Shown piece by piece: positions 1 through 64,000 of a stretch of DNA of 64,000 nt. The DNA is from Candidatus Hydrogenedentota bacterium (lineage in GTDB: Bacteria > Hydrogenedentota > Hydrogenedentia > Hydrogenedentales > SLHB01): positions 1 to 64,000 of the forward strand of contig BTWA01000032.1 in the NCBI GenBank assembly GCA_045863295.1, in the 5' to 3' direction. Position 1 is the first letter of the stretch. Every line of letters starts with the position of its first letter. The notes below the pieces were generated by a model, which saw only the letters and a list, made by a program, of their open reading frames with translations, was not told where the DNA came from and did not search any database. The translations under genes were made by a program, and so were the position numbers.

Positions 1-1
1 G

Positions 2-1000
2 ATAGAAATACTTGCGCGTAACGATGTTGAAGGCCTTCAGGTGCGTATGAAGCTCGTCGCGGGTCATACCGTATTCATCGCCAATAAGGATGGGGAAGTA
101 GGCGTAATTGTGTTCGGTATGAGGCAGATCGCCAAACACGGTGACTCCAGGAATATCTTTCAATGCACGGCGATAGATTTGCGTGATGCGTCCGCGCCTC
201 GCAATTTCATCGTCGACCATGTCGAGCTGCAGCAGGCCGTAGGCCGCGCATAGTTCATTCATCTTGCCGTTGATACCCGGCCCGATGACCGTTTCCTCGT
301 CGAAGATGCCGAAATTCTTCAAAAAGTTCACGCGCTCTTTCTGCTTCGCCGTCTTGCACACGATCGCGCCGCCTTCGCACGTGGAAAACAACTTCGTCGC
401 GTGGAAGCTCAGCGCCGACATGTCCCCGTAATTGCAGATCGAATTGCCCCGGTATTTCACGCCGAAGGCGTGGGCCGTGTCGTACAAAACCATCAGGCCG
501 TAACGATCGGCGATCGTTTGCATCGCCTCCACGTCGCACGGCATGCCATAGACATGCACGGCGAGAATCGCCTTCGTATTGGGCGTGATTAAATCCTGCA
601 CCCGGTTCGGATCGAGGTTGCAGGTCTTGGGATCGATGTCGCAAAAAACCGGTTGTGCGCCGTTCCAATGAAGGATGTGCGTTGTCGCAGGAAAGGTGAA
701 GGGCGTGGTAATGACCTCGCCGCTGGTGATGCGTTGCGCGTGCAGCATGAGCAGCAGGGCCATGGTCCCGCTGGACATCAGGCTTATGTGTTCAACGCCC
801 AGGTACTTGGCGATGCGTTCCTCAAACTCGACATGGCACGGACCGTCGTTCGTCAACCAGCGTCGTTCCCAAATCCCCTTCAGATGCTCCTCGTACTTTT
901 CCAGCGGAGGAAGGCTCGGACGAACCACATAAATGGGTTCGGGCTGCTGGTATTGGTTTAAAAGATCCTGCAAACGTTGATTGTTTACCGAGGTTTCCAT
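2..1000 (-). CDS. DegT/DnrJ/EryC1/StrS (VioA-like) PLP-dependent sugar aminotransferase, 3' end runs off the window
   Basis: Manual translation from ATG at 1000 (GGGAGAGG upstream): METSVNNQ...PIYVVRPSLPP...WLTNDGP...VITTPFTFPAT...PVFCDID...VHVYG...YDTAHAFG...SFHATKLFSTCEGGA...GINGKMNE. Not in the ORF track because no stop codon falls in the window. Confidence 0.9.
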   Translation of the reverse strand, partial: METSVNNQRLQDLLNQYQQPEPIYVVRPSLPPLEKYEEHLKGIWERRWLTNDGPCHVEFEERIAKYLGVEHISLMSSGTMALLLMLHAQRITSGEVITTPFTFPATTHILHWNGAQPVFCDIDPKTCNLDPNRVQDLITPNTKAILAVHVYGMPCDVEAMQTIADRYGLMVLYDTAHAFGVKYRGNSICNYGDMSALSFHATKLFSTCEGGAIVCKTAKQKERVNFLKNFGIFDEETVIGPGINGKMNELCAAYGLLQLDMVDDEIARRGRITQIYRRALKDIPGVTVFGDLPHTEHNYAYFPILIGDEYGMTRDELHTHLKAFNIVTRKYFY

Positions 1001-1169
1001 GCCCTCTCCCACAATTCAGACACCAATGAGCCGAAATGCCGCACGGCCGTTTCGTATGTTGCCAAAGCCCTTGCGGGAAATCAATTTACAGGAGGTGCGA
1101 ATGGGCCTTTGCCGATGCACCCTATCGCCCAAACGAGCGCGAAAGCCACGAGGACTTGCTATTCTCCAA

Positions 1170-1193
1170 CTATTTGGCTAAAATACCAAATAG
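1170..1193 (+). promoter_or_regulatory. Putative ArsR operator 1 (CTATTTGG-N8-CCAAATAG) overlapping the -10 box
   Basis: Perfect 8-8-8 inverted repeat. TTGCTA (1156-1161), a 17-bp spacer and TAAAAT (1179-1184) form a sigma70-like promoter. Confidence 0.75.
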
Positions 1194-1207
1194 AAGGATG
1201 CGTTGAC

Positions 1208-1537
1208 ATGAAGCCAGAACAACTCGCCCAGTATCAGGCCCGCGCAAAAATCATCAAAGCCCTGGCCCATCCTTCCCGACTTTATATCGTGGACGAATTG
1301 CAGAAGGGAGAACGCTGCGTCTGCGATTTGACCGAACGCATCGGCGCAGATGTCTCCACCGTATCAAAACACCTCAGCGTCTTGCGCGATGCGGGCATTG
1401 TCTCGGATGAGAAGCGCGGCCTAATGGTGTTTTACCGGCTTCGCGTGCCGTGCATCCTGACGATATTCGCCTGTATTGAAGGGGTGTTGCAATCGAACGG
1501 AGATGGCCGCGCGCAACCATCCTGCAAAAAGAACTGA
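1208..1537 (+). CDS. ArsR/SmtB family transcriptional repressor
   Basis: KALAHPSRL...ERCVCDL...STVSKHLSVLRDAGIV...KRG...FY wHTH pattern. Start moved to ATG 1208, after GAAGGA. Confidence 0.93.
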   Translation: MKPEQLAQYQARAKIIKALAHPSRLYIVDELQKGERCVCDLTERIGADVSTVSKHLSVLRDAGIVSDEKRGLMVFYRLRVPCILTIFACIEGVLQSNGDGRAQPSCKKN

Positions 1538-1553
1538 TATTTTTTTTGCATAA

Positions 1554-1577
1554 CTATTTGGCAAAAGGACCAAATAG
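1554..1577 (+). promoter_or_regulatory. Putative ArsR operator 2 (CTATTTGG-N8-CCAAATAG)
   Basis: Same arms and spacer length as 1170-1193, located just upstream of the permease RBS. Confidence 0.75.
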
Positions 1578-1590
1578 AGGGGCGAATGGA

Positions 1591-2910
1591 ATGACCCGTC
1601 TTGCCCACATAATGAAGAACCCGGAGTGGAAACCGTTCCTGATCTTGCTGGGCGCCTTCCTGGCTTGCTTCTACCTTCCCGTTGGCACGCCCCGGTTCGA
1701 TTCCGCCGTGACCGAATCCCTTCAACTCGTCAAATGGTACGCGCGCGAACATGTGCTGCTTTGTCTAATCCCGGCGTTCTTCATCGCGGGCGCAATTGGC
1801 GTCTTCATCAGCCAGGCTTCCGTGATGAAGTACCTGGGCGCGGGCGCGAACAAGTTCATGGCCTACGGCGTAGCCTCGGTTTCCGGGTCGGTGCTGGCCG
1901 TGTGCTCGTGCACTGTGCTGCCCCTGTTTGCGGGCATCTACCGCATGGGCGCGGGGCTCGGTCCCGCTACGGCGTTTCTGTACTCGGGGCCTGCCGTAAA
2001 TGTGCTCGCCATTATCCTTACCGCCCGGGTACTGGGCTGGGAACTCGGCGCGGCGCGCGCAGTGGGGGCGGTTACGTTCAGCGTTGTCATCGGCCTTGCC
2101 ATGCACCTCATCTTTCGCAAGGAAGAGCAGGTCAAAGCGCAGGCGGCGGCGCACATGCCCATTCCAGAGGTCGCACGGCCATTGTGGCAGAACGTGCTTT
2201 ACTTCGCTTCCATGATCGCCATCCTTGTCTTTTCAAACTGGGGGAAACCGGCCGGAACCGAAGGCCTGTGGAATTTGTTGTACGAAACCCGGTGGGCGGT
2301 AACGGCTGTATGTGGTGTCCTGTTGGCCACGGTGCTTGTACTTTGGTTCAACGTGGCCTGGTGGAAACCGGCCCTTGTTGCCGCCGCGGTCGCGGTAGGT
2401 GCGGCGTTGTTCCCTCATTGGCCTTTGATCGCCTTTACTGCCGGACTTGTTGGATTGGTCCTGATCACCGCCACCGGTACCGGCGAAATGAGCGATTGGT
2501 TCTCCGCCACATGGGACTACGCAAAGTTGATCATGCCGCTGTTGCTGGTGGGGGTGCTCCTTGCGGGATTTCTCCTGGGGAGGCCCGGCGAAGAAGGTTT
2601 GATACCCTCGGAGTGGATCGAACGCTGGTTGGGTGGGAACAGTCTCTCGGCCAATCTTGTGGCGTCGGTCGCGGGCGCCTTCATGTATTTCGCCACATTG
2701 ACGGAAGTGCCCATAGTGCAGGGCCTCATGGGGAGTGGGATGGGGCCGGGACCGGCATTGGCGCTGTTGCTTGCAGGTCCCGCGTTGAGTCTTCCCAGCA
2801 TGCTCGTGATTCGATCGATCCTAGGCACGAAGAAGACCGTTGTGTACGTGTCCCTGGTCATCATCATGTCGACTATTACAGGCATGGCGTATGGCGCGTG
2901 GAACCAATGA
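1591..2910 (+). CDS. DUF318/ArsP-family permease
   Basis: Multi-TM protein with AVCSCTVLPLF, AFLYSGPA, YFATLTEVPI and LLLAGPALSLP motifs. Start is 1591 or 1612. Confidence 0.88.
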   Translation: MTRLAHIMKNPEWKPFLILLGAFLACFYLPVGTPRFDSAVTESLQLVKWYAREHVLLCLIPAFFIAGAIGVFISQASVMKYLGAGANKFMAYGVASVSGSVLAVCSCTVLPLFAGIYRMGAGLGPATAFLYSGPAVNVLAIILTARVLGWELGAARAVGAVTFSVVIGLAMHLIFRKEEQVKAQAAAHMPIPEVARPLWQNVLYFASMIAILVFSNWGKPAGTEGLWNLLYETRWAVTAVCGVLLATVLVLWFNVAWWKPALVAAAVAVGAALFPHWPLIAFTAGLVGLVLITATGTGEMSDWFSATWDYAKLIMPLLLVGVLLAGFLLGRPGEEGLIPSEWIERWLGGNSLSANLVASVAGAFMYFATLTEVPIVQGLMGSGMGPGPALALLLAGPALSLPSMLVIRSILGTKKTVVYVSLVIIMSTITGMAYGAWNQ

Positions 2911-2945
2911 ACCAGTGACGCAAACATTTTGAAGGGGGAGTAGAC

Positions 2946-3179
2946 ATGATGAAGTTGCAAGTGCTCGGCACGGGCTGCCCCAAGTGCCGCAAACTCACCG
3001 AATCGGCGGAGGCCGCCGCAAAAGAACTTGGGCTGGAATACGAATTGGAGAAGATTACTGACCTGCACGACATCATGGCGTTCGGCGTCATGGTAACTCC
3101 GGCCTTGGTCGTCGATGGACAGGTGAAGTTGTCCGGGAAGGCGCCGGATGTCGGTGAGATCAAAAAGCTCCTCGTGTGA
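2946..3179 (+). CDS. Small thioredoxin-fold redox-active disulfide protein (Thioredoxin_3 type)
   Basis: LGTGCPKC...GVMVTPALVVDG, 77 aa, a typical partner of DUF318 permeases. Confidence 0.9.
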   Translation: MMKLQVLGTGCPKCRKLTESAEAAAKELGLEYELEKITDLHDIMAFGVMVTPALVVDGQVKLSGKAPDVGEIKKLLV

Positions 3180-3234
3180 TCATCGCGCAACACCGCTTTC
3201 CCATGTGGGAACAGACAATTCAGGAGGTCATGCC

Positions 3235-4011
3235 ATGTTGCAAACAAGCGTGGGATTCATCGGTTCAGGACGGGTCGCCAAGATTCTCTTGACCGGTTGG
3301 GCGAGAGCGAAATTCATGCCAAAGCAGGTTGTGCTTTTCGATCCCAAACCGGAAGCGTGCGAGGCGCTGAAGCCACTTGGGAGTGAAATCCAGGTAGCGC
3401 CAGGAGTGGAATTGGCGGCCGCGCAGGATATCGTTTTCCTTGCCGTCCATCCGCCGGCCATTGCAGAGGCCGCGGCCGCAATCAAGCCATCGTTGCGCGC
3501 AGGCGGCCTGCTTGTTTCCCTTTCGCCCAAGTTCACCATCGCCAAACTGACCGCGCTGTTGGATGGATTCGATCGCATCGCCCGAGTCATACCGAACGCG
3601 CCGTCCATTGTGGGCCGCGGATTTAACCCGGTTGCGTTTGGCGCCACACTGACCGCTCACGATCGATCCGTCCTTGGCGCATTGTTGAAGAATCTGGGCG
3701 ATTCTCCCGAAGTGAACGAACAGCACCTGGAAGCCTATGCGATCTTGTCCGGCATGGGGCCAACCTATTTCTGGCCGCAGTTGTATGAACTCGTCGCGCT
3801 GGGCGAAACCTTTGGCATCGGCCGGGAACAGGCGATCGAAGCCATTGACAAGATGCTTTGGGGATCCGTGGCGACCATGAGAGACGCCGGCATTTCGCCG
3901 GAACAAGTCCAGGATTTGATTCCGGTCAAACCGGTATCGGACGACGTTGCCGCGTTGGTCTCGGCCTATCATGCAAAACTCGCCGGACTCATGGAGAAGA
4001 TAAAACCTTAG
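3235..4011 (+). CDS. Pyrroline-5-carboxylate reductase-like NAD(P)-binding oxidoreductase
   Basis: GFIGSGRVA Rossmann motif, DIVFLAVHP, RVIPNAPS, SGMGPTYF. AGGAGG RBS before 3235. Confidence 0.75.
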   Translation: MLQTSVGFIGSGRVAKILLTGWARAKFMPKQVVLFDPKPEACEALKPLGSEIQVAPGVELAAAQDIVFLAVHPPAIAEAAAAIKPSLRAGGLLVSLSPKFTIAKLTALLDGFDRIARVIPNAPSIVGRGFNPVAFGATLTAHDRSVLGALLKNLGDSPEVNEQHLEAYAILSGMGPTYFWPQLYELVALGETFGIGREQAIEAIDKMLWGSVATMRDAGISPEQVQDLIPVKPVSDDVAALVSAYHAKLAGLMEKIKP

Positions 4012-4056
4012 TTCCTTCTGTTGTCGCAGGATGTTTTGATTGGGGGGAAATGAAGT

Positions 4057-5379
4057 ATGAACAGGCAACCTGAAGTTGACAAGCCGGACAAGCCACAAGG
4101 AGGCCTGCAGCGTATTGCGCTCTTGACGCTTGTCGCGATGGCGGTCGTGGCCGCTGTTTATCTTAAAGGAGATCGAAAGACAGAGGCATCGAGTCCATTG
4201 ATCGCTGCAACCACGTCTACCGGAGTGCGCCCTGCTTCTCAGGGTGCCTTGCCGAAACTGATTGACTTGGGCGCGGGAAAGTGCATTCCGTGCAAGGCGA
4301 TGGCGCCCATACTCGAAGCATTGAAATCGGAATTCCACGGGAGTTTCGAAGTGCAGTTTATCGATGTATGGGAGAACCCGGGCGCCGGGGAGCAATACGG
4401 CATCCAGTTGATTCCAACGCAGATTTTTTACGATGCGTCGGGAATGGAGCGATTCCGTCACGAGGGCTTCTACTCGCGCGACGATATCCTCGCAAAATGG
4501 AAAGAGCTGGGCGTGGAACTCGGCGACACGGCCGCAAAACAGGTTGAGTTCAGCCGCTGGGATCCCGCCATACCGGATGCGCGACCCAAAGAAACCATCT
4601 GCTATATGTGCGATGGCGACATCAACCCGAGGACACGGGCCATTTTGAAGACGGACAAGGGCGATGTGGCGTTTTGTTCGCTTCATTGTTTTTTCATCAC
4701 GTATTCGAGCATGACCGAGGCGAAACCCAATCTCGACGACGTTAGCGTCACGGACTGGTCCGACGGCGCGCTGATTTCCGCCAAGTCCGCGAACTATGTC
4801 TACGGCGTGGATGCCGCCCAACGGCCGACGATCAAGGCATTCAAAGACACGGCGGCCGCTGCGTTGGAGCGGACGGCGTCGGGTGGAAATGGTCTGGAAT
4901 GGGCATCGCTTCAGGACAAGGAGCTTGCGACGCGTTGCGGGTTTTGCGATCGGGCCGTGTATCCGGAGGACGCGTGCGGAGTGAAGGTCGAGGGACTCAG
5001 CACATTCGGATGCTGCACGATGTGCGCGCTTGGCGTTGCGGCCAGACTGAATAAAGATATTGAGGTCACGGCCAAAGATGGGCTGACGGGCGAAACGATC
5101 GTGGTGAGCACCCTTGAAGGGCATGTGAGTGCGCTTACACCGGCGACAGCGGTTGCCTGGGCGGGCGCGAAGAAAGACGCCGAGGGCAAGATCGCCTCGA
5201 CCGGATGTTTCAAGCAAGCATTTTTCGCGAACGAGGACAACCTGCGCCAATGGGTTCTCGACCATCCAACGGCCACGGGCCGGTTGGTGACTATGGAGCA
5301 GGCCCTCGCGGAAAAAATGAAACTGACGCCGCAACAAATCAGCAAGGCCTGCAAAATCGGGGAATGTTCGCCCAAGTAG
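4057..5379 (+). CDS. Membrane-anchored thioredoxin fused to two Cys-rich NosL/MerB-like domains
   Basis: N-terminal TM segment, CIPC thioredoxin with IPTQIF, then CYMC..FCSLHC and CGFC..GCCTMC. The C-terminal part resembles the MerB lyase domain. Confidence 0.7.
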   Translation: MNRQPEVDKPDKPQGGLQRIALLTLVAMAVVAAVYLKGDRKTEASSPLIAATTSTGVRPASQGALPKLIDLGAGKCIPCKAMAPILEALKSEFHGSFEVQFIDVWENPGAGEQYGIQLIPTQIFYDASGMERFRHEGFYSRDDILAKWKELGVELGDTAAKQVEFSRWDPAIPDARPKETICYMCDGDINPRTRAILKTDKGDVAFCSLHCFFITYSSMTEAKPNLDDVSVTDWSDGALISAKSANYVYGVDAAQRPTIKAFKDTAAAALERTASGGNGLEWASLQDKELATRCGFCDRAVYPEDACGVKVEGLSTFGCCTMCALGVAARLNKDIEVTAKDGLTGETIVVSTLEGHVSALTPATAVAWAGAKKDAEGKIASTGCFKQAFFANEDNLRQWVLDHPTATGRLVTMEQALAEKMKLTPQQISKACKIGECSPK

Positions 5380-5409
5380 CTTCCATTGGGCCGCGAAGGG
5401 AATTGGCCT

Positions 5410-6108
5410 GTGCAGTACCTGTTTGAAACCCTTAGCCATGCCGTAAGCGGCATGTGGATGGTGGCAATGCTGGCCGCATTTACCTGGGGTGTCTTGAGTA
5501 TTCTTCTGAGTCCCTGTCACCTTGCGAGCATACCCTTGATCGTCGGATTCATTGGGGGGCAAGGGCACATCTCTCCGAAGCGCGCCTTCGTGATCTCTGT
5601 CCTGTTCTCTTTGGGGATACTGCTGACCATCGCCGTCATAGGGGTCGTCACGGCCCTTGCCGGGCGCATGCTGGGCGACATCGGAAGCATCGGATACTAC
5701 CTCGTTGCGGTCGTTTTCTTGTTGGTTGGTTTGCACCTTGTGGGTGTCCTTCCCTTTTCGTTTGCCGGCGCGGATGGATCGGTTGTGCGCCGCAAAGGGC
5801 TGATTGCCGCGTTCCTGCTGGGGCTGCTTTTTGGACTCGCCCTCGGCCCCTGCACTTTCGCGTACATGGCTCCCATGCTGGCGATCACCTTTCAAATGGC
5901 TTCCACTAATCTGGCCTATGGTGTTGCACTGCTCTTTGTCTATGGCATTGGACACTGTTCCGTGATTGTGTTCGCGGGCACCTTCACCAGGGTCGTTCAG
6001 CGCTATCTCAATTGGAGTGAACAGTCGAAGGGCGCTATTCGCCTCAAACAAGTTTGCGGCATTCTGATATTGGCCGCGGGCGTATACCTGATCTATGCCG
6101 CCCCGTGA
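5410..6108 (+). CDS. ccdA: CcdA/DsbD-type transmembrane disulfide-reducing protein
   Basis: SILLSPCHLASIPL and GLALGPCT conserved Cys-Pro motifs, about 6 TM segments. GTG start at 5410 after GAAGGG. Confidence 0.85.
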   Translation: MQYLFETLSHAVSGMWMVAMLAAFTWGVLSILLSPCHLASIPLIVGFIGGQGHISPKRAFVISVLFSLGILLTIAVIGVVTALAGRMLGDIGSIGYYLVAVVFLLVGLHLVGVLPFSFAGADGSVVRRKGLIAAFLLGLLFGLALGPCTFAYMAPMLAITFQMASTNLAYGVALLFVYGIGHCSVIVFAGTFTRVVQRYLNWSEQSKGAIRLKQVCGILILAAGVYLIYAAP

Positions 6109-6221
6109 CGCCGGCAGCGGGTTCAACGGGCTGTCCGAGGCCCGAAGTGGCATCCATTCCCTGTCCACAGGCGCGATCTGATACAGTTACGTCCAATCTT
6201 CTGCGATTTCAAGGTCTGTTC

Positions 6222-6599
6222 ATGCAAAAACTGTTGCTCATCGCCATAGCCGGCGCCGCCGGATCTCTTTCTCGGTATGCCCTGGCCGGCGCGGTGCAGC
6301 GTGTCGCCGGGTCGGGTTTTCCCTGGGGCACGGCCGTGGTGAATGTCCTCGGTTGTCTTGTTGCCGGGCTTGTGTGGCAGTTGTTCGAAGGCAGGGTCAA
6401 CGTGTCGCCGGAAACCCGCATCATTGTGTTTGTGGGTTTCCTCGGCGCATTCACCACGTTCTCCTCGCTGATGTTGGAGACCAGCCATCTTTCGCGAGAC
6501 AGCGAATGGATGCTGGCCGCGGGCAACGTGCTGTTGCACAACGGTCTGGGCTTTGCGTCGGTCCTCGCGGGAATTGCCATCGGACGATGGATTGGATAA
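6222..6599 (+). CDS. crcB: Fluoride channel Fluc/CrcB
   Basis: GAAGSLSRY, FPWGTAVVNVLG, GFLGAFTTFSS. Confidence 0.95.
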   Translation: MQKLLLIAIAGAAGSLSRYALAGAVQRVAGSGFPWGTAVVNVLGCLVAGLVWQLFEGRVNVSPETRIIVFVGFLGAFTTFSSLMLETSHLSRDSEWMLAAGNVLLHNGLGFASVLAGIAIGRWIG

Positions 6600-6608
6600 G
6601 GGGGCGCC

Positions 6609-6956
6609 ATGAAACTCCCGGATGAAGCCTACTGCCTTCGAATTTATGTCGGCGAGAGCGACAAACATCACGGCAAACCGTTGTACGAGGTCATTGTAGA
6701 CAAGGCCCGGGCACAAGGCATGGCCGGGGCGACCGTGCTGCGCGGCGTGTTGAGTTTTGGAGCCAACAGCCGTATCCATACCAGTAAGATTCTGCGCCTT
6801 TCCGAAGACTTGCCCATGGTGATCGAAATCGTAGACAAAAAAGAACGAATCGATGCCTTTCTGCCGGAACTGGATACCCTGATTGACGAAGGCCTGGTCA
6901 CGTTGGAACCGGTACACGTGATTCTGTACCGGCACAATTCCAAGGCTTCCGAGTAA
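6609..6956 (+). CDS. DUF190 family (PII-like) protein
   Basis: LRIYVGESDKHHGKPLY...GATVLRG...LSEDLP, adjacent to crcB as is common. Confidence 0.9.
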   Translation: MKLPDEAYCLRIYVGESDKHHGKPLYEVIVDKARAQGMAGATVLRGVLSFGANSRIHTSKILRLSEDLPMVIEIVDKKERIDAFLPELDTLIDEGLVTLEPVHVILYRHNSKASE

Positions 6957-7113
6957 GGGGCCGCCAAAGGTGGTTTTCGATTTGTTGTTCCTATTGTTAT
7001 GGCCTACCCCGTTGCATAGTCGATTCGACATGCCGTTCTCTTCGTAAAACAAAACAAGGGTTATTCTTCGTTTTTGCTATTATTATTAGTTCATTTTTAT
7101 TTTCGGCTTGAGG

Positions 7114-7149
7114 TTGCTTTTTTCATTTATTTCGATTATACTAGAAATA
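7114..7149 (+). promoter_or_regulatory. Promoter and ArsR operator of the second ars operon (probably leaderless)
   Basis: TTGCTT (7114-7119), 17 bp, TATACT (7137-7142). Inverted repeat TATTTC-N10-GAAATA at 7128-7149. The ATG lies 7 nt after the -10 box. Confidence 0.65.
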
Positions 7150-7517
7150 TGGAAATAAGAGACGCCATAAAAGCGCTGTCCGGGTTGGCTCAGGATACCC
7201 GGTTGCGGATATTTCGGCTGCTGGTAAAGGCATGTCCGCACGGGATTCCGGCAGGGGAAATTGCGCTGCGGTTGGATATTCCGAACGCGACGTTGACGTT
7301 TCACCTTAATCATTTGGTCCAAGCAGGCTTAATTGAGTCTCAGCGCGAAGGCCGTTCCATTCTATACAGCGTGGACTCTGCGGGCGTGAGGCGTCTATTG
7401 GAATATCTGATGGAAGATTGCTGCAAAGGGCTGATGGAGGACGGGGCCGACGCGATTGCGGGATGTGCTCCGGCTCAGGGGTGTTGCGGCGTGGCCGAGA
7501 AGACGGGTGGGTCATGA
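7149..7517 (+). CDS. arsR: ArsR family repressor with C-terminal CC As(III) site
   Basis: LAQDTRLRIFRLLV...TLTFHLNHL...REGRSILY...EDCC. Confidence 0.93.
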   Translation: MEIRDAIKALSGLAQDTRLRIFRLLVKACPHGIPAGEIALRLDIPNATLTFHLNHLVQAGLIESQREGRSILYSVDSAGVRRLLEYLMEDCCKGLMEDGADAIAGCAPAQGCCGVAEKTGGS

Positions 7518-7954
7518 ATCCGACGGTCTTGTTCTTATGCACCGGGAATTCATGCCGCAGCCAGATGGCGGAAGGGTGGGCGAAACACCTGCATGGCGGC
7601 CGGATCGACAGTTTTTCGGCGGGCATCGAAACGCACGGACTCAACCCGAATGCGGTTGCTGTGATGGCGGAAGCGGGCGTCGATATTTCGGGGCACTATT
7701 CCAAGACGCTGGCAGACTTGAAGGATGTTGCGTTCGATGTGGTGGTCACCGTGTGCGGTCATGCGCACGAGACGTGTCCGGTGTTTCCGGGCGCGGCGCG
7801 AGTCATCCATCACGCTTTTGACGATCCGCCCCGATTGGCGAAGACGGCCAGAACCCCTGAAGAAGCCATGAATTGTTACCGTCGCGTGCGCGACGAGATA
7901 CGGGACTATATTTCCGATCTTCCGGATCGGATCAATCCACACCCATCGGTGTGA
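7514..7954 (+). CDS. arsC: Thioredoxin-dependent arsenate reductase (LMW-PTP fold)
   Basis: LFLCTGNSCRSQMAEG, VTVC..ETCPVF, FDDP, RVRDEI. ATGA overlap with arsR. Confidence 0.93.
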   Translation: MNPTVLFLCTGNSCRSQMAEGWAKHLHGGRIDSFSAGIETHGLNPNAVAVMAEAGVDISGHYSKTLADLKDVAFDVVVTVCGHAHETCPVFPGAARVIHHAFDDPPRLAKTARTPEEAMNCYRRVRDEIRDYISDLPDRINPHPSV

Positions 7955-7972
7955 TCAATTGGAGGGACCAAG

Positions 7973-8857
7973 GTGATGAGCACTTCAACAGACCTCATGG
8001 AGCAGCAGTCGGTTCGCGAAAAGGTGCGGGAAGGATATGCGAAGATCGCGGAGAACAAGGCGCAATCCCAAGGGAGCGCCGGGTCGTGTTGCGGCGGTGG
8101 TTGCGCAGTGACGGAGGATCAACTCGCGGCCGTGGTCGGATACGATCCCGAGGAGTTAGCGCAGTTGCCTGAAGGCGCGAACATGGGGTTGTCTTGCGGC
8201 AATCCCGTTGCACTGGCGTCTTTGAAGCCGGGCGAAGTGGTCGTGGATTTGGGATCGGGCGGTGGTTTCGACATTTTTCAGGCGGGCAAGAAAGTGGGCG
8301 CCACGGGCCGCGCGATCGGCGTGGACATGACGCCTGAGATGCTGGCGAAGGCGCGGCGGAATATTGCGGTGTACGAAGAGCGCACGGGACTTTCCAATGT
8401 GGAGTTCCGTCTGGGGGAAATTGAGCATTTGCCGTTGCCCGACAACAGTGTCGATGTGATCATCTCGAATTGCGTCATCAATCTTTCTCCGGACAAGCCG
8501 CAGGTGTGGCGTGAGATGGCGCGCGTGTTGAAGCCGGGCGGGCGCGTGGCTGTGTCGGACCTGGCGCTGCTTCAACCGCTTCCCGAGGCAGTGAAGAGCA
8601 TGGTAGAAGCGCTCGTTGGTTGCGTGGCCGGCGCGGTGCTCGTTGAGGAGACGGAAGGCATGGCGCGCGCGGCGGGATTTACACAGATCGTGCTGGAGAA
8701 GAAGGCCGGGTACGTCGATGCGCTGACCGAGTGGAACGATCCGATGTACCAAGCGGTGCTCGAGCAACTGCCCGCGGGCGTAAAGGCCGGCGACTTTGTG
8801 ACGAGTTTGAGCGTGAGCGCCGTGAAGGCGACGCGCACGCCATGCTGCGGCGGTTGA
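7973..8857 (+). CDS. arsM: Arsenite S-adenosylmethionine methyltransferase
   Basis: [45 protein letters not shown], plus N- and C-terminal CC pairs. Confidence 0.93.
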
Positions 8858-8884
8858 TCGCATCCGCGTTTTGTATGTTCATTC

Positions 8885-8915
8885 CCCCCGGTGTTCATGA
8901 CCCCGGGGGCTTTTT
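8885..8915 (+). terminator. Intrinsic terminator-like hairpin after arsM
   Basis: CCCCCGG (8885-8891)/CCGGGGG (8903-8909) stem followed by CTTTTT. Confidence 0.65.
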
Positions 8916-9042
8916 GTATGACCGATATCCCGGATATTTCACGGTATTGTCCCATTAATTGCGTGGCTGCACTAGCGCTCGGCAATTCTCGAAACTGCAG
9001 TTCTCACAGAATGCGGACTATCAACGAAGGCAGGGGGAAGCT

Positions 9043-10236
9043 ATGGGTACGAAAACCGGAGGCGGGCACGTGCAGGAAGGCGAGAAGGCGATGTCAGTCT
9101 TTGAGCGGTATCTTACGGTGTGGGTTGGGTTGTGCATTGCCGGGGGCATCGTGCTGGGCAAGGTTGCGCCGAACCTGGCGAAAACACTGGATGGAATGTC
9201 GGTGACGGTGGATGGCGCTCCCGTGGTCTCCATTCCAATCGCGGTCTGTCTCTTCTTCATGATGTATCCGATCATGGTGAAAATCGATTTTGCGGAGGTG
9301 GTGAAGGCAGGGAAGAGCTTTCGGCCGGTGTTGCTGACGCTGGTGGTGAACTGGGCCATCAAGCCGTTTACGATGTATGCCATTTCGCTGCTGTTTCTAG
9401 GTGTGCTGTTTCGCGGTTTCATCGGGGCGGATGCCGTGGATCTGGTCAAGATGCCGATGGGCCTGGATTTGGCTGAAGGCGCGACACACGGCGCCGGCAC
9501 GGTGGTGCTGGTGGACGGCGTGAAGATGTTGCAGGTGCCCTTGTGGCGCAGCTATCTGGCGGGATGCATTCTGCTGGGCGTCGCGCCGTGCACGGCGATG
9601 GTGCTGGTGTGGGGCTATCTGGCCAAAGGGAATGACGGCCACACGCTTGTCATGGTGGCGATTAATTCACTGACCATGCTCTTGCTTTACGGCGTGTTGG
9701 GCGGATTCCTGCTGGGGGTCGGAAGACTGCCGGTACCTTGGCAAGCGCTTTTGTTGTCCATCGCGATCTATGTTGCATTGCCCCTTGTCGCGGGTTACCT
9801 CTCTCGACGATGGATTATCGCCGCGAAAGGGGAAGCCTGGTTCAAGGAACGCTTTCTCCATGTCTTAACGCCGATCACCATTGTCGCGTTGCTGACCACT
9901 TTGGTGTTGCTCTTTTCATTCAAAGGCGAAGTTATTCTGGGCAATCCGTTGACGATACTTTGGATTGCCGTTCCCTTGTTTCTGCAGACCGTGTTGATAT
10001 TTGCACTGGGGTATGTGGCGGCCCGCGTTCTACGGTTTTCCTACGAAGACGCAGCACCTTCGGCGTTGATTGGGGCGTCAAACCATTTTGAAGTGGCTAT
10101 TGCCACGGCGGTGATGCTATTTGGTTTGTCGAGCGGGGCCGCGCTGGCGACCGTGGTGGGGGTATTAATTGAAGTTCCGGTGATGTTGATGCTGGTGAAG
10201 GTGTGCCAAAGGACAGAGGGTTGGTTTGTGCGATGA
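9043..10236 (+). CDS. acr3: ACR3 family arsenite efflux transporter
   Basis: [56 protein letters not shown]. Start is 9043 or 9091. Confidence 0.95.
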
Positions 10237-10407
10237 ACAAGGCCAATGGGACGGAGGGGCAGAAGGGGCAGAATTTTGAGAAGGGTTCTTAGTCACTGGT
10301 CGCGTCGTGGGCTGTTATTGGGACCGCGGAGGCGCAATTCGAAGCATTCTGCGCACGATTTTGCCCTAGTCCGGCGTGATCCGAGGACTGAATGACCCTT
10401 TGGCAAA

Positions 10408-10728
10408 ATGGACCTGATGCGGAAAGATGATCTCATGTCGATCTGGATTCTGACACGGAAGCCCATGACCAATGGGCGGTGGTGGATATCGGTCAGCTTT
10501 CCCATGCTGATCCTTGTTGCGGCGATTTCGATTCTAACGGGGTATCTGATGCCCTACTTCGGCCCGAATCCTTGGCGCGCGGCTGTCGGGTCGCTCATAC
10601 TGGGTACCGGGCTTCTCACAGTTGGCATGTGGCGGCTGAGGGGCCGCGTCTATTTTACCTGGTTTGGGGTTGTCCTTTTCACCTTGGGTCTAATGCTTGT
10701 CCTGACCGCTGCCATTCGGGCGTTCTAA
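10408..10728 (+). CDS. Small hypothetical membrane protein (about 3 TM)
   Basis: Three hydrophobic segments fill the intergenic gap. Start is uncertain (10408, 10435 or 10465). Confidence 0.5.
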   Translation: MDLMRKDDLMSIWILTRKPMTNGRWWISVSFPMLILVAAISILTGYLMPYFGPNPWRAAVGSLILGTGLLTVGMWRLRGRVYFTWFGVVLFTLGLMLVLTAAIRAF

Positions 10729-10848
10729 ACGGATATCTTTGGCCGATTTATCGTACTTTTCCAGTGCTTTTGGCCTGCCCGAACACACCCGCACACTCAT
10801 GGTTATCATCAGATTTGCAACAAGCCGATATTTATTAATAAGAAACTC

Positions 10849-10893
10849 TTGATTTATATACTAAACATAGGTACTATTACTAAATAGTTCGGT
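10849..10893 (+). promoter_or_regulatory. Putative promoter of the DUF1559-hmu operon
   Basis: TTGATT (10849-10854), 17 bp, TACTAT (10872-10877) in an AT-rich patch with repeated TACTAAA. Confidence 0.5.
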
Positions 10894-11021
10894 CTGTTAT
10901 GTGGAGAAAACTTTAGGGAATAGTCGCTACAAAAAACGAGCCTGCTGACTCTTCCGTCTTCGCGAACCGTCAAATTCTTCGAAGCCGGTTTGCCAGCAGG
11001 CCCGCTATGGGAGACACGAAA

Positions 11022-11990
11022 ATGAAGAAGCGCGGGTTCACGCTGATTGAACTGTTGGTTGTAATCGCGATTATAGGCATTTTGGCGGCCATTCTGCTAC
11101 CGGCCTTGGCGCGGGCGCGGGAAGCGGCGCGGCGAGCGAGTTGTCAGAATAATCTGAAACAGTGGGGGTTGGTGTTCAAGATGTACGCCAACGAAGCCCC
11201 AAATGCTTCCTTTCCGAATTTCCAGGCGTCTTGGGAACCCATTGTCAACTGCAGCACGGGAGCCATCGTGCAGCCGGGCGCGCCCTTTGCGGGTGCTCCG
11301 ACCCACTGGCTGAATCCGTACATGCGCGCGGTGTATCCGGATTATTTGACCGATCCGGCGATTGTGCTGTGTCCTTCCAATGCATCCCTCGACGAAGAGG
11401 ACCTTCAAAACCCCACGACGGGCGAATGGGAAGCGCACAAGGTGTGCTTTGCGCCGATCCCGGGACCTCCGTTTGGTCAGTTCGATTCCGACCGGGGATT
11501 GGCGTTGTTGGCGGACAACTACTGGTATACGGGCTACCTGTACGACCGGGTGGGCGAAACGGATCCGCAAGCGCCGATATCTATCTTGGAAAGTGCCTCG
11601 ACGGAGACCGGATCGGCCCAGTTGATCTGGGGCATGACCATGGCCATCGGCAACTTCTTCGGGGGCAGCGTGGGCAACGACATCAACCTGAGCAGCGTAG
11701 CGCCGGGGATGGGAAATTCCGGCAGCAACACGATCTACCGGTTGCGTGAAGGGATCGAACGGTTCCTGCTCACGAATATCAACAGTCCCGCGAGCGGCAC
11801 GGCCTCGCAGAGTGCCGTTTTTGTCATGGGCGATCGGCTAAGTACTTATCCCAAGGAGTTCAACCACATTCCCGGCGGCGCCAACGTGTTGTTCATGGAC
11901 GGTCATGTGTCCTTTATCCGTCTCCATGACAAGGCGCCCGTGGTTCCGGGCGTGGCCAAAGTGTTTGGCGAACTTTCAATACACGGATGA
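11022..11990 (+). CDS. Prepilin-type N-terminal cleavage/methylation protein, DUF1559, with H-X9-DG-type C-terminus
   Basis: [82 protein letters not shown]. Confidence 0.92.
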
Positions 11991-12904
11991 CCAGAATGAA
12001 GACAGTTTTATCGACGTTCAGAAACGTCCAATGGATTGCGATCGTTGTCCTGTTGGCGTCCGCAATACCGGTCGCCCGTGGTGCGGAGCCTCCCCGCATC
12101 GTGAGCACGGATGGAACCACTACGGAAACCCTGTTTGCGTTGGGCGCGGGCGAATACGTGGTTGCGCGTGATTCGGGTTCGTTGTATCCGGCCGAGGCCG
12201 CGAAACTGCCGGATATTGGTACGGGCCATCAGTTGAACGCGGAAGCGATCATCGCGCAGAAGCCCACGTTGATCATCGGGAAAGACCGCGACATGAGCAA
12301 GCCGGGGTTTCAGATTCTGGAATCCACGGGTGCGGAAGTCGTGCGTCTTTCCGCGGACGCGAGCGTGGATGCGGCCAAGGAAAACATTCGTGCCGTGGCC
12401 AAGCTGGTGGGGAAAGAGGCCGAAGGCGAGACGCTCGTCAAGACGATAGACGACGATTTGGCCGCGCTGGCAAAGCACATGGAAGGCTTGGGCGACGTGC
12501 CGAAACCCCGGGTGTTGATGTTGTACCTTCGTCCGGGTACGGCGTTGCTTCTGGGCAATGACAGCAATGCGGCCGCGATGGCGAAATTGGCGGGCGCCAA
12601 TTACGCGCTTTCGGTGAAGGGGTATCGCAACCTAAACCCCGAAGCGCTCGTTGCCGCGCAGCCTGACGTCTATCTTTGCTTTACTTCCGGCCTTGATGCG
12701 GTGGGAGGGGTCGATGCGTTCCTGGAGCAACCGGGTATCGCGGAGACTCCGGGCGGCAAGTCCAAGCGGGTTATTGCCATGGACGATTTGTTGTTGGGTG
12801 GATTCGGTCCGCGCTTGGGCAAAGCGGCATTGGAGTTGTTCGATGCGTTGCACCATAAGCAGGGTGTATATGTGGCGAAACATGACCACACCCCGGGAAC
12901 GTGA
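11987..12904 (+). CDS. hmuT: Hemin ABC transporter periplasmic binding protein
   Basis: Signal peptide, [17 protein letters not shown]...[19 protein letters not shown]. Operon context with hmuUVS. Confidence 0.85.
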
Positions 12905-12907
12905 CCG

Positions 12908-13918
12908 GTGAGTCACTCTCGCTATCGCACTGCGCTCATTGCGTTGGGTGTGGCTTTGCCGGTGGTGTTACTTATATCCGCCGGTTTGGGCGCTTACTTT
13001 GTCGCGCCGTGGGATATTCCTCGGGTGCTTGCCGGGTCTCACGACGAGGCGGCCTTTCGCGTGCTTGCGTACATTCGATTTCCGCGTGTGGTGTTGAGCG
13101 CGCTCGTAGGCGCGGCGCTTGCGGTGGCCGGTGCGGGAATGCAAGGCCTGTTCCGCAATCCCCTCGCCGACCCGCAGTTGGTCGGCGTGACCGGCGGTGC
13201 GGCAGCGGGCGCTTCCATCAGTATCGTGTTTTTTGGCGCGGCGGGTCTTGGGTTGTGGACCGTGCCCGTGGCCGCTTTCCTGGGAAGCTGTCTGGCGGTG
13301 ACGGTCGTGTTGAAGATTGCGCAACTTTCCGGGACCGGCCGGACCGCGACGTTGTTGTTGACGGGTATCGCGGTTAATGCAATTGCTTTTGCCTGCATCG
13401 GTCTGATGATCACGTATGCCAACGATCAACAGTTGCGCGACATCACGTTCTGGCAGTTGGGCGGTTTCAGTCATTCCACGTGGCCGCTTGTCCTTGCGTC
13501 GGCCGTGTTCATGGCGGTGGGCATCGTGGTCCTGTTGCGGCTGGGGTCATCGTTAAACGCGTTGGCGTTGGGCGATCGCGAGGCGTTTCATCTGGGCATT
13601 TCGCTGCCGAGTGTGCAACGGAGATTGGTGGTTGCGTCCGCGCTGGTAGTGGGCGCCGCGGTGAGTGCCGCGGGCAGCATCGGCTTTGTCGGGCTGATCA
13701 CGCCCCACATGTTGCGTCTCACAATGGGCGCGGATCACCGGTGGCTGCTGCCGGCCTCGGCGCTGGGCGGCGCAATTCTGCTGACGTTGGCGGATTTGGC
13801 GGCCCGTACGATTGCCATGCCGACGGAGATTCCCGTGGGAATCATCACGGCGATCGCGGGCGGACCGTTCTTTATCTGGTTGATTCTGCGTAACGGGAGG
13901 AGGCATAGCCATGCTTGA
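12908..13918 (+). CDS. hmuU: Hemin ABC transporter permease (FecCD family)
   Basis: IRFPRV, QGLFRNPLADP, LGDREAFHLG, GSIGFVGLITPH, EIPVGIITA. Confidence 0.92.
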   Translation: MSHSRYRTALIALGVALPVVLLISAGLGAYFVAPWDIPRVLAGSHDEAAFRVLAYIRFPRVVLSALVGAALAVAGAGMQGLFRNPLADPQLVGVTGGAAAGASISIVFFGAAGLGLWTVPVAAFLGSCLAVTVVLKIAQLSGTGRTATLLLTGIAVNAIAFACIGLMITYANDQQLRDITFWQLGGFSHSTWPLVLASAVFMAVGIVVLLRLGSSLNALALGDREAFHLGISLPSVQRRLVVASALVVGAAVSAAGSIGFVGLITPHMLRLTMGADHRWLLPASALGGAILLTLADLAARTIAMPTEIPVGIITAIAGGPFFIWLILRNGRRHSHA

Positions 13919-14756
13919 GGCCGTCCAAACAGGGTATCGGGCGCACAACGGGCAATGGCTGCTGCGCCGTGTATCGCTTTCCGTCCAGCCTGGCAGGTTT
14001 TACGCGATTGCCGGAGCCAACGGCGCGGGTAAGACCACCCTGCTTCGGCTGTTGTGCGGCGAGATGCCTCCAAGCGAAGGCTGCGTCACTTGGCAGGGCC
14101 GTTCGGTCGCAACGATCTCCGCACGTCAGATGGCGCGCACGCGGGCATGCCTGGGGCAGAACCACGAAGGACAGTTTCCTTTTACCGCGTATGAAGTGGC
14201 CCTGATGGGCCGTACGCCGCATTTGCAGGGGGCGTACGAATCGGCCGAGGACCATGCCATCGTGCGGGCTGTGATGGACGAAACCGATGTGTCCGCGCTG
14301 GCGAACCGGCACTATCCCACGTTGTCGGGCGGCGAGGCAACGCGCACGCACGTGGCTCGCATTCTGGCACAGGACACGGCGGTCGTCCTCTTGGACGAGC
14401 CGACCAATCACCTCGATTTACGTCGGCAGGTGGAGACCCTTTCCATGTTCAGGCGCAAGACCGCCCAGTCAGGGATGGCGGTGGTGGCCGTGCTGCATGA
14501 TTTGAATCTGGCATCCCTGTATGCGGATGAATTGCTGGTGTTGCAGAAGGGCGTGACGGTGACGCAGGGCGCGCCGCGCGATGTGCTGACGCCGGAATTG
14601 GTCCGCGATGCGTTTGGCCTGCAATGCGTTGTCTGGCAGCATCCGTCGGGATGCCCTTGGGTGGTGCCAGTGCATGACGTGTCTTTACTGTCTGAAACCG
14701 TAGACCTTGCGATGCGCGATACTGCGCACGCTGTTTTGGAGGAGAGCCTGCGATGA
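13911..14756 (+). CDS. hmuV: Hemin ABC transporter ATP-binding protein
   Basis: GANGAGKTT, LSGGE, LLDEPTNHLD, VLHDLNLA. Confidence 0.9.
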   Translation: MLEAVQTGYRAHNGQWLLRRVSLSVQPGRFYAIAGANGAGKTTLLRLLCGEMPPSEGCVTWQGRSVATISARQMARTRACLGQNHEGQFPFTAYEVALMGRTPHLQGAYESAEDHAIVRAVMDETDVSALANRHYPTLSGGEATRTHVARILAQDTAVVLLDEPTNHLDLRRQVETLSMFRRKTAQSGMAVVAVLHDLNLASLYADELLVLQKGVTVTQGAPRDVLTPELVRDAFGLQCVVWQHPSGCPWVVPVHDVSLLSETVDLAMRDTAHAVLEESLR

Positions 14757-15814
14757 CCCCAGAATCGGCTACCTTGGATCGCGTGGAAGAACTGAAAGCG
14801 CGCTGGACCGCGTATCGAGACTCGCAGAAGCGCGCAAATATGTACGACGCCGCGGAACAGTTCGGTGTAAGCGAGGCGGAACTCCTGGCAACTGGCACGG
14901 GCGACACCGTAACGCGATTGCGTCCGGAGTGGGGGGAGATTCTCGGCGGCCTGGAGGCCTGCGGCCACGTGATGACACTGACGCGCAACCGTTATGCCGT
15001 GCACGAGAAGCACGGGGTATATGCGCCCTACACGCACGGCGCGCATGCTTCGCTTGTTGTGAGCGAGGCCATCGACCTTCGCATATTCACGACGAAGTGG
15101 TTGTACGGATTCGCCGTGAACAACCCGTTGGGAAAGGCGTACAAGCTCAGTTTTCAGTTTTTTGACGCGCAAGGCGATTCCGTGCACAAGGTGTTTGTGC
15201 CTGATAGCGCTGCCGAAGCGTTTGAGGCCTTGCGAAATCAGTTCCTGCACGACGATCAATCGCCGGCGCTTTCGGGAGTGCAGCGGCCGGCAGCGTTTCA
15301 GGTGCCGCAAGAGAATGCGGATGCGGCTGCACTGCGCGAGGCTTGGGGCGCGATGAAAGACACGCACGACTTCTTCGGAATGCTCAAGAAGGTGAAATAC
15401 GATCGCCTGCCGGCGCTGAAGCATGTGGGCGCTGTATTTGCCGAACGTCTGAGCACGACGGCTTACCGCGACGCCATGGAGTCCGCGTCGGCGTCAGGCA
15501 TGCCGATCATGATCTTCGTGGGCAACACCGGGTGCATTCAGATTCACACGGGTCCGGTGAAACGGCTTGTGGCCATGGACGAATGGTACAACGTGCTGGA
15601 CGAGGATTTTAACCTGCACCTGCGCACCGGCGGCGTGGCGGAGACGTGGCTTGTGCGCAAGCCGACCACCGACGGCATGGTGACCTCCGTCGAACTGTAC
15701 GACGCGGACGGCAAAGAGATCGGACTGATTTTCGGCAAGCGTAAGCCGGGGATTCCCGAACTGAGTGAATGGCGGCAACTGGCGGAATCGCTGCCGCGTT
15801 GGGCAGGCAACTAG
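14753..15814 (+). CDS. hmuS: HemS/HmuS/ChuS heme degradation/trafficking protein
   Basis: GVSEAELL, LTRNRYAVHEKHG, IDLRIF, QFFDAQGDSVHKVF, DTHDFFGML, FVGNTGCIQIHTG, FGKRKPG. Confidence 0.93.
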   Translation: MTPESATLDRVEELKARWTAYRDSQKRANMYDAAEQFGVSEAELLATGTGDTVTRLRPEWGEILGGLEACGHVMTLTRNRYAVHEKHGVYAPYTHGAHASLVVSEAIDLRIFTTKWLYGFAVNNPLGKAYKLSFQFFDAQGDSVHKVFVPDSAAEAFEALRNQFLHDDQSPALSGVQRPAAFQVPQENADAAALREAWGAMKDTHDFFGMLKKVKYDRLPALKHVGAVFAERLSTTAYRDAMESASASGMPIMIFVGNTGCIQIHTGPVKRLVAMDEWYNVLDEDFNLHLRTGGVAETWLVRKPTTDGMVTSVELYDADGKEIGLIFGKRKPGIPELSEWRQLAESLPRWAGN

Positions 15815-15837
15815 GGCTATTTAATCAAACCCAGCAC

Positions 15838-15883
15838 AACGGCGTCTCTGGTTTGCTCCGGCGGATTGGGGGCGCCGTTTCTT
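15838..15883. terminator. Hairpin between convergent hmuS and transporter genes
   Basis: AACGGCGTCTC (15838-15848) pairs with GGGGCGCCGTT (15869-15879), followed by TCTT. Confidence 0.55.
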
Positions 15884-15891
15884 GATCTACT

Positions 15892-17109
15892 TCACACGGC
15901 CGCGCGAATCGCAATCCACGCAGCGGCGATGGCCAACGTCGCGATGGTGACGGGCACGCCAATGCGGGCGTGATCCCGCCATGTGATGGGAATGCCCTGC
16001 CGCGCCGCTTGCTCGACTACGATGATGTTTGCAATGCTGCCGACGATGAAGAGATTTCCTGCGAGCGTACTCGCCAGCGTGAGGATGATACCCGCCATTT
16101 CGTGCGTGGCCGCGGGGAGCAGCAGCATGGTGGCCGGCACGTTTGACACGAGGTTCGACAAGACCACGGTAATGCCAAACAGCCACGCGGGATGCTCGAT
16201 GTCCATGCCCATACCTGCCAGTCTTGCCATCCCGACCGCCAGCAAGCCCGTTTCCTGCAAGGCCGCGTTCACCACGAAGAGTCCCGCGAACAACACGAGC
16301 AAGTGCCAATCGATTTCGCCAATCATCTGTCGCGAATGCATCTTCCGGCTCAACAACAGAATCCCTGCGCCGCCGAGCGCGAGCACTTCGCGCGGTGCGG
16401 GGACGAACAGGAATCCGGCCACCAGTAGCAGCAGGACTACGATTCCCTTGCCCGTTTGCCAGCCATTGAACGGGGGTGGTTCGACATGGGAGGGCGCCGA
16501 ATCGCCCCGCCATCGCCCACGGGAGAGCACTGCGATAATTGCCCACGAGATCGCTAAACCCGCAGCCGTGGGCAGGGCCGCCTCGAGCATGTAGCCGCCA
16601 AAAGGAAGGTTGAGGCTTTGGCCGATGAGCATGTTTTGCGGGTTGCCGATCAGTGTGGCGGCGGAGCCGATGTTGGTGGCGCAGGCGAGAGCGATGAGAA
16701 AGGGTTTGGGATCCAGCTTTCTCCGGGCGCAGCCCTCGGCCAGCAGCGGCGCCATGGCCAGACAAATAATGTCGTTGGTTAGAAAAGCCGAGAGCGTCGC
16801 GGACACCGCCATTACGAGCGCGAGTAATGTGGGTGGCGTGACCTCGGCAGCGGCCACCTTGCGCGTGATAGCGGCATAAAAACCACCCAACCGGAATTGC
16901 GCCGACACAATCATCAATCCGAAGAGCAGGCCCATGGTAGGCACGTCCATCACAGCAAGGGCATGCTCCGGGGCGACGACTCCGGCCGCCATGAGGACGA
17001 TGGCGCCCAACAGCGCGACTCCGGTGCGATCCAGGGCCAAACCGGGGTATTTCCCGGCGATCATGCCGAGATAGACCAGGGCAAAGACGATCAGGGTCAC
17101 GGTGTGCAT
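15892..17109 (-). CDS. ArsB/NhaD/CitMHS (IT superfamily) anion transporter
   Basis: LDRTGVALLGA, LTNDIICL, ATNIGSAATLIGNPQN, SNLVSNVPA, STLAGNLFIVGSIANIIV. Start moved to 17109. Confidence 0.88.
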   Translation of the reverse strand: MHTVTLIVFALVYLGMIAGKYPGLALDRTGVALLGAIVLMAAGVVAPEHALAVMDVPTMGLLFGLMIVSAQFRLGGFYAAITRKVAAAEVTPPTLLALVMAVSATLSAFLTNDIICLAMAPLLAEGCARRKLDPKPFLIALACATNIGSAATLIGNPQNMLIGQSLNLPFGGYMLEAALPTAAGLAISWAIIAVLSRGRWRGDSAPSHVEPPPFNGWQTGKGIVVLLLLVAGFLFVPAPREVLALGGAGILLLSRKMHSRQMIGEIDWHLLVLFAGLFVVNAALQETGLLAVGMARLAGMGMDIEHPAWLFGITVVLSNLVSNVPATMLLLPAATHEMAGIILTLASTLAGNLFIVGSIANIIVVEQAARQGIPITWRDHARIGVPVTIATLAIAAAWIAIRAAV

Positions 17110-17175
17110 GTGGGCGCGGATTCTACGGTTATGGACTGACGGGTGCAAGAATAACCGGCCATTGCGCCTTGGGGG

Positions 17176-17215
17176 TTGACACGGACGACAAATTGTATTA
17201 AAGTCTTAATACAAT
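17176..17215 (+). promoter_or_regulatory. Promoter and YtrA-type GntR operator
   Basis: TTGACA (17176-17181), 17 bp, TAAAGT (17199-17204). Perfect palindrome ATTGTATTAA-AGTC-TTAATACAAT at 17192-17215. Confidence 0.85.
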
Positions 17216-17232
17216 CTTTGGACGGCAACACC

Positions 17233-17631
17233 ATGAACATTCATATCAGCCCGCAAAGCGGGGTACCCATCTATCTTCAAATCGTCAATCAGGTCAAATA
17301 CCTGGTGGCGTCCAACCGGTTGTCTCCCGGCGATGAGTTGCCGCCGATTCGAACGCTTGCGGAGGGTCTCCTAGTCAACCCGAACACGGTCGCGCGTGCG
17401 TACCGCGAACTCGAAGTGGCGGGCATCCTCAATAAGCGCCAGGGTGCAGGCACGTATGTCTCTGGCAACGGGTCTCCCCTGGCGCGCCGGGAACGCATTC
17501 GGATTCTTTCCGACCGCATTGACGCGCTGCTGGCGGAGGCGCGCCAGATGGATGTGCCGGTTACGGAAATCAAGACGTTGATCGATCAGCGCCACGACGC
17601 TCTGAACACAGGGAAAGAGGGGACACCATGA
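17233..17631 (+). CDS. GntR family regulator, YtrA subfamily
   Basis: PIYLQIVNQVK...LPPIRTLA...VNPNTVARAYRELE...GAGTYV with a short C-terminal domain. Confidence 0.93.
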   Translation: MNIHISPQSGVPIYLQIVNQVKYLVASNRLSPGDELPPIRTLAEGLLVNPNTVARAYRELEVAGILNKRQGAGTYVSGNGSPLARRERIRILSDRIDALLAEARQMDVPVTEIKTLIDQRHDALNTGKEGTP

Positions 17632-18530
17632 GCGAGACTCCAGTTATTGTCGCGGAAAAACTTACCCGGCTGTACGGCAAGAAGCTGGCGTTGGATGCGG
17701 TGGACATTGTCGTGCCGGAGGGGTGCGTGTTTGGCTTGGTGGGAGAGAATGGCGCGGGAAAGACGACGTTTATCAAGCATTGTCTTGGTTTGCTGAAGCC
17801 GCACGGCGGGTCAATCCGCGTGTTTGGCCTGGATCCCGTTCAGACGCCGGAGAAGGTGCTGGCGGGGATTGGGTATTTGTCCGAAGATCACGATTTGCCG
17901 AATTGGATGCGCGTGGGCGAGTTGATGCGGTACATGCAGGCGTTCTACCCGAAATGGGACGAGAAATACGCGGAGGAATTGCGCGACTGGTTCGATCTCG
18001 ATCCGCGCGCCAAAGTACGCACGTTGAGCCGGGGGCAGCGGGCGAAAGCGGGGTTGCTGGTGGCGTTGGCGCACCGGCCGCCGCTGTTGTTGTTGGACGA
18101 GCCTTCGTCGGGACTGGATGCCGTGGTGCGGCGCGACATTCTGGGCGCGATCGTGCGGACGGTGGCGGAAGAGGGACGCACGGTGGTGTTCTCCTCGCAT
18201 TTGCTCGATGAAGTGGAGCGCGTGGCCGATCGCGTGGTGATGATTTCGGGCGGCAAGGCCGTCTTGTCGGACAAGCTGGATGATCTGAAGGAGCGGCACC
18301 GTGCCATCACCTTGCGTTTTCCGGAGGCGGTGAAAGCGCCGCCGTCGTGGACCGGCGCGCTGGGTTGGAGCGGTCACGGCCGCGACTGGACGGTGGTGTG
18401 CGATGGAGCGCTGGATTCCGTGAAGGCACAGGCGGTATCCGCGGGTGCGGAGGTTGTTAGCGAGTCGGTGCCATCGTTGGAAGACATATTTGTTGCGCGC
18501 GCGGGCCGTAAAGCGCGTACGGAGGAGTGA
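17628..18530 (+). CDS. ABC transporter ATP-binding protein (YtrB-like)
   Basis: GENGAGKTT, LSRGQ, LLLDEPSSGLD, FSSHLLDEVE, PSLEDIF. ATGA overlap with the GntR gene. Confidence 0.93.
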   Translation: MSETPVIVAEKLTRLYGKKLALDAVDIVVPEGCVFGLVGENGAGKTTFIKHCLGLLKPHGGSIRVFGLDPVQTPEKVLAGIGYLSEDHDLPNWMRVGELMRYMQAFYPKWDEKYAEELRDWFDLDPRAKVRTLSRGQRAKAGLLVALAHRPPLLLLDEPSSGLDAVVRRDILGAIVRTVAEEGRTVVFSSHLLDEVERVADRVVMISGGKAVLSDKLDDLKERHRAITLRFPEAVKAPPSWTGALGWSGHGRDWTVVCDGALDSVKAQAVSAGAEVVSESVPSLEDIFVARAGRKARTEE

Positions 18531-18534
18531 GGCG

Positions 18535-20097
18535 ATGAGGGCAATCATCACGCTGATACGCTCTCGGATTGCGGCGGTTGCGCCTGCGATGGCGGTGTCG
18601 TTGGCCGTGGGTTGCGTGCTTGCGTATGGGGCCTCGAGAGACAACGGGCTCAAGAGGTTTGATGTTACCGACTACACCATGCTCTCCGTGTTTCCCGAGA
18701 TGGTGTTCGGGTTGGGGCTTGTGGCGATCTTGTGCATTTTGATGGTCAACGATACAAGCAAGCGGGGCATTCGCATTGGTTTCCCGGAGCATCTAAAGTC
18801 GCTGCCGGTGTCCACTCCGTTGCTGGCGCTGGCGGAGGTGCTTTCCGGGGTCGCGTTGGTCGGATTTCACGTGCTGGTATCCGCTACGGTTCTGGATTGG
18901 ATGAGCGATCGACTTGGGATGGTCAGTTCGTCGCGTGTGGGTCTCTGGCAGCCCTGGTTTTGGGTGGCGTCCACGGCGTGGGCGTACGGCCTCGTGTGGA
19001 CCGTCGGATCGATTCACGTGCTTCTGGTGGTTGCGGGGTTTGGAGCTTGGTACTTGTGTCTTGGGCTATTGAACGCCGGTGATGCGGGCCTCGCCTTCAT
19101 GTCGGCGCTTGGCCTTGGGCTGGCCATGATTGGAGCGCGACTGTCGCGGCGCGGCACGCTGCGTCCGGTGCGGGCGTCGGTCGAAACCGGCGTTTTCGCG
19201 GGCGAGCGGGCCTCCGGGTTTTTTGATGCTGTCGAAGCCCAGGCGTGGTTCGAATCCCGGCGGTCGGGGCGGTGGTTGTGGTTGATGTTCGGGATCGCCC
19301 TGATGGTGACGTTTGTGCCTCGTGTTGTCATCGCGTTTCCTGAAATGCACACCAGCGATTTCAATTCAATAAACCTTCGGCGTGAAATCGCTTGGGGAGG
19401 CAATGCGGCTATTGGGTTGTTCTTGTTGACCGCGTGGTTGTATGGAGCGCTCCGGCTCGTGTCGCGGACGCGGGCCCTCTGGATCGGCAAACAGCCCTTC
19501 GGGCTGTTGCAACCGCTGCCATCAGCGGCGATGTCGAATGCGACCTTGCGCGCGCAAGCCATTGAGATGGCGGGACCTTGGGTGATCGTGATCCTGGTGA
19601 ACGCGCTGGACGTGTTCTTCGTGCGCGCCGACGGCGAGGGCAGCGGCATCTACATCGAATTGTTGCGGGGCACGCACGATTATTGGTTTGTTGAAGTGAT
19701 CGCCTTCGCGGCCATTTCGCTCTCACTCTATGGACTTGCCTGGATCGCGAGCCAGTTTGGTGTGCTGCTTGTGGTCACGTTTGCCGTCGCGTTAATTGGC
19801 GGTCTGGACGGCGACGCAGTCCAGTTGTGGATGTCCATAACGTTGGCGGTGGCCGCGGTGTTGACCGTCGTCGCGATTGCCCGTTCGCCGCGTGCCATGC
19901 GCGATGCACTCCGCCTTGCCGGCGAAGTTCTGTTGCTCATGCTGTTTTTTGGCCTTGCCGTCGTTGGGCTGAAAGGGCCGCAATCGCTTGACCTCATGCC
20001 GCTTAAGTCGATTGGAATCCTGTTGACCGTCTGTCTGCTGGCGGTCCTGCCGGCGTATGTGACTCCCTTGACGATCAAATGGCAGCGGGTCCATTGA
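18535..20097 (+). CDS. Large polytopic membrane protein, putative ABC permease paralog 1
   Basis: Many TM segments, IGF..L..LPVST, AQAWFESRRSG, C-terminal IKWQRVH. Confidence 0.75.
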   Translation: MRAIITLIRSRIAAVAPAMAVSLAVGCVLAYGASRDNGLKRFDVTDYTMLSVFPEMVFGLGLVAILCILMVNDTSKRGIRIGFPEHLKSLPVSTPLLALAEVLSGVALVGFHVLVSATVLDWMSDRLGMVSSSRVGLWQPWFWVASTAWAYGLVWTVGSIHVLLVVAGFGAWYLCLGLLNAGDAGLAFMSALGLGLAMIGARLSRRGTLRPVRASVETGVFAGERASGFFDAVEAQAWFESRRSGRWLWLMFGIALMVTFVPRVVIAFPEMHTSDFNSINLRREIAWGGNAAIGLFLLTAWLYGALRLVSRTRALWIGKQPFGLLQPLPSAAMSNATLRAQAIEMAGPWVIVILVNALDVFFVRADGEGSGIYIELLRGTHDYWFVEVIAFAAISLSLYGLAWIASQFGVLLVVTFAVALIGGLDGDAVQLWMSITLAVAAVLTVVAIARSPRAMRDALRLAGEVLLLMLFFGLAVVGLKGPQSLDLMPLKSIGILLTVCLLAVLPAYVTPLTIKWQRVH

Positions 20098-20114
20098 TGA
20101 GGAGGCGTTAACCC

Positions 20115-21668
20115 ATGCGCGCAGCCAGTGCATTGATCTGGAGCCAATGGCGGCAGACGCGGTGGTACGTCGTGGGCGTGCCTGTGCTGTGCGCGTTGTG
20201 GGCGTACGCCATCCGGGGCTCGCTGGAACATTTTCAATTGAGCAGCCTGGTCATCCTGTTTATCGGAATCCTTGCGCTGCTTGTGCGGTTGATCACAATG
20301 CATGGCGATTCCGGGAACCTGCGTTTTGGTTTTTCGCCGGCCCTGTACCGGCTGCCTGTTTCCACGGGTATGCTGGTCGCAGTTCACGTGATTTTTGCTT
20401 TCGTTGCGGTTGCAACGGTGTATCTAGTTTCTTCGCTCGTCATTCGCGAAATCACGACCAGCCCGTATTTCTCATCCAGGTTGACCGAGACCTCCCGGTT
20501 TCTACTGGCGGTGTTTGCCGTTGGGGCGATGGCGCTTGCCGTTGCCTGGACTTTGGGCGCAATTCACGCCTATCTGGCGTTTGTTTCGATTCTGCTCTTT
20601 GGCGTCGTGTTCACTTACATTGCGTTAAGGCATTCCGCCGCGCTGCCCGCATTTCTGCTTGCGTGGGGAGGCGGATCGCTCGCGGTCGCCCTGGCAGGCG
20701 CATACCGGGGCCGAAGCGGCGGATTCCGGCGATTTCCTTCTGTCACGGAGAGCGCTCCGCGGCAAGAACCTCGCGCATTCCGACGGGCCCTATGGGCGGT
20801 GGCCTGGTCCGAATACCGCCGGCTTGGAATATGGTTCGTTCCTGCGTACTTGCTGCTGTTGCTTCTTTTTTTCTGGGCCGGTGCGTCCGCTCAAGGAATC
20901 TATAACCATGGGCCTCGAAGCGCACTGGCCAATTCCGTGGAGTTTGCCGCCTACGGGTCGTTGGCGGCATTCCTGAGTGCGGCCGTCCTGTACAACATCC
21001 TGCTCATTGGCGACGATTTGGGAAGCGGCCGAAAGCTATCGTCCGGCATCTGGCGTAATCCCTTGGGTGACATGCGCGCAATTGCGAATGGGCGGTTGCT
21101 GGCCGGCCTGATGAGTCTGATTGTCCCCTGGGTAGTGACGTGTGCGCTGTTCGACGCTTATTTTGCGGTTGGCATCGAAAGCCATGCGCACAGCCCCGTT
21201 GCGACGATTGACGTACTTATTTGGGGCATGGACTATGGGCCAACCGGACCTGGCGAGTACGGCGTGGTTCAGTTCGTGCTTGGCTCCATGGTGTTGTTGG
21301 GCGTCGGATGGGTGGTCCAACAGTGCGGCATTCTGTATCTGCTTTTCTTAGTCGTGTTGTCGAACGCCATCAACCTGTTTGACCTTGAATCGTTGCGGAT
21401 CGACTATGTCGGTTCATTCCTTCTCTTCCCGTTTGGCATCGCCTGTGTATTTCTGATCAAGAACGCGGGCGACTTGCGCTATGTGCGAACCGTTGCGGCG
21501 GTGTGGCTGGTCGCCTTCCTGGCGGCGCTACTGGCTTTTTTCGCCGGATTTTATGAGCCCATCGTGCGCGATCACAGCGTGTGGATCGCCGCGGCAGCCG
21601 TGGCGTCGATGATCTGCGTTCCCATGTTGCTTGCGTCCACCATTTTTCGGTTTCAACAGCACCGTTAA
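20115..21668 (+). CDS. Large polytopic membrane protein, putative ABC permease paralog 2
   Basis: MRAASALIWSQWRQ, FGFSPALYRLPVSTG, AVAWSEYRRLG, C-terminal FRFQQHR. Confidence 0.78.
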   Translation: MRAASALIWSQWRQTRWYVVGVPVLCALWAYAIRGSLEHFQLSSLVILFIGILALLVRLITMHGDSGNLRFGFSPALYRLPVSTGMLVAVHVIFAFVAVATVYLVSSLVIREITTSPYFSSRLTETSRFLLAVFAVGAMALAVAWTLGAIHAYLAFVSILLFGVVFTYIALRHSAALPAFLLAWGGGSLAVALAGAYRGRSGGFRRFPSVTESAPRQEPRAFRRALWAVAWSEYRRLGIWFVPAYLLLLLLFFWAGASAQGIYNHGPRSALANSVEFAAYGSLAAFLSAAVLYNILLIGDDLGSGRKLSSGIWRNPLGDMRAIANGRLLAGLMSLIVPWVVTCALFDAYFAVGIESHAHSPVATIDVLIWGMDYGPTGPGEYGVVQFVLGSMVLLGVGWVVQQCGILYLLFLVVLSNAINLFDLESLRIDYVGSFLLFPFGIACVFLIKNAGDLRYVRTVAAVWLVAFLAALLAFFAGFYEPIVRDHSVWIAAAAVASMICVPMLLASTIFRFQQHR

Positions 21669-21683
21669 AAGGAGTCAAAGCTC

Positions 21684-23300
21684 ATGCGCGCGGCTACGAT
21701 GCTTTTGTGGAGCCAGTGGAAGCAAACGGGTTGGTTTGCTTTGGCGGGTGTGGTGTTTTCGGCGTTATTTGTCTGGTTGATTCATGTGACGCCGCCCGAT
21801 CCCGAGTATGACGGGATGATGCTGATGTATATGTTCCTGGCTCGCATGACGGCGTTGCTTTCGTTGAGCGTAGTGGTTTTGTGGTCGTTGTTCATGCACA
21901 TGAACCGGGATCGGCTTGGATTTGGGTTTTCGCGGCACCTGAGCATTTTGCCGATGCGTACGGGATCCATGGTGGCGCTTCAAATTGGATACAGCCTTGC
22001 ACTCGTGCTTGCCATGATCGTGGCGTTCCGATGGATGTTTTTTTCGATTCCGGAATCCAAGAATCTGGATTTCAACGTGTTGGACGGGGCGGTTTTTCGC
22101 GTCTCCACGTGGAGCGTCATCGTTGCGGTGGGGTATGGCATGGTGTGGTCGTTCGGCTGGTTAAAGTCGTGGGCAGCGGCATTGCCGTTTGCAGTGTTAA
22201 TGGCATTGTTGGTGGTGTCCTCGGCATTTCCGGACTCGTATACCTATCTGGGCGGCGCGGGAATGGCCGCCGCCGTGGCCGGGGCCTATCTGGCGCGCAC
22301 AGGCCGGGCGTTTCCGGCTCGGGTGCCGCCTTTGAGCGGAGCGGCGACGATGGCCGACGCGCCGAAACGGTTTGCTTCGGCGGATGCGGCGCAATGCTGG
22401 TTTGAGACGCGGTCGCGCGGGTGGTGGCTGTTCGCCGCGCACGGGGCCTGCATGGTGGCAGTGCCTTTGCTGGTGCTGTTCGATGCGCCGGATGCGCTGG
22501 AAGCCGCCGCGGATATTCTTTCCAGACCAAAAGACATCTATCTGCTTCTGGTTGGATGGGTCATTGTGCCATTTCCCTGGGCGATGTTGATCTGCAGCGT
22601 ATTCATCTTGGCGCGCGAGATCATGATGCACCGCACCAAGGAAGGGTTCTGGATGTTCACACGCCCGATGGGGACAGCCGATCTGGCTTCTGCCCGCATC
22701 CGGGCCAACGCACGGCAGTTTATGTATCACTACCTCGCGATGGCCGTGCTGGCGTTGCCGTTGCTGCCGGAAGCGGCCCGAGAGATCAGTGGTGAGTTTC
22801 AACAGGCGGGATTTACGTCTGTCTTTTTGACTACGACAAGCGGCGCCGGTTCCCTGATCGTGGCGGTGGCGGTAGCCGGCGGTGTTTTCATCTGGTCCCT
22901 GCCGTTTCACGTGGCAACGTTTGGTTTAGGCGTTTTCGTCTTGCTGGCGCCGCAAACCATTGCCATGTTTCTCATTGCGAGGGGACCGGATATGCGGTTC
23001 AACGAAACGCACAAGGATTTGATAGAGGGGTTGACCATCGGTTCGGCGGTTTTTCTGTGGGCCGCGGTTCTGTTGTTGATCGGCCTGGCGTTTTACCGCC
23101 ATTTCCTAAGTTGGAAGCACGCACTGTTCATAGTGGTTTCGTTCGGCACAAGCCTTTGCCTGATCGCCCTCCTTTCCTACGTGGATTCGGAGTTCCGGTT
23201 GGAGGGAACGATGTGGCTGATCGGCGGACTGATCGCGCTGGCTCCCGGCCTCGCGATTGCGCTGGTGCCATTGAACATCCAGTGGCAGCGGCACCGGTAG
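21684..23300 (+). CDS. Large polytopic membrane protein, putative ABC permease paralog 3
   Basis: MRAATMLLWSQWKQ, FGFSRHLSILPMRTG, AQCWFETRSRG, C-terminal IQWQRHR. Confidence 0.78.
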   Translation: MRAATMLLWSQWKQTGWFALAGVVFSALFVWLIHVTPPDPEYDGMMLMYMFLARMTALLSLSVVVLWSLFMHMNRDRLGFGFSRHLSILPMRTGSMVALQIGYSLALVLAMIVAFRWMFFSIPESKNLDFNVLDGAVFRVSTWSVIVAVGYGMVWSFGWLKSWAAALPFAVLMALLVVSSAFPDSYTYLGGAGMAAAVAGAYLARTGRAFPARVPPLSGAATMADAPKRFASADAAQCWFETRSRGWWLFAAHGACMVAVPLLVLFDAPDALEAAADILSRPKDIYLLLVGWVIVPFPWAMLICSVFILAREIMMHRTKEGFWMFTRPMGTADLASARIRANARQFMYHYLAMAVLALPLLPEAAREISGEFQQAGFTSVFLTTTSGAGSLIVAVAVAGGVFIWSLPFHVATFGLGVFVLLAPQTIAMFLIARGPDMRFNETHKDLIEGLTIGSAVFLWAAVLLLIGLAFYRHFLSWKHALFIVVSFGTSLCLIALLSYVDSEFRLEGTMWLIGGLIALAPGLAIALVPLNIQWQRHR

Positions 23301-23354
23301 CCGGGTTCGATTACCTGCTCGCGCGGGGGAAGTACGCCGGGGAGGATGAAGGCC

Positions 23355-24245
23355 ATGAAGAAGTCTGGGTTCACGCTTGTCGAGCTTCTGGTGGTGATCG
23401 CGATCATTTCGATTCTTGGGGCATTGTTGATGTCCGGTTTGAGCCGGGCGATGGAACTTGGCCGGCGCACGACGTGCGTCAACAATCTCAAGCAGATCGG
23501 CATCGCGTTCATGCTGTTTGCCGATGAAAACCGGGACTATTGGCCGCCACGCCATGTGCCATACTTTAATTCGTATTCGCCAAACGTCGGGTGCTACGCA
23601 AGTTTCGACGGGGAGTTCGTGTATCCCGATTACTTGACGGATGCCAACGTTCTCCTTTGTCCGAGCGACGGCGAGTATTTTGTGGAAGGGCGATTGGAGA
23701 GCAATCTACAAATGCCGGTGGGTCCGGGGTGGAACGCGTCAAACTTTCACAATCCGGTGCGGAACAAGGCGACGTTTGTTCACATGCCGGACTATTCGTA
23801 TGTGTATTGGGGATACATGATTAATCCCGCCGATGCCGCGACAACGCCGGATGTGGATGCGTTGGCGTTGAAGCTGGTGAACATTCATCCGGATGCGGTC
23901 AACTTCACCACGCGCTGGAGCGACCTTGAGGTTACGTTGCCGACGTGGGCCGATCCGATAACACTGCACCGGTTGCGCAATGGTATCGAACGGATCATGA
24001 TTACGGATATCAACAGTCCGGCGGCGGGTTCGCACAGCGCGTCGGAGGTGGCCGTGATTTGGGATCACGTGAGCCGGCGCGGCGGGGCCTTCTACATGCC
24101 CGACCGCAATCACTTGCCACTGGCGGCCAACGTGTCGTTTCTCGATGGACATGTGGAGTGGGGGCGGTATCCGCAGCCTTCGGGGTCAAAGTTTTTCATG
24201 CTGACGGAAGCGGCACAGGCGTGCGCGGTGGATGAATTTCCGTGA
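23355..24245 (+). CDS. Prepilin-type DUF1559 protein (second copy)
   Basis: [18 protein letters not shown]...[50 protein letters not shown] at 23341. Confidence 0.9.
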
Positions 24246-24486
24246 AGGATACCGGGCGAGTAGCCGAATTTGTCCGCAGATGAAGCCGATTGGCGTAGTT
24301 GCACTTTGCGAGAAGCGCATTCGTTACGTTGGTTTTTCTATCTCCGCTACAGGGACCATGGCCGCGACACGGAAATTGTGAATACAACCCAAAGGCCGAA
24401 CCCAATCCAAGCGTGTTTTTGATTCTTGACGGGCAGCGGGACTAGATTGTGATCGACCAGAGGCTGGCGTTCAGGAGTGCTCCGTC

Positions 24487-25419
24487 ATGTTTCGCTCTGC
24501 AAACGAATCCCACTCGCGAACATGTTCTGTGCATTTACTTTGGTTTTGGCTTCCATTTGTCCTTTCATCAGTTGTCCTGTTTGCGTTAAGCCAATTTGAT
24601 TGGCTATCCATTTACGTGTCGAATTCGGTACCGCTGCCTTCTCTTGGGGAAGGAGCGGCGAATGCGACTCGATCTTCCCTTCTGATTGCGGCGATATTTT
24701 ACAGCATCGTTCAGGCCATTGCTGACTTTAGACCAGGAAGTGCCATGTACCTCGTTGCTGGTTCCTTGCATGCAAGTGCGATCTCCGAGTTAGCGCGTAA
24801 TCGCGTATGGCGCCAAATGCGTTTATTGGCTTGGCCGTCAGCGGTGTATCTTCTATTGAGTGCTCCTGGATTCTTTCACCGTATTCATCCGATATCGGCC
24901 GAGAATGTACTGTACGTCGCTGTAGGGGCTGCGGGACTGATTTCGTTTCACCTTGTCGTATTGCTGAAGGCTTGGGTACTGTTGAATCTTGGCTGGGCGG
25001 CGGTCCTGCTGTATGTAATCTGCTTCCTTCCCTTGTTGGCTTCCGGGGTGGTTGCCGATCTTTATTCCCAGGTGTTGCTTATGGCTTGCCTTATGTTGGG
25101 CCTCAGCGTTTTTGCCGCGGTTGGGTTGTACCGGGTGGTCAGGCTGGTTGGCGTGAGGGCAGGCGTGGATCTCGTGCCGCGAAAGAATCTGTTGCTTGCG
25201 GGCAAGTTCTCATTCGGCGGTTTGTGTATCGCGCTGGCACATGTCTGCATTCTTCGGTCATACGTGCCGGCATTGGACCCGTTTTTGTGGGCGCTGCCCA
25301 TTCTGGCCGGGGTTCCACTGATTTCCATACCATTGATGCTTTATTATGGCATTCGCTACGGCGATACGAGTTCAATTGATCGCACAGACGTGGCCCAATC
25401 CGGTGTCACCCGGCCTTGA
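24487..25419 (+). CDS. Hypothetical polytopic membrane protein, possibly a half-size relative of the permease paralogs
   Basis: AGGAG RBS and about 8 hydrophobic segments, with weak motif resemblance to the C-terminal halves of the proteins at 18535-23300. Confidence 0.6.
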   Translation: MFRSANESHSRTCSVHLLWFWLPFVLSSVVLFALSQFDWLSIYVSNSVPLPSLGEGAANATRSSLLIAAIFYSIVQAIADFRPGSAMYLVAGSLHASAISELARNRVWRQMRLLAWPSAVYLLLSAPGFFHRIHPISAENVLYVAVGAAGLISFHLVVLLKAWVLLNLGWAAVLLYVICFLPLLASGVVADLYSQVLLMACLMLGLSVFAAVGLYRVVRLVGVRAGVDLVPRKNLLLAGKFSFGGLCIALAHVCILRSYVPALDPFLWALPILAGVPLISIPLMLYYGIRYGDTSSIDRTDVAQSGVTRP

Positions 25420-25563
25420 TTCTTTCGCCCAAAACCCACTAGTCTCTACGGGCTGAAGAGCGGGGAGGCGGGGACTGCACGCGCTTGGGCGCTGATCCTT
25501 CCTGTCCATCATGATTGCCAAAATATGCGGGGCGAGAAGTATGCCCGCGGAGGAGCGTGTGCC

Positions 25564-26871
25564 GTGACGGATGTGTTGTTTGGCAAGAAGAAGTGGACTG
25601 ACGGTCTGACAGGGTACCACTGGCTGGTGCTGACGGTCGTGTCGCTGGGGTGGATGTTCGACACGATGGACCAATGGCTGTACGTGGCCGCTCGCCAGCC
25701 CGCTCTAAAGGATTTGTTGGGACCCGGCGCGTCTCCGGAGCAACTGAAATTCCTGGGAGGCGTCGTCAACGGTATATTCATATTCGGTTGGGCAACCGGT
25801 GGTTTTCTATTTGGCATGGTTGGCGATCGCTTAGGCCGTACGCTGACGATGGCCATAACCGTTCTAGTCTACGCCGTGTTTACCGGTTTGAGCGGTCTGT
25901 CCACCAATTGGGAAATGTTTGCCGCCTGCCGTTTCCTCACGGGACTTGGCATTGGCGGCGAATTTGCGGCGGGTGCGGCGCTGGTTGCGGAAGTATTCCC
26001 AAATCATGCGCGGCCCGTGGCTTTGGGGATTATGCAAGCCTGTTCAGCCATCGGCAACATAATGGCTGGCTTTATCAGTTTGACGGTGTTTAGCACGGTT
26101 ACAGACGCGAGCAGTTGGCGATATATCTTTTTTGTCGGATTCGTTCCTGCTTTGTTGGTGTTTGCCATCCGGCTTTTCGTGAAAGAGCCGGAACAATGGC
26201 ATGAGGCCAAGGCCAAAGCAAAAAAGGGCGACATTGAGATTGGATCCATCCTGGGGTTGTTTACCGATCCGATCTTGAGGCGGAATACCATTGTGGGCGT
26301 ATGTCTTGCCGCGGTCGGCGTAATCGGTTTTTGGGGCATTGGCACGTTTTCGTCCGACTTCCTCCGGGGAATTGTGAACCCGGATGGCTTGGAAGAACTC
26401 CGCGGCAAGGCGGATCGGTTCGCAAGTTATGCGATCATGGTCCAAAACGCGGGCGCGTTTTTCGGTATCCTAGCTTGGGCGTGGCTTGCGCAACGCATTG
26501 GCCGCAAACCCACTTTTGCGATAAGTTTCATCGCGTGCGCGATAGTTGTGCCTATCACGTTTAATATCGGCGATTCCACGACCGTCGTGCTTATCATGTT
26601 GTCGATCATGGGGTTCTTCCTGACATCTCTCTTTGGCGGGTACGCAGTTTACTTCCCCGAATTGTTTCCGACGAGACTGCGCGCAACAGGCACGGGATTC
26701 TGCTACAACGTGGCCCGGTATATTTCCATTTCCGGGCCGTGGACATTTGGTTTGCTGAGTGCGCAAATTGGAATTTCGTGGTCGGCCGCGGTCATGTCCA
26801 TCGTGTTTGTGCTTGGCCTGCTCGTGCTGCCGTTTGCGCCGGAAACGCGGGGCAAACCCTTGCCGGAGTGA
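25564..26871 (+). CDS. MFS transporter
   Basis: GWMFDTMD, GDRLGR, RFLTGLGIGGE, AQRIGRK, PELFPTRLRATG, PETRG. GTG start after GGAGGAG. Confidence 0.92.
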   Translation: MTDVLFGKKKWTDGLTGYHWLVLTVVSLGWMFDTMDQWLYVAARQPALKDLLGPGASPEQLKFLGGVVNGIFIFGWATGGFLFGMVGDRLGRTLTMAITVLVYAVFTGLSGLSTNWEMFAACRFLTGLGIGGEFAAGAALVAEVFPNHARPVALGIMQACSAIGNIMAGFISLTVFSTVTDASSWRYIFFVGFVPALLVFAIRLFVKEPEQWHEAKAKAKKGDIEIGSILGLFTDPILRRNTIVGVCLAAVGVIGFWGIGTFSSDFLRGIVNPDGLEELRGKADRFASYAIMVQNAGAFFGILAWAWLAQRIGRKPTFAISFIACAIVVPITFNIGDSTTVVLIMLSIMGFFLTSLFGGYAVYFPELFPTRLRATGTGFCYNVARYISISGPWTFGLLSAQIGISWSAAVMSIVFVLGLLVLPFAPETRGKPLPE

Positions 26872-26902
26872 TTTCAGGGAACAGGTCAACCGAATCATTT
26901 GT

Positions 26903-26931
26903 CGACGCCGCGCCTTCTGGGTGCGGCGTCG
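26903..26931. terminator. GC-rich hairpin downstream of the MFS gene
   Basis: CGACGCCGCGCC/GGTGCGGCGTCG stem with only a weak U-tract. Confidence 0.45.
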
Positions 26932-27013
26932 TTGCTTCCGGCGCGGTTTGGATAGTAGAAATCCCATGATATAGTTCGCCCGTGCCGGTTTCGCTTATTA
27001 AAAGCGTTCGGCA

Positions 27014-27253
27014 ATGACTACACGATTGGACGAAGTAACAGCCCTGGCTCTAGAGCTTCCGCTTCGTGACCGTGTGATTTTGGCACAACGTCTGACAAGC
27101 GGCGTCAATCCTGGGCCAGAAAGCACTTTGCAGATTGACGAGACGTGGTTCGAACTCGCCGAGAAGCGCGCGCGGGAACTCAGTAGTGGTGAAGTGCAAG
27201 CGGTGGACTCAGATGTCGTGTTTGCTCAGGCACGCAAAGACTTGGGACGATGA
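27014..27253 (+). CDS. Putative addiction-module antitoxin (TIGR02574/Unstab_antitox type)
   Basis: ALELPLRDRVILAQRL...IDETWFELAEKRARELSSGEV..D..VF...R. Confidence 0.8.
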   Translation: MTTRLDEVTALALELPLRDRVILAQRLTSGVNPGPESTLQIDETWFELAEKRARELSSGEVQAVDSDVVFAQARKDLGR

Positions 27254-27347
27254 AAGTTTGGTTTCCATAGTGTACGATTTGCGCGATGAGTATATTTTCA
27301 TAATGCACGATCGGCGGATGCCCTCTTGTTGGTCATCTCCTCTTTGA
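27250..27347 (+). pseudogene. Remnant of a RelE/ParE toxin gene
   Basis: ATGA-coupled MKVWFP* followed, in another frame, by SIVYDLRDEYIFIMHDRRMPSCWSSPL, which resembles the ParE C-terminus. Confidence 0.65.
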
Positions 27348-27830
27348 ATTGTCTCTGACGTCAGCCCGAAATGGCCTGTTCCCATCGCCAACGTGAAAGA
27401 CCGCGTTATGCTCTCCACGCTCCAGGCTTAACGCCAGTTCTCCGTGTGTAGCGTAGAGGTTCTCGTCCGGCACACGCACGCTGTCGATCCAGATGGCCAC
27501 GTCGCGGTCGTGGTTATACACAAGGTTTATCGGCGCGCTGACTTTGGTTTCGAATGTACACCGAAGTAACGCGGGGGTCTTTGCAAGCGCGATCTCTCCT
27601 GTTAAGGAAGCGCTAATTGTGCTCCATTTATACGGGGCCGGATTGACGAGCAAGGCCTCTACGTCGAAGTCTTTCAAGTCAGCAGGCGATCCGTTTTCAA
27701 ACGTCAACATGTGCCAGCGAAGGATTGTTGGACTCGCGGGTTCACTGCTTATCGTCAGGCAACCTTGTATGAGGGCGAATGTGACCATAATGCATGCTAT
27801 CGCGTATAGCGTTCTGGAATATCCGTTCAT
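27333..27830 (-). CDS. Hypothetical exported protein/lipoprotein
   Basis: MNGYSRTLYAIACIMVTFALIQG-C lipobox-like start. This is the C-terminal part of ORF 27333..28424 that lies outside the glucosidase gene. Confidence 0.5.
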   Translation of the reverse strand: MNGYSRTLYAIACIMVTFALIQGCLTISSEPASPTILRWHMLTFENGSPADLKDFDVEALLVNPAPYKWSTISASLTGEIALAKTPALLRCTFETKVSAPINLVYNHDRDVAIWIDSVRVPDENLYATHGELALSLERGEHNAVFHVGDGNRPFRADVRDNSKRR

Positions 27831-27909
27831 TTCGTCATCTACTCGCCTGAATCGAGGTTTCGTAACTGATGAGGGGACTCGCAAGCGTCGGGATGCCGCT
27901 TCTACTACT

Positions 27910-30597
27910 TCAATGCACGGGATCGCGCCGGGGTTGCAGCAGTTTCGCGATGAGTCCAGTCCAGCCGGTTTGTTGAAGCGCGCCGAGGCCTTTGCCGTTT
28001 TCTCCGTGAAAGTATTCGCTGAAGAACAGATAATCGCGGAAGTGCGGGTCCTCCTGCAGCAGCGAATAATCGCCAAATACCGCACGTTTTCCGCCGGAGT
28101 CCCGCAGAAAAATCCTGGCCAGTCTCCGGCTGAGTTCCTCTGCGGCGCCAAAAATCGTGGTGTACTTACCGGAACCCGCCGGACATTCGATCTTGAAATC
28201 GTCGCCGTAATAGTGGTGAAAACGCTGAAGCGATTCAATGAGCAGATAGTTGACCGGGAACCAAATAGGACCCCGCCAATTGGAATTGCCGCCGAAGAGT
28301 CCGGAGTCCGACTCGCCCGGTTGATACCGGACTTGAAGCGTGTCCCCGTTGACATGAAAAACATAGGGATCGTTGTGGTGGTGCCGTGACAGCGCGCGCA
28401 CGCCGTAATCGGACAAGAATTCATGGGGATCGAGCATGCGGCGCAAGAGACATTTCATGCGATGGCCGCGGAGCAACGAAAGCAGGCGGCGTTCGCCCCG
28501 TCCGGGCTCGTTCCAGCGTGACACCAGGTTGGCCAATTCCGGCCGGTTGGTGAGACACCACTCAAGTCTCCGTGTGAACTCGGGCGCATGTTCGAGTAGT
28601 TCCGGTTCCAGCGTTTCCACCGCGAATAGCGGGATGAGCCCCACCATGGAGCGAATCTTCAACGGCACCGTGTGACCATTGGGCAGGTGCAATGCGTCGT
28701 AGTAGAACTCGTCTTCCTCGTCCCATAACCCCACGCCTTCGTGACCCATGTTGGTCATGGCGTAGGCGATGAACAGAAAATGTTCGAAGAATTTCGATGC
28801 GACATCCTGATACACCGGATTGTGGAGCGAGAGTTCCAGCGCGATGCGCATCATGTTCAGACAATACATGCCCATCCAACTGGTGCCGTCCGCCTGCACA
28901 ATGTGTCCGCCGGTGGGCAGTGGTCTGCTGCGATCGAATACCCCGATATTGTCCAAGCCGAGAAAGCCTCCCTGAAACACGTTGTGCCCCATGGGGTCTT
29001 TGCGGTTCACCCACCAGGTGAAATTGAGCAGGAGCTTGTGATACACGCGCTCCAGAAACTCGAGGTCTCCTTTGTCGCCGCGATGCTTTCGATCCATTTG
29101 AAACACGCGCCAGGTGGCCCACGCATGTACCGGCGGATTCACATCGCTGAAGTTCCATTCGTACGCCGGCAATTGGCCGTTGGGATGCATGTACCATTCG
29201 CGCGTGAGCATCACGAGTTGATGCTTTGCGAATTCGGGATCGAGCATTGCCAGCGGCAGCGTGTGAAAGGCGAGATCCCATGCCGCGTACCACGGATATT
29301 CCCACTTGTCCGGCATGGACAGAATGCCCGCGTTGTTCAAGTGTTCCCAGTCTTCGTTCCGGCCCAGTTCAATGCGTTCCGGCGGGGGTGGAGGATTGGG
29401 ATCGCCCGCGATCCACCTTGCCACGTCGTATTCGTAATACTGTTTGCTCCACAGCATGCCTGCCAGTGCCTGCCGCTGCACGAGGCAAGCGTCGCGATCA
29501 CTGAGGCCTTCCTGCAAGTGCAGGTAGTAGGCATCCGCTTCCGCGCTCCGCTGATCGAACACGGTGCCGGCATCCTCAAACGGATTGGCAATGGCACACG
29601 GGCTCAGGCGCACATGGACGGTCGCGCTTGCGCCTCCTTGAATTTCCAAGCGGCGCCACGCGGCGCATTTTGTGCCGGTGTTGGCGGGGTTTACCGCATT
29701 CGAACAGCCGCGCACAACCCGGTCATGAATGGCATCCTTGGGAAATGGCGACTTGTTCGGGACGTCGTACAACCGCTGCACGTTGGTCTCGTTATCGCAG
29801 AAGAGCCATTGCGGATTGCCGTCACAATACATGCGTCGTCCGTTCATTGCGGCATGCTTGACCTCGACGGACCGGTCTCTCGCAAGGTCGAGCGACGGAA
29901 CTTCCTCCGGGTCGCCCCAGGCCCACGTGTTGCGGAACCAGAGGTGTGGCAGCACGTGAATCTCCGCCGTTTCGTGCCCGCGATTATGTATGGTAATGCG
30001 GGCGGCGATGTCGTCGTGCGTGTATTTGGCGTACTCGATGAATACGTCGAAGTAACGGCCGTTCTCGAACAGTCGCGTGTCTATCAACTCGTATTCAGGT
30101 TCCGTCCGGCTCCGATGCTGATTCTCCAGCACCAGTTCTTCGTAGGGAAAGGGCTGTTGCGGGTACTTGTAGAGCATTTTCATGTAGGCATAACTGGGCA
30201 CCGCATCCAGATAGTAATAAAGCTCCTTGACGTCCTCGCCGTGGTTGCCTTCCGAATTCGTGAGTCCGAACAGGCGTTCTTTCAAGATCCTGTCGCGTCC
30301 ATTCCACAAGGCGATTGCAAAGCACAAGGTCTGTTTGTCGTCACATAGGCCGGCCAGGCCGTCTTCGCCCCAACGATAGGCCCGGCTGCGCGCCATGTCG
30401 TGCGTGAAATACCCCCAGGCATCGCCATCCGCGCTGTAGTCTTCGCGCACAGTGCCCCATTGGCGTTCGCTGAGGTAAGGACCCCACTGGGTCCACGGTG
30501 CGTGCTTCCCTCGCATTTGAGCGATACGGTCGAGTTCAGCCGTTGCTTTACCGGACCGTGGCATTGCGGACTTTTTGGACAGGGTTCGTTTAGGCAA
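27910..30597 (-). CDS. GH63-like glucosidase (mannosylglycerate hydrolase/uncharacterised glucosidase family)
   Basis: WGPYLSERQWGTVREDYS, GNHGEDVKE, MPDKWEYPWYAAWDLAFH, NSNWRGPIW, EYFHGE, QTGWTG. Confidence 0.9.
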   Translation of the reverse strand: MPKRTLSKKSAMPRSGKATAELDRIAQMRGKHAPWTQWGPYLSERQWGTVREDYSADGDAWGYFTHDMARSRAYRWGEDGLAGLCDDKQTLCFAIALWNGRDRILKERLFGLTNSEGNHGEDVKELYYYLDAVPSYAYMKMLYKYPQQPFPYEELVLENQHRSRTEPEYELIDTRLFENGRYFDVFIEYAKYTHDDIAARITIHNRGHETAEIHVLPHLWFRNTWAWGDPEEVPSLDLARDRSVEVKHAAMNGRRMYCDGNPQWLFCDNETNVQRLYDVPNKSPFPKDAIHDRVVRGCSNAVNPANTGTKCAAWRRLEIQGGASATVHVRLSPCAIANPFEDAGTVFDQRSAEADAYYLHLQEGLSDRDACLVQRQALAGMLWSKQYYEYDVARWIAGDPNPPPPPERIELGRNEDWEHLNNAGILSMPDKWEYPWYAAWDLAFHTLPLAMLDPEFAKHQLVMLTREWYMHPNGQLPAYEWNFSDVNPPVHAWATWRVFQMDRKHRGDKGDLEFLERVYHKLLLNFTWWVNRKDPMGHNVFQGGFLGLDNIGVFDRSRPLPTGGHIVQADGTSWMGMYCLNMMRIALELSLHNPVYQDVASKFFEHFLFIAYAMTNMGHEGVGLWDEEDEFYYDALHLPNGHTVPLKIRSMVGLIPLFAVETLEPELLEHAPEFTRRLEWCLTNRPELANLVSRWNEPGRGERRLLSLLRGHRMKCLLRRMLDPHEFLSDYGVRALSRHHHNDPYVFHVNGDTLQVRYQPGESDSGLFGGNSNWRGPIWFPVNYLLIESLQRFHHYYGDDFKIECPAGSGKYTTIFGAAEELSRRLARIFLRDSGGKRAVFGDYSLLQEDPHFRDYLFFSEYFHGENGKGLGALQQTGWTGLIAKLLQPRRDPVH

Positions 30598-30748
30598 TGG
30601 TCATCCCCTTTACCGTATTTCACACTAACGGGAGGGGTAAGATCGAACCGGCCTCAATGGTGGTCATATTTACCCTTGGAGACAAGATCAGTATGCTAAG
30701 TCGAGCAGACCGCGAAATCATCGGTTAGACGGTCACCTGGGACAAGCC

Positions 30749-31462
30749 ATGCTGGTTTCAGTAGTCACGCTTTCGGTTTACATTATTGCCGCCTACTGCG
30801 CTACCGGAATTGTTGTAGCGTTGTGCCTGCACGCGCGCGGTCTTGCCAAGGTTGACCCAGGGACGCGCGGTGCGAGCGTCCTTTTCCGGCTGCTGATTAC
30901 TCCAGGGCTGGTTGCCCTTTGGCCGGTTTTCGCATTGAAGTGGCGCAGGGCGGTTTGCGGCTCGCTGAACATGGAGCCCGCGGCGCCTGTACCTCTGCAT
31001 CGACTCCGGGTTCTTCATGGCGCTGCAATTCAGCTTCTGGCTGTAATGACGCCTATTATGGCAGGAGCGGCTATCTACTATCGGCCGCCCGTACCCATAC
31101 GCGCTGCGCTCCCTGCCGGGGCGGTCACAACATCCTTGCCGGGCGAATTCCACGCTGTTGCTGTTAACACAATCGTAGACAGTGACACGTCAGTTGAACT
31201 GATGTCCGACGGGGCGCAACTCTTTTTGTGTGTAAAGAGCCGGCGGGATTGGACGATTGGACTTGCCGGACTGTACTGGTCACCGACTGCGGACGAAGAA
31301 GAAACACCTGCGCGGCCGATTTTTCTGGGAACGTATTCTGGTGAGGACAGACGATACTACCGGATCCCTACCACGTCGCCGGGTGGAATTCTGCACGTGT
31401 ATTCATTTCGTGAGGCGGATTTTGTAGACAAGGTCCGGCTCGCTAGCCGCGCTGACGAATAA
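30749..31462 (+). CDS. Hypothetical membrane protein, partner of the ferric reductase-Rieske gene
   Basis: N-terminal TM segments with 'DPGTRGASVLFRLLITPG..ALWP', a further TM, then a soluble domain containing LYW. Ends 10 bp upstream of the next gene. Confidence 0.65.
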   Translation: MLVSVVTLSVYIIAAYCATGIVVALCLHARGLAKVDPGTRGASVLFRLLITPGLVALWPVFALKWRRAVCGSLNMEPAAPVPLHRLRVLHGAAIQLLAVMTPIMAGAAIYYRPPVPIRAALPAGAVTTSLPGEFHAVAVNTIVDSDTSVELMSDGAQLFLCVKSRRDWTIGLAGLYWSPTADEEETPARPIFLGTYSGEDRRYYRIPTTSPGGILHVYSFREADFVDKVRLASRADE

Positions 31463-31472
31463 GGGCGTATTC

Positions 31473-33305
31473 GTGTCGACACACTACAAAAGCGTTCATT
31501 GGAACCGGCAAAAGCGGACGTACGATACGACGATCGCCTATTCCGTATTCCTGTGCATGTGTGTCTACATGGTGGCTTCCGTGATAATGAATCCGATGCT
31601 GACGGTCGAAACGCTGATCCTGCGCGGCACTTCCCTCACCGCCTTCGTCTTGTTGCACGTGATACTCTGCATTGGGCCGTTGGCCCGGTTGCGTCCTCGA
31701 TACATTCCGTGGCTGTACAACCGCCGTCACTTGGGCGTAACGATGTTTCTGTTGGCGATCGTACACGGTGTTTTCGCCATGATTCAGTTCCATGCGCTGG
31801 GCGACGAGAACCCGATAGTCAGCATATTCACCGCCTATCGCCGGGATTATTGGCCGGTGGATGGGGTTCCTCATTGGGTCGCGCAGTTTCCCTTCGAGCC
31901 CTTTGGGTTCTTTGCACTTGTCATTCTTTTTCTAATGGCGGCAACGAGCCACGATTTCTGGTTGCGCAACCTGGGCGCTGTGTATTGGAAACTGATGCAC
32001 ATGGGCGTGTACTGCGCCTATGGGATGATCCTTGTGCATGTAGCGTACGGCGTGCTGCAGTCGGAACGCAGCCCGCTGTATGTGGCGCTGATTGCGACAG
32101 GATTTATTGCTGTTGTGGGACTGCATCTTGCCGCGTGGCGAAAAGAAGGGAAAACCGACGCCGGGACGGAAGGCGAGGTCCACCCCGATGGGTATGTGTT
32201 TGCGTGTGAGGTCAACGCGCTCAAGGAGGGAAGGGGCAAGATCGTCAAAGTGAGTGGCGTGCGTCTGGCGGTTTTTCTGTATCAAGGCCGCGTGCATGCC
32301 GTGTCCAACGTGTGCCGCCACCAAGGCGGCCCTATCGGTGAGGGACGCATCCTGGACGACGGCTGTATCACGTGTCCCTGGCACGGTTGGCAGTACAAGC
32401 CGGATACCGGAACGAGCCCGCCGCCCTTCGCGGAGGTCATACCGACTTACAATGTCCGCGTGGAACACGGGCGTGTGCTCGTGCATCCGTTACCCAACGC
32501 TCTGGGCAGTGTTTGTATGGGCGCGCCGGCCATCGAATATGAGAATGCCGCGCTGTTGCCGGAGCCATTCTTCGTCGGATACCGGCAAACCGCGCCGAGT
32601 TACCTTGCGCGTTTTGACAAAGGGCGCTACTTAGTTCTAACGGCATGTTTGTCGGCGATTGTATTCACGATTTCAATGGCGCAGTCGCAGGCCGATCACG
32701 GCAAGTTTGAGTTTGGCGTGGTGAAGCCGTTTCACGGGGTAATTTCGGAGCAGCCCGTACCCATGATTCATCTTTCCGCACCCATGGGAAAAGCCGTCAG
32801 TGCCATACTCGTCAATGCAGGCAAGTGGGGTGCGCCGGAATACGTGCGAGGCAGCCATGGCCACATGGTTCAATTCAACGGTACTCTGATTTATCGCGAT
32901 GGTCTGGTAATGGTTGAGATGAACGATCCTGAGTCGTTCAAGAAACTGGATGCAGCCACAATCAGCGCCGGGATACCGAGTGTCGAAGTGCTGGGGAATA
33001 CGACGATCACGGGCGAACTTGTCGATACCAAATGTTTTCTTGGGGTCATGAGGCCTGCCACGGGAAAAGTGCACCGGGCCTGTGCCGTTCGTTGTCTGAG
33101 CGGCGGCATACCGCCCGGCGTTCTGGTACGTGGAGCCGATGGAGAGACCTTCGTATGCGTGCTCGCGGGCGACGACGGCGCGGCACTTGACATCGATCCG
33201 CAGTGGGCCGCGCTCGATGTGCGTGCGGAAGGGCGGTTGGAAATGCACGACGGTTTACCGATTCTTCGGGTGAAGACGCTCAGGCTTGTTGCCGAGTCAC
33301 CATGA
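31473..33305 (+). CDS. Ferric reductase-like (MsrQ-type) transmembrane domain, Rieske [2Fe-2S] domain and C-terminal Cys/His domain fusion
   Basis: NRRHLG, MAATSHD, WKLMH; CRHQGGP...CPWH; GELVDTKC...HRACAVRC. Confidence 0.82.
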   Translation: MSTHYKSVHWNRQKRTYDTTIAYSVFLCMCVYMVASVIMNPMLTVETLILRGTSLTAFVLLHVILCIGPLARLRPRYIPWLYNRRHLGVTMFLLAIVHGVFAMIQFHALGDENPIVSIFTAYRRDYWPVDGVPHWVAQFPFEPFGFFALVILFLMAATSHDFWLRNLGAVYWKLMHMGVYCAYGMILVHVAYGVLQSERSPLYVALIATGFIAVVGLHLAAWRKEGKTDAGTEGEVHPDGYVFACEVNALKEGRGKIVKVSGVRLAVFLYQGRVHAVSNVCRHQGGPIGEGRILDDGCITCPWHGWQYKPDTGTSPPPFAEVIPTYNVRVEHGRVLVHPLPNALGSVCMGAPAIEYENAALLPEPFFVGYRQTAPSYLARFDKGRYLVLTACLSAIVFTISMAQSQADHGKFEFGVVKPFHGVISEQPVPMIHLSAPMGKAVSAILVNAGKWGAPEYVRGSHGHMVQFNGTLIYRDGLVMVEMNDPESFKKLDAATISAGIPSVEVLGNTTITGELVDTKCFLGVMRPATGKVHRACAVRCLSGGIPPGVLVRGADGETFVCVLAGDDGAALDIDPQWAALDVRAEGRLEMHDGLPILRVKTLRLVAESP

Positions 33306-33311
33306 AAATCG

Positions 33312-34115
33312 TTATGTGTTGCGAAGGTTTCCGAGAATCAACGCCACGAAAAAGCAGCCGGCCTGAAACAGGATGATCGCGGGTCCCGGCGGCAGCGAAA
33401 AGGCGTACGATATCCAAAGACCGGCTACCGCGCTCGTCATCCCCAGTGCGACGGAAAGCAGTGTCATGCCGGAAAACGTTTTGGTTACCAGCCTTGCTGC
33501 GGCGGCGGGAATCACGGGAAATGCCGCTATCAACAAGATTCCAACCACCTTAATCGACACCACGATGATGACGGCAATAAACGCGGACAAAATGTAATCG
33601 TCCTTGCCGGTTTGGATGCCGTCCGACTTTGCGAGACTGGGATCGAACGTGGCATAGGCCCACCGGCCCCAATAGGGAAAAAGAGCTACAGTGGCGGCGA
33701 CGAGCACTCCGATTATGGCAATGTCACCGGCTTTGACCGTCAGCAGCGAACCGAACAACACACCAAACGCGTCGCCTGCGTACCCTTCCGTGTAGTAAAG
33801 CAGGATGATGCCAAACGCCATGGACACGGCGAAGAAGATTCCGATGGCGGTATCGTGACGCAACGGCGTCTTATCGCGTACCCAGACGATGGCCAAGGCC
33901 ACCGCCACGGTAAACGGCACGGCGATCCACAGCGGTTCCGTTTGCAACCACAGGCCAAGAGCCACACCGCCGAACGCGGCGTGCGCCAATCCACTACCCA
34001 GGAATCCCAAACCGCGCTGCACGACAAACGGCCCGACGTAACTTGCCAGAAAACCGACCAGCAGGCCCGCGACGAGGGCCCGTTGCATGAATGGATAGCC
34101 CAACATCTCAACCAT
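33312..34115 (-). CDS. znuB: Zn/Mn ABC transporter permease
   Basis: FMQRAL, GLAHAAFGG, DTAIGI, LFGSLL, VVGILL, IPAAAA. Start moved to 34115. Confidence 0.9.
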   Translation of the reverse strand: MVEMLGYPFMQRALVAGLLVGFLASYVGPFVVQRGLGFLGSGLAHAAFGGVALGLWLQTEPLWIAVPFTVAVALAIVWVRDKTPLRHDTAIGIFFAVSMAFGIILLYYTEGYAGDAFGVLFGSLLTVKAGDIAIIGVLVAATVALFPYWGRWAYATFDPSLAKSDGIQTGKDDYILSAFIAVIIVVSIKVVGILLIAAFPVIPAAAARLVTKTFSGMTLLSVALGMTSAVAGLWISYAFSLPPGPAIILFQAGCFFVALILGNLRNT

Positions 34116-34863
34116 GTCCGTTGCCCTTGAGATGCGTTTTTTTGAGATGCCCCGCATGCCCAAACACGTGCAGCATCCGCTGTTCTTCCAAGGCGATGTC
34201 GGGCGTGTCAAACGCGACTACCGCCCGATTCATCAACAAGACGTGGGATGCGTGGTAGCGAGCCCCTTCCCAATCATGCGTGACCATGATGACGGTTGTA
34301 TTGTGATCCTTCTGATACGCTTCGAGGATGTGGTACAACTCGGCCTCGCCCGCCATATCCATGCCCGCCGCCGGTTCGTCGAGAATAATGATACGCGGAT
34401 TCCGCACCAGGCTACGCGCCAGATAGACCCGCTGCATTTCGCCGCCGGACAGTTGCCGGACTGGACGCGTTGCCACGTGCGCGGCGCCCACCCGTTTAAG
34501 CATGGCCATGGACTGATCCGCCTCCGGCCCACGCAGACGCCACGGCCAACGCCGGCGAAGTCCCGTTGCCACGAGTTCGATGGCCAACGCGGGAAACGTG
34601 CGATCCATGGTCTTTAATTGCGGTACGAAGCCCAACCACTCCGCCGGATACTCGCCGGGCAATTGGCCAAAAATGCGCACTTCTCCGGACGTGGGACGGG
34701 TCAACCCTACGAGAATATTGAGAAGCGTGGATTTCCCCGCTCCGTTGGGTCCAACCACTGCCGTGAACGTTCCCGCCGGTACGCTGAGATTGATATTGTC
34801 CAAGGCGCTGAAATCGCCATAACGGAGGGCAACTTGCTTTATGGAAACCGCCATTTCACTCAT
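34108..34863 (-). CDS. znuC: Zn/Mn ABC transporter ATP-binding protein
   Basis: GPNGAGKST, LSGGEMQR, ILDEP, VTHD. Confidence 0.9.
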   Translation of the reverse strand: MSEMAVSIKQVALRYGDFSALDNINLSVPAGTFTAVVGPNGAGKSTLLNILVGLTRPTSGEVRIFGQLPGEYPAEWLGFVPQLKTMDRTFPALAIELVATGLRRRWPWRLRGPEADQSMAMLKRVGAAHVATRPVRQLSGGEMQRVYLARSLVRNPRIIILDEPAAGMDMAGEAELYHILEAYQKDHNTTVIMVTHDWEGARYHASHVLLMNRAVVAFDTPDIALEEQRMLHVFGHAGHLKKTHLKGNGHG

Positions 34864-35783
34864 GAAAGAGCCTCCGCCAACACTTTTGCGTTGTATCGAA
34901 TCAAGTCGGAATAGGTGTTGCGTCCTTCAATTCCGCCGTTTGGATCCAATTCGTAAAGCGGAACGTCCAGCGATTCCGCCAACACTTCCGCATTGCGTCG
35001 AGGTAACTGCGGTTCTGTAAATAATACGCGCGTATGGGCCGCCTGGGCTTGATCGATGAGGTTCTTTAAATCGCGTGCGGAAGGCTCCTTGCCGGGGGAA
35101 GGCTCGATCACTCCGGTAACCGTCAGACCGTACCGGTGCAACAAATAGCCCATGGAAGGATGCATCAAGACCACGCCCGCGCCCCGCACCGGCGCCAGAA
35201 CAACCTCCAATTCGCCATGCAATGCATCCAGTTCCTGGGCAAATGCAATCGCGTTGGAGCGATAAACGGCCTCACCCTCGGGATCGGTGTCGGCTAGCGC
35301 TTTGACAAGTGCGGGCAATGTGGCCTTCACCATGACGGGGTCCATCCAGAAGTGCGGGTCGTCCCCTGCGTGGGAGTGGTCGTGATCGTGGTCTTCATGC
35401 GCGGCAAGTGCATCGTCAAACGACAAACGCAACTCCTTCGGCGTGAGCGCGTACACTTCCACCCGGGTTGCCGACGGCAATTGCGACGCCCATCCGTCCA
35501 GAGCGGCATCGGTAAAGAATAGACAGCGCGACTCTTCCGACACCCGGATATCCCTGGGTAATGGCGTATAGGTATGCGGCGAATCTTTGGCAGACAACAG
35601 TACATGCACCTTGGCGCGGCCCTCCGTCAATTCGCGCACGATGAATCCCAGAGGCTGCACAGTGCAAACGAATCCTGTACCGCCGGGACTTGGACTGGTA
35701 CAGCTGGACGCGAAACATAGTGCCAAGACGACACCAAGGTGCAGCCGAGGGCTCTGAAGGGGAAGTTTCGGCATTTGCATCAC
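34860..35783 (-). CDS. znuA: Zn ABC transporter substrate-binding protein with His-rich loop
   Basis: SPHTY, HEDHDHDHSHAGDDPHFWMDP, HPSMGY, LDP, and a lipoprotein-like signal. Confidence 0.9.
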   Translation of the reverse strand: MMQMPKLPLQSPRLHLGVVLALCFASSCTSPSPGGTGFVCTVQPLGFIVRELTEGRAKVHVLLSAKDSPHTYTPLPRDIRVSEESRCLFFTDAALDGWASQLPSATRVEVYALTPKELRLSFDDALAAHEDHDHDHSHAGDDPHFWMDPVMVKATLPALVKALADTDPEGEAVYRSNAIAFAQELDALHGELEVVLAPVRGAGVVLMHPSMGYLLHRYGLTVTGVIEPSPGKEPSARDLKNLIDQAQAAHTRVLFTEPQLPRRNAEVLAESLDVPLYELDPNGGIEGRNTYSDLIRYNAKVLAEALS

Positions 35784-35861
35784 GTTGCCCGCGATTTTGA
35801 CCCATTTTCGGAGAGTTAAGTGCGTTTGGTATACTGAACCCGCTCAGTGCCCACAGTGTAG

Positions 35862-35887
35862 TTTAATGAGAACCGGATTTCAATAAA
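35862..35887. promoter_or_regulatory. Fur/Zur-like operator between znuA and the Fur-family gene
   Basis: Imperfect palindrome TTTAATGAGAA-CCGG-ATTTCAATAAA. Confidence 0.65.
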
Positions 35888-35897
35888 GGATAACGTA

Positions 35898-36275
35898 GTG
35901 CTGCGAGACACCTCCCAGCGAAGGGCCATACGGCAGACGTTTCTCGATGCCGGGCGCCCCCTGAGTCCGCAGGAAGTCCTTGATGCGTCTAAAGATGCTG
36001 TACCCAACATGGGCATCGCGACGGTGTATCGGAATGTCAAGAACCTGACCGAAGAAGGCTGGTTGGTACCGGTGGAATTGCCCGGAGAACCTCCGCGTTA
36101 CGAAGTATCTGGCAAAGAACATCACCATCATTTCAGTTGCAGGGTTTGCGGAGGCGTGTATGAATTGGAGGGATGTCCCGGTAATCTGTCAAAGATTGTG
36201 CCAACGGGCTACAAACTGGAACGCCACGAACTGGTTCTATACGGACTGTGCAACTCCTGCAACGGGCGCAAGTAG
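35898..36275 (+). CDS. Fur family transcriptional regulator (Zur-like by context)
   Basis: TSQRRAI, GIATVYRN, HHHHFSCRVC, LYGLCNSC. Confidence 0.92.
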   Translation: MLRDTSQRRAIRQTFLDAGRPLSPQEVLDASKDAVPNMGIATVYRNVKNLTEEGWLVPVELPGEPPRYEVSGKEHHHHFSCRVCGGVYELEGCPGNLSKIVPTGYKLERHELVLYGLCNSCNGRK

Positions 36276-36305
36276 TGGGTCTTGGGTCTCTGCCATGGGG
36301 TCCCC

Positions 36306-38480
36306 ATGAAGCAGCATGTCTTCAAAATCCAAGGAATGGATTGCGCGGAGGAAGCGGCCTTACTGCGACGGGCTCTTTCACCGCTTCTTGAAGACGAACG
36401 AGATCTTTCGTTCGATGTACTCCACGCCAAGATGATTCTGACCGGCGATCGGTATTCCACCGAAAACGTAGTAAAAGCGGTCGCCGGAACCGGCCTCAAA
36501 GCGTTGCCCTGGCAAGATACCGCGCAGACTGCGCCCCCATCCGCTTGGTGGGGAAGGCATGGCCGCACCTTGGTGTGCGCCTTTTCGTGCATCCTGCTTG
36601 CCGTGGCGTTTGTTGCTCACGGACTTCAACAAGGATTCTATGCAGCCGTCGCGGCCGGGGAAGGAGGAGGTACCTCTTACCCATGGGCGGCGGTGGCCGC
36701 CTATGCCGCTTCCATAGTACTCAGTGCTTCGTTCTTTGCGCCCAAAGCCTGGGTGGCCGTCCGTTATATGCGTCCGGACATCAATTTGCTTGTAGTGATT
36801 GCGGCGGCAGGCGCGGTGGTCTTGAACAACTGGTTTGAAGCCGCCACCGTGTCGTTACTATTCGCGTTTGCGCTACTGCTGGAATCCTGGAGCGTGGGCC
36901 GGGCGAGACGCGCGATAACAAAACTGATGGATCTCTCGCCTGCGACGGCGCGTTACCGTTGCCCACACGACGGCGACATTTTGGAAAAACCCGTGGATCA
37001 AATCCCACTTGGAGCCAATGTTCTTGTTCGGCCGGGCGAACGCATTCCGCTGGATGGAACCGTGATCCAAGGGTCGACTTCCGTCAATCAGGCGCCCATT
37101 ACAGGCGAGTCGGTGCCGGTGTACAAACAGATAGGCGACCCGGTTTTCGCGGGGAGCGTCAACAACGAAGGCGCTTTCGAATTCCGTGTGGACAAGACCT
37201 CGAGCGATACCACACTCGCGCGAATCATTCACATGGTGGAAGAGGCGCAGTCACGGCGGGCGGTTGCCGAACAATGGGTAGAGTCGTTTGCCCGATACTA
37301 CACGCCGGCCATGATGATCGTAGCGGTGGCAGTGGCGGTGTTGCCACCCATCTTGCTGTCGGCCTCGTGGTCGTACTGGTTCTACGAATCGCTTGTCGTG
37401 TTGCTGATCGCATGTCCGTGTGCGCTGGTGATATCCACGCCGGTTACCATTGTCGCGGGGTTGGCTTCGGCCGCGCGGCACGGCGTACTGATCAAGGGCG
37501 GCGCCTATTTGGAAATCCCAGCCCGCTTGCGTGCGGTCGCCTTGGACAAGACCGGTACGTTGACGTATGGGGAGCCTTCCGTGCGCCGGGTGGTTCCGTT
37601 TAACGGTCATACCGAAGCGGAGTTGCTCGAACGCGCGGCCGCGGTCGAATCGTTGAGCGAACATCCGTTGGCCCGGGCCATCGTGCGCCACGCAGACGAC
37701 AACGGTATTGCTTACGAATCGGCAGGTTCGTACACGACAGTGCCGGGCAAAGGGGCAGAGGCTACTATGGATGGACGCCGCTTCTGGGTCGGCAACGAAG
37801 CCATGGCCCGTGAGTTTGGAAACAGCACGCATGCAGAAGTGAGTGTTCAGGCTGCGTTGTACGAAGAGCGGGGTAATTCCGTCGTCATGATAGGCACGGA
37901 TCGGCACGTGTGTGGACTTATTGCCCTGGAAGATGCCATTCGTCCCAACACCGCGGACGCCATCCGGGTTTTGAAGCGCGACGGCATCGAACATGTCGCC
38001 ATGTTAACGGGGGACAATCACGGAACGGCCGAAGCGTTGGCGAGCAAGGCCGGTGTGGATGAATTTCACGCGGAAATGCTGCCGCAGGATAAGGTCCACG
38101 CGGTGGAAGCCCTGCGCCAACGGTTTGTCCATGTTGCCATGGTCGGAGACGGCATTAACGATGCCCCGGCCATGGCGGCCTCATCTCTCGGTATCGCGAT
38201 GGGAGCGGCGGGCGCCGACGCGGCAATCGAAACGGCGGATGTTGCGTTGATGGCGGATGATTTGACCAAAGTCGCCTGGCTAATCCGGCATTCCCGCCGG
38301 ACCCTCCGCATCGTGCGCCAGAATGTCGTGCTTGCCCTTGGAATCAAAGGCGTGGTCATGCTCTTGGCGATATGCGGGGTCGCGACGTTGTGGCTTGCGG
38401 TACTTTCCGATATGGGTGCGTCGCTTCTTGTCATTTTTAACGGGTTGCGCCTCCTGCGCGATCCCATCAGGTCCACATGA
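36306..38480 (+). CDS. P1B-type heavy-metal (Zn/Cd/Pb) translocating ATPase
   Basis: HMA GMDCAEE, TGES, CPC, DKTGT, EHP, MLTGD, GDGINDAP, SDMG. Confidence 0.95.
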   Translation: MKQHVFKIQGMDCAEEAALLRRALSPLLEDERDLSFDVLHAKMILTGDRYSTENVVKAVAGTGLKALPWQDTAQTAPPSAWWGRHGRTLVCAFSCILLAVAFVAHGLQQGFYAAVAAGEGGGTSYPWAAVAAYAASIVLSASFFAPKAWVAVRYMRPDINLLVVIAAAGAVVLNNWFEAATVSLLFAFALLLESWSVGRARRAITKLMDLSPATARYRCPHDGDILEKPVDQIPLGANVLVRPGERIPLDGTVIQGSTSVNQAPITGESVPVYKQIGDPVFAGSVNNEGAFEFRVDKTSSDTTLARIIHMVEEAQSRRAVAEQWVESFARYYTPAMMIVAVAVAVLPPILLSASWSYWFYESLVVLLIACPCALVISTPVTIVAGLASAARHGVLIKGGAYLEIPARLRAVALDKTGTLTYGEPSVRRVVPFNGHTEAELLERAAAVESLSEHPLARAIVRHADDNGIAYESAGSYTTVPGKGAEATMDGRRFWVGNEAMAREFGNSTHAEVSVQAALYEERGNSVVMIGTDRHVCGLIALEDAIRPNTADAIRVLKRDGIEHVAMLTGDNHGTAEALASKAGVDEFHAEMLPQDKVHAVEALRQRFVHVAMVGDGINDAPAMAASSLGIAMGAAGADAAIETADVALMADDLTKVAWLIRHSRRTLRIVRQNVVLALGIKGVVMLLAICGVATLWLAVLSDMGASLLVIFNGLRLLRDPIRST

Positions 38481-39538
38481 CGGCGCACGAAAAATCACAT
38501 CAAAAAGGTGTCCGCGCGTACACCGCAAGCTCGCGAACTGCAATCGCCGACCGACTCGCCGCGACGCCTTTCGTGCCGGCCTGGTGGCTTCCCGGCGGCC
38601 ATCTGCAAACGGCCTGGGGGCCTCTGTGCAGGCAGAATCCACGCAATCCCATGAGAAAGGAGATTTGGACTACACCGGACGATGATGAACTCAACGTATA
38701 TTTCCGCGACGGTGCTTCCGGCAGGCCTATTGTTCTTCTTTTGCATGGTCTGGAAGGCTCCGTCCAATCCAAATATGTTCAGGGGCTTGTGCGTTCGTTT
38801 AGCCGGTTGGCATGGACCACGGTGGTTATGGAATACCGGACGTGCGACGGCGTAATGAATCGTGCGCAACGAATGTATCACGCAGGCGAGACCAGCGATC
38901 TGGCGTTCGTTATGGAGAATACCCTGCGGCGTTTTCCCGGCTCCGCGTTGTTTCTTTGCGGCATATCCCTTGGCGGCAATATATCCGCGAAGTGGCTTGG
39001 CGAACAGGGAGACACTGTGCCGCCTGCCTTGCTTGGGGCGGCCATGATATCCGCGCCCTATGACTTGGCCCGTTGCGCCGAACACATCGACAGCGTCAGG
39101 GACGGCGTATACGCCCGGTGGTTTCTCAAGTCGCTTATTCCGAAGGCCATTGCCAAAGCGGAACGAGTCCCGGGTGTAATGGACGTGGAAAAGATCCGCA
39201 ACGCCCGCACATTCTGGGAATACGATACCTACGCCACGGCCGCCCTGCACGGGTTTGAGAGCGCGGAAGATTATTGGGCTCGCAGCAGTTGCGGCCAGTT
39301 TCTGCCGTCAATTCGCGTCCCTTCGATGTTTGTCAGCGCCGAAGACGATCCGTTTACTCCCGGCGCGTTGATCCCCAAGCGCGAAATGGAGCAACTGCCC
39401 TTTCTTTATCCACAGATAACGGCTCACGGGGGTCATGTCGGCTTCGTCTCGGGCGCAGCACCGTTTACCGCGCGGTATTGGGTGGAACATCAAGTCCCCG
39501 CGTTTTTTGACGCGCTCGCACAATTGAATGGCGCCTGA
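38477..39538 (+). CDS. YheT family alpha/beta hydrolase
   Basis: GGHLQT, LHGLEGS, GISLGG, DDP, HGGHVGF. Confidence 0.88.
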   Translation: MTAHEKSHQKGVRAYTASSRTAIADRLAATPFVPAWWLPGGHLQTAWGPLCRQNPRNPMRKEIWTTPDDDELNVYFRDGASGRPIVLLLHGLEGSVQSKYVQGLVRSFSRLAWTTVVMEYRTCDGVMNRAQRMYHAGETSDLAFVMENTLRRFPGSALFLCGISLGGNISAKWLGEQGDTVPPALLGAAMISAPYDLARCAEHIDSVRDGVYARWFLKSLIPKAIAKAERVPGVMDVEKIRNARTFWEYDTYATAALHGFESAEDYWARSSCGQFLPSIRVPSMFVSAEDDPFTPGALIPKREMEQLPFLYPQITAHGGHVGFVSGAAPFTARYWVEHQVPAFFDALAQLNGA

Positions 39539-39690
39539 ATTATCACGCGCGCGGGTTGCGCCGCGAGTGTGGGAATGACTACCCTTTCCCGCACTTCGGT
39601 GAGCGCGTGGCGCTCATGGGCGGAAACGCACCTTGGGAATGAAGACTGGAATCGACCGGCGCGCAATCACGGTGGCCGGACGGAGCGAAC

Positions 39691-40515
39691 ATGGCCAATG
39701 TTTTTCGGAGAATTCAGCGCCGCATTCTCATACGGCTTGTGCGGCTTGTCCAGAAGAGTCTGATTCGGTATCAATACGGCATGATCAGCAAATTGCCGAT
39801 CAACGATAACGAACTGCTGTTCTTGAATTACGGTTATTTGGACGGCGAAACCGGTGCGCTGACGTTGAACCCGGAGGAAGAACCGTTTCGAACATCCATT
39901 CACCTGTACCACCGCACAGCGGCCCTGGGATCCCCGCAAGACAAAGACGTGCTCGAAGTCGGTTGCGGCCGCGGCGGCGGATCGGCGCATATCATGCGCG
40001 CGTTCCAGCCGCGGAGCATGACCGCCATTGATCTCTGTGCCTCGGGCATCGACTTTTGCCGGCGGCACTTCGCATCCAGTGGCGTGCGGTATCTTACCGG
40101 TGACGCGGAGTCAATTCCGCTTCCCGACGCGGCATTTGATCTCGTGATAAACGTCGAGTCTTCCCATTGCTATCCCAAACTCGATCGTTTTCTGGCCGAA
40201 GTGCATCGGGTTCTCCGGCCCGGCGGACTCTTCTGCTATACCGACTTTCGCGCAAGAGACCAGATGAACGGATGGCGTGCCGCGCTGGCGGCATCGGGTC
40301 TGGAGATGATCCAAGAAGAGGACATCACCGCCCCCGTCGTTGCGGCCTTGGCGAGTGATAACGAGCGCAAATTGGGGCTTATCGAAACGAAAGTTCCTTT
40401 ACGAATGCGCGACTATTTTGCCAAGTTTGCGGCCATTGAAGGCGCGCCGTTGAACACGGCATTCAAAAACGGCACGGCCCAGTATTGGGTGTTCGTTATG
40501 CGCAAATCACGATAG
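39691..40515 (+). CDS. Class I SAM-dependent methyltransferase
   Basis: FLNYGY, LEVGCGRGGG, GDAESIP, NVESSHCY, RVLRPGG. Confidence 0.88.
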   Translation: MANVFRRIQRRILIRLVRLVQKSLIRYQYGMISKLPINDNELLFLNYGYLDGETGALTLNPEEEPFRTSIHLYHRTAALGSPQDKDVLEVGCGRGGGSAHIMRAFQPRSMTAIDLCASGIDFCRRHFASSGVRYLTGDAESIPLPDAAFDLVINVESSHCYPKLDRFLAEVHRVLRPGGLFCYTDFRARDQMNGWRAALAASGLEMIQEEDITAPVVAALASDNERKLGLIETKVPLRMRDYFAKFAAIEGAPLNTAFKNGTAQYWVFVMRKSR

Positions 40516-41043
40516 AGTTTCGCTTGCGAGTCGAATTTTCTCACGTTCCGCAATCAACTCGTCGCAGGCTGACCGATTCGCAGGTTCCATGACATCGAAT
40601 CCGATTAACTCCCAGCGCGGATCGTCCGGATTCAGTCCCAGGAACTCGATATAACCGCGATCCGCAATAAAGCACTGTCCCAAAGCCGGCAACAGATAGC
40701 CGCCGGATTCCGCCAAATAGTCGCGCGCTTCGTCATGATTGCGGCACCAATTGTGCCAGTAGGCGCTGGAATTGGGCGGACTCCACAGAGTGTCCGCCGC
40801 ATCCTTCAATTTCTTCCAATTGAGGTATCCGTGCTCCCGTGCAATCACGTCAAGCGCATGTTTGTGCTGGACCAGGTGCCGTTCGCGTATGACGGCTTCG
40901 AGCGGCATTCCCTTAAACGGTTGAATGCGTTGAAACCGCATGGCCGCGGCTTCGACTTGCGCGATCGTTGCGCCGTGCAGGTCCTTGACGAGGAGTTCGG
41001 CTGCATTCTTGCATTTGTCTACGGATGGGATTGGGCGTGACAC
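40507..41043 (-). CDS. Conserved-looking hypothetical protein with 'IAREHGYLNWKKLK' motif
   Basis: GTG at 41043 after AAAGGA. Contains PSVDKCKNAAELLVK...ALDVIAREHGYLNWKKLK and LGLNPDDPRWELIGFD. Confidence 0.7.
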   Translation of the reverse strand: MSRPIPSVDKCKNAAELLVKDLHGATIAQVEAAAMRFQRIQPFKGMPLEAVIRERHLVQHKHALDVIAREHGYLNWKKLKDAADTLWSPPNSSAYWHNWCRNHDEARDYLAESGGYLLPALGQCFIADRGYIEFLGLNPDDPRWELIGFDVMEPANRSACDELIAEREKIRLASETLS

Positions 41044-41045
41044 GG

Positions 41046-41175
41046 GATGCGTTCCTTTGTATTGCGTGGACTTGAATCCGCTTGAGTCCACAAAGGAAGA
41101 CACTTATTAAAGACTACGGGTATCGGGGAGTGGTACGACCTTTCGCGGATGAGGCGCCTCCCGGCACCTGACCTG
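41046..41175 (-). ncRNA. Candidate structured cis-regulatory 5' leader RNA
   Basis: Two stem-loop domains between a TTGAGT-18-TACTAT promoter and the start codon; the second stem pairs with the SD. No family assigned. Confidence 0.45.
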
Positions 41176-41227
41176 TGAATAGTACCGCATCGTAGCCCAC
41201 ACACTCAACTCAATCGTTCAAGAGGGT

Positions 41228-42694
41228 TCAGCGACGACGGGATATCGTTTCGTACGCGGCAAGGGCCAGTTTGCGCGCTTCAGCGTGATCGACAACGGGG
41301 GCCGGATAGGTATTGCCAAGCGCGACACCGGCAGACGCCAGCTCGATAGGGGAAGCCTCCCAAGGCTTGTGAATCAAGCCGTCGGGCAGGCTGCAAAGTT
41401 CAGGCACCCACCGGCGAACGTATTCGCCTCGGGGATCAAACTTCTCGCCCTGGCTGACCGGGTTAAACACGCGAAAGTAGGGCGCGGCATCGGCCCCGCA
41501 TCCCGCCGTCCACTGCCATCCCTGCGTGTTGCTAGCCAAATCGGCGTCCACCAAGGTGTCCCAGAACCAGACAGCGCCGTCGTGCCACGATATCAGCAGA
41601 TCCTTGGTCAGGAATGAGGCGACAATCATGCGCACGCGATTGTGCATCCAGCCCGTAGTCCAGAGTTCCCTCATTCCTGCGTCCACAATTGGATATCCGG
41701 TAAGGCCTCGCTGCCAGGCTTTGAGTGCGTGTTCATCTGCTTGCCACGGAAACGCGCGAAAGGCATCACGAAGAGGCTCCCTGGGCAGCGTTGGAAAGTG
41801 ATACAGCAAGTGGTATGAGAATTCACGCCATCCGATTTCGGCGAGGAATTTTTGTGCCGCATCGCTCGTGTCCCGGTCGCGTTCTGCGGCCATGCGGTCA
41901 TGGGTCGCATGCCATATCTGCCGAGGACTGATTTCGCCGAAATGAAGATGGGGAGACAATCGAGACGTTCCGGGCTGACTTGGCGTATCGCGGCGCAAGC
42001 TGTAGTCACCAATGTTTTCGTCCAGAAATGTTTCCAGACGATCCATAGCAGCTACTTCGCCAAATCGCCATGCTGAAGCAATGCCCTTGGCCCACGGAAT
42101 GCGCGGTTCCAGTTTCAGATTGCCGAGTGCGAGCGATCGAGGCCACGTTGAGGGCGTTCTCAAAGAATTGGGCGCGGCCAGTGGATCAGCGGGTTCCGCC
42201 GTTCCCAGACAGGTACGCCAGTACGGCGTGAATACTTGATAGGGGCGCCCTTCCTTCGTCTGAACTTCCCAGGGTTCGAACAACAAGGATGCGTTAAAGG
42301 TGCGGCAATCGATGCCCAGTTCTGTCAGACGATGTTCGACACTGCGATCGCGCGCCAATACCTGCGGCTCGTACCGCCGATTCCAGAATACCACCGTGCC
42401 CCGTGATTCGTGGGCAATCTCGCTCAAGGCAGTCGCGGCCGGACCTTTCCGAATGATTAAACGGCTGCCACGTTTCTCCAGGGATTGACCCAGCGATTCG
42501 AGTGACTGATGCAACCAGTAACGGCTGGCTCCGCCGGGCGCCCACGGGTATTCCTCTTCCGGACACCAGATGTAGACGGGTAAAACCGGGAGGCCGGTGC
42601 GTATGGCTGCGTCTAGTGCCGGATTATCCGCAAGTCTTAAGTCCTGCCGAAACCAAACGATAGCGGCGGCGTCTATATCCCGCTGTTTTGCCAA
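41228..42694 (-). CDS. phrB: Deoxyribodipyrimidine photolyase (class I CPD)
   Basis: WFRQDLRLADNPAL, TSRLSPHLHFGEIS, WREF, TGYPIVDAGMR, MHNRVRM, DADLASN, DAAPYFRVFNP. Probable TTG start at 42694 after AAAGGAG. Confidence 0.93.
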   Translation of the reverse strand: MAKQRDIDAAAIVWFRQDLRLADNPALDAAIRTGLPVLPVYIWCPEEEYPWAPGGASRYWLHQSLESLGQSLEKRGSRLIIRKGPAATALSEIAHESRGTVVFWNRRYEPQVLARDRSVEHRLTELGIDCRTFNASLLFEPWEVQTKEGRPYQVFTPYWRTCLGTAEPADPLAAPNSLRTPSTWPRSLALGNLKLEPRIPWAKGIASAWRFGEVAAMDRLETFLDENIGDYSLRRDTPSQPGTSRLSPHLHFGEISPRQIWHATHDRMAAERDRDTSDAAQKFLAEIGWREFSYHLLYHFPTLPREPLRDAFRAFPWQADEHALKAWQRGLTGYPIVDAGMRELWTTGWMHNRVRMIVASFLTKDLLISWHDGAVWFWDTLVDADLASNTQGWQWTAGCGADAAPYFRVFNPVSQGEKFDPRGEYVRRWVPELCSLPDGLIHKPWEASPIELASAGVALGNTYPAPVVDHAEARKLALAAYETISRRR

Positions 42695-43096
42695 AATCAC
42701 TCCTTTACCCCGATTGTATTCACGGTCAAGGACATTTCCTGTCATGGTGCGCGTTGTCACTTTACTAACTAATTTTGCCTGTTCGTTACAATGATTGAAG
42801 CGATATCACGACTGTGTGTACGACGAATCACACTGAACGTGGTTATTACCTTGCGGAATATTGACCCATACTGTCACAATGCCAGCCAACGTATCCTTTC
42901 AAATCGGGGATTGTGGGGGTATGCGCCGAGGCAACGTGCGGATTCTGGGTGTCATGCTCTCCATTGGCCCGGGAGTCTGCCTGAACTCGCCGGAAACAAA
43001 TCGGCTAGCTTTCATCCCCGGGGGTGGACGGAAGCGGCTACTGATAGTGTTCAGAATCTTCCGAATGCAATCACGCCGCGACGGGAACTGATCTCG

Positions 43097-46000
43097 ATGC
43101 TGGTTTTGAATCTCATACAGAATGTCGCCTTGCTGGTCACGCTCGTTGTCGTCCATCCACTTCTGGCCCGGCGCTTTCGCATACGGTATCCATGGTTTCA
43201 CATACTTTCCGGTTTGCTTTTTGGCGGCGTCTGCGTGATCGGCATGATGGCGCCCGTGCAAATCGCACCGGGCGTCATATTTGACGGACGTTCCATCGTA
43301 CTGAGCGTGGCAGGATTGTTTGGCGGCCCCATCGTTGCGTTGGTTGCCGCGATTGTCAGTGGCTCATATCGTCTGTACATTGGCGGCAGCGGCGCTATTC
43401 CCGGCATCGTGGTCATCGTGGAAGCAACCACGATAGGTCTCGCGTTTAACTACCTGGGCCGACGTGACTCGAAATTCATGTCTCTGTTTTGGTTTTGGGT
43501 GTTGGGTCTTGTCGTGCATGCGGCCATGATCTTTACATTGTTGCTGATGCTGGGCGACCAGCTTGGACCGAACCCAATCCTGAATCTCGGCGCACCCATC
43601 CTCGTTCTCTATCCGATCGCAACCATGGTTATTTGCCGGATTCTCCAGGATTACGAGGAGCGCCTGGAGATTGAGGAAAACCTCAAACAAAGTCAGGAAA
43701 AGTACCGCATTCTTGTGGAAAATGCCGCCGAGGGCATCGTGGTCGTTCAGGACGCCCACATCGTATTTGCGAACGCCGCGTTGGCGACCATTGTTGGTTA
43801 CACGCAGGATGAACTGCTTGTCAGGCCATTCGTCGATTTTGCACACCCCGATGATCGCCGGATGCTGATCGAGCGGCATCAGCTCCGGCTGGAAGGAAAA
43901 GAATTTCCCTCAATAGGCGAGTTGCGAGTCATTCACAAGTCAGGGGCTGTACGCTGGGTCGAGTTGAACGCGGTTCGAATTGAATGGAATTCACGGGTCG
44001 CCGTGCTCAACTTCATCACTGATATTACCAACCGGAAGAGCGCGGAAAAGGCGCTTGCCGAGAGCGGCATTCGCTACAAGTCGGTAGTCGACGCATTGGG
44101 CAGTGCTGTTCTGGTCCACGCTTCCGATGGAACCATCATCGAGTGCAACGCCGCCGCGGAACAGGTACTCGGCATCTCACGAGGTCAAATCTTGGGGTCT
44201 GGCCCGCAGACCTCGGAATGGCCGGCCATATTTGAAGACGGTTCTCCATTTCCCGTGGAAGAATATCCCGTCGTAATCACCCAGCGCACAGGCATTGCGC
44301 AGCACGGCGTCGTTATGGGGTTGACCCGGCCCGACGGCAAACAGATTTGGATCATCATCAATACAGTTCCCTTGTCAGGGCCCAACAGGGACAAACCATT
44401 CGCCGTGGTTTCCAGCCTTGTCGACATTACCGAGTTAAAACGTTTATCGGAAGCGCTCGCTCGGAGCAACGACGAACTGGAATTTATGATCCAGGCATTG
44501 CCCGACCTGCTGTTCCATATGTCCGGCGACGGTACAATTAAGGATTTCCGCGCGCAAGACCCTGCGACGCTTTATCTTCCGCCGGACGAATTTATCGGGC
44601 GAAAGCTGCAAGATGTCCTGCCACCGGATGCCGCCAAAGCGATCTCCGAAGGTCTTGCGGAATTGTACCGAGGCGACAAGATTGTCTCCGTAACGTACAA
44701 GTTGCCCATGCCCAACGGCGACCACTGGTTTGAAGCCCGTTTCAACACGCTTTCGAGTTCCGACGAAGTAGTCGCCCTCGTTCGTAACATTACCGATCGC
44801 AAGCGTGTTGAGGATGCGCTGCTGGAAAACCAGGCGTATCTCGCCGCATTCATTAAACATGCGCCGGCGGCGGTGGCCATGATGGATACGGAATTGCGCT
44901 ATATCGCCTGTTCCGCCCGCTGGATGTCGGACTATGGGATCGAAGGCCGGGATATCGTGGGTATTTCACATTACGAAGTTTTTCCAGAGATTCCTGCACG
45001 GTGGAAGGAAATCCACCGACGTTGCCTCCAGGGGTCCATCGAGCGTTGCGAAGAAGATCCGTTCGCACGAAGTGACGGAACTATTCAGTGGCTGAGTTGG
45101 GAAGTACATCCCTGGTATACAATCGATGGCCGTATCGGCGGATTGATGATGTTCACGCAAGACATCACGCAAAGCCGCCAGGCCGATGAACGGCTCCGGC
45201 ATGAAAGAGAACGTTTCGCGGCGATTATCGAGGCCACCAACATTGGCACGTGGGAATGGAACGTTCAGACGGGCGATGCGATATTCAATGAACGGTGGGC
45301 CACCATTGGGGGATATACGCTGGAGGAATTGGCTCCTCACAGCATCCAAACCTGGATTGATCTCGCGCATCCCGATGACCTTGCCCATTCCATTGATCTT
45401 ATTTCGAAGCACTTCAGCGGGGAGATCCCGTACTACGATTGCGAATGCAGGATGCGGCACAAAGACGGATCCTGGGTGTGGGTCCACGACCGGGGCAAAG
45501 TTACGGAGTGGGGTAGCGACGGTTCTCCGCACGTTATGGCCGGCACGCATACCGACATAACCGGGCGAAAGCAGGCCGACGAGGCACTGAGAGAACTCAC
45601 GGAACGGTTCAAGAAAATCGCGGCACAGGTTCCGGGAGTCGTGTATCAATACAAACTCAGGCAGGACGGGACTTCGTGTTTTCCCTATGCGAGCGAAGGA
45701 ATCCGTTCCATTTATCGCGTCGATCCCGACGACGTCCGGGAGGACGCCAGTGCGGTATTCGAAGTGCTTCATCCCGAGGACTACGACGGCATTGTCGAAT
45801 CCATACAGGTATCCGCCAGAAACATGACAACCTGGCGGCATGAATACCGGGTGAAGTTTCCCGATGGCGATGTGCGCTGGTTGTACGGAAACGCCATACC
45901 GCAGGTAGACACGGACGGCGCAGTGCTATGGCACGGATTTATCTCCGATATTACCGAACAACGCCGGCTGCGAGACGAGACAGAAGCGTTGCAAGGCCAG

Positions 46001-47137
46001 TTGCTGCAGGCGCAGAAAATGGAGTCTGTTGGAAGGCTTGCCGGCGGGGTCGCGCATGATTTCAACAACATGCTGGGCGTAATTCTTGGACACACCGAAA
46101 TTGCCCTGATCAATACACGCAAGGACAACCCCATTCACCACGACCTTGCGGAGATTCAACGCGCAGCACAACGATCGGCTGACCTTACCCGGCAACTGCT
46201 GGCTTTCGCCCGGCGCCAAACCGTGAACCCCCAACCGCTCGACCTGAATGAAACCGTGGGGGGCATGTTGAAAATGCTGGGAAGGCTCACCGGCGAAGCG
46301 ATCGAGCTTCTGTGGCTGCCTGGACCGTCGTTGTGGCGTGTGAAGATAGACCCGTCCCAAGTGGATCAGATTCTCACGAATCTAATCATAAACGCCAGGG
46401 ACGCCGTTAAGGGTTCCGGCCGTGTCTCTATCCAAACCGAGAATGCCCACGTGCATGAATCTGACGGCTCCAGCGAACTGCAGGCCGTACCCGGCGAGTA
46501 TGTGTTGTTGTCCGTCAGCGATAACGGGTGCGGCATGACCAAGGAAGTTCTCGCCAAGGTTTTCGAGCCGTTTTTCACCACCAAACCGGTCGGCGAGGGT
46601 ACTGGACTTGGATTGTCCACCGTATATGGCATTGTGAAACAAAACGACGGCTTCATCCACGTCGACAGTGAATGGGGCGGGGGTTCTGTGTTCAAGATCT
46701 ACTTCCCGCGCCATACTCAAGAAGTCATTGAAGACAAGAGCATTATCGCGGCCCGTTCGGCGAAACGAGGCACCGAAACTATTCTTCTGGTCGAAGACGA
46801 AGTGTCCATTCTCGAACTGAGCAAGCGTATACTGGAAAGTCTGGGATATACCGTGATGGCCGCCTCCAGCCCCGGGGAAGCCATTCAGGTGTGCAGCCGA
46901 TTCGAGGGGGTCATTCATTTGCTGGTAACCGATGTCGTGATGCCCGAGATGAACGGCCGGCAACTGGCCTCAAAATTGAACGAAATGCGGCCCGGTATGA
47001 AGTGCCTTTTCATGTCCGGTTACACCGCGGATGTGATCGCCGATCACGGGGTGCTGGACAAGGATGTGCGATTTATTCAAAAGCCCTTTTCCATCGCCGA
47101 TCTTGCAGTCAAGGTGCGCGAGGCCATGGAAGAATGA
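43097..47137 (+). CDS. Hybrid sensor histidine kinase: 5TM-LYT-type input, six PAS/PAC, HisKA, HATPase, REC
   Basis: GVIFDGRS..GLFGGP TM region, six segments ending (D/N)IT, GGVAHDFNN, NARDA, GTGLGL, LLVEDE...DVVMP...KPF. Confidence 0.93.
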   Translation: MLVLNLIQNVALLVTLVVVHPLLARRFRIRYPWFHILSGLLFGGVCVIGMMAPVQIAPGVIFDGRSIVLSVAGLFGGPIVALVAAIVSGSYRLYIGGSGAIPGIVVIVEATTIGLAFNYLGRRDSKFMSLFWFWVLGLVVHAAMIFTLLLMLGDQLGPNPILNLGAPILVLYPIATMVICRILQDYEERLEIEENLKQSQEKYRILVENAAEGIVVVQDAHIVFANAALATIVGYTQDELLVRPFVDFAHPDDRRMLIERHQLRLEGKEFPSIGELRVIHKSGAVRWVELNAVRIEWNSRVAVLNFITDITNRKSAEKALAESGIRYKSVVDALGSAVLVHASDGTIIECNAAAEQVLGISRGQILGSGPQTSEWPAIFEDGSPFPVEEYPVVITQRTGIAQHGVVMGLTRPDGKQIWIIINTVPLSGPNRDKPFAVVSSLVDITELKRLSEALARSNDELEFMIQALPDLLFHMSGDGTIKDFRAQDPATLYLPPDEFIGRKLQDVLPPDAAKAISEGLAELYRGDKIVSVTYKLPMPNGDHWFEARFNTLSSSDEVVALVRNITDRKRVEDALLENQAYLAAFIKHAPAAVAMMDTELRYIACSARWMSDYGIEGRDIVGISHYEVFPEIPARWKEIHRRCLQGSIERCEEDPFARSDGTIQWLSWEVHPWYTIDGRIGGLMMFTQDITQSRQADERLRHERERFAAIIEATNIGTWEWNVQTGDAIFNERWATIGGYTLEELAPHSIQTWIDLAHPDDLAHSIDLISKHFSGEIPYYDCECRMRHKDGSWVWVHDRGKVTEWGSDGSPHVMAGTHTDITGRKQADEALRELTERFKKIAAQVPGVVYQYKLRQDGTSCFPYASEGIRSIYRVDPDDVREDASAVFEVLHPEDYDGIVESIQVSARNMTTWRHEYRVKFPDGDVRWLYGNAIPQVDTDGAVLWHGFISDITEQRRLRDETEALQGQLLQAQKMESVGRLAGGVAHDFNNMLGVILGHTEIALINTRKDNPIHHDLAEIQRAAQRSADLTRQLLAFARRQTVNPQPLDLNETVGGMLKMLGRLTGEAIELLWLPGPSLWRVKIDPSQVDQILTNLIINARDAVKGSGRVSIQTENAHVHESDGSSELQAVPGEYVLLSVSDNGCGMTKEVLAKVFEPFFTTKPVGEGTGLGLSTVYGIVKQNDGFIHVDSEWGGGSVFKIYFPRHTQEVIEDKSIIAARSAKRGTETILLVEDEVSILELSKRILESLGYTVMAASSPGEAIQVCSRFEGVIHLLVTDVVMPEMNGRQLASKLNEMRPGMKCLFMSGYTADVIADHGVLDKDVRFIQKPFSIADLAVKVREAMEE

Positions 47138-47162
47138 ACCGACGGAGGGATTGGAGTGGCAA

Positions 47163-48455
47163 CTATCGCTCGGGCAGTTCGAAATAGGCATGCCAGAGTT
47201 CGGCTTCTTGTGTGCTCTGGCCGGATTCATCTTTCAGATACTTGACGCTGAGCAGATGTACGGTATCTCCGGCGTCCTCACCTCCAAAGCGCGCCGGACA
47301 TAACGCATGCACCACATACGCTTCCAGGTTGGCCGAATTCGACACAGTCCATTCCCGCAACGCCTTGAAGGTCGACGTGTCCAACTGCCAGAGATGTAAG
47401 TCTCCTGCGACCGGGCGGCCAATCAAGAACATGCGGCCATCGCCGGCCATAAGCATGCGCGAAAGACCGGGGTTGAGACCCGTCTCATGCGAATCGACCG
47501 CGAGGTTCGGCGCAATATGTGCGATGTAATGCGGCGTTCCCGGCGTTTTCAAAAGTTCCTCGTGCGATGCCGCGCTGGCGTGTGCATACGACACGTAGGC
47601 GCCGCCGTTGCCATCGGGGATCATATCCTGCAATGCCGTGCGCCCGTCCAAAGGCATAAGCCAACCGATATTCTTCCAATTGCCCACGGTCAGATCCTCG
47701 CACGACGCCAGCCGGACATGACGCCAGGAATATTTAGTGCCTTCGCCGTCCGAGTGATCAGGGTCGTATAACGCGGAATTCAACACCGCAATTGCCCGTT
47801 TGCCCGTTAGCAGAATGCCTTCGTATCCGTAGCGGCCTTCCGGCGTCTCCATGCGGCTCGTGTGCCACGTTCCATCGGCTGCATCGAAGAACGCGGCGAT
47901 GATCGCGTTGGGCTTTCCATACTGCATTTCAGCGGTTTCGGCATACAACGTCAGAAAATTGCCTTCCGGGCTAATCGCCGCGCCCATATAGGCATTGGTA
48001 CCGGTGTGCACTTCCTCTATAGACGAAAAATCGACCGGTTCTTTCGTGCGGTTAATGTGCACGTTTGCGTAATCGGTTGACCCCGTGATCCACACGCGTT
48101 TGTCCGGTCCCGCAAGCATCATGTAGGGGGGATAGGGGAGCGTGCCTACTTCGTTCCAGGTTCCATTGTCCTCACGGCGATAAAACGCCCCGGGATGCGA
48201 ATACGGCCAGTCCGGTTTTTCCGGGTTGGGATTACGAATCGTGGCGCATGCGTAAAGGCGACCGTCGATTTTAAGTAGGCGGTTGCTGTGCCAACCGTGA
48301 ATCGTTCCGGAAAATACTCTCGCAGCGACGAGTTCCGCTTTTCCTTCAACGATTGAGTGTGTGGCATCTTGGGCATCCGCATTGAACATAGCCACCAAGG
48401 CCAAGACCACGTTGAGTAAGGCAAGGTGCCACTGAATCGAGTTAGTCTTTGTCAC
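47163..48455 (-). CDS. Hypothetical secreted protein (possibly beta-propeller)
   Basis: GTG at 48455 overlaps the upstream gene. Signal peptide ...LALVAMFNADA|Q and a beta-rich sequence with DxxTW turns. Confidence 0.6.
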   Translation of the reverse strand: MTKTNSIQWHLALLNVVLALVAMFNADAQDATHSIVEGKAELVAARVFSGTIHGWHSNRLLKIDGRLYACATIRNPNPEKPDWPYSHPGAFYRREDNGTWNEVGTLPYPPYMMLAGPDKRVWITGSTDYANVHINRTKEPVDFSSIEEVHTGTNAYMGAAISPEGNFLTLYAETAEMQYGKPNAIIAAFFDAADGTWHTSRMETPEGRYGYEGILLTGKRAIAVLNSALYDPDHSDGEGTKYSWRHVRLASCEDLTVGNWKNIGWLMPLDGRTALQDMIPDGNGGAYVSYAHASAASHEELLKTPGTPHYIAHIAPNLAVDSHETGLNPGLSRMLMAGDGRMFLIGRPVAGDLHLWQLDTSTFKALREWTVSNSANLEAYVVHALCPARFGGEDAGDTVHLLSVKYLKDESGQSTQEAELWHAYFELPER

Positions 48456-48765
48456 GGGATTCCAATTCCTTCCGAAGCCGCTCCAATTCGTGCGCCACTT
48501 TGCCGAGTTCCAGGCGCGTCCGCCTGTTTTCTTTGGCCATTCCCAGCAGGTACCAGATTGCGAATACAAGTATTCCCGCTTTCAGAAGAAGTACCGGAAG
48601 GCTAAGCGCCCCAATTAATACCCACTCCCATCCTCCAGGCATTTCTGACAAAGCATACGCAGGCAGTCTCAACGAACGCATTTGCAGGAGCCCTGGTGAT
48701 CTCTGCATTTCAGCCCTACACGTAGATTCACCCACGTGACCTCGTGCCTTGTGCGTGGTTTTCAA
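48442..48765 (-). CDS. Small TM plus coiled-coil protein, paralog C
   Basis: MPGGWEWVLIG, TM segment, ENRRTRLELGKVAHELERLRK. Start is uncertain (48765, 48708, 48681 or 48642). Confidence 0.7.
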   Translation of the reverse strand: MKTTHKARGHVGESTCRAEMQRSPGLLQMRSLRLPAYALSEMPGGWEWVLIGALSLPVLLLKAGILVFAIWYLLGMAKENRRTRLELGKVAHELERLRKELESRDKD

Positions 48766-49004
48766 TCCTCGTCTCGCTTCCTCATCGCTTCCACTTCATG
48801 CGCGAGTTTGCTGACTTCAATCCTGAGCCGCCGGCGCTCTTTGTCGCCGTTGACAAAGTATCGGATAACCATGAACAAAACCGCCAAGGGAATCGCCAGA
48901 ATGCACAGGATTACGATGATTTCAAAACCGCCCGGCAACGTAAACATCGCATAACGGGGAATACTGCTCCTGTGCCACGTACGATCGCATTCCTGGTGTA
49001 CCAT
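48762..49004 (-). CDS. Small TM plus coiled-coil protein, paralog B
   Basis: GAGGAG RBS, LPGGFEIIVIL, TM segment, ERRRLRIEVSKLAHEVEAMRK. Confidence 0.75.
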   Translation of the reverse strand: MVHQECDRTWHRSSIPRYAMFTLPGGFEIIVILCILAIPLAVLFMVIRYFVNGDKERRRLRIEVSKLAHEVEAMRKRDED

Positions 49005-49055
49005 ACGTCATCTCCTCGAATGTAGTGCGCCACAGTGCGTACGGTCCGGCGAGCG

Positions 49056-49253
49056 TCAATTGCCCTGCTTCTTGCGCAGTAATTCCAACTCGCTGCCAAT
49101 TTTGCCTACCTCAAGTCGAAGCAACCGCTGCTCATCCGATCGCCGTCTAAGATATCTCGCCAATCCCACTATCGCGCGCACTACCGCGTACGCGATCAAG
49201 ATCAAGATAAGGATCGGCACAATGGCAACTACGCTGTATCCAGAAGGCATCAC
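49056..49253 (-). CDS. Small TM plus coiled-coil protein, paralog A
   Basis: GTGA overlap with the HTH gene, MPSGY, TM segment, EQRLLRLEVGKIGSELELLRK. Confidence 0.75.
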   Translation of the reverse strand: MMPSGYSVVAIVPILILILIAYAVVRAIVGLARYLRRRSDEQRLLRLEVGKIGSELELLRKKQGN

Positions 49254-49447
49254 CCTTCCCCTCCATTTCCGTTCGGATGCACCTTTTTCGCCTCAAGCCA
49301 CGCGTCCACATCGGCCCGGTCGAACTTGATATTCTTGGCACTGATCCGGATGTAGGGCGGACAATCCCCCGAAGCGATGTACTTGTAGATGGTCCGCTTC
49401 GAATCACCCAAGTAGGCCGCCAAATCCTCGATGGACATCAACTGCAT
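49250..49447 (-). CDS. Excisionase/BldC-like helix-turn-helix (HTH_17) DNA-binding protein
   Basis: LMSIEDLAAYLGDSKRTIYKYIASGDCP..RI...IKFDRADVDAWLE. Start is 49447 or 49462. Confidence 0.88.
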   Translation of the reverse strand: MQLMSIEDLAAYLGDSKRTIYKYIASGDCPPYIRISAKNIKFDRADVDAWLEAKKVHPNGNGGEG

Positions 49448-49470
49448 ATTCGATTCCCGCATTTCATCGG

Positions 49471-49510
49471 TATCATTATGTCGCAATATGTCATAATATG
49501 CAATGATATT
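49471..49510 (-). promoter_or_regulatory. Promoter overlaid by four 10-bp-period direct repeats
   Basis: + strand TATCATTATG/TCGCAATATG/TCATAATATG/CAATGATATT. Minus strand TTGCAT (49503-49498), 17 bp, CATAAT (49480-49475). Confidence 0.7.
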
Positions 49511-49673
49511 CTTTACCGGCTTCACCAGGGTAGGCTGAAAAATACGCTGTCCAATGCGTCAACACGCACGGAACGCAGACGACTTCAAAGTGTAGAATAG
49601 GCAAAATCCGGCATGCTGCCGCCGGCGAATGGGCTCCGAGGCTGTCGCCATTTCACGGCGAGGAGGGGTTTAA

Positions 49674-50249
49674 ATGGGGCGTCGTATCGCGTACGCATTG
49701 GTTGTTGTCGGGCTTGTACTTGCGCTCGGGTGTTTTAAGAAGGTCCCGCGAGAAAAGCTTCAGCCGTTGTTTGGCGATGATGCCGGCGGCGCCGTATCCG
49801 GCGACTTCCCAGTCTTTGAAGAAGGGGGATCCCTGAAATTGACCGTGCAAGGTGCGATGCGGGAAATCCCCTTGAATGAGATCTACTATTGCAATACCGA
49901 AGGCGATTTCCCGGACTACATCGAGTTTTCCGGCGAGGGCACCTATTTCGAAGCGGTAAATGAAGCAAAACTGCCGGGTGACGACGAAGATGACTGGAGC
50001 GCGCCCCATGCTTCGATTGTCTCGAAGGCGTTGCCCATAAAATCCATTAATGACAGACCCATGGAAATGACTATCCCTGGATTGGGGAAATATGCGGTAA
50101 CCGGTGGAACCATCACCATGACACGGAATCAAGGGGGAATGGAGGGGGTGGTCTGGTGGGAAGGGACCATCAACGTCATTTGCGATACGTCCACCGGCCC
50201 CGCCACGGCTCCCGGCACTTTTGCCTTTGGCATGGTGCCGGTCTGGTAG
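49674..50249 (+). CDS. Hypothetical lipoprotein
   Basis: GAGGAGG RBS and MGRR..LVLALG-C lipobox. Confidence 0.7.
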   Translation: MGRRIAYALVVVGLVLALGCFKKVPREKLQPLFGDDAGGAVSGDFPVFEEGGSLKLTVQGAMREIPLNEIYYCNTEGDFPDYIEFSGEGTYFEAVNEAKLPGDDEDDWSAPHASIVSKALPIKSINDRPMEMTIPGLGKYAVTGGTITMTRNQGGMEGVVWWEGTINVICDTSTGPATAPGTFAFGMVPVW

Positions 50250-50340
50250 TGATCGTTTGGCGTGCACGTGATTTCTGCTCAGCAAAACCGCGGGGTTTGA
50301 CAATATCCTGTCCGCAATGGCACGATGAGAGCCTCATCGG

Positions 50341-50419
50341 CCTGCCGTGACTGGCGATGCAAGGTGGAACCAACCACCGGGGAGCGGCGGGTCTTGGGTT
50401 TCTTGCCGATCGCCTGGGC
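50341..50419 (+). ncRNA. ZMP/ZTP riboswitch (pfl motif)
   Basis: CCTGCC-GTGACTGGCG-..-GGTGG-loop-CCACC-GGGGAGC-GGCGGG, linker, GCCGATCGCCTGGGC matches the pfl consensus. TTGACA promoter element at 50297. Confidence 0.92.
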
Positions 50420-50504
50420 GCTCTGAATTGAATGTGTTGCGGGGAGTGGTGCGTCCATTCTCCGCCGGCAACATGCCACGGAGTGCGGCATGGCGGAGGC
50501 CCGG

Positions 50505-51572
50505 ATGCAACAGACCCCCTTGATCGGCGAATACGAAGCGCACGGCGGCAAGGTCGTCGATTTCCACGGTTGGGCGCTTCCTGTGCAGTTTCGCCACGGT
50601 ATTGTGCAGGAACACCTTCACACTCGAACCAAGGCGTCGCTCTTCGACTGCTCCCATATGGGCGAGTTTCTCATTTCTGGTAAAGACACAATCGACGCCT
50701 ACCATCGCCTGGTCATGACCGACGTGTTGGGTATTAAGCCGGGGAGGGGACGCTACGGCGCCCTGCTCAATGAGAAGGGAGGCATTGTTGACGACATCAT
50801 TACTTTTCGACTTGGAGAAGATGATTTCTTTGTCGTCACCAATGCCGGCCCTCTTGACGTGGTCGCCCCTCAAATCACTGCATGCGGACCCGGCGCCACG
50901 GATATTTCCAGCGAGACCGCAAAGATCGACATACAAGGGCCGTTAAGCCGCGAAATTCTAGTGCTCGAAATGCCTGAGGCTGCGAACCTTAAGTACTTCC
51001 AAGCGATTCGCACTCATTGGAAGGGCAGCCCCGTCGTCCTCGCCCGGACAGGGTATACCGGCGAACTCGGCTTCGAAATTTTTGTCCCTGCCGCCGTGGC
51101 CGTGCCCCTTTGGCGCGCACTTGCCGGATACGATGCCGTCGAACCCGCGGGTCTGGGCGCACGCGACACACTACGCACCGAAGTGGTCTATTCGTTGTCC
51201 GGCCAGGACTTTAATGAGTCGCGAACACCCCTGGAGGCCGGGTTGGATGCCTATATTGCATGGGATACCGAGTTTACCGGCAAGGCCGCGCTGCAACAAC
51301 AGCGCGACGCAGCGGACTACCCCGTGCTGACTCCAGTCAAGACCGCCGACCGGCGCGCGCCACGCCATGATTTTGAGGTTACGCACAATGGTGATCGCGT
51401 TGGTGTGGTGACCAGCGGAACCTATGGACCCAGCGTTGGGTATGGAATTGGTCTGGCGTACTTACCCCGGCATTTGGCCAAGCCCGGTACCACGCTTGTC
51501 GCCGGACCACGTGAATTACCCATTGAAACCGCCACGGCCCCGTTTTATAGACAGGGCACGTGCCGCATATAA
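50505..51572 (+). CDS. gcvT: Glycine cleavage system aminomethyltransferase T
   Basis: FHGWALPVQF, LFDCSHMGE, GGIVDD, RTGYTGELGFE, GLGARDTLRTE, VTSGT. GGAGG RBS before 50505. Confidence 0.95.
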   Translation: MQQTPLIGEYEAHGGKVVDFHGWALPVQFRHGIVQEHLHTRTKASLFDCSHMGEFLISGKDTIDAYHRLVMTDVLGIKPGRGRYGALLNEKGGIVDDIITFRLGEDDFFVVTNAGPLDVVAPQITACGPGATDISSETAKIDIQGPLSREILVLEMPEAANLKYFQAIRTHWKGSPVVLARTGYTGELGFEIFVPAAVAVPLWRALAGYDAVEPAGLGARDTLRTEVVYSLSGQDFNESRTPLEAGLDAYIAWDTEFTGKAALQQQRDAADYPVLTPVKTADRRAPRHDFEVTHNGDRVGVVTSGTYGPSVGYGIGLAYLPRHLAKPGTTLVAGPRELPIETATAPFYRQGTCRI

Positions 51573-51583
51573 GGAGACGAGGG

Positions 51584-51973
51584 ATGAGTGCGATTCCCGG
51601 GGATTTGAGGTACACCAAAGATCACGAATGGGTCAGGCAGGAAGCGGAAGTGTATGTCGTCGGCATCACGGCGCACGCCGCCGATCAGCTCGGCGACGTG
51701 ACCTTCGCGGAGGTCCCCATGGTGGGTAAGAACGCCCGAAAGGGTGAGGCCATTGCCACCGTGGAATCCGTTAAGGCGGCAAGCGACGTGTATGCGCCGC
51801 TGAGCGGCACCGTTTGCGCCGCCAACGAGACCCTTGTCAACGCGCCGGAACAAATCAATCAGGATCCCTACGGGACAGGCTGGTTCTTCAAGTTGGAAAA
51901 CGTCAATGCGGCCGAATACGACTCATTGATGGATGCGAAGGCCTATCAAGCCCATGTGGAGGCTTCGTCCTGA
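51584..51973 (+). CDS. gcvH: Glycine cleavage system H protein
   Basis: YTKDHEW, VESVKAASD lipoyl-lysine, INQDPYG. Confidence 0.96.
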   Translation: MSAIPGDLRYTKDHEWVRQEAEVYVVGITAHAADQLGDVTFAEVPMVGKNARKGEAIATVESVKAASDVYAPLSGTVCAANETLVNAPEQINQDPYGTGWFFKLENVNAAEYDSLMDAKAYQAHVEASS

Positions 51974-53256
51974 TGTCTTGGATTCCGACCACACCTACCG
52001 AACGCGATGAAATGCTGGCCGTGATCGGGGTGAAAACAATTGAAGACCTATTTGCGTCGATACCCGCCGATCTGCGCCCGAAATCATTCAACTTGCCAGA
52101 CGCTTTGTCAGAGTACGCCGTGCGCAGCATGATGGAAACGCAAGCAGCCCGAAACGCAGGTTCAGCCATCTGTTTTCTGGGGGGCGGGTTTTACGATCAT
52201 TTTATTCCGGCCGCCGTTGATGCGTTGACTTCGCGTGGCGAGTTCTACACGGCATACACGCCGTACCAGCCCGAAGCGGCGCAAGGCACACTGCAGGCCA
52301 TATACGAATACCAGTCCGCGATTTGCCGGTTGACGGGTTTGGATTTCGCCAACGCCTCGCTCTACGACGGCGGGACAGCCGTCTTCGAGGCGACGACCAT
52401 GGCCATTCGCGTCACGGATCGCCGCCGCGTGGTAGTGCACGAGTCCGTCAATCCCCGCTATCGCGAAATGCTGTTTACGCATGCCGCCAATCTCGATCTG
52501 GATTTTTGCGATGGCGACAACCCCGGCGAAGCGGCGTGTGTCATCGTCCAGAATCCGTCGTTCCGGGGCGATGTGGCTGATTTTTCCGAACTTGCCGAAA
52601 AGTGCCATGCCGCGGGCGCGCTTTTGGTGGTCCTGTTCTACCCGATATCGCTCGGGCTCTTGAAAACGCCCGGAGAAATGGGCGCGGACATTGCCATTGC
52701 CGAAGGCCAGTGCCTTGGCACGCCATTGTTTTTTGGAGGCCCGTATCTCGGCATCATGGCGGTTCGAAAGGATTACGTGCGCAAAATGCCCGGGCGCATT
52801 GGAGCAATGACCCAGGATCACGAAGGCCGACGCGGCTTTGTGCTTACCCTGCAAGCGCGAGAGCAACATATCCGCCGAGGAAAGGCCATGTCGAACATCT
52901 GTTCCAATGAAGCGCTGATTGCGTTGCGCGCCCTGATTTATTTAAGTCTGCTTGGAAAAGAAGGTCTGCGTGACGTGGCAACGCAGTGTCACGCCAAAGC
53001 GCAGTATCTGAAGTCAAAATTGACTTTCGCCAAAATCCTGAATACGGGAACCACGTTCAATGAGTTCGCGGTGCGCCTTCCCAAGAATGCCGAAGATGTT
53101 GCTGCACATCTGTTGAAGCAAGGATTTATTGCCGGTCTTCCCCTGGCCAGTTTGGGATCCGGTGAACCCAACGATCTATTGATTGCCGTTACTGAAAAAC
53201 ATACCCGCGCCATGCTGGACACCTTTGCCGCCGCGCTGGAAATAGCCTGCCGGTAA
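51973..53256 (+). CDS. gcvPA: Glycine dehydrogenase subunit 1
   Basis: FLGGGFYDH, YTAYTPYQPE, NASLYDG, GGPYLG, LQAREQHIRR, SNICSN. Confidence 0.95.
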   Translation: MSWIPTTPTERDEMLAVIGVKTIEDLFASIPADLRPKSFNLPDALSEYAVRSMMETQAARNAGSAICFLGGGFYDHFIPAAVDALTSRGEFYTAYTPYQPEAAQGTLQAIYEYQSAICRLTGLDFANASLYDGGTAVFEATTMAIRVTDRRRVVVHESVNPRYREMLFTHAANLDLDFCDGDNPGEAACVIVQNPSFRGDVADFSELAEKCHAAGALLVVLFYPISLGLLKTPGEMGADIAIAEGQCLGTPLFFGGPYLGIMAVRKDYVRKMPGRIGAMTQDHEGRRGFVLTLQAREQHIRRGKAMSNICSNEALIALRALIYLSLLGKEGLRDVATQCHAKAQYLKSKLTFAKILNTGTTFNEFAVRLPKNAEDVAAHLLKQGFIAGLPLASLGSGEPNDLLIAVTEKHTRAMLDTFAAALEIACR

Positions 53257-53278
53257 TCTCCGGTAAAAGAGGAAGTGC

Positions 53279-54739
53279 ATGCGTCACGACGCCCAAACAC
53301 CACTCATTTTCGACATGTCCAAACCCGGACGTCGCGCAATCGTATTCGATGCGCTCGACGTGCCCTCGGTTACGCTGCCCAGTGAACTGTGCCGCGACGA
53401 ACCGGCTGGACTGCCGGAAGTGAGTGAACTCGATGTAGTCAGGCATTTCACCAATCTCTCACGAAAGAATTTCGGCATTGACAGCCATTTCTATCCGCTG
53501 GGGTCGTGTACCATGAAGTACAATCCCAAAATGGCGGAGGCCGTGGCCGCGCTGCCCGGATATGCGCGCCTTCATCCCCATCTGTCGTCCAGCGAAGCGT
53601 ATTGGGAAGGCTGTCAGGGCGCGCTCGAATTGGTATACGAAACAGAGCATATGCTTGCCGAGATCGCGGGTATGCGTGAAGTCAGTCTGCAGCCCATTGC
53701 CGGTGCGCACGGAGAATTGACCGGTACGCTTTTGATGGCAGCCTACCATCGCGACCGGGGCCATGCACACAAGGACACCATTCTCATTCCCGATTCCGCT
53801 CACGGCACCAATCCGGCCAGTGCAGTCATTGCCGGATTCAACATCGTCGAGATTCCATCCGGACCGGATGGACTGGTGCACCTGAGTGAAGTGGAAAAGG
53901 CCATGAGCGACAATGTGGCCGGGCTCATGACAACGTGCCCCAACACGCACGGTTTGTTTGAACCGGAAGTCAAGCGCGTGGCTGACATGCTTCATGAAGC
54001 CGATGCCCTGTTGTATTACGACGGCGCGAATCTCAACGCCATTCTGGGTAAGGCCCGCCCCGGCGATTTGGGCTTTGATGTCATGCACTACAATCTGCAC
54101 AAAACCTTCGCCACGCCCCATGGCATGGGCGGGCCCGGATGCGGACCCGTCGGAGTGGGGGAAAGACTGTTGCCGTATTTGCCGGGTCCGCGCGTTGTGA
54201 AAGAAGGCGATCGTTTTGCGTTGCGGTCTCCGGAAAAATCGATTGGCCGTGTGGCCGCATTCTTCGGCAATTTCATGATGGCCGTGCGCGCATACGCCTA
54301 CATGCGCCACTACGGAAAAGCTGGACTGATAGACGTATCTGAAATCGCCGTTCTGAACGCGAACTACGTCTTTGCCCGCCTCAAACAGGCGTACACGGCC
54401 GCCTTCAATCGCGAATCCGGCTTTCTCCACGAATGTGTATTCACGGGCGTTCCCCAAGCGAAGAAGGGAGCGAAAGCGCTCGACATTGCAAAAGCACTTT
54501 TGGACTACGGATTTCACGCGCCTACCGTATATTTCCCGCTCACTGTCAAAGAGAGCATTATGATCGAGCCAACGGAAACGGAATCGAAAGAGACGCTGGA
54601 TGCTTTCTGTGACGCCATGCTTGAAATTGCGCGCCGGATCGACGAGAACGATCCGGCACTCCTGGAGGCGCCTGTGTCCACACCCGTGGGCCGCCTTGAT
54701 GAAGTGCTTGCCGCAAGGCAGCTCAATTGCGCCTGCTGA
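53279..54739 (+). CDS. gcvPB: Glycine dehydrogenase subunit 2
   Basis: YPLGSCTMKYNP, SAHGTNPASA, DGANLNA, NLHKTF (PLP lysine), IEPTETE. Confidence 0.95.
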   Translation: MRHDAQTPLIFDMSKPGRRAIVFDALDVPSVTLPSELCRDEPAGLPEVSELDVVRHFTNLSRKNFGIDSHFYPLGSCTMKYNPKMAEAVAALPGYARLHPHLSSSEAYWEGCQGALELVYETEHMLAEIAGMREVSLQPIAGAHGELTGTLLMAAYHRDRGHAHKDTILIPDSAHGTNPASAVIAGFNIVEIPSGPDGLVHLSEVEKAMSDNVAGLMTTCPNTHGLFEPEVKRVADMLHEADALLYYDGANLNAILGKARPGDLGFDVMHYNLHKTFATPHGMGGPGCGPVGVGERLLPYLPGPRVVKEGDRFALRSPEKSIGRVAAFFGNFMMAVRAYAYMRHYGKAGLIDVSEIAVLNANYVFARLKQAYTAAFNRESGFLHECVFTGVPQAKKGAKALDIAKALLDYGFHAPTVYFPLTVKESIMIEPTETESKETLDAFCDAMLEIARRIDENDPALLEAPVSTPVGRLDEVLAARQLNCAC

Positions 54740-54740
54740 A

Positions 54741-55469
54741 ATGCGTGTCCTGGACTTCTCTTTTGCCGAACCGGACCGCAATCTGGCCCTCGATGAGGTG
54801 CTCTTGGACGCGGTGGAGGCCGGCGATTCCGATGATGTGCTCCGGTTCTGGGAATCCCCGGTTCCGTTTGTCGTGCTTGGCGTATCCCAGGTGCTCCACG
54901 ATCATGTATGGGCGGATGTCTGTCGTGCTGAAGGCGTGCGCGTCCAGCGCCGTTGTTCAGCTGGCGGGTGCGTTCTCCAGGGGCCGGGCAGCCTCAATTT
55001 TGCCCTGGCACTCCGATACTCGTCTGACCCCGCCTACCCCAGCCTCCGTGGATCGTATTGCCGGATTCTGGAACTGGTTGGCAAGGCACTCGCCACGGCC
55101 GGTTGTTCGGTGACTCCCCAAGGCGTTTCGGACTTGGCGGAGGGGGAGCGGAAAGTCTCGGGAAATGCTCAGAAGCGCCGCAAGTATGCCTTTCTGCACC
55201 ACGGCACCTTGCTTTATCGGGTAAATGCGGCGGGTATGACCCGATATCTGAAAGAACCGGAAGACCGCCCCGCGTATCGAGGAGGGCGGACCCACGAATC
55301 CTTTCTTACGGCGTTGCCACTTCAACCGGAAGTAATCAAGTCCGCTCTGGCCGCGCGTTTCTGTCCCGGTGCTGTGACCGGTACCCGGTTGGAGGATACC
55401 CTTCTCGAAGCCACCAATTTGCTAGTGGATGAAAAGTATTCCCGGCAAGATTGGATACACAGGCGGTAA
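54741..55469 (+). CDS. Lipoate-protein ligase family protein
   Basis: NLALDE, LRFWE, RRCSAGGCV, KVSGNAQ, HGTLL. Confidence 0.88.
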   Translation: MRVLDFSFAEPDRNLALDEVLLDAVEAGDSDDVLRFWESPVPFVVLGVSQVLHDHVWADVCRAEGVRVQRRCSAGGCVLQGPGSLNFALALRYSSDPAYPSLRGSYCRILELVGKALATAGCSVTPQGVSDLAEGERKVSGNAQKRRKYAFLHHGTLLYRVNAAGMTRYLKEPEDRPAYRGGRTHESFLTALPLQPEVIKSALAARFCPGAVTGTRLEDTLLEATNLLVDEKYSRQDWIHRR

Positions 55470-55666
55470 GGAATGCGGTATACTAGATACACGGGGGGAT
55501 TGGGGCGGCATCACCGTCCGTTTTCACCCGAAACTGGGCGGCAATCCCGTTCTTGGCCAACGCACGAGGGTGGCTATGCGATTCTCCCGCTGAGGCAAAC
55601 CCCGTTCACTTTCCCCGCGATCATGCGGGAGACTTGAGTCGGCAATACAGCATTAAGATTCGTTCC

Positions 55667-56335
55667 ATGAAGTTATTACGTAACATACCGGTCGGCACGT
55701 GGGTCTCCGTGGCCAGTGTTGGCTGTCTGGCGGTCTACGGCGCGGTGGCCTATCGTCATATGTTGGACGGTGGGTCCCCAGCCCTTTCGACTCCAGTCTC
55801 GGCCGAAGTGGAAACCGCGAAGGATCCGCCCGTCGTAAGTCAAGAACCGACTAGGGTTTCGGATAGTGTGGCCATGCGCTATGCGCGATCCGTCCAGTCC
55901 CGTGACTGCGAAGAGGTCGTTCGAATGACTTTCTGGATGCAGGAGAGAATCAAGTTCGCGATGTTGTCAGGGCAGCCCCGGGAAACGGTTGAACGTGAGT
56001 TGTGCCTCGATTTGCAGGACATCAAGCGCGAGAATAACGTGCTGGCCAGCGAAGGCGTCGAAGACAAATACCTGTTTGCCACGGACACAACGCTTCAATC
56101 CCAGGGGGAAGACGCGGGCCGCAAAGACCTTGAGGACGCCCCTGCGGCCGTACGCGAATGGATCAAGGTCACCTATTCCAATCCCTTGACTGCCCTGAAG
56201 GATGGGCAGGGCAAGCCGATACGTTCCATCACGGTTGGGGTGAATGTTTCGCAAGAAGGGTATATATTAAAGGCAGGGATAGTTGGAAATCTCGACATCG
56301 GCCGGAATTCCATCTCCTATGATTGGCCAAATTGA
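55667..56335 (+). CDS. Hypothetical membrane-anchored protein
   Basis: N-terminal TM segment followed by a soluble domain; the ORF fills the gap. Confidence 0.65.
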   Translation: MKLLRNIPVGTWVSVASVGCLAVYGAVAYRHMLDGGSPALSTPVSAEVETAKDPPVVSQEPTRVSDSVAMRYARSVQSRDCEEVVRMTFWMQERIKFAMLSGQPRETVERELCLDLQDIKRENNVLASEGVEDKYLFATDTTLQSQGEDAGRKDLEDAPAAVREWIKVTYSNPLTALKDGQGKPIRSITVGVNVSQEGYILKAGIVGNLDIGRNSISYDWPN

Positions 56336-56350
56336 TGAGGGCCCCGATCC

Positions 56351-56797
56351 ATGGCACTAGCCTCGTGTCCGCGCTGTCAAAAACTGTTTGAAAAAAAGAG
56401 CGCTCGCGTCTGCCCCAAGTGCGTGCCCGAGGAGGACGAAGACTACGAAAAAGTCAGGGCGGCGCTTGCGGCCACACCCAATCAGTCCGCGGAAGAAGTG
56501 GCAAAGGAAACCCAGGTTTCATTGGATTGCGTGCTGCGGCTGCTGGAAGATGGCCGGATTGTTACAACGTTGGCAAGTAAGCAGATTAAATGCGGCCGTT
56601 GCGGCGCTCCCGCCATCAGCCTGAGCAAAAAGCTGTGCGAACGGTGCTTGAATGAGCTGAACGCCAAATTGGCCATAGAGCAATCCAAAATCCGGTTGCC
56701 GAAAAAGAAAGATGTGGAAGTCGGCACGGCGCTCAATACGTTTACAAGGGCCGTGGACGACGACAACAAGACCGGGGGCACGAAGTACAACCGGTAG
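56351..56797 (+). CDS. YvyF-like zinc-ribbon/HTH protein
   Basis: CPRC..CPKC, KVR, A..VAKET.V, EDGRI, CGRCG..CERC. Confidence 0.7.
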   Translation: MALASCPRCQKLFEKKSARVCPKCVPEEDEDYEKVRAALAATPNQSAEEVAKETQVSLDCVLRLLEDGRIVTTLASKQIKCGRCGAPAISLSKKLCERCLNELNAKLAIEQSKIRLPKKKDVEVGTALNTFTRAVDDDNKTGGTKYNR

Positions 56798-56879
56798 GCA
56801 TGCAGGGAGCTAAGCGCCGCGATTCGGCAGGATGGACCCCGCGGCAATCAAAGGCGCTTAATTGAAAGCAGGTAGGGAA

Positions 56880-57038
56880 ATGACTCGCAGGGATTTGATG
56901 GGCGTGTTTTTCCTGGTGACACTCTTTATCGTGCTCATAGTGGGATTGGTTTTGACATTTCAACCCAAGGGCGAAGGCAATGATCCAAGTGAGAGTGTCT
57001 TTGTTCAGCAGCGGGTTCGGAATCTTCAAAAACAATAG
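56880..57038 (+). CDS. 52-aa single-TM small protein (below ORF-track cutoff)
   Basis: AGGTAGGG RBS; MTRRDLMGVFFLVTLFIVLIVGLVLTFQPKGEGNDPSESVFVQQRVRNLQKQ. Confidence 0.55.
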   Translation: MTRRDLMGVFFLVTLFIVLIVGLVLTFQPKGEGNDPSESVFVQQRVRNLQKQ

Positions 57039-57142
57039 AGTGCGAAAATAACTGAATTCGTGGCCATTGGGCCGGTTTTGTCTCGTCAAGCAATTCCCAA
57101 ACGCGTTACCATAGGGCTATATCCAATCTTTACGGTGTTTCA

Positions 57143-58342
57143 GTGAAACCGGACGTGTATTCGTCTCCAAACAAACAACATGCATCAGACTCAAATCTGC
57201 GGGGCGTTGTGAGAAACCGGATGTGCTGTCACGGCATTCGGGCCTGTATCGTGACGCTAGCTTGTCTGTGCGGTTTGATCCCGGTTTCCTCGTTCGCCCA
57301 AACCCTTACCGGGAACATTGGATTGCGTGCCATGGTGTCGGAAAACGAAAGGGAAGGGACCATTTCGCTGTACGATATCGAATCGACAGCCTATGTTTCA
57401 CTCGAAGAACTCATCAAGGCGCTCGGAGGCGGAATTACAGTCTATACCGATCGCGTCAAGGCGGATCTTGCGGGCGGAACGGCTTGGTTGTCGGTTGGCG
57501 GACAAAACGTGGACGCTTCCGGCGGACAGTTTGAGCTCAAACGCCCGTTGCTCCAATTCGAGCGAAAAGTCTACATCGCACTCAGCGACACCGTTCCATT
57601 TCTTGAATCCTCGTTCAAAGTTGTCGCAACCGTTGATTTGGACTCCTCCACCGGAAACGCTCCGGATGCCCCGGTGGACAATACAACCCCGGACTCCGAG
57701 ACACTCCCGTCATCCGGAATGGATATAAGCAACCGATCCGGATCCGCGACCGTGTCACCCACGGTGAAGGTCATCCTTATTGACCCCGGCCACGGCGGTC
57801 AAGACGCCGGCGTAGAAGGCAAGACGACGGGACTCAAAGAGAAAGACTTGACGCTTACCCTCGCACTGCAGTTGCGGGATGCGCTTGCCACTACGACTTC
57901 GGCACGCATCGTGCTCACGCGTGACGACGATTCCGGTCCGACCCCTGAACAGAGGGCCAGCATGGCCAACACAAGCGGGGCCGACTTGTTCATCAGTCTT
58001 CATGCCGGCGGAAGTTACGCCCCAGGCGCGGCCGGGTTTGCCTTGTTCATTGGCGAGGGAAGCAGGGGTCAAGCCGCCTTCGCCGCTCAAGTGGCCCGTG
58101 CCCTCGAAGCTAAGATGATCCAAGCGGCGAATGCGGCCAGCTTGGGGATACACGCGGTTCCGTGCCGCATTTTCAGAAATGTACAAATACCATCCATCCT
58201 TCTCGAGGTGGGGATGTTAACCAGCAGTCAAGAGGAGACTCTGTTGGCTTCCTCGGAGTACCAGGAAAAACTCGTACAAGCCTTGGCCGCGTCCATTGTA
58301 GATATTGCGGGTCCACGTCCTTCCGAGGAACCTGTCCAGTGA
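57143..58342 (+). CDS. N-acetylmuramoyl-L-alanine amidase (Amidase_3) with N-terminal beta domain
   Basis: IDPGHGG, EKDL, LTRDDD, FISLHA, ILLEVG. Start is uncertain (possibly 57221). Confidence 0.88.
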   Translation: MKPDVYSSPNKQHASDSNLRGVVRNRMCCHGIRACIVTLACLCGLIPVSSFAQTLTGNIGLRAMVSENEREGTISLYDIESTAYVSLEELIKALGGGITVYTDRVKADLAGGTAWLSVGGQNVDASGGQFELKRPLLQFERKVYIALSDTVPFLESSFKVVATVDLDSSTGNAPDAPVDNTTPDSETLPSSGMDISNRSGSATVSPTVKVILIDPGHGGQDAGVEGKTTGLKEKDLTLTLALQLRDALATTTSARIVLTRDDDSGPTPEQRASMANTSGADLFISLHAGGSYAPGAAGFALFIGEGSRGQAAFAAQVARALEAKMIQAANAASLGIHAVPCRIFRNVQIPSILLEVGMLTSSQEETLLASSEYQEKLVQALAASIVDIAGPRPSEEPVQ

Positions 58343-59001
58343 GCGTATACGACAGGCCGAGTCTGCTGAAGAAAATTCTCTTTGCCGCATGGGGTATGGT
58401 CACTCTGATTCTGGTCTTCAGCGTCATGCTGTTGATCAATGAACTGGTGCGCCAGGGCCACAACCCCATGGAATTGCCGACCGAAGTCCCTCGGCCCGCA
58501 TCGGTTTCGTCCATCGAGAAGTCCACGGAATCCCGCGAGGTCACCCTTTACTTCGCCTCCGCCGACGGATCAAAACTCGAACCGGAAACGCGGCTCGTCG
58601 CTTTCGGGGAAGCGACCGTGGAGAATTGCCGCGCTGTGCTCGAAGCATTGGTGCGCGGCTCCATGAACAACAAGCCAAGGATACTTCCGCCATCGGTCAG
58701 CGTGCGGGCCCTGTACCTGTTACGCGGCGGGGAGCTTGTTGTCGACTTTGCGGATGACTTGCAGATGGCCGACTCCACTAGCGCCTTGTCTGAATCGCTG
58801 CTTGTATATGGAATCGTCAATTCGGTGTCACAGCCGGGTGTCCGCGGATCCGATAATCAAATCGTTCGCTCGGTCCGGTTTCTTGTGGGTGGAGAAGAAC
58901 CCTCCGGCCGGTTTCCCGGACACGTCGACTTCTCCCAGCCTTTTGCGCCTCAGCCTGCCTGGATTCAGCAAGCAGACCGCCGAGCTTCAGCGAATGGCTA
59001 A
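58339..59001 (+). CDS. GerMN domain protein
   Basis: TM anchor, VTLYFAS..LEPETR, LEALVRG, VVDF, IVNSV, VRFLVGG. GTGA overlap with the amidase. Confidence 0.82.
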   Translation: MSVYDRPSLLKKILFAAWGMVTLILVFSVMLLINELVRQGHNPMELPTEVPRPASVSSIEKSTESREVTLYFASADGSKLEPETRLVAFGEATVENCRAVLEALVRGSMNNKPRILPPSVSVRALYLLRGGELVVDFADDLQMADSTSALSESLLVYGIVNSVSQPGVRGSDNQIVRSVRFLVGGEEPSGRFPGHVDFSQPFAPQPAWIQQADRRASANG

Positions 59002-59794
59002 AGGTCGCGGAGCAGTGGGCATTTTTGATTCCGGCGTCGGTGGCCTGACCGTGTTGCGCCGAGTGGCCGAACGTCTGCCGCACGAGTCCATCGTCTATTT
59101 GGGGGATACGGCCCGCGTGCCCTATGGAACGAAATCGGCGGAAACCGTCGTTCGCTACGCGAAAGCCTGTGCGAACGTGCTTATCGATCGTGGCATCAGC
59201 CTGCTCGTGGTGGCATGCAACACGGCCTCAGCCTATGCCTTGGAGGCGCTTCGGCATGAGTTGACCATACCGGTGATCGGCGTAATCGATCCTGGAGCGC
59301 GCCGTGCCGTACGCAGCACGCGATCGGGGCGCATTGGCGTCATCGGAACGAAAGGCACCATTTCCAGCGGCGCGTATCAAAACGCAATAGCCGCGCTACA
59401 GCCGGATCATGCCGTTTTTGGCCAGCCCTGCCCGCTATTTGTTCCCCTGGCCGAAGAAGGCTGGCTGGAAGGCGAAGTGCCATTGTCCGTCGCCCGCACC
59501 TACTTGCGGCCACTTTTGGATCACGATATTGACACGCTTGTGCTCGGTTGCACACATTATCCCTTGCTGAAAGACGTCATTGCCGAAGCGGCTGGCCCTG
59601 GAGTCACCCTGATTGATAGTGCCGAGGCCACCGCTGAAACCGTCGCGACTTACCTGCAGAAACAGGACAACTCGCCAGCAAACCAGGAATCCCGTTTTCA
59701 CTATCTGGTAACCGATGACCCGGATTCGTTCGCTCGCGTGGGGCGCGGATTTCTGGGATACGCCATAGACACCGTAGAGTGGGTGGACATCTAA
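58994..59794 (+). CDS. murI: Glutamate racemase
   Basis: FDSGVGGL, PYG, ACNTAS, LGCTHYP. Confidence 0.96.
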   Translation: MAKGRGAVGIFDSGVGGLTVLRRVAERLPHESIVYLGDTARVPYGTKSAETVVRYAKACANVLIDRGISLLVVACNTASAYALEALRHELTIPVIGVIDPGARRAVRSTRSGRIGVIGTKGTISSGAYQNAIAALQPDHAVFGQPCPLFVPLAEEGWLEGEVPLSVARTYLRPLLDHDIDTLVLGCTHYPLLKDVIAEAAGPGVTLIDSAEATAETVATYLQKQDNSPANQESRFHYLVTDDPDSFARVGRGFLGYAIDTVEWVDI

Positions 59795-61416
59795 ACTTGC
59801 CACAAGATAAAACAACGGAAACCAAGTCGCCGCCTGCGCCCTATCCATGGACAGGTGTTCTGGTGGGGCTGATCACCTGCGCTCTCCTCGGAGCGGGAGT
59901 ACTGACCGTACTTAAACGCCAATTCAAGGATGCGCCCGAGAGTCTGGACGACCGTACGCTCGCCTTGACGGATGCCGTGGACCGTTTCCTGGAAGAGCAA
60001 TTCATACCCCGATCGGCCATTACGCGCAAAGAATCAACCGCGCAAGCAGATTCCGGCATGCGCTGGCGGCACACGCAGTTCGACGTAGCGTTGCCTGCCT
60101 CCGTGACCGTGCCGGGAATTACGAGCTTGCTGCGTGTCGCCATGGCGGAACACGGAGTGACCATCAGCGACGATCCGTTACCGGATGGTCATGGTTGGAA
60201 ACTGCACTTCTTCGTGAAGAACCGGGAATTCATCGATATGGCGATACGCGGCTACTTCGTGGACTCGCTCGCGCCCGCCGACTACACCCAAGAGACGGCG
60301 GCCCTTGCCGAACAACTTATTGGCGTGCTGGCGCACGACATGCCGGCCGGATCGCAATTCAATGATGTCCAGACTGAAATTGCCGCCGATCAGTCCTCAC
60401 GCTGGACGCTGACTCGTTTTACCCTCGCCCTCGCCGGCGGCGCGTCACAACAATACATTCTCGATTCCGCCAATCGGTTCGCCGGCGAGAATCAAATGGA
60501 TATTTCCCTCGAAACTTCAACGGAAACGGGCGGCATACTACGCGCATTTCACCGTGGTTTACAGATCGTCGAAGCGGATTTCACCTCACCTACACCCGAA
60601 CCCGCCAATGGCGTTGAGACGAACGAACCCATTTCACCGGCCATGGATGCCGCCGAAATGCCCGACGTCCCCTTGAATTCCCAGGACCTTGCGGAGACGG
60701 GCGAAACCGTGGAACCCGATCTGACGGGGGAACGCGTCTCCGATCAACTTCGCCTTGCCCTCATCGTCGACGACGGCGGATACGGAGGCAATACCACGGA
60801 ACGGCTGCTGCAGCTCGACCCAAACCTTACACTGGCCATCATTCCTGGAACCCCTTACGGCACCGAAACCGCCACCCGGGGCGCGGAACTCGGTTTTGAA
60901 ATCATGATTCATATGCCCATGGAATCGCACGGCGAAGGAATCAACGGAGCCAACCGGACACTTCCAGAGTTCATCACGATCGATATGCCTGCGGAAGATA
61001 TCGCCAATGCTGTCAAGCGCGCGATCGAAGATATTCCCCATGCCGTCGGCTTGAACAACCACACTGGATCGAAATACACCATGTACGCGGATCCAATGAA
61101 GGTCGTGCTGGAGACGTTGAAGGAAAACAACCTCTACTTTATCGACAGTATTACCACCGGTAAGTCGGTTGCATATCAGACGGCTCAGGAAGTGGGCGTT
61201 AAATCGGCCAAGCGCGATCTTTTTCTCGACAACGAGGCCAATACCGAATACATCCGGGCGCGCTTCAAAGAGCTGATCGGCATCGTGAAACGAAAGGGAG
61301 AGGCCATTGCCATTTGCCATTTCCGTCCACGGACTATTGACGTGCTCGAATCGATTCTACCTGAATTAAAGGATCAGGGAATTGAACTGGTACACGCTTC
61401 GGAGATGATCCATTGA
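59779..61416 (+). CDS. Divergent polysaccharide deacetylase family (YibQ-like) protein with extended N-terminus
   Basis: LIVDDGG, IHMPME, GLNNHTGS, FIDSIT, RDLFLD, AIAICH. Confidence 0.85.
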   Translation: MGGHLNLPQDKTTETKSPPAPYPWTGVLVGLITCALLGAGVLTVLKRQFKDAPESLDDRTLALTDAVDRFLEEQFIPRSAITRKESTAQADSGMRWRHTQFDVALPASVTVPGITSLLRVAMAEHGVTISDDPLPDGHGWKLHFFVKNREFIDMAIRGYFVDSLAPADYTQETAALAEQLIGVLAHDMPAGSQFNDVQTEIAADQSSRWTLTRFTLALAGGASQQYILDSANRFAGENQMDISLETSTETGGILRAFHRGLQIVEADFTSPTPEPANGVETNEPISPAMDAAEMPDVPLNSQDLAETGETVEPDLTGERVSDQLRLALIVDDGGYGGNTTERLLQLDPNLTLAIIPGTPYGTETATRGAELGFEIMIHMPMESHGEGINGANRTLPEFITIDMPAEDIANAVKRAIEDIPHAVGLNNHTGSKYTMYADPMKVVLETLKENNLYFIDSITTGKSVAYQTAQEVGVKSAKRDLFLDNEANTEYIRARFKELIGIVKRKGEAIAICHFRPRTIDVLESILPELKDQGIELVHASEMIH

Positions 61417-62387
61417 GCCGGATACTCGCCATCGAAACCTCCTGCGACGAAACCGGCGTGGCCATCATCGAAGACGGCCGCCGGATTGTCGCCAACGAAG
61501 TCGCGTCCCAGATCGCCTTGCATGCGCCGTTTGGCGGCGTGGTGCCGGAATTGGCGTCCAGGCAACATACGCGGGTGATTACGCAATTAACCGAAAAAGC
61601 TATCAAGGATGCGGCAGGCGAAATCGATGCCGTCGCGGCAACCACGGGTCCCGGCCTGATGGGCTCGCTGCTTGTGGGGGTCTGTTTCGCAAAAAGCCTC
61701 GCCTATTCATGGAAAAAACCGTTTATCCCCGTTCACCATATCGAGGGTCACATCTTTTCGGTGTTTCTCGCAGAGGAAGCCCCTGAGTTTCCATTTCTGG
61801 CGCTTATTGTCAGTGGCGGCCATACCCAACTTGTCTGGTGCCCCGCGCCGCATCAATACGAAATTCTCGGTGCCACACGCGATGATGCCATCGGTGAATG
61901 TTTCGACAAGGTCGCCCGGCTACTCGAATTGCCATACCCCGGCGGACCGTCCATTCAAAAGGCAGCCGAAGGCGGCGATCCGCACGCCCATAAATTTCCC
62001 CGCGCCATGACCGATTCCGGCAACCTCGATTTCAGCTACAGCGGCCTCAAGACAGCCGTCCTGTATGCCCTGCGCGACAACGGAAGCACAATAAACAAGG
62101 CCGATCTCGCCGCGAGCTTTCAGTACGCGGCCGTTGATGCATTGTTGATCAAGACTCGGCAAGCCATTGCTCAAATTGGGGCTGAACGGCTCGTGCTGGC
62201 GGGAGGGGTGGCCGCAAACCGTCTCCTCCGGCAGCGCCTTCCCGAATTGGGGGTGCCAGTGTTCATGCCCTCCATCCCGTTGTGCATGGACAACGCCGCC
62301 ATGATCGGCGCGGCCGCCCATTCGCTGTGGATGCACGGTAAAACCGCTGGCATGCGATCCACGCCCCGGTCCGACCTGCCGCTTTGA
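61413..62387 (+). CDS. tsaD: tRNA N6-adenosine threonylcarbamoyltransferase
   Basis: IETSCDET, GGVVPELASRQH, HHIEGH, VSGGHT, DDAIGE, GGVAAN, DNAAMI. Confidence 0.96.
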   Translation: MSRILAIETSCDETGVAIIEDGRRIVANEVASQIALHAPFGGVVPELASRQHTRVITQLTEKAIKDAAGEIDAVAATTGPGLMGSLLVGVCFAKSLAYSWKKPFIPVHHIEGHIFSVFLAEEAPEFPFLALIVSGGHTQLVWCPAPHQYEILGATRDDAIGECFDKVARLLELPYPGGPSIQKAAEGGDPHAHKFPRAMTDSGNLDFSYSGLKTAVLYALRDNGSTINKADLAASFQYAAVDALLIKTRQAIAQIGAERLVLAGGVAANRLLRQRLPELGVPVFMPSIPLCMDNAAMIGAAAHSLWMHGKTAGMRSTPRSDLPL

Positions 62388-62445
62388 GGCGTCCATTGCC
62401 CAGCCCGTGGTATGATTCCACGAGGACCTTCCAAGGAGATGCTTC

Positions 62446-63519
62446 ATGATTCTTGAAGACCTGATGTACAAAGCCGTGGAAATCAAGGCTTCCGATATCC
62501 ATATCAAGACGGGTAATCCGCCCATCTTTCGTATTGACGGTGACCTTAAACGCGAAGATGGACCGGGGCTGACCAACGATCAGGTCATCCATTTGTTGGC
62601 GTCCATTGCTGCCCCCGCGGATATGGAACGCTTCAAGAAGGTGCTCGAACTGGATATTTCCTACATGCTCGGCGACATCGCGCGGTTCCGTGTAAACGCC
62701 TGCCGCGAAGACGGCGACGTGCGTATTGTGCTGCGCGTTATTCCCAAGGTGATTAAGACGATCGAAGAGTGCGCCTTGCCTGCCATCATGAACAAAATCG
62801 CCCTCGTGCGCGATGGGCTCGTTCTGGTGACAGGCGTCACCGGTAGCGGCAAATCCACCTCCCTGGCCGCCATGATCGACAAGATCAACACCACAAAGGG
62901 CGTCCACGTCGTAACCGTGGAGGACCCCCTGGAATTTGTCCATCAGGACAAGAAATCCATCATCACCCAACGCGAAGTCGGCCACGATACACTTTCGTTT
63001 ACAAATGCGCTTCGGGCAGCCCTCCGGCAGGACCCCGACGTTATTCTGGTCGGCGAAATGCGCGACACCGAGACGGTACGCACCGCGATTTCCGCCGCGG
63101 AAACAGGTCACCTCGTATTCTCGACGTTGCATACCGTCGATGCCGTCGAGACCCTGCACCGCATCATGGATTTCTTCGAGCCGCACCAGCAACCCCAAGT
63201 GCGCAAGCAATTGGCCAGCGTATTGCGCGCCGTCATATCCCAGCGCCTCCTGCCCAAAAACAATGCCCCAGGGCGTGCAGTCGCAGCCGAAATCCTCATC
63301 GGTAACAGGACCGTTCGCGATTTCGTGGAACAGGGGAAGAGCTTCAAAGACATTACGCGCCTGATCGAGGAAGGCCGCGATCAATACGGCATGCAAACGT
63401 TCGATCAGGCGTTGTACGATCTCTACAAGAAAGGCGAGATCACGGAAGAGGTTGCCCTTATCAATGCAACCAGCGCGCGCGATCTCAAACTGAAAATTCA
63501 GGGCATGGCCAAATCCTAG
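62446..63519 (+). CDS. pilT: Type IV pilus retraction ATPase PilT/PilU family
   Basis: ASDIH, GVTGSGKSTS, EDPLE, ALRQDPDVILVGEMRD, ETGHLVFSTLH, GMQTFDQ. Confidence 0.93.
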   Translation: MILEDLMYKAVEIKASDIHIKTGNPPIFRIDGDLKREDGPGLTNDQVIHLLASIAAPADMERFKKVLELDISYMLGDIARFRVNACREDGDVRIVLRVIPKVIKTIEECALPAIMNKIALVRDGLVLVTGVTGSGKSTSLAAMIDKINTTKGVHVVTVEDPLEFVHQDKKSIITQREVGHDTLSFTNALRAALRQDPDVILVGEMRDTETVRTAISAAETGHLVFSTLHTVDAVETLHRIMDFFEPHQQPQVRKQLASVLRAVISQRLLPKNNAPGRAVAAEILIGNRTVRDFVEQGKSFKDITRLIEEGRDQYGMQTFDQALYDLYKKGEITEEVALINATSARDLKLKIQGMAKS

Positions 63520-63547
63520 GCCGCATGCTCTCGCTCAAGGTGAAGCG

Positions 63548-64000
63548 ATGATTTCGTGGGCGATCTTGTACGGTGTCTGCACAACCGCGACTGCCGCAAA
63601 CGCTTTGGTAAACGCCGGGTTTGAATCCATTGCCGGCGACAAACCCGCACAGTGGCTCGTCTACGTGGAACCGATGGACGGTGCCGAGTACGCCGTGGAT
63701 ACTGACGTGCATCGCTCCGGAGGCGCGAGCATTCGGCTTCACAACCCCCGGTTGTACGCCGAAGAGCCCGCCAACAATTGGAGCCAGAATATCCTCCGGA
63801 ACTACTCCGGAAAAAAGGTCAAACTGACCGCATACATAAAGGCTGACAATGCGACCGAGGCCGCGGTCTGGATCCAAGCCTTTCGGAAATCTCCCCTGCG
63901 ATTGCTGCTGCAAGCAAGCTCCTCCGACACCGTCCACATGGGCGGAACCCAGGATTGGACAGAGGTCGCCGTGGAAACCACGATCCCAGCCGGCTCTGAT
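63548..64000 (+). CDS. Secreted protein with CBM4/9-like carbohydrate-binding domain, partial
   Basis: Manual translation: MISWAILYGVCTTATAA-NALVNAGFE...W...HRSGGASIRL...WSQ...KVKLTAYIK...GTQDWTEV...IPAG, open to the window end. Confidence 0.7.
   Translation, partial: MISWAILYGVCTTATAANALVNAGFESIAGDKPAQWLVYVEPMDGAEYAVDTDVHRSGGASIRLHNPRLYAEEPANNWSQNILRNYSGKKVKLTAYIKADNATEAAVWIQAFRKSPLRLLLQASSSDTVHMGGTQDWTEVAVETTIPAGSD

Follow-up and report, generated by a model that had tools for sequence, protein, structure and literature searches.

Can a prepilin-type protein hold, at the head of a haem-import operon, the position that is usually given to a TonB-dependent receptor? The question is raised by a 64,000-nucleotide stretch of DNA (the window) from a Candidatus Hydrogenedentota bacterium (GCA_045863295.1, BTWA01000032.1:1-64000; the source genome is labelled G000 here), in which 11022..15814 carries a gene for a prepilin-type DUF1559/HX9DG protein followed by hmuT, hmuU, hmuV and hmuS. 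The operon had been described in an earlier note made from the sequence, and our annotation returned the same gene content and coordinates:

10848..10880, + strand: putative promoter-like element, TTGATT, 17-nt spacer (conserved), TACTAT; recurs upstream of orthologs
11022..11990, + strand: haem-linked DUF1559/HX9DG prepilin-type protein, 322 aa (family matches, orthogroup, structure model)
11987..12904, + strand: hmuT, periplasmic haem-binding protein with a Sec signal peptide (PF01497, Peripla_BP_2, 1.7e-31)
12908..13918, + strand: hmuU, FecCD-type permease (PF01032, 1e-89)
13911..14756, + strand: hmuV, ABC ATPase (NF010068, 260.7 bits; PF00005)
14753..15814, + strand: hmuS, two-domain HemS/ChuX cytoplasmic haem carrier or degrading protein (PF05171, 1.6e-74; PF06228)

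The best solved relatives of HmuT are haem-binding proteins (5gj3, 5.9e-47; Yersinia HmuT 3md9, 2.9e-36). Its top matches among solved structures, 5gj3, 3md9, 3nu1, 5b58, 2r7a and 5khl, all bind haem and rank ahead of BtuF, which reached only about 1e-9 in the same search. The score of HmuV against NF010068, a haem ABC ATPase model, falls just below the cut-off of 261, and HmuS, the sole HemS protein of G000, matches PF05171 in two stretches. The overlap of the DUF1559 stop and the hmuT start reported earlier (ATGA at 11987-11990) was read directly from the sequence, and a second 4-nt ATGA overlap joins hmuV and hmuS at 14753-14756. Among 21 DUF1559-type paralogs of G000, the 11022-11990 copy is the only one with an overlapping downstream gene. 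Since ferrochelatase and ALAD genes are present in G000, the haem taken up is probably used as a source of iron or salvaged, and not needed to relieve an auxotrophy. A gene for a small membrane protein (10408-10728) and arsenic genes were rejected as members of the system since they are not kept beside the orthologs.

The open reading frame of the first gene runs from 11007 or 11022 to 11990. The ATG at 11022 is the likelier start because it has GGAG 9 nt upstream and leaves five residues ahead of G|FTLIE, the leader length seen in the orthologs. The product is built as a prepilin, with the leader MKKRG, the cleavage motif G|FTLIE, a conserved hydrophobic helix and a 278-aa head, and its N-terminus has all the features of a class III signal peptide, namely a short leader with basic residues, Gly and Phe on either side of the cut (-1 and +1), Glu at +5 and a hydrophobic helix. 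Matches were obtained to N_methyl (PF07963, 39 bits, cut-off 21.2), to TIGR02532 (37.4 bits, cut-off 16.3) and to HX9DG (TIGR04294, 28 bits, cut-off 19, residues 289-305 of the 327-aa ORF), and the H...DGH residues of the HX9DG motif are invariant across 106 aligned sequences. The DUF1559 profile PF07596 matched at 41.7 bits (cut-off 23.3; 32.9 bits at the same place in a genome-wide search), but this match covers only profile positions 2-28 of 268. The protein is not the major pseudopilin GspG itself, as it scored 41 bits against an equivalog cut-off of 88.85 (TIGR01710).

Across 20 paralogs in G000, the N-terminal 44 residues are on average 92% identical and the heads about 35%. Nine residues are invariant in the orthogroup and only there: W71, E72, I74, H95, W96, E137, R272, F315 and H321. 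Two possible ligand sites had been pointed out previously: the His of THWLN is H95, which is invariant in 25 of 25 orthologs and occurs in 0 of 81 paralogs, while the suggestion of HKVC fails since its His is not conserved. No recognisable haem motif was found in the head; judging from sequence conservation, H95 and H321 may be axial haem ligands.

That a TonB-dependent receptor and tonB are lacking, as had been noted for the window, holds for the whole of the 6.3-Mb, 96%-complete G000: PF00593, PF07715 (Plug) and PF03544 (TonB C-terminal) gave 0 matches, while the positive controls for the TonB profiles, E. coli, Caulobacter and Bacteroides, all gave matches. The genome does encode BamA, 7 secretins above cut-off, 19 T2SSE-family ATPase matches and a prepilin peptidase (Peptidase_A24 at C25:51430). 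The pilT gene listed in the earlier note at 62446 does coincide with a T2SSE-family match (62452-63264), but it is one of the 19 in the genome, lies about 50 kb away and is not specifically linked to the operon.

The orthogroup of the 11022 protein was surveyed in Hydrogenedentota genomes, all of them metagenome-assembled. It was found at 27 loci, spread over 26 of the phylum's 135 species genomes, with 52-67% identity, and within these genomes it is distinct from the other DUF1559 paralogs, which are about 35-45% identical; the 26 genomes represent 13-14 genera and are not independent. Matches of 432-510 bits were found in 24 of 133 class genomes, with the next tier at or below 300 bits, and a search of the phylum with the head only returned the same 24 of 135 genomes. 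In the tree, its members branch together as one clade (82/60; 98/91 with one long outlier). Two genomes (G034 and G115) carry truncated copies.

The gene neighbourhood of the orthologs is specific. At nine loci, in four genera and two families, hmuTUV(S) lies directly downstream of the ortholog. HmuT orthologs were found in 9 of 133 class genomes, and all nine directly follow the DUF1559 ortholog; the adjacency is therefore not due to chance, and the synteny predicted in the earlier note is borne out within Hydrogenedentota. A different partner, DUF6607, was found in 15 of 135 phylum genomes and directly follows the ortholog in 14 of these. The remaining loci have a CbiX lipoprotein with a PepSY_TM-like gene (G011), PepSY_TM (the second copy in G120), CbiX upstream (G044) or, in G049, no haem-related neighbour, the DUF6607 gene of that genome being on another contig. 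Overall, haem-specific partner sets are present at 23 of the 27 loci.

The DUF6607 family (PF20311) is related to the solved haemophore RhuH (PDB 8xjc) at E 1.9e-58, and the copies downstream of the 14 orthologs are RhuH homologs with a signal peptide or lipoprotein signal. The ligand His of KHWRQDW and the PRY, RRE and QDN residues, whose roles in haem binding are given in a report on RhuH (PMC11967795), are invariant in 11 DUF6607 copies. The two partner sets do not meet: no DUF6607 gene was found in G000 or any of the nine hmu-type genomes, and no HmuT ortholog in genomes with the RhuH-type partner. Therefore, HmuT cannot be the universal acceptor. Beyond the phylum, a DUF1559-like gene within 3.5 kb was found at 0 of 80 metagenomic DUF6607 loci, and a TonB-dependent receptor or Plug gene at 13 of the 64 examined.

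TonB-dependent receptors are encoded in 43 of the 133 class genomes, including five of the nine hmu-type genomes, so that having the pilin-like protein does not simply stand in for having TonB. None was found on the same contig as an ortholog locus, and the three examined in hmu-type relatives all belong to a signalling cassette (receptor-DUF4154-CHASE8 sensor kinase) and have no haem genes next to them. The functional link of the orthogroup to haem, and with it the earlier claim that the pilin-like gene sits where a haem receptor normally would, is well supported because of the HmuT synteny, the RhuH-type synteny and the lack of TonB and receptors in G000.

The structure of the head was modelled. 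An initial model from an alignment of 25 orthologs had a pLDDT of 44 and was discarded; the model from the 106-sequence alignment is confident (pLDDT 91.7) and appears to have a pilin-type core with about 190 extra residues. The predicted fold matched only type IV pilins and pseudopilins, EpsG and ComP among them, and weakly (Z 2.0-2.9 over 75-88 of 278 residues; Z 2.8 for the DNA-binding minor pilin ComP, PDB 5hz7). Foldseek with the model returned nothing from the PDB at E <= 0.001, the head profile found nothing below E 0.3 among sequences of solved structures, and the part of about 190 residues has no match among solved structures. A search of the ESM Atlas returned only DUF1559 clusters, mostly from Hydrogenedentota. 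Prediction of a complex of the head, mature HmuT and haem scored 0.00, which weighs neither for nor against binding.

Upstream of the operon, the 33-nt element at 10848..10880 is a putative promoter and possible operator. It precedes the ortholog at 11 of 25 loci, irrespective of which partner genes follow, and in G000 it scores 40.3 bits at the operon versus 25.8 for the runner-up site in 6.3 Mb. A scan with the consensus promoter chose another, overlapping hexamer pair. The best Fur box candidates in the 25 upstream regions had 6-11 mismatches to an E. coli-type consensus, no better than shuffles; any iron regulation may act through an operator of another type. An Rfam search of the 5' leader gave no match at E <= 1.

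From gene context and orthogroup conservation, we propose that the protein is a haem-specific pseudopilin-like component of the envelope, upstream of HmuT. We give a probability of roughly 60% to the reading that 11022-11990 encodes a haem-dedicated DUF1559/HX9DG pilin-like protein serving an envelope step before HmuT, namely the step that is carried out by a TonB-dependent receptor in other diderm bacteria. In the pathway we infer, prepilin peptidase would cleave at G|F, and the near-invariant N-terminal helix would fit the protein into a type IV filament or a type II secretion-like machine with a secretin, of which the genome has many. The orthogroup-specific head would bind haem, with H95 and H321 as candidate axial ligands, or dock a haem carrier, which in relatives would be the RhuH-type haemophore encoded immediately downstream. 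Haem would then cross the secretin and, by contact with the periplasmic HmuT, be passed to HmuUV and finally to HmuS. A wider version is that a cargo-specific pseudopilus replaces the TonB-dependent receptor, its head taking haem directly or from a RhuH-type haemophore and the filament machine bringing it through the secretin to HmuT, with the DUF1559/HX9DG paralogs, by extension, as interchangeable cargo heads on a constant stem; this we advance only tentatively, at clearly less than even odds.

The same genetic linkage would arise if the protein were a periplasmic helper, anchored in the inner membrane by its hydrophobic helix, that chaperones haem, acts as a sink for it or gives HmuT or the RhuH-like protein a place to dock, with haem diffusing across the outer membrane through porins or secretin pores. 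Such receptor-less entry has a precedent in an N. gonorrhoeae pilQ mutant (Chen et al. 2004, as summarised in the review PMC6449446), in which haem enters via the PilQ secretin independently of receptor and TonB. Against a helper of this kind stand the cleavage motif with Glu at +5 and the N-terminal helix shared by the 20 paralogs, which are expected of subunits that fit a common filament core or assembly machine and which a mere anchor would not need, as well as the 7 secretins and 19 T2SSE-family matches in the genome. We consider a helper rather unlikely. It is less likely again that the protein handles no haem and is a co-regulated adhesin or surface pilin induced by iron or haem starvation, for instance for attachment to haem-rich particles or prey. 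The recurrence of the promoter-like element regardless of partner would fit this, as would the general iron genes (PepSY_TM, CbiX) among the neighbours. However, the partners at 23 of 27 loci are specifically related to haem, the ABC importer and haemophore sets are mutually unrelated with the pilin-like gene as the constant part, and the translational coupling to hmuT suggests matched stoichiometry.

A RhuH homolog with a signal peptide or lipoprotein signal after 14 orthologs, together with the weak GspG-type similarity at the N-terminus, would be in keeping with a role as pseudopilin in export of the haemophore by a type II secretion-like machine. This is very improbable given that the nine hmu-type genomes, including G000, keep the ortholog without any DUF6607 gene, and that no secretion ATPase, platform or secretin gene was found in the annotated flanks of the orthologs. 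Finally, G000 has 25 DUF1559 matches at the Pfam level and 46 at the protein level; with so many copies a member of the family is expected beside an operon now and then, and the arrangement could in principle reflect chance or hitch-hiking. The synteny counts contradict this and leave it scarcely credible: the adjacency is reciprocal (9/9 and 14/15) across the 13-14 genera, and although each genome has dozens of paralogs, it is always a member of this one orthogroup that is the neighbour.

In Neisseria, the specialised pilin ComP binds DNA outside the cell, and retraction through the secretin hands the DNA over to a protein that binds it in the periplasm and to a transporter in the inner membrane. 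This comes closest in mechanism to the haem-dedicated pilin-like component proposed here, and ComP is also one of the weak fold matches, but in the present case the cargo would be haem, the acceptor would be HmuT, the head exceeds a pilin head by about 190 residues, and assembly and retraction are hypothetical. The gonococcal pilQ mutant is a leaky mutant pore, in contrast to a dedicated system with a pilin-like component of its own. The Hmu/Hem/Chu/Shu/Phu loci of Proteobacteria share with the operon the periplasmic protein, FecCD permease, ABC ATPase and HemS/ChuX protein in the usual order, but G000 has no TonB-dependent receptor, Plug or TonB, and a prepilin-type DUF1559 gene comes first instead. 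In the RhuH-RhuR-RhuA system of Riemerella anatipestifer, rhuH and the gene for a TonB-dependent receptor are arranged divergently, according to the report cited above (PMC11967795). The RhuH homolog that Hydrogenedentota relatives pair with the pilin-like gene keeps the equivalent of His96 and the propionate-binding residues, whereas the DUF6607 gene adjoins the DUF1559 ortholog with no receptor on the contig, and G000 lacks a RhuH homolog. In our searches of the literature on DUF1559, DUF6607, Hydrogenedentes and heme, and TonB-independent heme uptake with a pilin, no account of a pilin-linked haem system turned up.

In Planctomycetota, Hydrogenedentota and their neighbours, few paralog families are as large as that of the DUF1559/HX9DG proteins, of which a genome has dozens to about 100, none with a known function; no paper found on DUF1559 deals with function, and in one account Planctopirus limnophila has no larger paralog group than DUF1559, whose function is described as unknown (PMC10632474). 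The present orthogroup shares with paralogs of Planctomycetota and related phyla the N-terminal cleavage/methylation motif, the helix and the C-terminal HX9DG, but differs in having a specific conserved pathway context and invariant residues of its own. This reproducible context gives the family its first testable job, with a predicted ligand, the candidate residues H95 and H321, HmuT and the RhuH-like protein as predicted partners, and paralogs encoded by the same genome as natural negative controls; the paralog near 23355, put forward earlier, was located at 23346/23355-24245 (34.7% identity). The hypothesis can be tested directly with recombinant proteins, without culturing the organism. 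If a pilin-like protein does perform the outer-membrane step, it would represent a new route of haem uptake in diderm bacteria without TonB and a model for the rest of the DUF1559 family. If the paralogs are cargo heads, a general TonB-independent system for nutrient capture, with hundreds of paralogs in Planctomycetota-like bacteria, would follow.

Among the sequencing runs listed as containing the locus, none was of RNA. One run annotated as possible RNA probably consists of DNA, and the contigs built from it span only parts of the locus; the runs that contain DNA of the locus are metagenomes from sludge and bioreactors.

The open reading frames, family matches and gene overlap confirmed what the earlier note had read at 11022-15814, a DUF1559 protein gene heading an hmuTUVS operon. 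All five genes lie on one strand:

ORF from 11007, likely start 11022 (GGAG 9 nt upstream), forward strand: DUF1559/HX9DG prepilin-type gene
From 11987, forward strand: hmuT, Peripla_BP_2 family
Third gene of the operon, forward strand: hmuU, FecCD permease
Fourth gene, forward strand: hmuV, ABC ATPase, 260.7 bits against a cut-off of 261 for the haem ATPase model
Fifth gene, forward strand: hmuS, two-domain HemS/ChuX protein

The DUF1559 stop codon overlaps the hmuT start in the ATGA at 11987-11990, and a second ATGA overlap joins hmuV to hmuS. No overlapping downstream gene was found for any of the other 20 DUF1559-type paralogs examined in the genome that holds the window (G000). The best solved relatives of HmuT are haem-binding proteins (5gj3, 5.9e-47; Yersinia HmuT, 2.9e-36), with BtuF well behind. 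The first protein has a prepilin-type leader and cleavage motif (10 residues, not shown) with Glu at +5, and carries N_methyl (PF07963) and DUF1559 (PF07596) signatures as well as a C-terminal HX9DG domain (TIGR04294). It matched only the first 27 positions of the DUF1559 profile, and its score with the GspG equivalog model (41 bits) was far under the 88.85 cut-off. Just upstream of the operon (7973-10236, forward strand) lie two further genes, the first for a SAM-dependent methyltransferase (Methyltransf_31) whose ends are rich in Cys, the second for an ACR3/SBF-type transporter. This pair looks like arsenic methylation and efflux, and it is not kept beside orthologs of the DUF1559 protein.

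Those orthologs could be delimited from a large background, as G000 contains 25 DUF1559 matches at the Pfam level and 46 at the protein level. Searching 133 genomes of the class with the window protein gave a top tier of 432-510 bits and 58-67% identity, in 24 genomes and 25 places, with everything else at or below 300 bits. A search of 135 genomes of the phylum with the head alone, the part beyond the N-terminal helix, returned the same 24. Two more copies, cut by contig ends, were found in G034 and G115, bringing the total to 27 loci from 26 genomes. A tree in which 12 paralogs served as outgroup recovered the orthologs as a single clade (support 82/60; 98/91 with one long-branched outlier). 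Within it the G000 copy groups with copies from g45, a genus of another family (99/92), rather than with those of g6 and g20 from its own family, which suggests that the whole DUF1559-hmuTUVS cassette may have moved between lineages.

Invariant residues were sought by aligning 25 orthologs with 81 paralogs. Family-wide invariants include C117, Y108, Y167, Y169 and the HX9DG residues. A second set, W71, E72, I74, H95, W96, E137, R272, F315 and, close to the C-terminus, H321, is fully or almost fully conserved among orthologs and occurs in no more than 9% of paralogs. Among the haem ligands proposed earlier, the His of THWLN (H95) is kept in orthologs; the His of HKVC is not conserved.

Neighbours were determined by mapping reference proteins on the ortholog flanks by tblastn, with annotation by Pfam.

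Genes adjoining the DUF1559 orthologs in Hydrogenedentota
hmuT-hmuU-hmuV(-hmuS) directly downstream: 9 loci (G000, G005, G019, G119, G120, G121, G122, G108, G111)
DUF6607 gene directly downstream: 14 loci (12 full loci plus G034 and G115)
CbiX lipoprotein and PepSY_TM-like protein downstream: 1 locus (G011)
PepSY_TM protein downstream: 1 locus (second ortholog copy of G120)
CbiX protein upstream, paralog downstream: 1 locus (G044)
No haem-related neighbour: 1 locus (G049)

The expectation that DUF1559-hmuTUV(S) synteny would recur in relatives was borne out within Hydrogenedentota: HmuT orthologs occur in 9 of the 133 class genomes, and all nine directly follow a member of the orthogroup. Their carriers fall in four genera, of which g1, g6 and g20 belong to a single family and g45 to a second. 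A tenth hmuUVS set is present in G107, where the contig ends inside hmuU. DUF6607 (PF20311) occurs as a single copy in 15 of the 135 phylum genomes, and in 14 of them it directly follows the ortholog. An HmuT ortholog and DUF6607 were never found together in one genome among those surveyed.

DUF6607 proved to be a homolog of RhuH, the haemophore of Riemerella anatipestifer: the G008 protein matches the solved RhuH structure (PDB 8xjc) with E 1.9e-58 over 265 residues. In the published work on RhuH, the protein is reported to bind haem with nanomolar affinity or better in a His96-dependent manner and to contact the propionates with R143, Y144, R170, R183 and Q198, and its gene is divergent from the TonB-dependent receptor gene rhuR (PMC11967795). 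Across 11 Hydrogenedentota DUF6607 copies the equivalents of His96 (KHWRQDW), R143/Y144 (PRY), R170 (RRE) and Q198 (QDN) are invariant and that of R183 is not conserved. All 11 copies have signal peptides, several with a lipobox-like cysteine. The orthogroup is thus linked to haem genes of two unrelated kinds, for an importer in one case and for a haemophore in the other. While rhuH in Riemerella sits beside a receptor gene, DUF6607 in Hydrogenedentota directly follows the DUF1559 ortholog. For comparison, the 80 best of at least 574 DUF6607 loci from metagenomes were examined, and at none of the 80 did tblastn (E <= 1e-5) show a DUF1559-like gene closer than 3.5 kb. A Pfam scan of 103 long flanking ORFs covered 64 of these loci and left out 16, eight because their flanks contain no ORF of 200 aa and eight to limit the size of the set. 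Of the 64, 13 have a gene for a TonB-dependent receptor or Plug, a lower bound because only the longest ORF per side was scanned; HmuY was found at one locus and FecCD at one.

The G000 assembly (6.3 Mb, 88 contigs, 96% complete), whose DNA was found in sludge and bioreactor metagenomes, is that of a diderm with one BamA. Searches of the whole assembly for the TonB-dependent receptor barrel, Plug and the TonB C-terminal domain gave no match, and the E. coli, Caulobacter and Bacteroides positive controls all did, so the absence of receptor and tonB noted earlier for the window extends to the genome. HemS is encoded only at the haem operon. Both ferrochelatase and ALAD are encoded, and haem import is therefore not needed to cover an auxotrophy. 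Among the 133 class genomes, 43 encode receptors (39 with scores above cut-off), and none lies on the contig of any ortholog locus. The description of the pilin-like gene as occupying the receptor's position is fair. A complete lack of TonB transport holds for G000, G019, G108 and G120, but not for some other carriers. The three receptors examined in hmu-type relatives (loci L230 in G005:C7, L232 in G111:C8 and L233 in G111:C247) belong to receptor-DUF4154-CHASE8 hybrid kinase cassettes, with a YfiR/HmsC-like DUF4154 and no haem genes, which look like signalling modules and not nutrient uptake loci.

A promoter-like element precedes the operon:

10848-10880, forward strand: TTGATT, 17-nt spacer, TACTAT, with the spacer strongly conserved

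It was found upstream of the ortholog at 11 of 25 loci (the window, L022, L023, L025, L049, L054, L056, L057, L059 and others), whichever partner gene follows. In G000 it occurs only once, scoring 40.3 bits where the runner-up site scores 25.8. The conserved sequence may be an operator for some regulator. Neither an E. coli-type Fur box upstream of the orthologs nor an Rfam family in the 5' leader was found. The first half of the motif also occurs just upstream of another DUF1559 paralog (C13:114173). The sole Rfam match in the window is a ZMP/ZTP riboswitch (RF01750) at 50337-50426, forward strand, which scores 67 bits (gathering score 39).

Structure prediction of the head from 106 sequences gave a model with pLDDT 91.7 and pTM 0.87; one built on a shallow alignment (pLDDT 44) was discarded. 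Foldseek found no PDB match to the former at E <= 0.001. Exhaustive structural alignment gave weak matches only (Z 2.0-2.9, 75-88 residues aligned), almost all to type IV pilins or the pseudopilin EpsG and including the DNA-binding minor pilin ComP. The head can best be summarised as a pilin core extended by approximately 190 residues that have no recognisable solved relative. Among 20 G000 paralogs, the first 44 residues past the cleavage site average 92% identity and the heads approximately 35%. Such a pattern, in which the stem stays the same and the heads vary, is what a single filament system with interchangeable subunits would be expected to show. The type IV filament inventory of G000 is unusually rich, with seven secretins above cut-off, a prepilin peptidase and 19 T2SSE-family ATPase matches, about half of them PilT-sized.

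Our data support a dedicated role for the orthogroup in haem acquisition at the cell envelope. Chance adjacency is ruled out by the synteny counts. A pseudopilin for haemophore secretion would go with the DUF6607 loci but fits poorly, because the hmu-type genomes have no haemophore gene. An inner-membrane-anchored periplasmic helper and a co-regulated adhesin are further rivals. We prefer to view the window protein as a cargo-specific pseudopilin or minor pilin. Such a subunit would act outside the cell or within a secretin, binding haem itself or docking a haem carrier, and would pass the haem on to an acceptor in the periplasm, in a way analogous to type IV pilus DNA uptake.

The finding would be a form of haem uptake in which a pilin-like component replaces the receptor; if the pseudopilus mechanism is real, it would be categorically new. 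Published accounts present DUF1559 simply as a very large family whose function is unknown (PMC10632474, PMC2754498). In our literature search, no publication dealt with DUF6607 by name, and none described a haem system linked to a pilin.

Several other gene arrangements were observed. Exported or membrane-anchored CbiX-type chelatase-like proteins adjoin the orthologs of G008, G011 and G044 (L026 2329-2958, L022 10577-11545 and L028 8681-9370), and could remove iron from haem in the periplasm of genomes without HmuTUV. Five g45 genomes (G057, G051, G105, G109 and G107; L061-L065) have a second, more divergent HemS-type gene, with 30-35% identity to the window HmuS and no hmuTUV genes beside it. 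Approximately 5 kb downstream of the G057 copy there is a DUF1559 paralog (47% identity). By eye, of the G000 paralogs at C44:4468 and C10:61968, one is followed by a P-loop GTPase-like gene and the other by a large exported protein, and small lipoprotein-like genes follow those at C4:46107, C13:114257 and C1:184871.

Follow-up and report, generated by a model that had tools for sequence, protein, structure and literature searches.

The window analysed here, a 64,000-nt stretch of a Candidatus Hydrogenedentota contig, carries on its minus strand a leader of ~120 nt in total which, judged against its relatives in other genomes, is a real and strongly conserved structured RNA at the start of an mRNA, where it occludes the ribosome-binding site. 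Its helices, their covariation, its position at the mRNA 5' end and its near-exclusive tie to one gene family make up the observed part of the case, as read from aligned sequences; as to what the RNA does, we consider it fairly likely that the leader is a member of an uncatalogued riboswitch-like class controlling translation. An earlier note, made from the letters of the window, had proposed an unclassified aptamer followed by an expression platform that sequesters the Shine–Dalgarno sequence (SD). Our analysis supports this proposal, in which a ligand would bind the first domain: a conserved, covarying structure is found upstream of homologous genes, and the stems lie ahead of the start codon rather than in coding sequence.

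The position of the start codon is central here, the longest form of the open reading frame (ORF) beginning far enough upstream to take in the stem (Table 1). A homologue search of 5.8 billion protein clusters gave 104 candidates and, from these, 17 proteins at E ≤ 1e-3. In the alignment, 16 of the 17 (the window's own record excluded) start M-x-R-P/S/T-I/V-P-S opposite VSRPIPS of the window, and longer N-termini are called in two of the homologues aligned for the start. Because the homologue N-termini align with VSRPIPS, the gene starts at GTG 41043 and not at 41103, and the stems drawn in the earlier note are therefore untranslated, which disposes of the objection that they might be coding. 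In one relative (L006) an in-frame stop lies inside the stem region of the leader. In the stored call for the window ORF (P0001, 144 aa) an internal Met serves as the start, which probably makes the call too short; homologues indicate 178 aa.

A 184-nt gap follows the end of the photolyase gene (41228, minus strand), after which the ORF of the 178-aa gene is reached. On the far side, a convergent class I methyltransferase gene (39691-40515, plus strand) overlaps the stop of the 178-aa gene by 9 nt; neither the photolyase nor the methyltransferase neighbour is kept among relatives. Divergent from the photolyase gene is a 1448-aa ORF (42791-47137, plus strand), the translation of which, read by eye, suggests a hybrid histidine kinase with a membrane anchor, several PAS domains and a receiver domain. 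The RNA library overlapping the window has contigs spanning 40500-40656 only.

Table 1. Features of the leader and its surroundings (window positions; RNA strands are written in the sense of the gene), with the partner ORFs of related loci (positions within those loci) in the last two lines.
Feature	Position	Strand	Remarks
Photolyase gene	41228-42760	minus	Pfam DNA_photolyase and FAD_binding_7; 5' neighbour of the leader
Candidate promoter	41179-41208	minus	-35 TTGAGT 41208-41203, 18-nt spacer, -10 TACTAT 41184-41179
P0 5' strand, AGGUG	41165-41169	minus	partner 41152-41156
Loop L1 of the H-type pseudoknot, CC	41163-41164	minus	1-4 nt among relatives (alignment A6)
P1 5' strand, GGGAG	41158-41162	minus	partner 41126-41130
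Loop L2, single conserved G	41157	minus	just 5' of the P0 3' strand
P0 3' strand, CGCCU	41152-41156	minus	pair counts from A6
PK2 5' strand, AUCCGC	41145-41150	minus	partner GCGGAU 41076-41081, in the domain 2 apical loop
Unpaired invariant AAA	41141-41143	minus	an invariant G comes next and opens P2' (A6, 52 sequences)
P2' mini-hairpin, GGU-cgu-ACC	41132-41140	minus	3 bp and a 3-nt loop; followed by conserved A 41131
P1 3' strand, CUCCC	41126-41130	minus	covariation
Inter-domain linker	41099-41125	minus	neither sequence nor length kept (alignments A3, A4)
Anti-SD strand, UUCCUUUG	41091-41098	minus	partner 41052-41059
Domain 2 upper stem 5' strand, UGGACU	41085-41090	minus	partner 41067-41072
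Domain 2 apical loop, CAAGCGGAUUCA	41073-41084	minus	holds the PK2 3' strand GCGGAU (41081-41076)
Domain 2 upper stem 3' strand, AGUCCA	41067-41072	minus	covariation
One-sided internal loop, CGCAAUA	41060-41066	minus	between upper and lower stems; variable sequence (A3, A4)
SD strand, CAAAGGAA	41052-41059	minus	SD AAAGGA at 41058-41053
ORF, longest form	GTG 41103 to 40507	minus	198 aa
Regulated gene	40507-41043	minus	178 aa; GTG start 41043-41041, set by homologue alignment
Family gene fused to partner (316-346 aa)	~2950-3990		L020, L021, L022, L024, L031; five Myxococcus/Pyxidicoccus loci
Separate partner ORF	~3550-4070		L013, L014, L017, L025, L028, L030, L037, L043, L026, L048

Every string quoted in the earlier note, including GGTGCCGGGAG from 41168, lies on the minus strand where it had been placed, and the spacing of 9 nt between the SD and the GTG is likewise correct by sequence. 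The fold itself had to be redrawn in part. Domain 1, which the note had treated as a structured unit, spans ~45 nt (41169-41126) and stands as such through its GGGAG/CUCCC helix (our P1), while the remainder of its proposed fold gives way to an H-type pseudoknot of P0 and P1. The extension GGTGCC...GATACC has a 3' partner that is not conserved; GGUG instead pairs with CGCC, within GGCGCC, to form P0. Since P0 and P1 share no nucleotide and are separated by gaps of 1-4 nt (L1) and one G (L2), the two can form together. The third loop, of 25 nt, holds the invariant AAAG and the 3-bp mini-hairpin P2'. For the proposed CC-GCGAAA-GG hairpin we find no support: CCGC is part of a long-range strand, PK2, and the true small hairpin is P2'. 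The CC-GCGAAA-GG hairpin is not kept in the f7 Hydrogenedentota group and in other phyla, where a hairpin AUC..GAU around CGCGAAA, the candidate first labelled P2, is not kept either. The loop GGAUUCAAGUCC had also been considered as resembling a tRNA T-arm; ARAGORN reported zero tRNAs in the window.

Domain 2 (41098-41052), with its SD-sequestering stem, was drawn correctly from the outset and reads TTCCTTT-GTGGACT, a 12-nt loop, then AGTCCAC-GCAATAC-AAAGGAA. What the earlier model lacked is the pairing of AUCCGC in the third loop of domain 1 with GCGGAU in the apical loop of domain 2 (PK2), by which the putative sensor domain is tied directly to the SD helix.

Evidence for these helices comes from two alignments, in each of which the pairing was compared with that of a slid control (partners shifted by 1-3 columns). 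Across the 52 distinct domain-1 sequences of alignment A6, 97.0% of the 624 cells of P0, P1 and P2' are paired, compared with 45-54% when slid, and 79 cells are changed on both sides (≤17 slid). The covariation score was reached by none of 500 shuffles, a control that overstates significance because many of the sequences are close kin, so that the slid controls are the fairer ones. The model-made alignment of the whole leader, A4 (66 rows, including five junk rows consisting mostly of gaps), contains 31 pairs in seven helices, of which 94.7% of cells are paired (42-58% slid), with 195 cells changed on both sides (≤38 slid) and 23 of the 31 pairs covarying. P0, P2' and PK2 are absent from the structure of covariance model R1, so the alignment made with R1 was not fitted to them. 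G-U pairs are frequent (UG 46 in P0 and 16 in the lower stem, A4), and because these would be A-C on the other strand, the constraint acts on the RNA of the gene strand. More distant copies were required for such tests: over the nine closest leaders RNAalifold gives 22 pairs with zero compensatory change, since these sequences are too alike.

Helix by helix, P1 exists in several complete versions (GGGAG:CUCCC, GAGGG:CCCUC, GAAGG:CCUUC, GGGAAG:CUUCCC), with 97-99% of cells paired and both-side changes in four of its five pairs. P0 (4-7:18-21 in A6) is paired in 96.2% of cells, and its variation is mostly one-sided (UG 36, CG 15, UA 1; GC 37, GU 7, AU 1; 7 unpaired). The inner pair of P2' takes all four Watson–Crick forms (CG 22, GC 17, UA 9, AU 3), the helix as a whole being 97.4% paired (A6). 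In domain 2, compensatory changes occur at all 13 base pairs across relatives; the SD:anti-SD helix (123-130:214-221, A4) has them in eight of eight pairs, with 90.7% of cells paired, and the upper stem in five of five counted pairs, with 94.2% paired (A4).

PK2 (26-30:154-158, A4) is paired in 92.8% of cells, with both-side changes in three of its five pairs; an additional pair, 31:150 (CG 21, AU 7), has also changed on both sides. These cells are gaps for 27-40 rows of A4 because domain 2 of the Parvibaculum-type leaders is unaligned there, and PK2 was for that reason also tested by a script over 90 distinct leaders. Watson–Crick helices of at least 6 bp were found in 55 of the 90 leaders with their own partner, compared with 60 of 900 when partners were swapped between clades and 88 of 900 when shuffled. 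Eight hexamer pairs realise the same helix: AUCCGC:GCGGAU, ACCCGA:UCGGGU, GUCCGA:UCGGAC, GCCCGA:UCGGGC, ACCCAC:GUGGGU, ACUCAC:GUGAGU, GCCCGG:CCGGGC and UUCCGC:GCGGAA. With G-U pairs allowed, the per-sequence test is weak (median null p 0.13; p ≤ 0.05 in 12% of sequences) and also picked up off-target pairings, among them that of UCCGCGA with UUGUGGA, which is confined to Hydrogenedentota.

The case for the structure of the leader thus comes from comparison with relatives and not from the folding energy of a single sequence. Folded alone, the whole 151 nt are unexceptional (z -1.30), and domain 1 is unremarkable under nested folding (z -0.24), as expected for a pseudoknot. Domain 2 by itself is stable (-17.7 kcal/mol, z -3.18; one of 200 shuffles equally stable), and the SD is wholly paired in the minimum-energy fold of 54 of 90 relatives, its mean paired fraction being 0.86 compared with 0.68 when the upstream part is shuffled.

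A hairpin that is stable alone, and an SD that is paired in most relatives, would also suit an element working without any ligand, i.e. a constitutive translational attenuator, an RNA thermometer or a 5' structure that stabilises the mRNA, the compact fold of which would set a low SD accessibility or a level dependent on temperature or ions. It would likewise fit that zero mutually exclusive alternative pairings are kept across clades, the one candidate occurring in Hydrogenedentota only. However, a thermometer or attenuator requires the hairpin alone, and this leaves unexplained the separate 45-nt pseudoknot, the invariant AAAG and UCA, and the covarying 6-bp link to the hairpin loop found in six phyla. 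We regard such a ligand-independent element as improbable.

With respect to the 5' end of the transcript, the promoter TTGAGT/TACTAT proposed in the earlier note is present as quoted but scores 8 of 12, under the threshold of the promoter scan, which returned zero promoters above threshold in 40400-41400; two terminator-like sites in the same region are both on the plus strand. This candidate would set the start of transcription at P0 or immediately ahead of it. Counted from the first G of P0, a TAnnnT hexamer stands 12-14 nt upstream in 32 of 89 relatives, compared with 0-2 at other offsets, and it is from this enrichment that we conclude that the mRNA probably begins with the leader itself. 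The window's own -10-like hexamer sits at -16 from P0.

The leader is found well beyond Hydrogenedentota. A protein-based scan with one genome per species yielded 54 loci, over which we ran R1, built from 17 distinct leaders. A match lies directly 5' of the family gene in 51 of the 54, and an unfiltered second model adds another (L039); the two others (L040, L054), which are partial protein matches, gave no leader match with R1 or with the unfiltered second model. Together with the pairing in the two alignments (97.0% and 94.7%), these 52 of 54 loci rule out the alternative raised in the earlier note that no conserved, covarying structure lies upstream of homologues. By label, the carriers belong to at least six phyla, always with the ~175-aa family gene in the 52 loci: Hydrogenedentota; Acidobacteriota (Bryobacterales); a Brocadiaceae metagenome-assembled genome (MAG); Myxococcota (Archangium, Myxococcus, Pyxidicoccus, Hyalangium, Vitiosangium); Alphaproteobacteria (Parvibaculum and relatives); Gammaproteobacteria (a MAG and Legionella tunisiensis); and Deinococcota (Trueperaceae). 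In the eight closest loci the leader is near-identical, and all are labelled Hydrogenedentota except one contig labelled Nitrospiraceae. Leader and gene of this contig (L001) are near-identical to those of two Hydrogenedentota loci (L004, L010), and it may be mis-binned.

In 135 genomes of the window's phylum, a permissive DNA pattern matched at 17 places, spread over 16 of the genomes, and its reversed control at 18 places; on inspection, 11 of the 17 are full leaders and six are chance. The window's own genome has one copy. A profile search for the family gene found it in 17 of the 135 genomes and added four diverged leaders (L082, L083, L089, L087), while a pattern scan of one metagenome gave four loci, three of them new, all 5' of the family gene. 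On a low-coverage metagenome contig (L090:316-480) no in-frame start codon of the family gene follows the SD, probably through a sequencing frameshift.

RNA-only genome searches were made with R2, a covariance model of domain 1 alone. It matched 33 of 151 genomes of the order around a Hyalangium genome, 21 of 73 of the order around Parvibaculum sedimenti, two of 151 sampled Deinococcota, four of 41 sampled Trueperaceae-family genomes and two of 151 sampled Gammaproteobacteria, with a single copy in most matching genomes. By protein-family profile, the family gene lies directly 3' of 34 of 35 located matches of the RNA models, and of 22 of 22. The distribution is patchy, and leader and gene travel together.

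As the earlier note had anticipated, the leader could not be assigned to an Rfam family. Scanning window positions 40800-41500 with the 4227 models of Rfam 15 at E up to 10 returned only sR47, on the opposite strand and at 15.9 bits (gathering score 40), and for ten related loci in other phyla (E up to 1) the only match was Chlorobi-1 (19.6 bits; gathering score 50). In the openly accessible full-text literature we found no account of the motif. These scans also bear on whether the leader acts in cis at all, rather than being a small self-cleaving ribozyme or an independent small RNA that lies upstream of the gene by chance. Ribozymes do occur among compact pseudoknotted RNAs of such size, a class that the form of the leader would suit; yet no ribozyme or small-RNA family of Rfam matches in the window (E up to 10) or the ten loci (E up to 1), and the conserved structure takes in the gene's own SD and always stands directly before the start codon, which makes such an origin highly implausible.

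Of the features looked for in a riboswitch, two were found. A conserved, covarying, aptamer-like structure lies in a 5' untranslated leader, and an expression platform is coupled to it, in that all eight SD:anti-SD pairs covary and the apical loop above them pairs with domain 1. A further feature looked for was placement before genes that are related in function but not homologous: two variant copies precede an APH-family kinase gene and a metallo-beta-lactamase-fold gene, and all other examined copies precede one family. Variant copies before unrelated genes are typical of ligand-sensing leaders, whereas control that is almost limited to one gene family speaks against the riboswitch reading.

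With E ≤ 1e-3 as the limit, that family has 337 representatives in a set of 1.84 billion, and its members bear the name 'hypothetical protein' in their sources. The 178-aa protein stays under the cut-off of every Pfam and NCBIfam model. The N-terminal helical motif IAREHGYLNWKKLK, pointed out in the earlier note, is present and largely invariant among close homologues; the weak match to Glyoxalase_8 at that stretch (E 0.014 and 15.9 bits for the 198-aa ORF; E 0.0057 and 17.1 bits for 178 aa) stays under the cut-off of 23.7 bits that membership demands and spans profile positions 25-55 of 143 only. Weak N-terminal matches to the same profile occur in five of 70 family members (best E 1.4e-4), and the likeness to the start of Glyoxalase_8 is limited to the helical motif. 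AlphaFold2, given the 70-sequence alignment, produced a confident model (pLDDT 95, pTM 0.76). Foldseek found zero PDB structures at E ≤ 1e-3 with it, and an exhaustive structural search (VIA-align, 48,161 chains) had a best Z of 4.4, from which no fold assignment follows.

Directly 3' of the family gene, Myxococcota and Parvibaculales have another conserved ORF (114-139 aa), and in some loci the two are fused (Table 1); the ESM Atlas contains, besides 'hypothetical protein', a row for a fused form of 339 aa named 'putative GIY-YIG nuclease family protein'. The partner resembles the GIY-YIG catalytic domain at scores under the family cut-offs, matching the N-terminal region of TIGR01453 (E 2e-5 and 1.2e-6; 24.7 and 28.7 bits, with a cut-off of 56) and, in one of four proteins, Pfam GIY-YIG (E 0.11). 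Family gene and partner probably act together; the partner ORF is absent from the window and its close relatives. In a gammaproteobacterial MAG, the stop of the family gene and an RPE65-type carotenoid oxygenase gene (L008:3497-4888; Pfam E 5.6e-130) overlap, and the two genes may be co-transcribed.

The two variant RNA copies come from Trueperaceae genomes (L100, 33.5 bits; L154, 27.2 bits) and, by eye, keep P0 or P1, P2', PK2 (as ACCCAC:GUGGGU) and the hairpin. In both (L100:1612-2657, L154:1217-2184) a short ORF comes next after the RNA, 16 codons long in one copy and 20 in the other; its stop overlaps the start of the next gene (ATGA), and both peptides contain H-Y-S. The next gene encodes an APH-family phosphotransferase (Pfam APH, E 5e-20) in one copy and a metallo-beta-lactamase-fold protein (Lactamase_B, E 3e-11) in the other, and the overlap suggests translational coupling of the short ORF to that gene. 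In leader-peptide attenuation of resistance genes (erm/cat type), the sensor is a ribosome stalled on a leader peptide. The variant copies are similar in having an upstream ORF of 16 or 20 codons before the kinase or beta-lactamase-fold gene, and differ in that a conserved pseudoknotted RNA precedes this ORF and sequesters its SD.

The close tie to one family raises the question of whether the leader is an operator, bound at its pseudoknot domain by the ~175-aa protein or by the GIY-YIG-like partner, which would thereby repress its own translation; on this view the kinase and beta-lactamase-fold genes, with their variant copies, would fall within the regulon of that protein. The counts given above (52 of 54, 34 of 35 and 22 of 22) fit such an operator. 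Both genomes with variant copies (G138, G691) also have the family gene with its own leader, so that the family protein could act on all copies, and a family without assigned function or fold could bind RNA. However, Pfam and NCBIfam recognise zero RNA-binding domains in the family proteins, the architecture of the leader is the same with the partner gene present, absent or fused, and two pseudoknots with invariant unpaired nucleotides would seem more like small-molecule aptamers than like typical operators. We consider a protein operator rather unlikely.

Taking the leader as riboswitch-like, we compared it with known classes that share parts of its architecture. The ZTP (pfl) riboswitch has two subdomains joined by a variable linker and held by a long-range pseudoknot. 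The leader, too, has two domains, a linker variable in length and sequence, and a long-range pseudoknot, but its sequence and helices are unrelated and it has no Rfam match; ZTP genes serve purine and folate metabolism, whereas the genes of the leader are uncharacterised. The preQ1-II, SAM-II/SAM-V and guanidine-III riboswitches are compact H-type pseudoknots near the SD, with an A-rich third loop. Our leader is likewise a compact H-type pseudoknot that their Rfam models do not match, and while the SD of these small classes usually lies within the pseudoknot, here it is in a separate hairpin joined by a second pseudoknot.

The closest parallel in principle is the cobalamin riboswitch, in which the L5-L13 kissing loop stabilises P13 and hence the hairpin that controls the ribosome-binding site (PMC10327014). 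As with PK2, this contact joins a sensor-domain loop to the apical loop of a hairpin further downstream, which governs sequestration of the ribosome-binding site. The L5 consensus, UCCCG, resembles the PK2 strand (A/G)(U/C)CC(G/C). The leader differs in having neither a B12 box nor a four-way junction, its sensor being a 45-nt H-type pseudoknot, and in that the hairpin receiving the loop contact is the SD hairpin itself. Cobalamin models of Rfam (RF00174 and variants) have no match in the window or the ten related loci, and the principle of loop–loop pairing alone is shared.

With the L5-L13 contact (PMC10327014) as template, the leader probably locks its SD hairpin through PK2. We propose that a small molecule would bind the ~45-nt pseudoknotted domain and stabilise the PK2 loop–loop pairing, and that PK2 so stabilised would lock the SD hairpin and keep the SD from the ribosome, making the leader an OFF switch. 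An ON direction is also conceivable: the hairpin being stable by itself, an added lock might contribute little and the switch could run the opposite way. As to the signal, we suggest, tentatively and with low confidence, that the leader represents a new riboswitch class responding to a small molecule of xenobiotic, antibiotic-like or damage-derived nature and turning on or off a small protective regulon, consisting of the ~175-aa protein, often with its GIY-YIG-like partner, and in some lineages of an APH-type kinase and a metallo-beta-lactamase-fold hydrolase. If this were true, the ~175-aa family would count as a new factor in small-molecule resistance or repair.

Dozens of riboswitch classes have been validated, each of which, when new, revealed unknown metabolism or signalling. 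The candidate described here combines two pseudoknots, a presence in at least six phyla, no match in Rfam 15 and a gene family without known function or fold. The identity of its ligand would give a role to the ~175-aa family and perhaps also to the kinase and hydrolase genes, and the direct loop–loop contact from sensor to SD hairpin would add a second natural case to a regulatory principle so far known from cobalamin riboswitches.

Follow-up and report, generated by a model that had tools for sequence, protein, structure and literature searches.

The winged-helix protein BldC of Streptomyces binds direct repeats head-to-tail as 2-4 protomers at AATTXXXX(C) elements (PMC5859096), and it consists of a stand-alone domain of ~65 residues with neither an effector nor a coiled-coil dimerisation domain. 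The same build is found in an HTH_17 protein (hereafter HTH) encoded by Candidatus Hydrogenedentota bacterium (GCA_045863295.1, contig BTWA01000032.1; 6.3-Mb genome), on a 64,000-nt stretch of DNA that we refer to as the window. The presumed target of this protein is likewise predicted to be a series of tandem direct repeats spaced at about one helical turn. However, the likeness to BldC (6ama, 6amk; TM 0.64-0.77) is one of fold only, as BldC is absent from the PDB sequence matches of HTH at E<=1, and the presumed HTH site repeats CATAWT every 10 bp exactly, in place of the AATTXXXX(C) element. Further differences are that HTH seems to serve its own promoter alone, that its gene is coupled to those of membrane microproteins and that 17 of 41 loci encode it as a fusion with a Clp_N domain. 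Excisionases of the HTH_17/TIGR01764 family (GIsul2 Xis 8c3t, Pukovnik Xis 4j2n and RdfS 8dgl) are nearer to HTH by both sequence and fold, but HTH has no integrase or mobile element nearby and occupies a conserved chromosomal neighbourhood in Planctomycetota.

Known parallels also exist for the other components. Proteins of the LapA (PF06305) and YhcB/DUF1043 types carry, like the microproteins, an N-terminal transmembrane (TM) segment and, behind it, a coiled coil in the cytoplasm, but the microproteins score below the curated cut-offs, and their genomic partner is an HTH gene instead of lapB or envelope genes. Mycobacterial ClpC2 is reported to bind DNA with the Clp_N-like domain itself, as a dimer on a palindromic operator, and to repress its own promoter (PMC10030653). 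ClpC2 was for this reason rejected as a direct analogue of HTH, and it shares with the fused HTH variant only a Clp_N-type domain in a putative autorepressor; it differs in that the fused variant has a separate HTH_17 domain preceding Clp_N, that the operator here is a direct repeat and that the window protein has no Clp_N. Finally, a secreted protein encoded downstream shares its predicted fold (TM 0.53-0.63) with PL42/GH145 beta-propellers, but at 10-13% identity and with no Pfam match. We tentatively interpret the locus as an autoregulated two-part unit in which a self-repressing regulator of Xis/BldC fold is modulated by membrane-tethered cytoplasmic tails, a reading that we consider plausible rather than probable.

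Organisation of the locus

An earlier note on this DNA had described a minus-strand operon with a stand-alone HTH_17 gene, three tandem microprotein genes and a gene for a secreted protein, and all five ORFs lie where it had placed them (Table 1). The longest HTH ORF spans 49250-49525, and the conserved start is the ATG at 49447, which yields a protein of 65 aa. The GTGA coupling that the note had read between HTH and microprotein 1 is present, with the TGA stop of HTH overlapping the GTG start of microprotein 1 and an alternative ATG lying one base into the stop. The stop of microprotein 2 overlaps the TTG (48765) of microprotein 3, which in turn overlaps the gene for the ~430-aa secreted protein, also as noted earlier, by 14 nt at a GTG (48455) that opens a signal-peptide-like N-terminus; at full length this last ORF covers 468 aa (47163-48569, minus strand). 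Where microproteins 2 and 3 start is ambiguous: microprotein 2 has an ATG at 49004 with GAGGAG 7 nt upstream and a conserved 61-aa core from an internal ATG at 48947, and microprotein 3 reaches its full 107 aa from the TTG and has a conserved core of 66 aa from an internal ATG at 48642.

Table 1. Features of the HTH-microprotein locus in the window
Feature	Position	Strand	Basis
Promoter-like operator	49475..49503	(-)	-35-like and -10-like boxes, CATAWT hexamers
65-aa stand-alone HTH_17 winged-helix protein, conserved regulator of the module	49250..49447	(-)	HTH_17 profile, AF2 fold
Microprotein 1, 64-65 aa	49056..49253	(-)	Family profile, E 3e-19
Microprotein 2, 80 aa	48762..49004	(-)	Family profile, E 1.7e-24
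Microprotein 3, 107 aa	48442..48765	(-)	Family profile, E 1e-22
Predicted secreted ~430-aa beta-propeller protein, outside the conserved module	47163..48455	(-)	AF2/Foldseek

The surrounding genes are of housekeeping type, namely gcvTHP in this window and prmC, lysS and panB at other loci. The same DNA occurs at >=99% identity in contigs from four runs of sludge and bioreactor metagenomes, two of which are labelled RNA-Seq and probably represent DNA.

The HTH_17 protein is nearly invariant and has a predicted winged-helix fold

HTH of the window comprises a single HTH_17 domain without Clp_N, the short form present in 24 of 41 loci, and matches PF12728 HTH_17 above the curated cut-off (E 2.6e-13; 50.5 bits against 27), in keeping with the family assignment made earlier. 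It also exceeds the cut-off of TIGR01764 'excise' (34.8 against 28.8 bits) and matches PHROG 66 'excisionase and transcriptional regulator' (1.7e-13). The AF2 model (pLDDT 84.4) has helices at residues 5-12, 16-25 and 43-53 and two strands, which identifies it as a winged-helix fold of the MerR/Xis class, with the GIsul2 excisionase 8c3t (TM 0.68/0.75), RdfS (TM 0.71-0.74), Pukovnik Xis, RacA and BldC as the best-matching folds. The PDB sequence matches are 8c3t (E 1e-5), Pukovnik Xis 4j2n (3.5e-3) and RdfS 8dgl (0.09). The P. aeruginosa AlpA antiterminator, whose HTH contact residues lie at positions 128-142, was considered as a model for HTH and set aside, since it is described as larger and Q-like, with only one binding element (PMC9371919); this antiterminator is unrelated to the Pfam 'Phage_AlpA' match.

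Given that its best sequence and fold matches are excisionases and that it scores with TIGR01764 and PHROG 66, HTH might be thought a leftover recombination directionality factor from a mobile element. The earlier note had judged a working excisionase unlikely because no integrase or phage gene was in sight, and this absence extends well beyond the immediate locus, as integrase and phage families are missing from the 20 flanking ORFs of the window (~33-63.5 kb), no integrase occurs among 115 flanking ORFs of 43 loci (mobile-type matches in the latter amount to one DDE transposase fragment and one weak HNH match), and viral contigs gave no confirmed case of either HTH or the microproteins among 152 and 449 pattern matches. 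Together with the housekeeping flanks and the retention of 74-92% protein identity despite saturated synonymous sites, these results make a mobile-element remnant very improbable.

This identity, measured against 41 other distinct sequences across phyla, corresponds to 29 invariant columns and a mean column identity of 85%, with pN of 0.03-0.13 against pS of 0.69-0.98, at which synonymous sites are saturated (pN/pS ~0.05). Such conservation is unusual for a 65-residue accessory protein, and ~85% amino-acid identity in the face of saturated synonymous sites suggests that nearly every residue of HTH is engaged, be it with DNA, with itself or with a partner.

Microproteins of one family share a charged tail with invariant residues

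Each microprotein is composed of a short N-terminus (PSG-Y in microprotein 1), one TM helix and a charged coiled-coil tail. The tail motif that the earlier note had quoted is accurate: alignment of the three window cores yields 15 invariant columns, including P2, G4, E40, R42, R45, E47, K50, E54, E56, R59 and K60, and across 43 sequences, at a mean column identity of 29%, E40, R45, K50 and E54 are still invariant and E47 and R59 nearly so. The N-terminal PG-x-x-E and the tail motif are specific to the family. Against its own 6.3-Mb genome, a profile of the three copies retrieved only these three (E 4e-29 to 5e-31; next best 0.016), and elsewhere it matched 187 representative proteins at E<=1e-3; the relatives came from exhaustive profile search, as a word-indexed search with the window copies returned 3 of 49 candidates, all of them the queries themselves. 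The family comprises ~1,000 sequence clusters. The coding-type conservation proposed earlier as a check is evident in all 14 measurable orthologous pairs, whose dN/dS of 0.10-0.53 indicates purifying selection, and the microproteins are real genes.

In agreement with the first reading of the family as unfamiliar, none of the 43 members reaches a curated cut-off of Pfam or NCBIfam, and PADLOC and PHROGs return nothing for the microproteins; in the ESM Atlas, microprotein 3 matches only unnamed clusters (0.82-0.85). The nearest models are LapA_dom (PF06305; cut-off 28 bits), with sub-threshold matches in 10 of 43 members, 11.5-12.7 bits for the window copies and 20.6 bits (E 4e-4) for the best of the 43, and DUF7237 (PF23884; cut-off 27), which is matched below cut-off by 2 of 40 members at E<=1e-3 (23.8 and 22.9 bits at best) and by 4 of 43 at E<=0.01, with no window copy among them. 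DUF1043 (YhcB) has no match at E<=0.01 in any of the 43 members. The labels 'LapA family' or 'YhcB (DUF1043)' are attached in some sources to 3 of 120 listed proteins, with YhcB/DUF1043 on 2 of these 120.

The number of K and R residues is higher after the TM helix than before it in 69 of 73 family members (median 5 against 0), and this positive-inside bias places the tail, by predicted topology, in the cytoplasm and hence in the same compartment as HTH. The three paralogues recognised in the earlier note are real in this genome, but three copies are not general, as 22 of 43 loci have one copy, 14 have two and 7 have three. A quick IQ-TREE tree (from which one 30-aa fragment, L052 copy 1, and four exact duplicates were dropped) separates two ancient paralogue clades that follow gene order: clade I takes in 17 of the 21 first copies, and clade II 19 of the 22 last ones. 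Microprotein 1 clusters with the single copies of genomes G055 and G056 (SH-aLRT 89), microprotein 2 belongs to clade II and microprotein 3 sits in clade II on a long branch.

These features bear on an alternative in which HTH and microproteins make no direct contact, HTH only setting transcription of the operon and the microproteins being its output, which would act, as LapA or YhcB-type proteins do, on machinery of the envelope or membrane. An N-terminal TM helix with a short cytoplasmic coiled coil is the LapA/YhcB-type architecture, the sub-threshold LapA_dom matches and the source labels point the same way, and two ancient paralogue clades with kept gene order would suit a hetero-oligomeric effector. 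On the other hand, the lack of any member at a curated cut-off and of any DUF1043 match argues against it, and it leaves unexplained why the tail charges are near-invariant when the rest of the protein drifts. We regard this alternative as possible but unlikely, and return to it below with the genomic linkage.

HTH and microproteins form a conserved unit

The co-occurrence with HTH_17 genes that the earlier note had proposed to score by profile search is strong in both directions. HTH lies directly upstream of the microprotein in 41 of 43 microprotein loci, the exceptions being one locus that begins at a contig edge and one (L036) without HTH. In the reciprocal search from HTH, a microprotein follows in 17 of 20 loci (9 of 12 among those newly sampled), and all three other HTH-bearing genomes of the own family also have HTH with a microprotein. 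Between the HTH stop and the point where the microprotein alignment begins lie 9 nt at the median, with values of <=60 nt in 38 of 45 cases and of exactly -4 in 13. The conserved unit is thus HTH plus one to three microproteins, a pairing that is real and unnamed; a limited search of the literature, on HTH_17 with Clp_N and on BldC in Planctomycetes, gave no account of such a module.

Three of the 20 HTH loci have no microprotein, two with HTH-Clp_N forms (L072 and L076) and one with the short form (L078), and HTH is equally conserved there, so that its constraint is independent of the microproteins. This independence favours the alternative without contact; against it, no envelope-biogenesis gene is consistently linked to the module, and the recurrent neighbour prmC is convergent.

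The module is found in some Planctomycetota and a few Hydrogenedentota, as a single locus per genome in the own genome and in 4 of 4 Planctomycetota genomes. Carriers make up 4 of 135 genomes of the own phylum and, around one Planctomycetota centre, 1 of 301 at the phylum level (the centre itself), 11 of 151 in the order and 23 of 101 in the family. In Planctomycetota, a convergent prmC follows the module at 30 of 40 loci; no two Hydrogenedentota genomes have the same gene in this place, the four presenting different contexts.

Patchy distribution and shifting Hydrogenedentota contexts are also what an addiction (toxin-antitoxin-like) or defence module would display, with the microproteins as membrane-active toxins and HTH as autorepressing antitoxin or controller. 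The layout itself is reminiscent of type II systems, in that a small HTH gene comes first, overlaps the next gene by 4 nt and has operator repeats in the promoter before it. HTH also matches the MADS defence HTH below threshold (38.7 bits, cut-off 80; PADLOC mad1 7e-11). This interpretation is nevertheless improbable: a single locus per genome, prmC synteny in Planctomycetota and absence of both parts from viral contigs speak against it, as does the extreme purifying selection on HTH, with its saturated synonymous sites, which is unlike that of fast-evolving toxin-antitoxin or defence genes. Furthermore, no family in Pfam, NCBIfam or PADLOC takes in the microproteins, the pair does not qualify as a type II toxin-antitoxin system and the highly charged tail is atypical for pore-forming small toxins.

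A promoter-like operator of phased repeats precedes HTH

Upstream of HTH, TTGCAT (-35-like, 49498-49503) and CATAAT (-10-like, 49475-49480) are separated by 17 nt, and three CATAWT hexamers stand exactly 10 bp apart at -53, -43 and -33 relative to the HTH ATG. The same layout recurs across the upstream regions of 42 distinct loci, in which 3-4 CATAWT hexamers at fixed distances to the ATG overlap TTGCAT-N17-(C/T)ATAWT. Of 57 spacings between neighbouring hexamers, 43 are 10 bp, 13 are 20 bp and one is 23 bp (56 of 57 being 10 or 20), a regularity to be read with the hexamer pattern having been defined post hoc from these same sequences and the 42 promoters being homologous rather than independent. 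In the 6.3-Mb genome the triple repeat has a single occurrence, even at one mismatch (reversed control 0), and near-matches to two repeats are found elsewhere in the genome 30 times against 8 in the control at <=2 mismatches, making a wider regulon possible.

A generic sigma-70 scan of 46900-49750 called no promoter, missing the site because TTGCAT fits only 3 of the 6 positions of TTGACA. With this poor -35 match and the miss by the scan, we infer promoter function for what is, in sequence, a conserved promoter-like operator; it coincides with the region (49471-49510) that the earlier note had put forward as the promoter.

The secreted protein lies outside the module

The secreted protein, which is co-oriented with microprotein 3, has no match in Pfam, NCBIfam, PHROGs or PADLOC. 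Its AF2 model (pLDDT 78.6) has an N-terminal helix followed by an all-beta fold, for which the best Foldseek match is the PL42 L-rhamnose-alpha-1,4-D-glucuronate lyase 7esk (E 8e-11, TM 0.60), at the head of PL42 and GH145 enzymes matched at E 8e-11 to 5e-8; the Atlas lead is BNR_4. The model thus points to a beta-propeller resembling PL42/GH145 and to a probable carbohydrate-active fold. A search of 40 other genomes detected homologues in 4, none with HTH or a microprotein close by, and the microprotein tail is absent from these four loci by regular expression and then by profile. In three relatives the homologue comes after an 843-871-aa gene. As these homologues are located elsewhere and the gene downstream of the module varies, the secreted protein does not belong to the module, and the idea that it is the cargo gene of the system falls away.

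A model for membrane-coupled autoregulation

In our tentative reading of the locus as an autoregulated two-part unit, the first part would be HTH, assembling as a head-to-tail oligomer on the three or four 10-bp-phased CATAWT repeats; since these cover its own -35 to -10 region, the oligomer would repress its own operon. The second part would consist of the one to three translationally coupled bitopic microproteins, predicted to have the N-terminus outside and the C-terminus inside, each presenting a conserved charged coiled-coil tail of ~20 residues to the cytoplasm. The tails might act on the regulator by retaining it at the membrane or by altering its oligomeric state; the earlier note had likewise proposed that they hetero-oligomerise or sequester HTH. 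Both the operon and whichever gene sits downstream, in this genome that of the secreted PL42/GH145-like beta-propeller, would then be expressed according to a membrane or envelope condition. The genes, their family and reciprocal linkage, the layout of the operator, the topology bias and the selection regime are what the analysis shows; that HTH binds the repeats, represses the operon and touches the tails is what we infer. A complex prediction that paired HTH (42-row alignment) and the tail of microprotein 1 (residues 30-64, 43-row alignment) scored 0.00 in both runs and speaks neither for nor against contact.

A bolder extension, which we offer as speculative and consider doubtful, sees a new membrane-coupled transcription switch, in which the near-invariant BldC/Xis-fold protein would form a short filament on phased promoter repeats and the ancient paralogous bitopic microproteins would serve, by their invariant charged tails, as a membrane sponge or tether. 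The gain of Clp_N in ~40% of loci would tie such a switch to protein-quality signals, and the module would be a minimal membrane/proteostasis sensor of certain Planctomycetota that was transferred to a few Hydrogenedentota.

Small membrane proteins are routinely missed or left 'hypothetical', and here a family of ~1,000 clusters is given a firm partner in the genome and an operator precise enough to be tested. Should the tails not control the regulator, the secreted protein would still gain a probable carbohydrate-active fold and leave the 'system'. If they do, the module, whose putative function is such control, would be a very compact case of a filament-forming factor of BldC type controlled from the membrane. 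It would come from phyla in which genetics is nearly absent, and its four short genes and 30-bp DNA site are small enough for reconstitution.

The microproteins form an unnamed family coupled to HTH_17 genes

The three aligned microprotein cores of the window share invariant P2, G4, E40, R42, R45, E47, K50, E54, E56, R59 and K60 (columns of the alignment), each with one hydrophobic stretch between P2/G4 and the tail, and their alignment bears out the shared tail motif as written in the earlier note. In the 6.3-Mb genome a profile of the three copies hit nothing but these copies, at E of 4e-29 to 5e-31 against 0.016 for the next best hit, and a word-indexed search with the window copies found no relatives beyond the window's own three; exhaustive searching with the profile returned 187 representatives at E≤1e-3, 12 of them at ≤1e-10, with lengths of 49-124 aa throughout the best 150 of the 187. 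With a 43-sequence alignment as query, the word-indexed search reached 1,049 clusters at E≤1e-5; among the 120 matches listed 12 were named, six as 'hypothetical' or 'uncharacterized' and six discordantly (PulG, TadB, YqiK, YhcB twice and LapA family). In keeping with the earlier note, which did not recognise the family, the microproteins lie outside characterised Pfam families, none of the 43 members reaching any Pfam cut-off: the commonest weak match was LapA_dom (10/43 members, best 20.6 bits versus a cut-off of 28) and the closest approach was DUF7237 (23.8 versus 27 bits). An HTH regulator with independent effectors of the LapA/YhcB kind is a rather unlikely reading, fitting less well than control of the HTH by the microprotein tails. 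In 14/14 orthologous pairs with unsaturated synonymous sites dN/dS was 0.10-0.53. The microproteins are genuine genes, and their family has no established name. K+R is richer C-terminal than N-terminal of the hydrophobic segment in 69/73 members (median 5 versus 0), and because this excess lies after the segment, an N-out/C-in topology with a cytoplasmic tail is predicted. 'Long' members of 117-124 aa (P0008, P0041) begin with a fragment of the tail motif, and at L052:3779-3898 a remnant of 30 aa is left of a first copy; in such cases an upstream paralogue seems to have decayed and been absorbed by the gene call of the copy after it.

A linkage scan with one genome per species gave 43 microprotein loci, by deposited label 3 Hydrogenedentota (the same three genomes as in the prior genome search) and 40 Planctomycetota (Pirellulales, Phycisphaerae, Sedimentisphaerales and Anaerohalosphaeraceae), with one copy in 22 loci, two in 14 and three in 7. 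The HTH lies directly upstream in 41/43; one of the two other loci, L066, lies right where its contig begins. The gap that separates the HTH stop from the first aligned microprotein residue has a median of 9 nt and is exactly -4 in 13/45 cases; in the window the HTH TGA is overlapped by the GTG of microprotein 1. A toxin-antitoxin-like pair, which such pairing might recall, is improbable and again a poorer fit than tail control of the HTH. Reverse sampling from the HTH within the family of a Planctomycetota carrier found a microprotein downstream in 17/20 hits. Eight of these 20 hits had also come up in the first scan, and 9/12 of the new ones had a microprotein; of the three hits without one, two are HTH-Clp_N forms and the third is a short form. 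All 3/3 other HTH carriers in the window's own family have one or two microproteins. The proposed linkage of the tail family to HTH_17 genes therefore holds from both sides, and what is conserved as a unit is the HTH together with its microproteins.

A conserved winged-helix regulator with a candidate operator

The window HTH (65 aa from ATG 49447, by comparison with relatives) matches HTH_17 (E 2.6e-13, 50.5 bits versus a cut-off of 27) and passes TIGR01764 'excise' (34.8 versus 28.8 bits). Its AF2 model is a winged helix (pLDDT 84.4), and the best HTH matches are GIsul2 excisionase, RdfS, Pukovnik Xis, RacA, BldC and MerR N-domains. The 20 flanking window ORFs have ordinary housekeeping functions (photolyase, gcvT/H/P, lipoate ligase, amidase, TsaD, PilT-like ATPase) with no integrase or phage gene among them, as first noted from the sequence, and neither HTH nor microproteins were found in viral contigs; an excisionase remnant, despite the names matched, is highly improbable and fits less well than a tail-controlled regulator. 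Across 42 distinct HTH sequences, identity to that of the window is 74-92%, and 29 columns are invariant. Recent transfer as the source of this identity is ruled out by pS of 0.69-0.98 versus pN of 0.03-0.13 over 56 codons, even against same-family genomes. In 17/41 loci the HTH ORF is ~170 residues longer, the ultra-conserved HTH_17 being fused to a double Clp_N repeat (Clp_N above cut-off in 4/4 long forms tested). This architecture forms 469 clusters in the protein collection, all named generically and only as 'excisionase family DNA binding protein', 'helix-turn-helix' or 'Clp protease N-terminal domain-containing'; two such loci, L072 and L076, have no downstream microprotein.

Common to 42 distinct, homologous upstream regions are TTGCAT at about -56 and CATAWT, a hexamer defined after viewing the sequences, at -53, -43, -33 and often -23 from the ATG, with a distance between neighbouring CATAWT of 10 bp for 43 pairs, 20 bp for 13 pairs and 23 bp for one. 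In the window TTGCAT-N17-CATAAT is legible as a -35/-10 pair; because a generic promoter scan did not call it, we only infer that it acts as a promoter. The triple repeat occurs once in the genome, even allowing one mismatch, and two-repeat near-matches elsewhere number 30 versus 8 in a control. The direct orientation of the repeats, their spacing of one helical turn and their overlap with the putative promoter are what a protein of this fold that binds head-to-tail would use; such binding is shown for BldC in PMC5859096.

Coordinates of the features in the window and in other genomes (L-numbers)
Feature	Coordinates	Strand	Remark
HTH_17 gene	49250-49447	-	
Microproteins 1, 2, 3	49056-49253, 48762-49004, 48442-48765	-	
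Secreted protein, ~430 aa	47163-48455	-	
Three CATAWT repeats	49475-49500	-	upstream of HTH ATG
Terminator-like hairpin + T-run	49608-49625	-	~100 bp upstream of operator
PAS/5TMR-LYT hybrid histidine kinase, 1,448 aa	42791-47137	+	convergent with operon
Lipoprotein-like ORF, 191 aa	49674-50249	+	divergent from operon
HTH-Clp_N fusions	L032:3258-3971, L045:2717-3376, L053:3127-3828, L067:3197-3868		and 13 further loci
Secreted-protein homologues	L017:4252-5556, L018:6464-7759, L019:4427-5755		each directly after an 843-871-aa secreted protein

Paralogue history and genomic context

A quick maximum-likelihood tree of 73 microproteins gave two clades (SH-aLRT 98), clade I holding 17/21 first copies of multi-copy arrays and clade II 19/22 last copies and most single copies; because first copies are mostly clade I and last copies mostly clade II, the Planctomycetota arrays are, as read from the tree, two old paralogue types in kept order. 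The three window copies probably represent a lineage-specific expansion, because clade II contains them all; copy 1 clusters with the single-copy members from genomes G055 and G056 (support 89), and copies 2 and 3 sit on long branches near Phycisphaerae sequences. The clade I microprotein L036:3488-3787 is truly without an upstream HTH, though the contig runs 3.4 kb further, and convergent prmC is still downstream.

At E≤1e-15 an HTH orthologue was found in 4/135 genomes of the window's phylum, all four in one family, and, for a Planctomycetota carrier, in 1/301 evenly sampled genomes of its phylum (the carrier itself), 11/151 of its order and 23/101 of its family, many sampled genomes being incomplete MAGs, so that these counts mean 'found' and not absences. 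Convergent prmC is the next gene in 30/40 Planctomycetota loci, which indicates a stable chromosomal position there; lysS or PIG-L deacetylase often follows, and panB lies upstream in several. At the Planctomycetota locus L047:4381-5403 the module is followed by a co-oriented prfA (PCRF + RF-1) in place of the convergent prmC of most loci, so that its neighbours tend to be release-factor genes. The downstream gene differs in each of four Hydrogenedentota genomes: the beta-propeller (window), a membrane protein that matches exosortase marginally, a family-less ORF and an ABC ATPase.

The secreted protein is a passenger of the window operon

From GTG 48455, where it overlaps microprotein 3 by 14 nt, the secreted protein has a signal-peptide-like N-terminus. 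Its AF2 model (pLDDT 78.6) is a beta-propeller behind a signal helix, and this predicted fold resembles PL42 rhamnose-glucuronate lyase and GH145 enzymes (best matches, TM ~0.6); the Atlas lead is BNR_4. Homologues of 44-51% identity occur in 4/40 other genomes searched, in three of them after an 843-871-aa gene and with no HTH or microprotein within 11-12 kb; in the fourth genome the contig breaks off 133 bases past the start of the gene. The arrangement in the three suggests a two-gene glycan-degrading pair apart from the module, and the secreted protein, first taken for a member of the system, is an operon passenger outside it.

The ORF calls give five co-oriented minus-strand ORFs between the histidine kinase and the lipoprotein-like ORF. 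The very large kinase combines a 5TMR-LYT membrane domain, several PAS, HisKA/HATPase and a receiver; the lipoprotein-like N-terminus is a hydrophobic stretch with LALGC at its end, and a family search with this ORF gave no significant match. The hairpin sits in the intergenic region that the operon and the lipoprotein gene have in common. Metagenome contigs from sludge, activated sludge and bioreactors in several studies (sequencing runs X2, X5, X10, X18) carry DNA with an identity of at least 99% to 47163-49700.

A self-regulated module is tentatively proposed

The layout combines an operator of the autorepressor type, a partner that is coupled in translation and bears a cytoplasmic charged helix with little variation, and a single locus in each genome. 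The best fit, which we put forward tentatively, is a winged-helix protein that would regulate itself at the operator of its own operon and whose activity would be set by the membrane-tethered microprotein tails. No description of the module was found in the literature searched or in family libraries; as far as these show, the module itself is undescribed, and both its fold and its logic are known ones.
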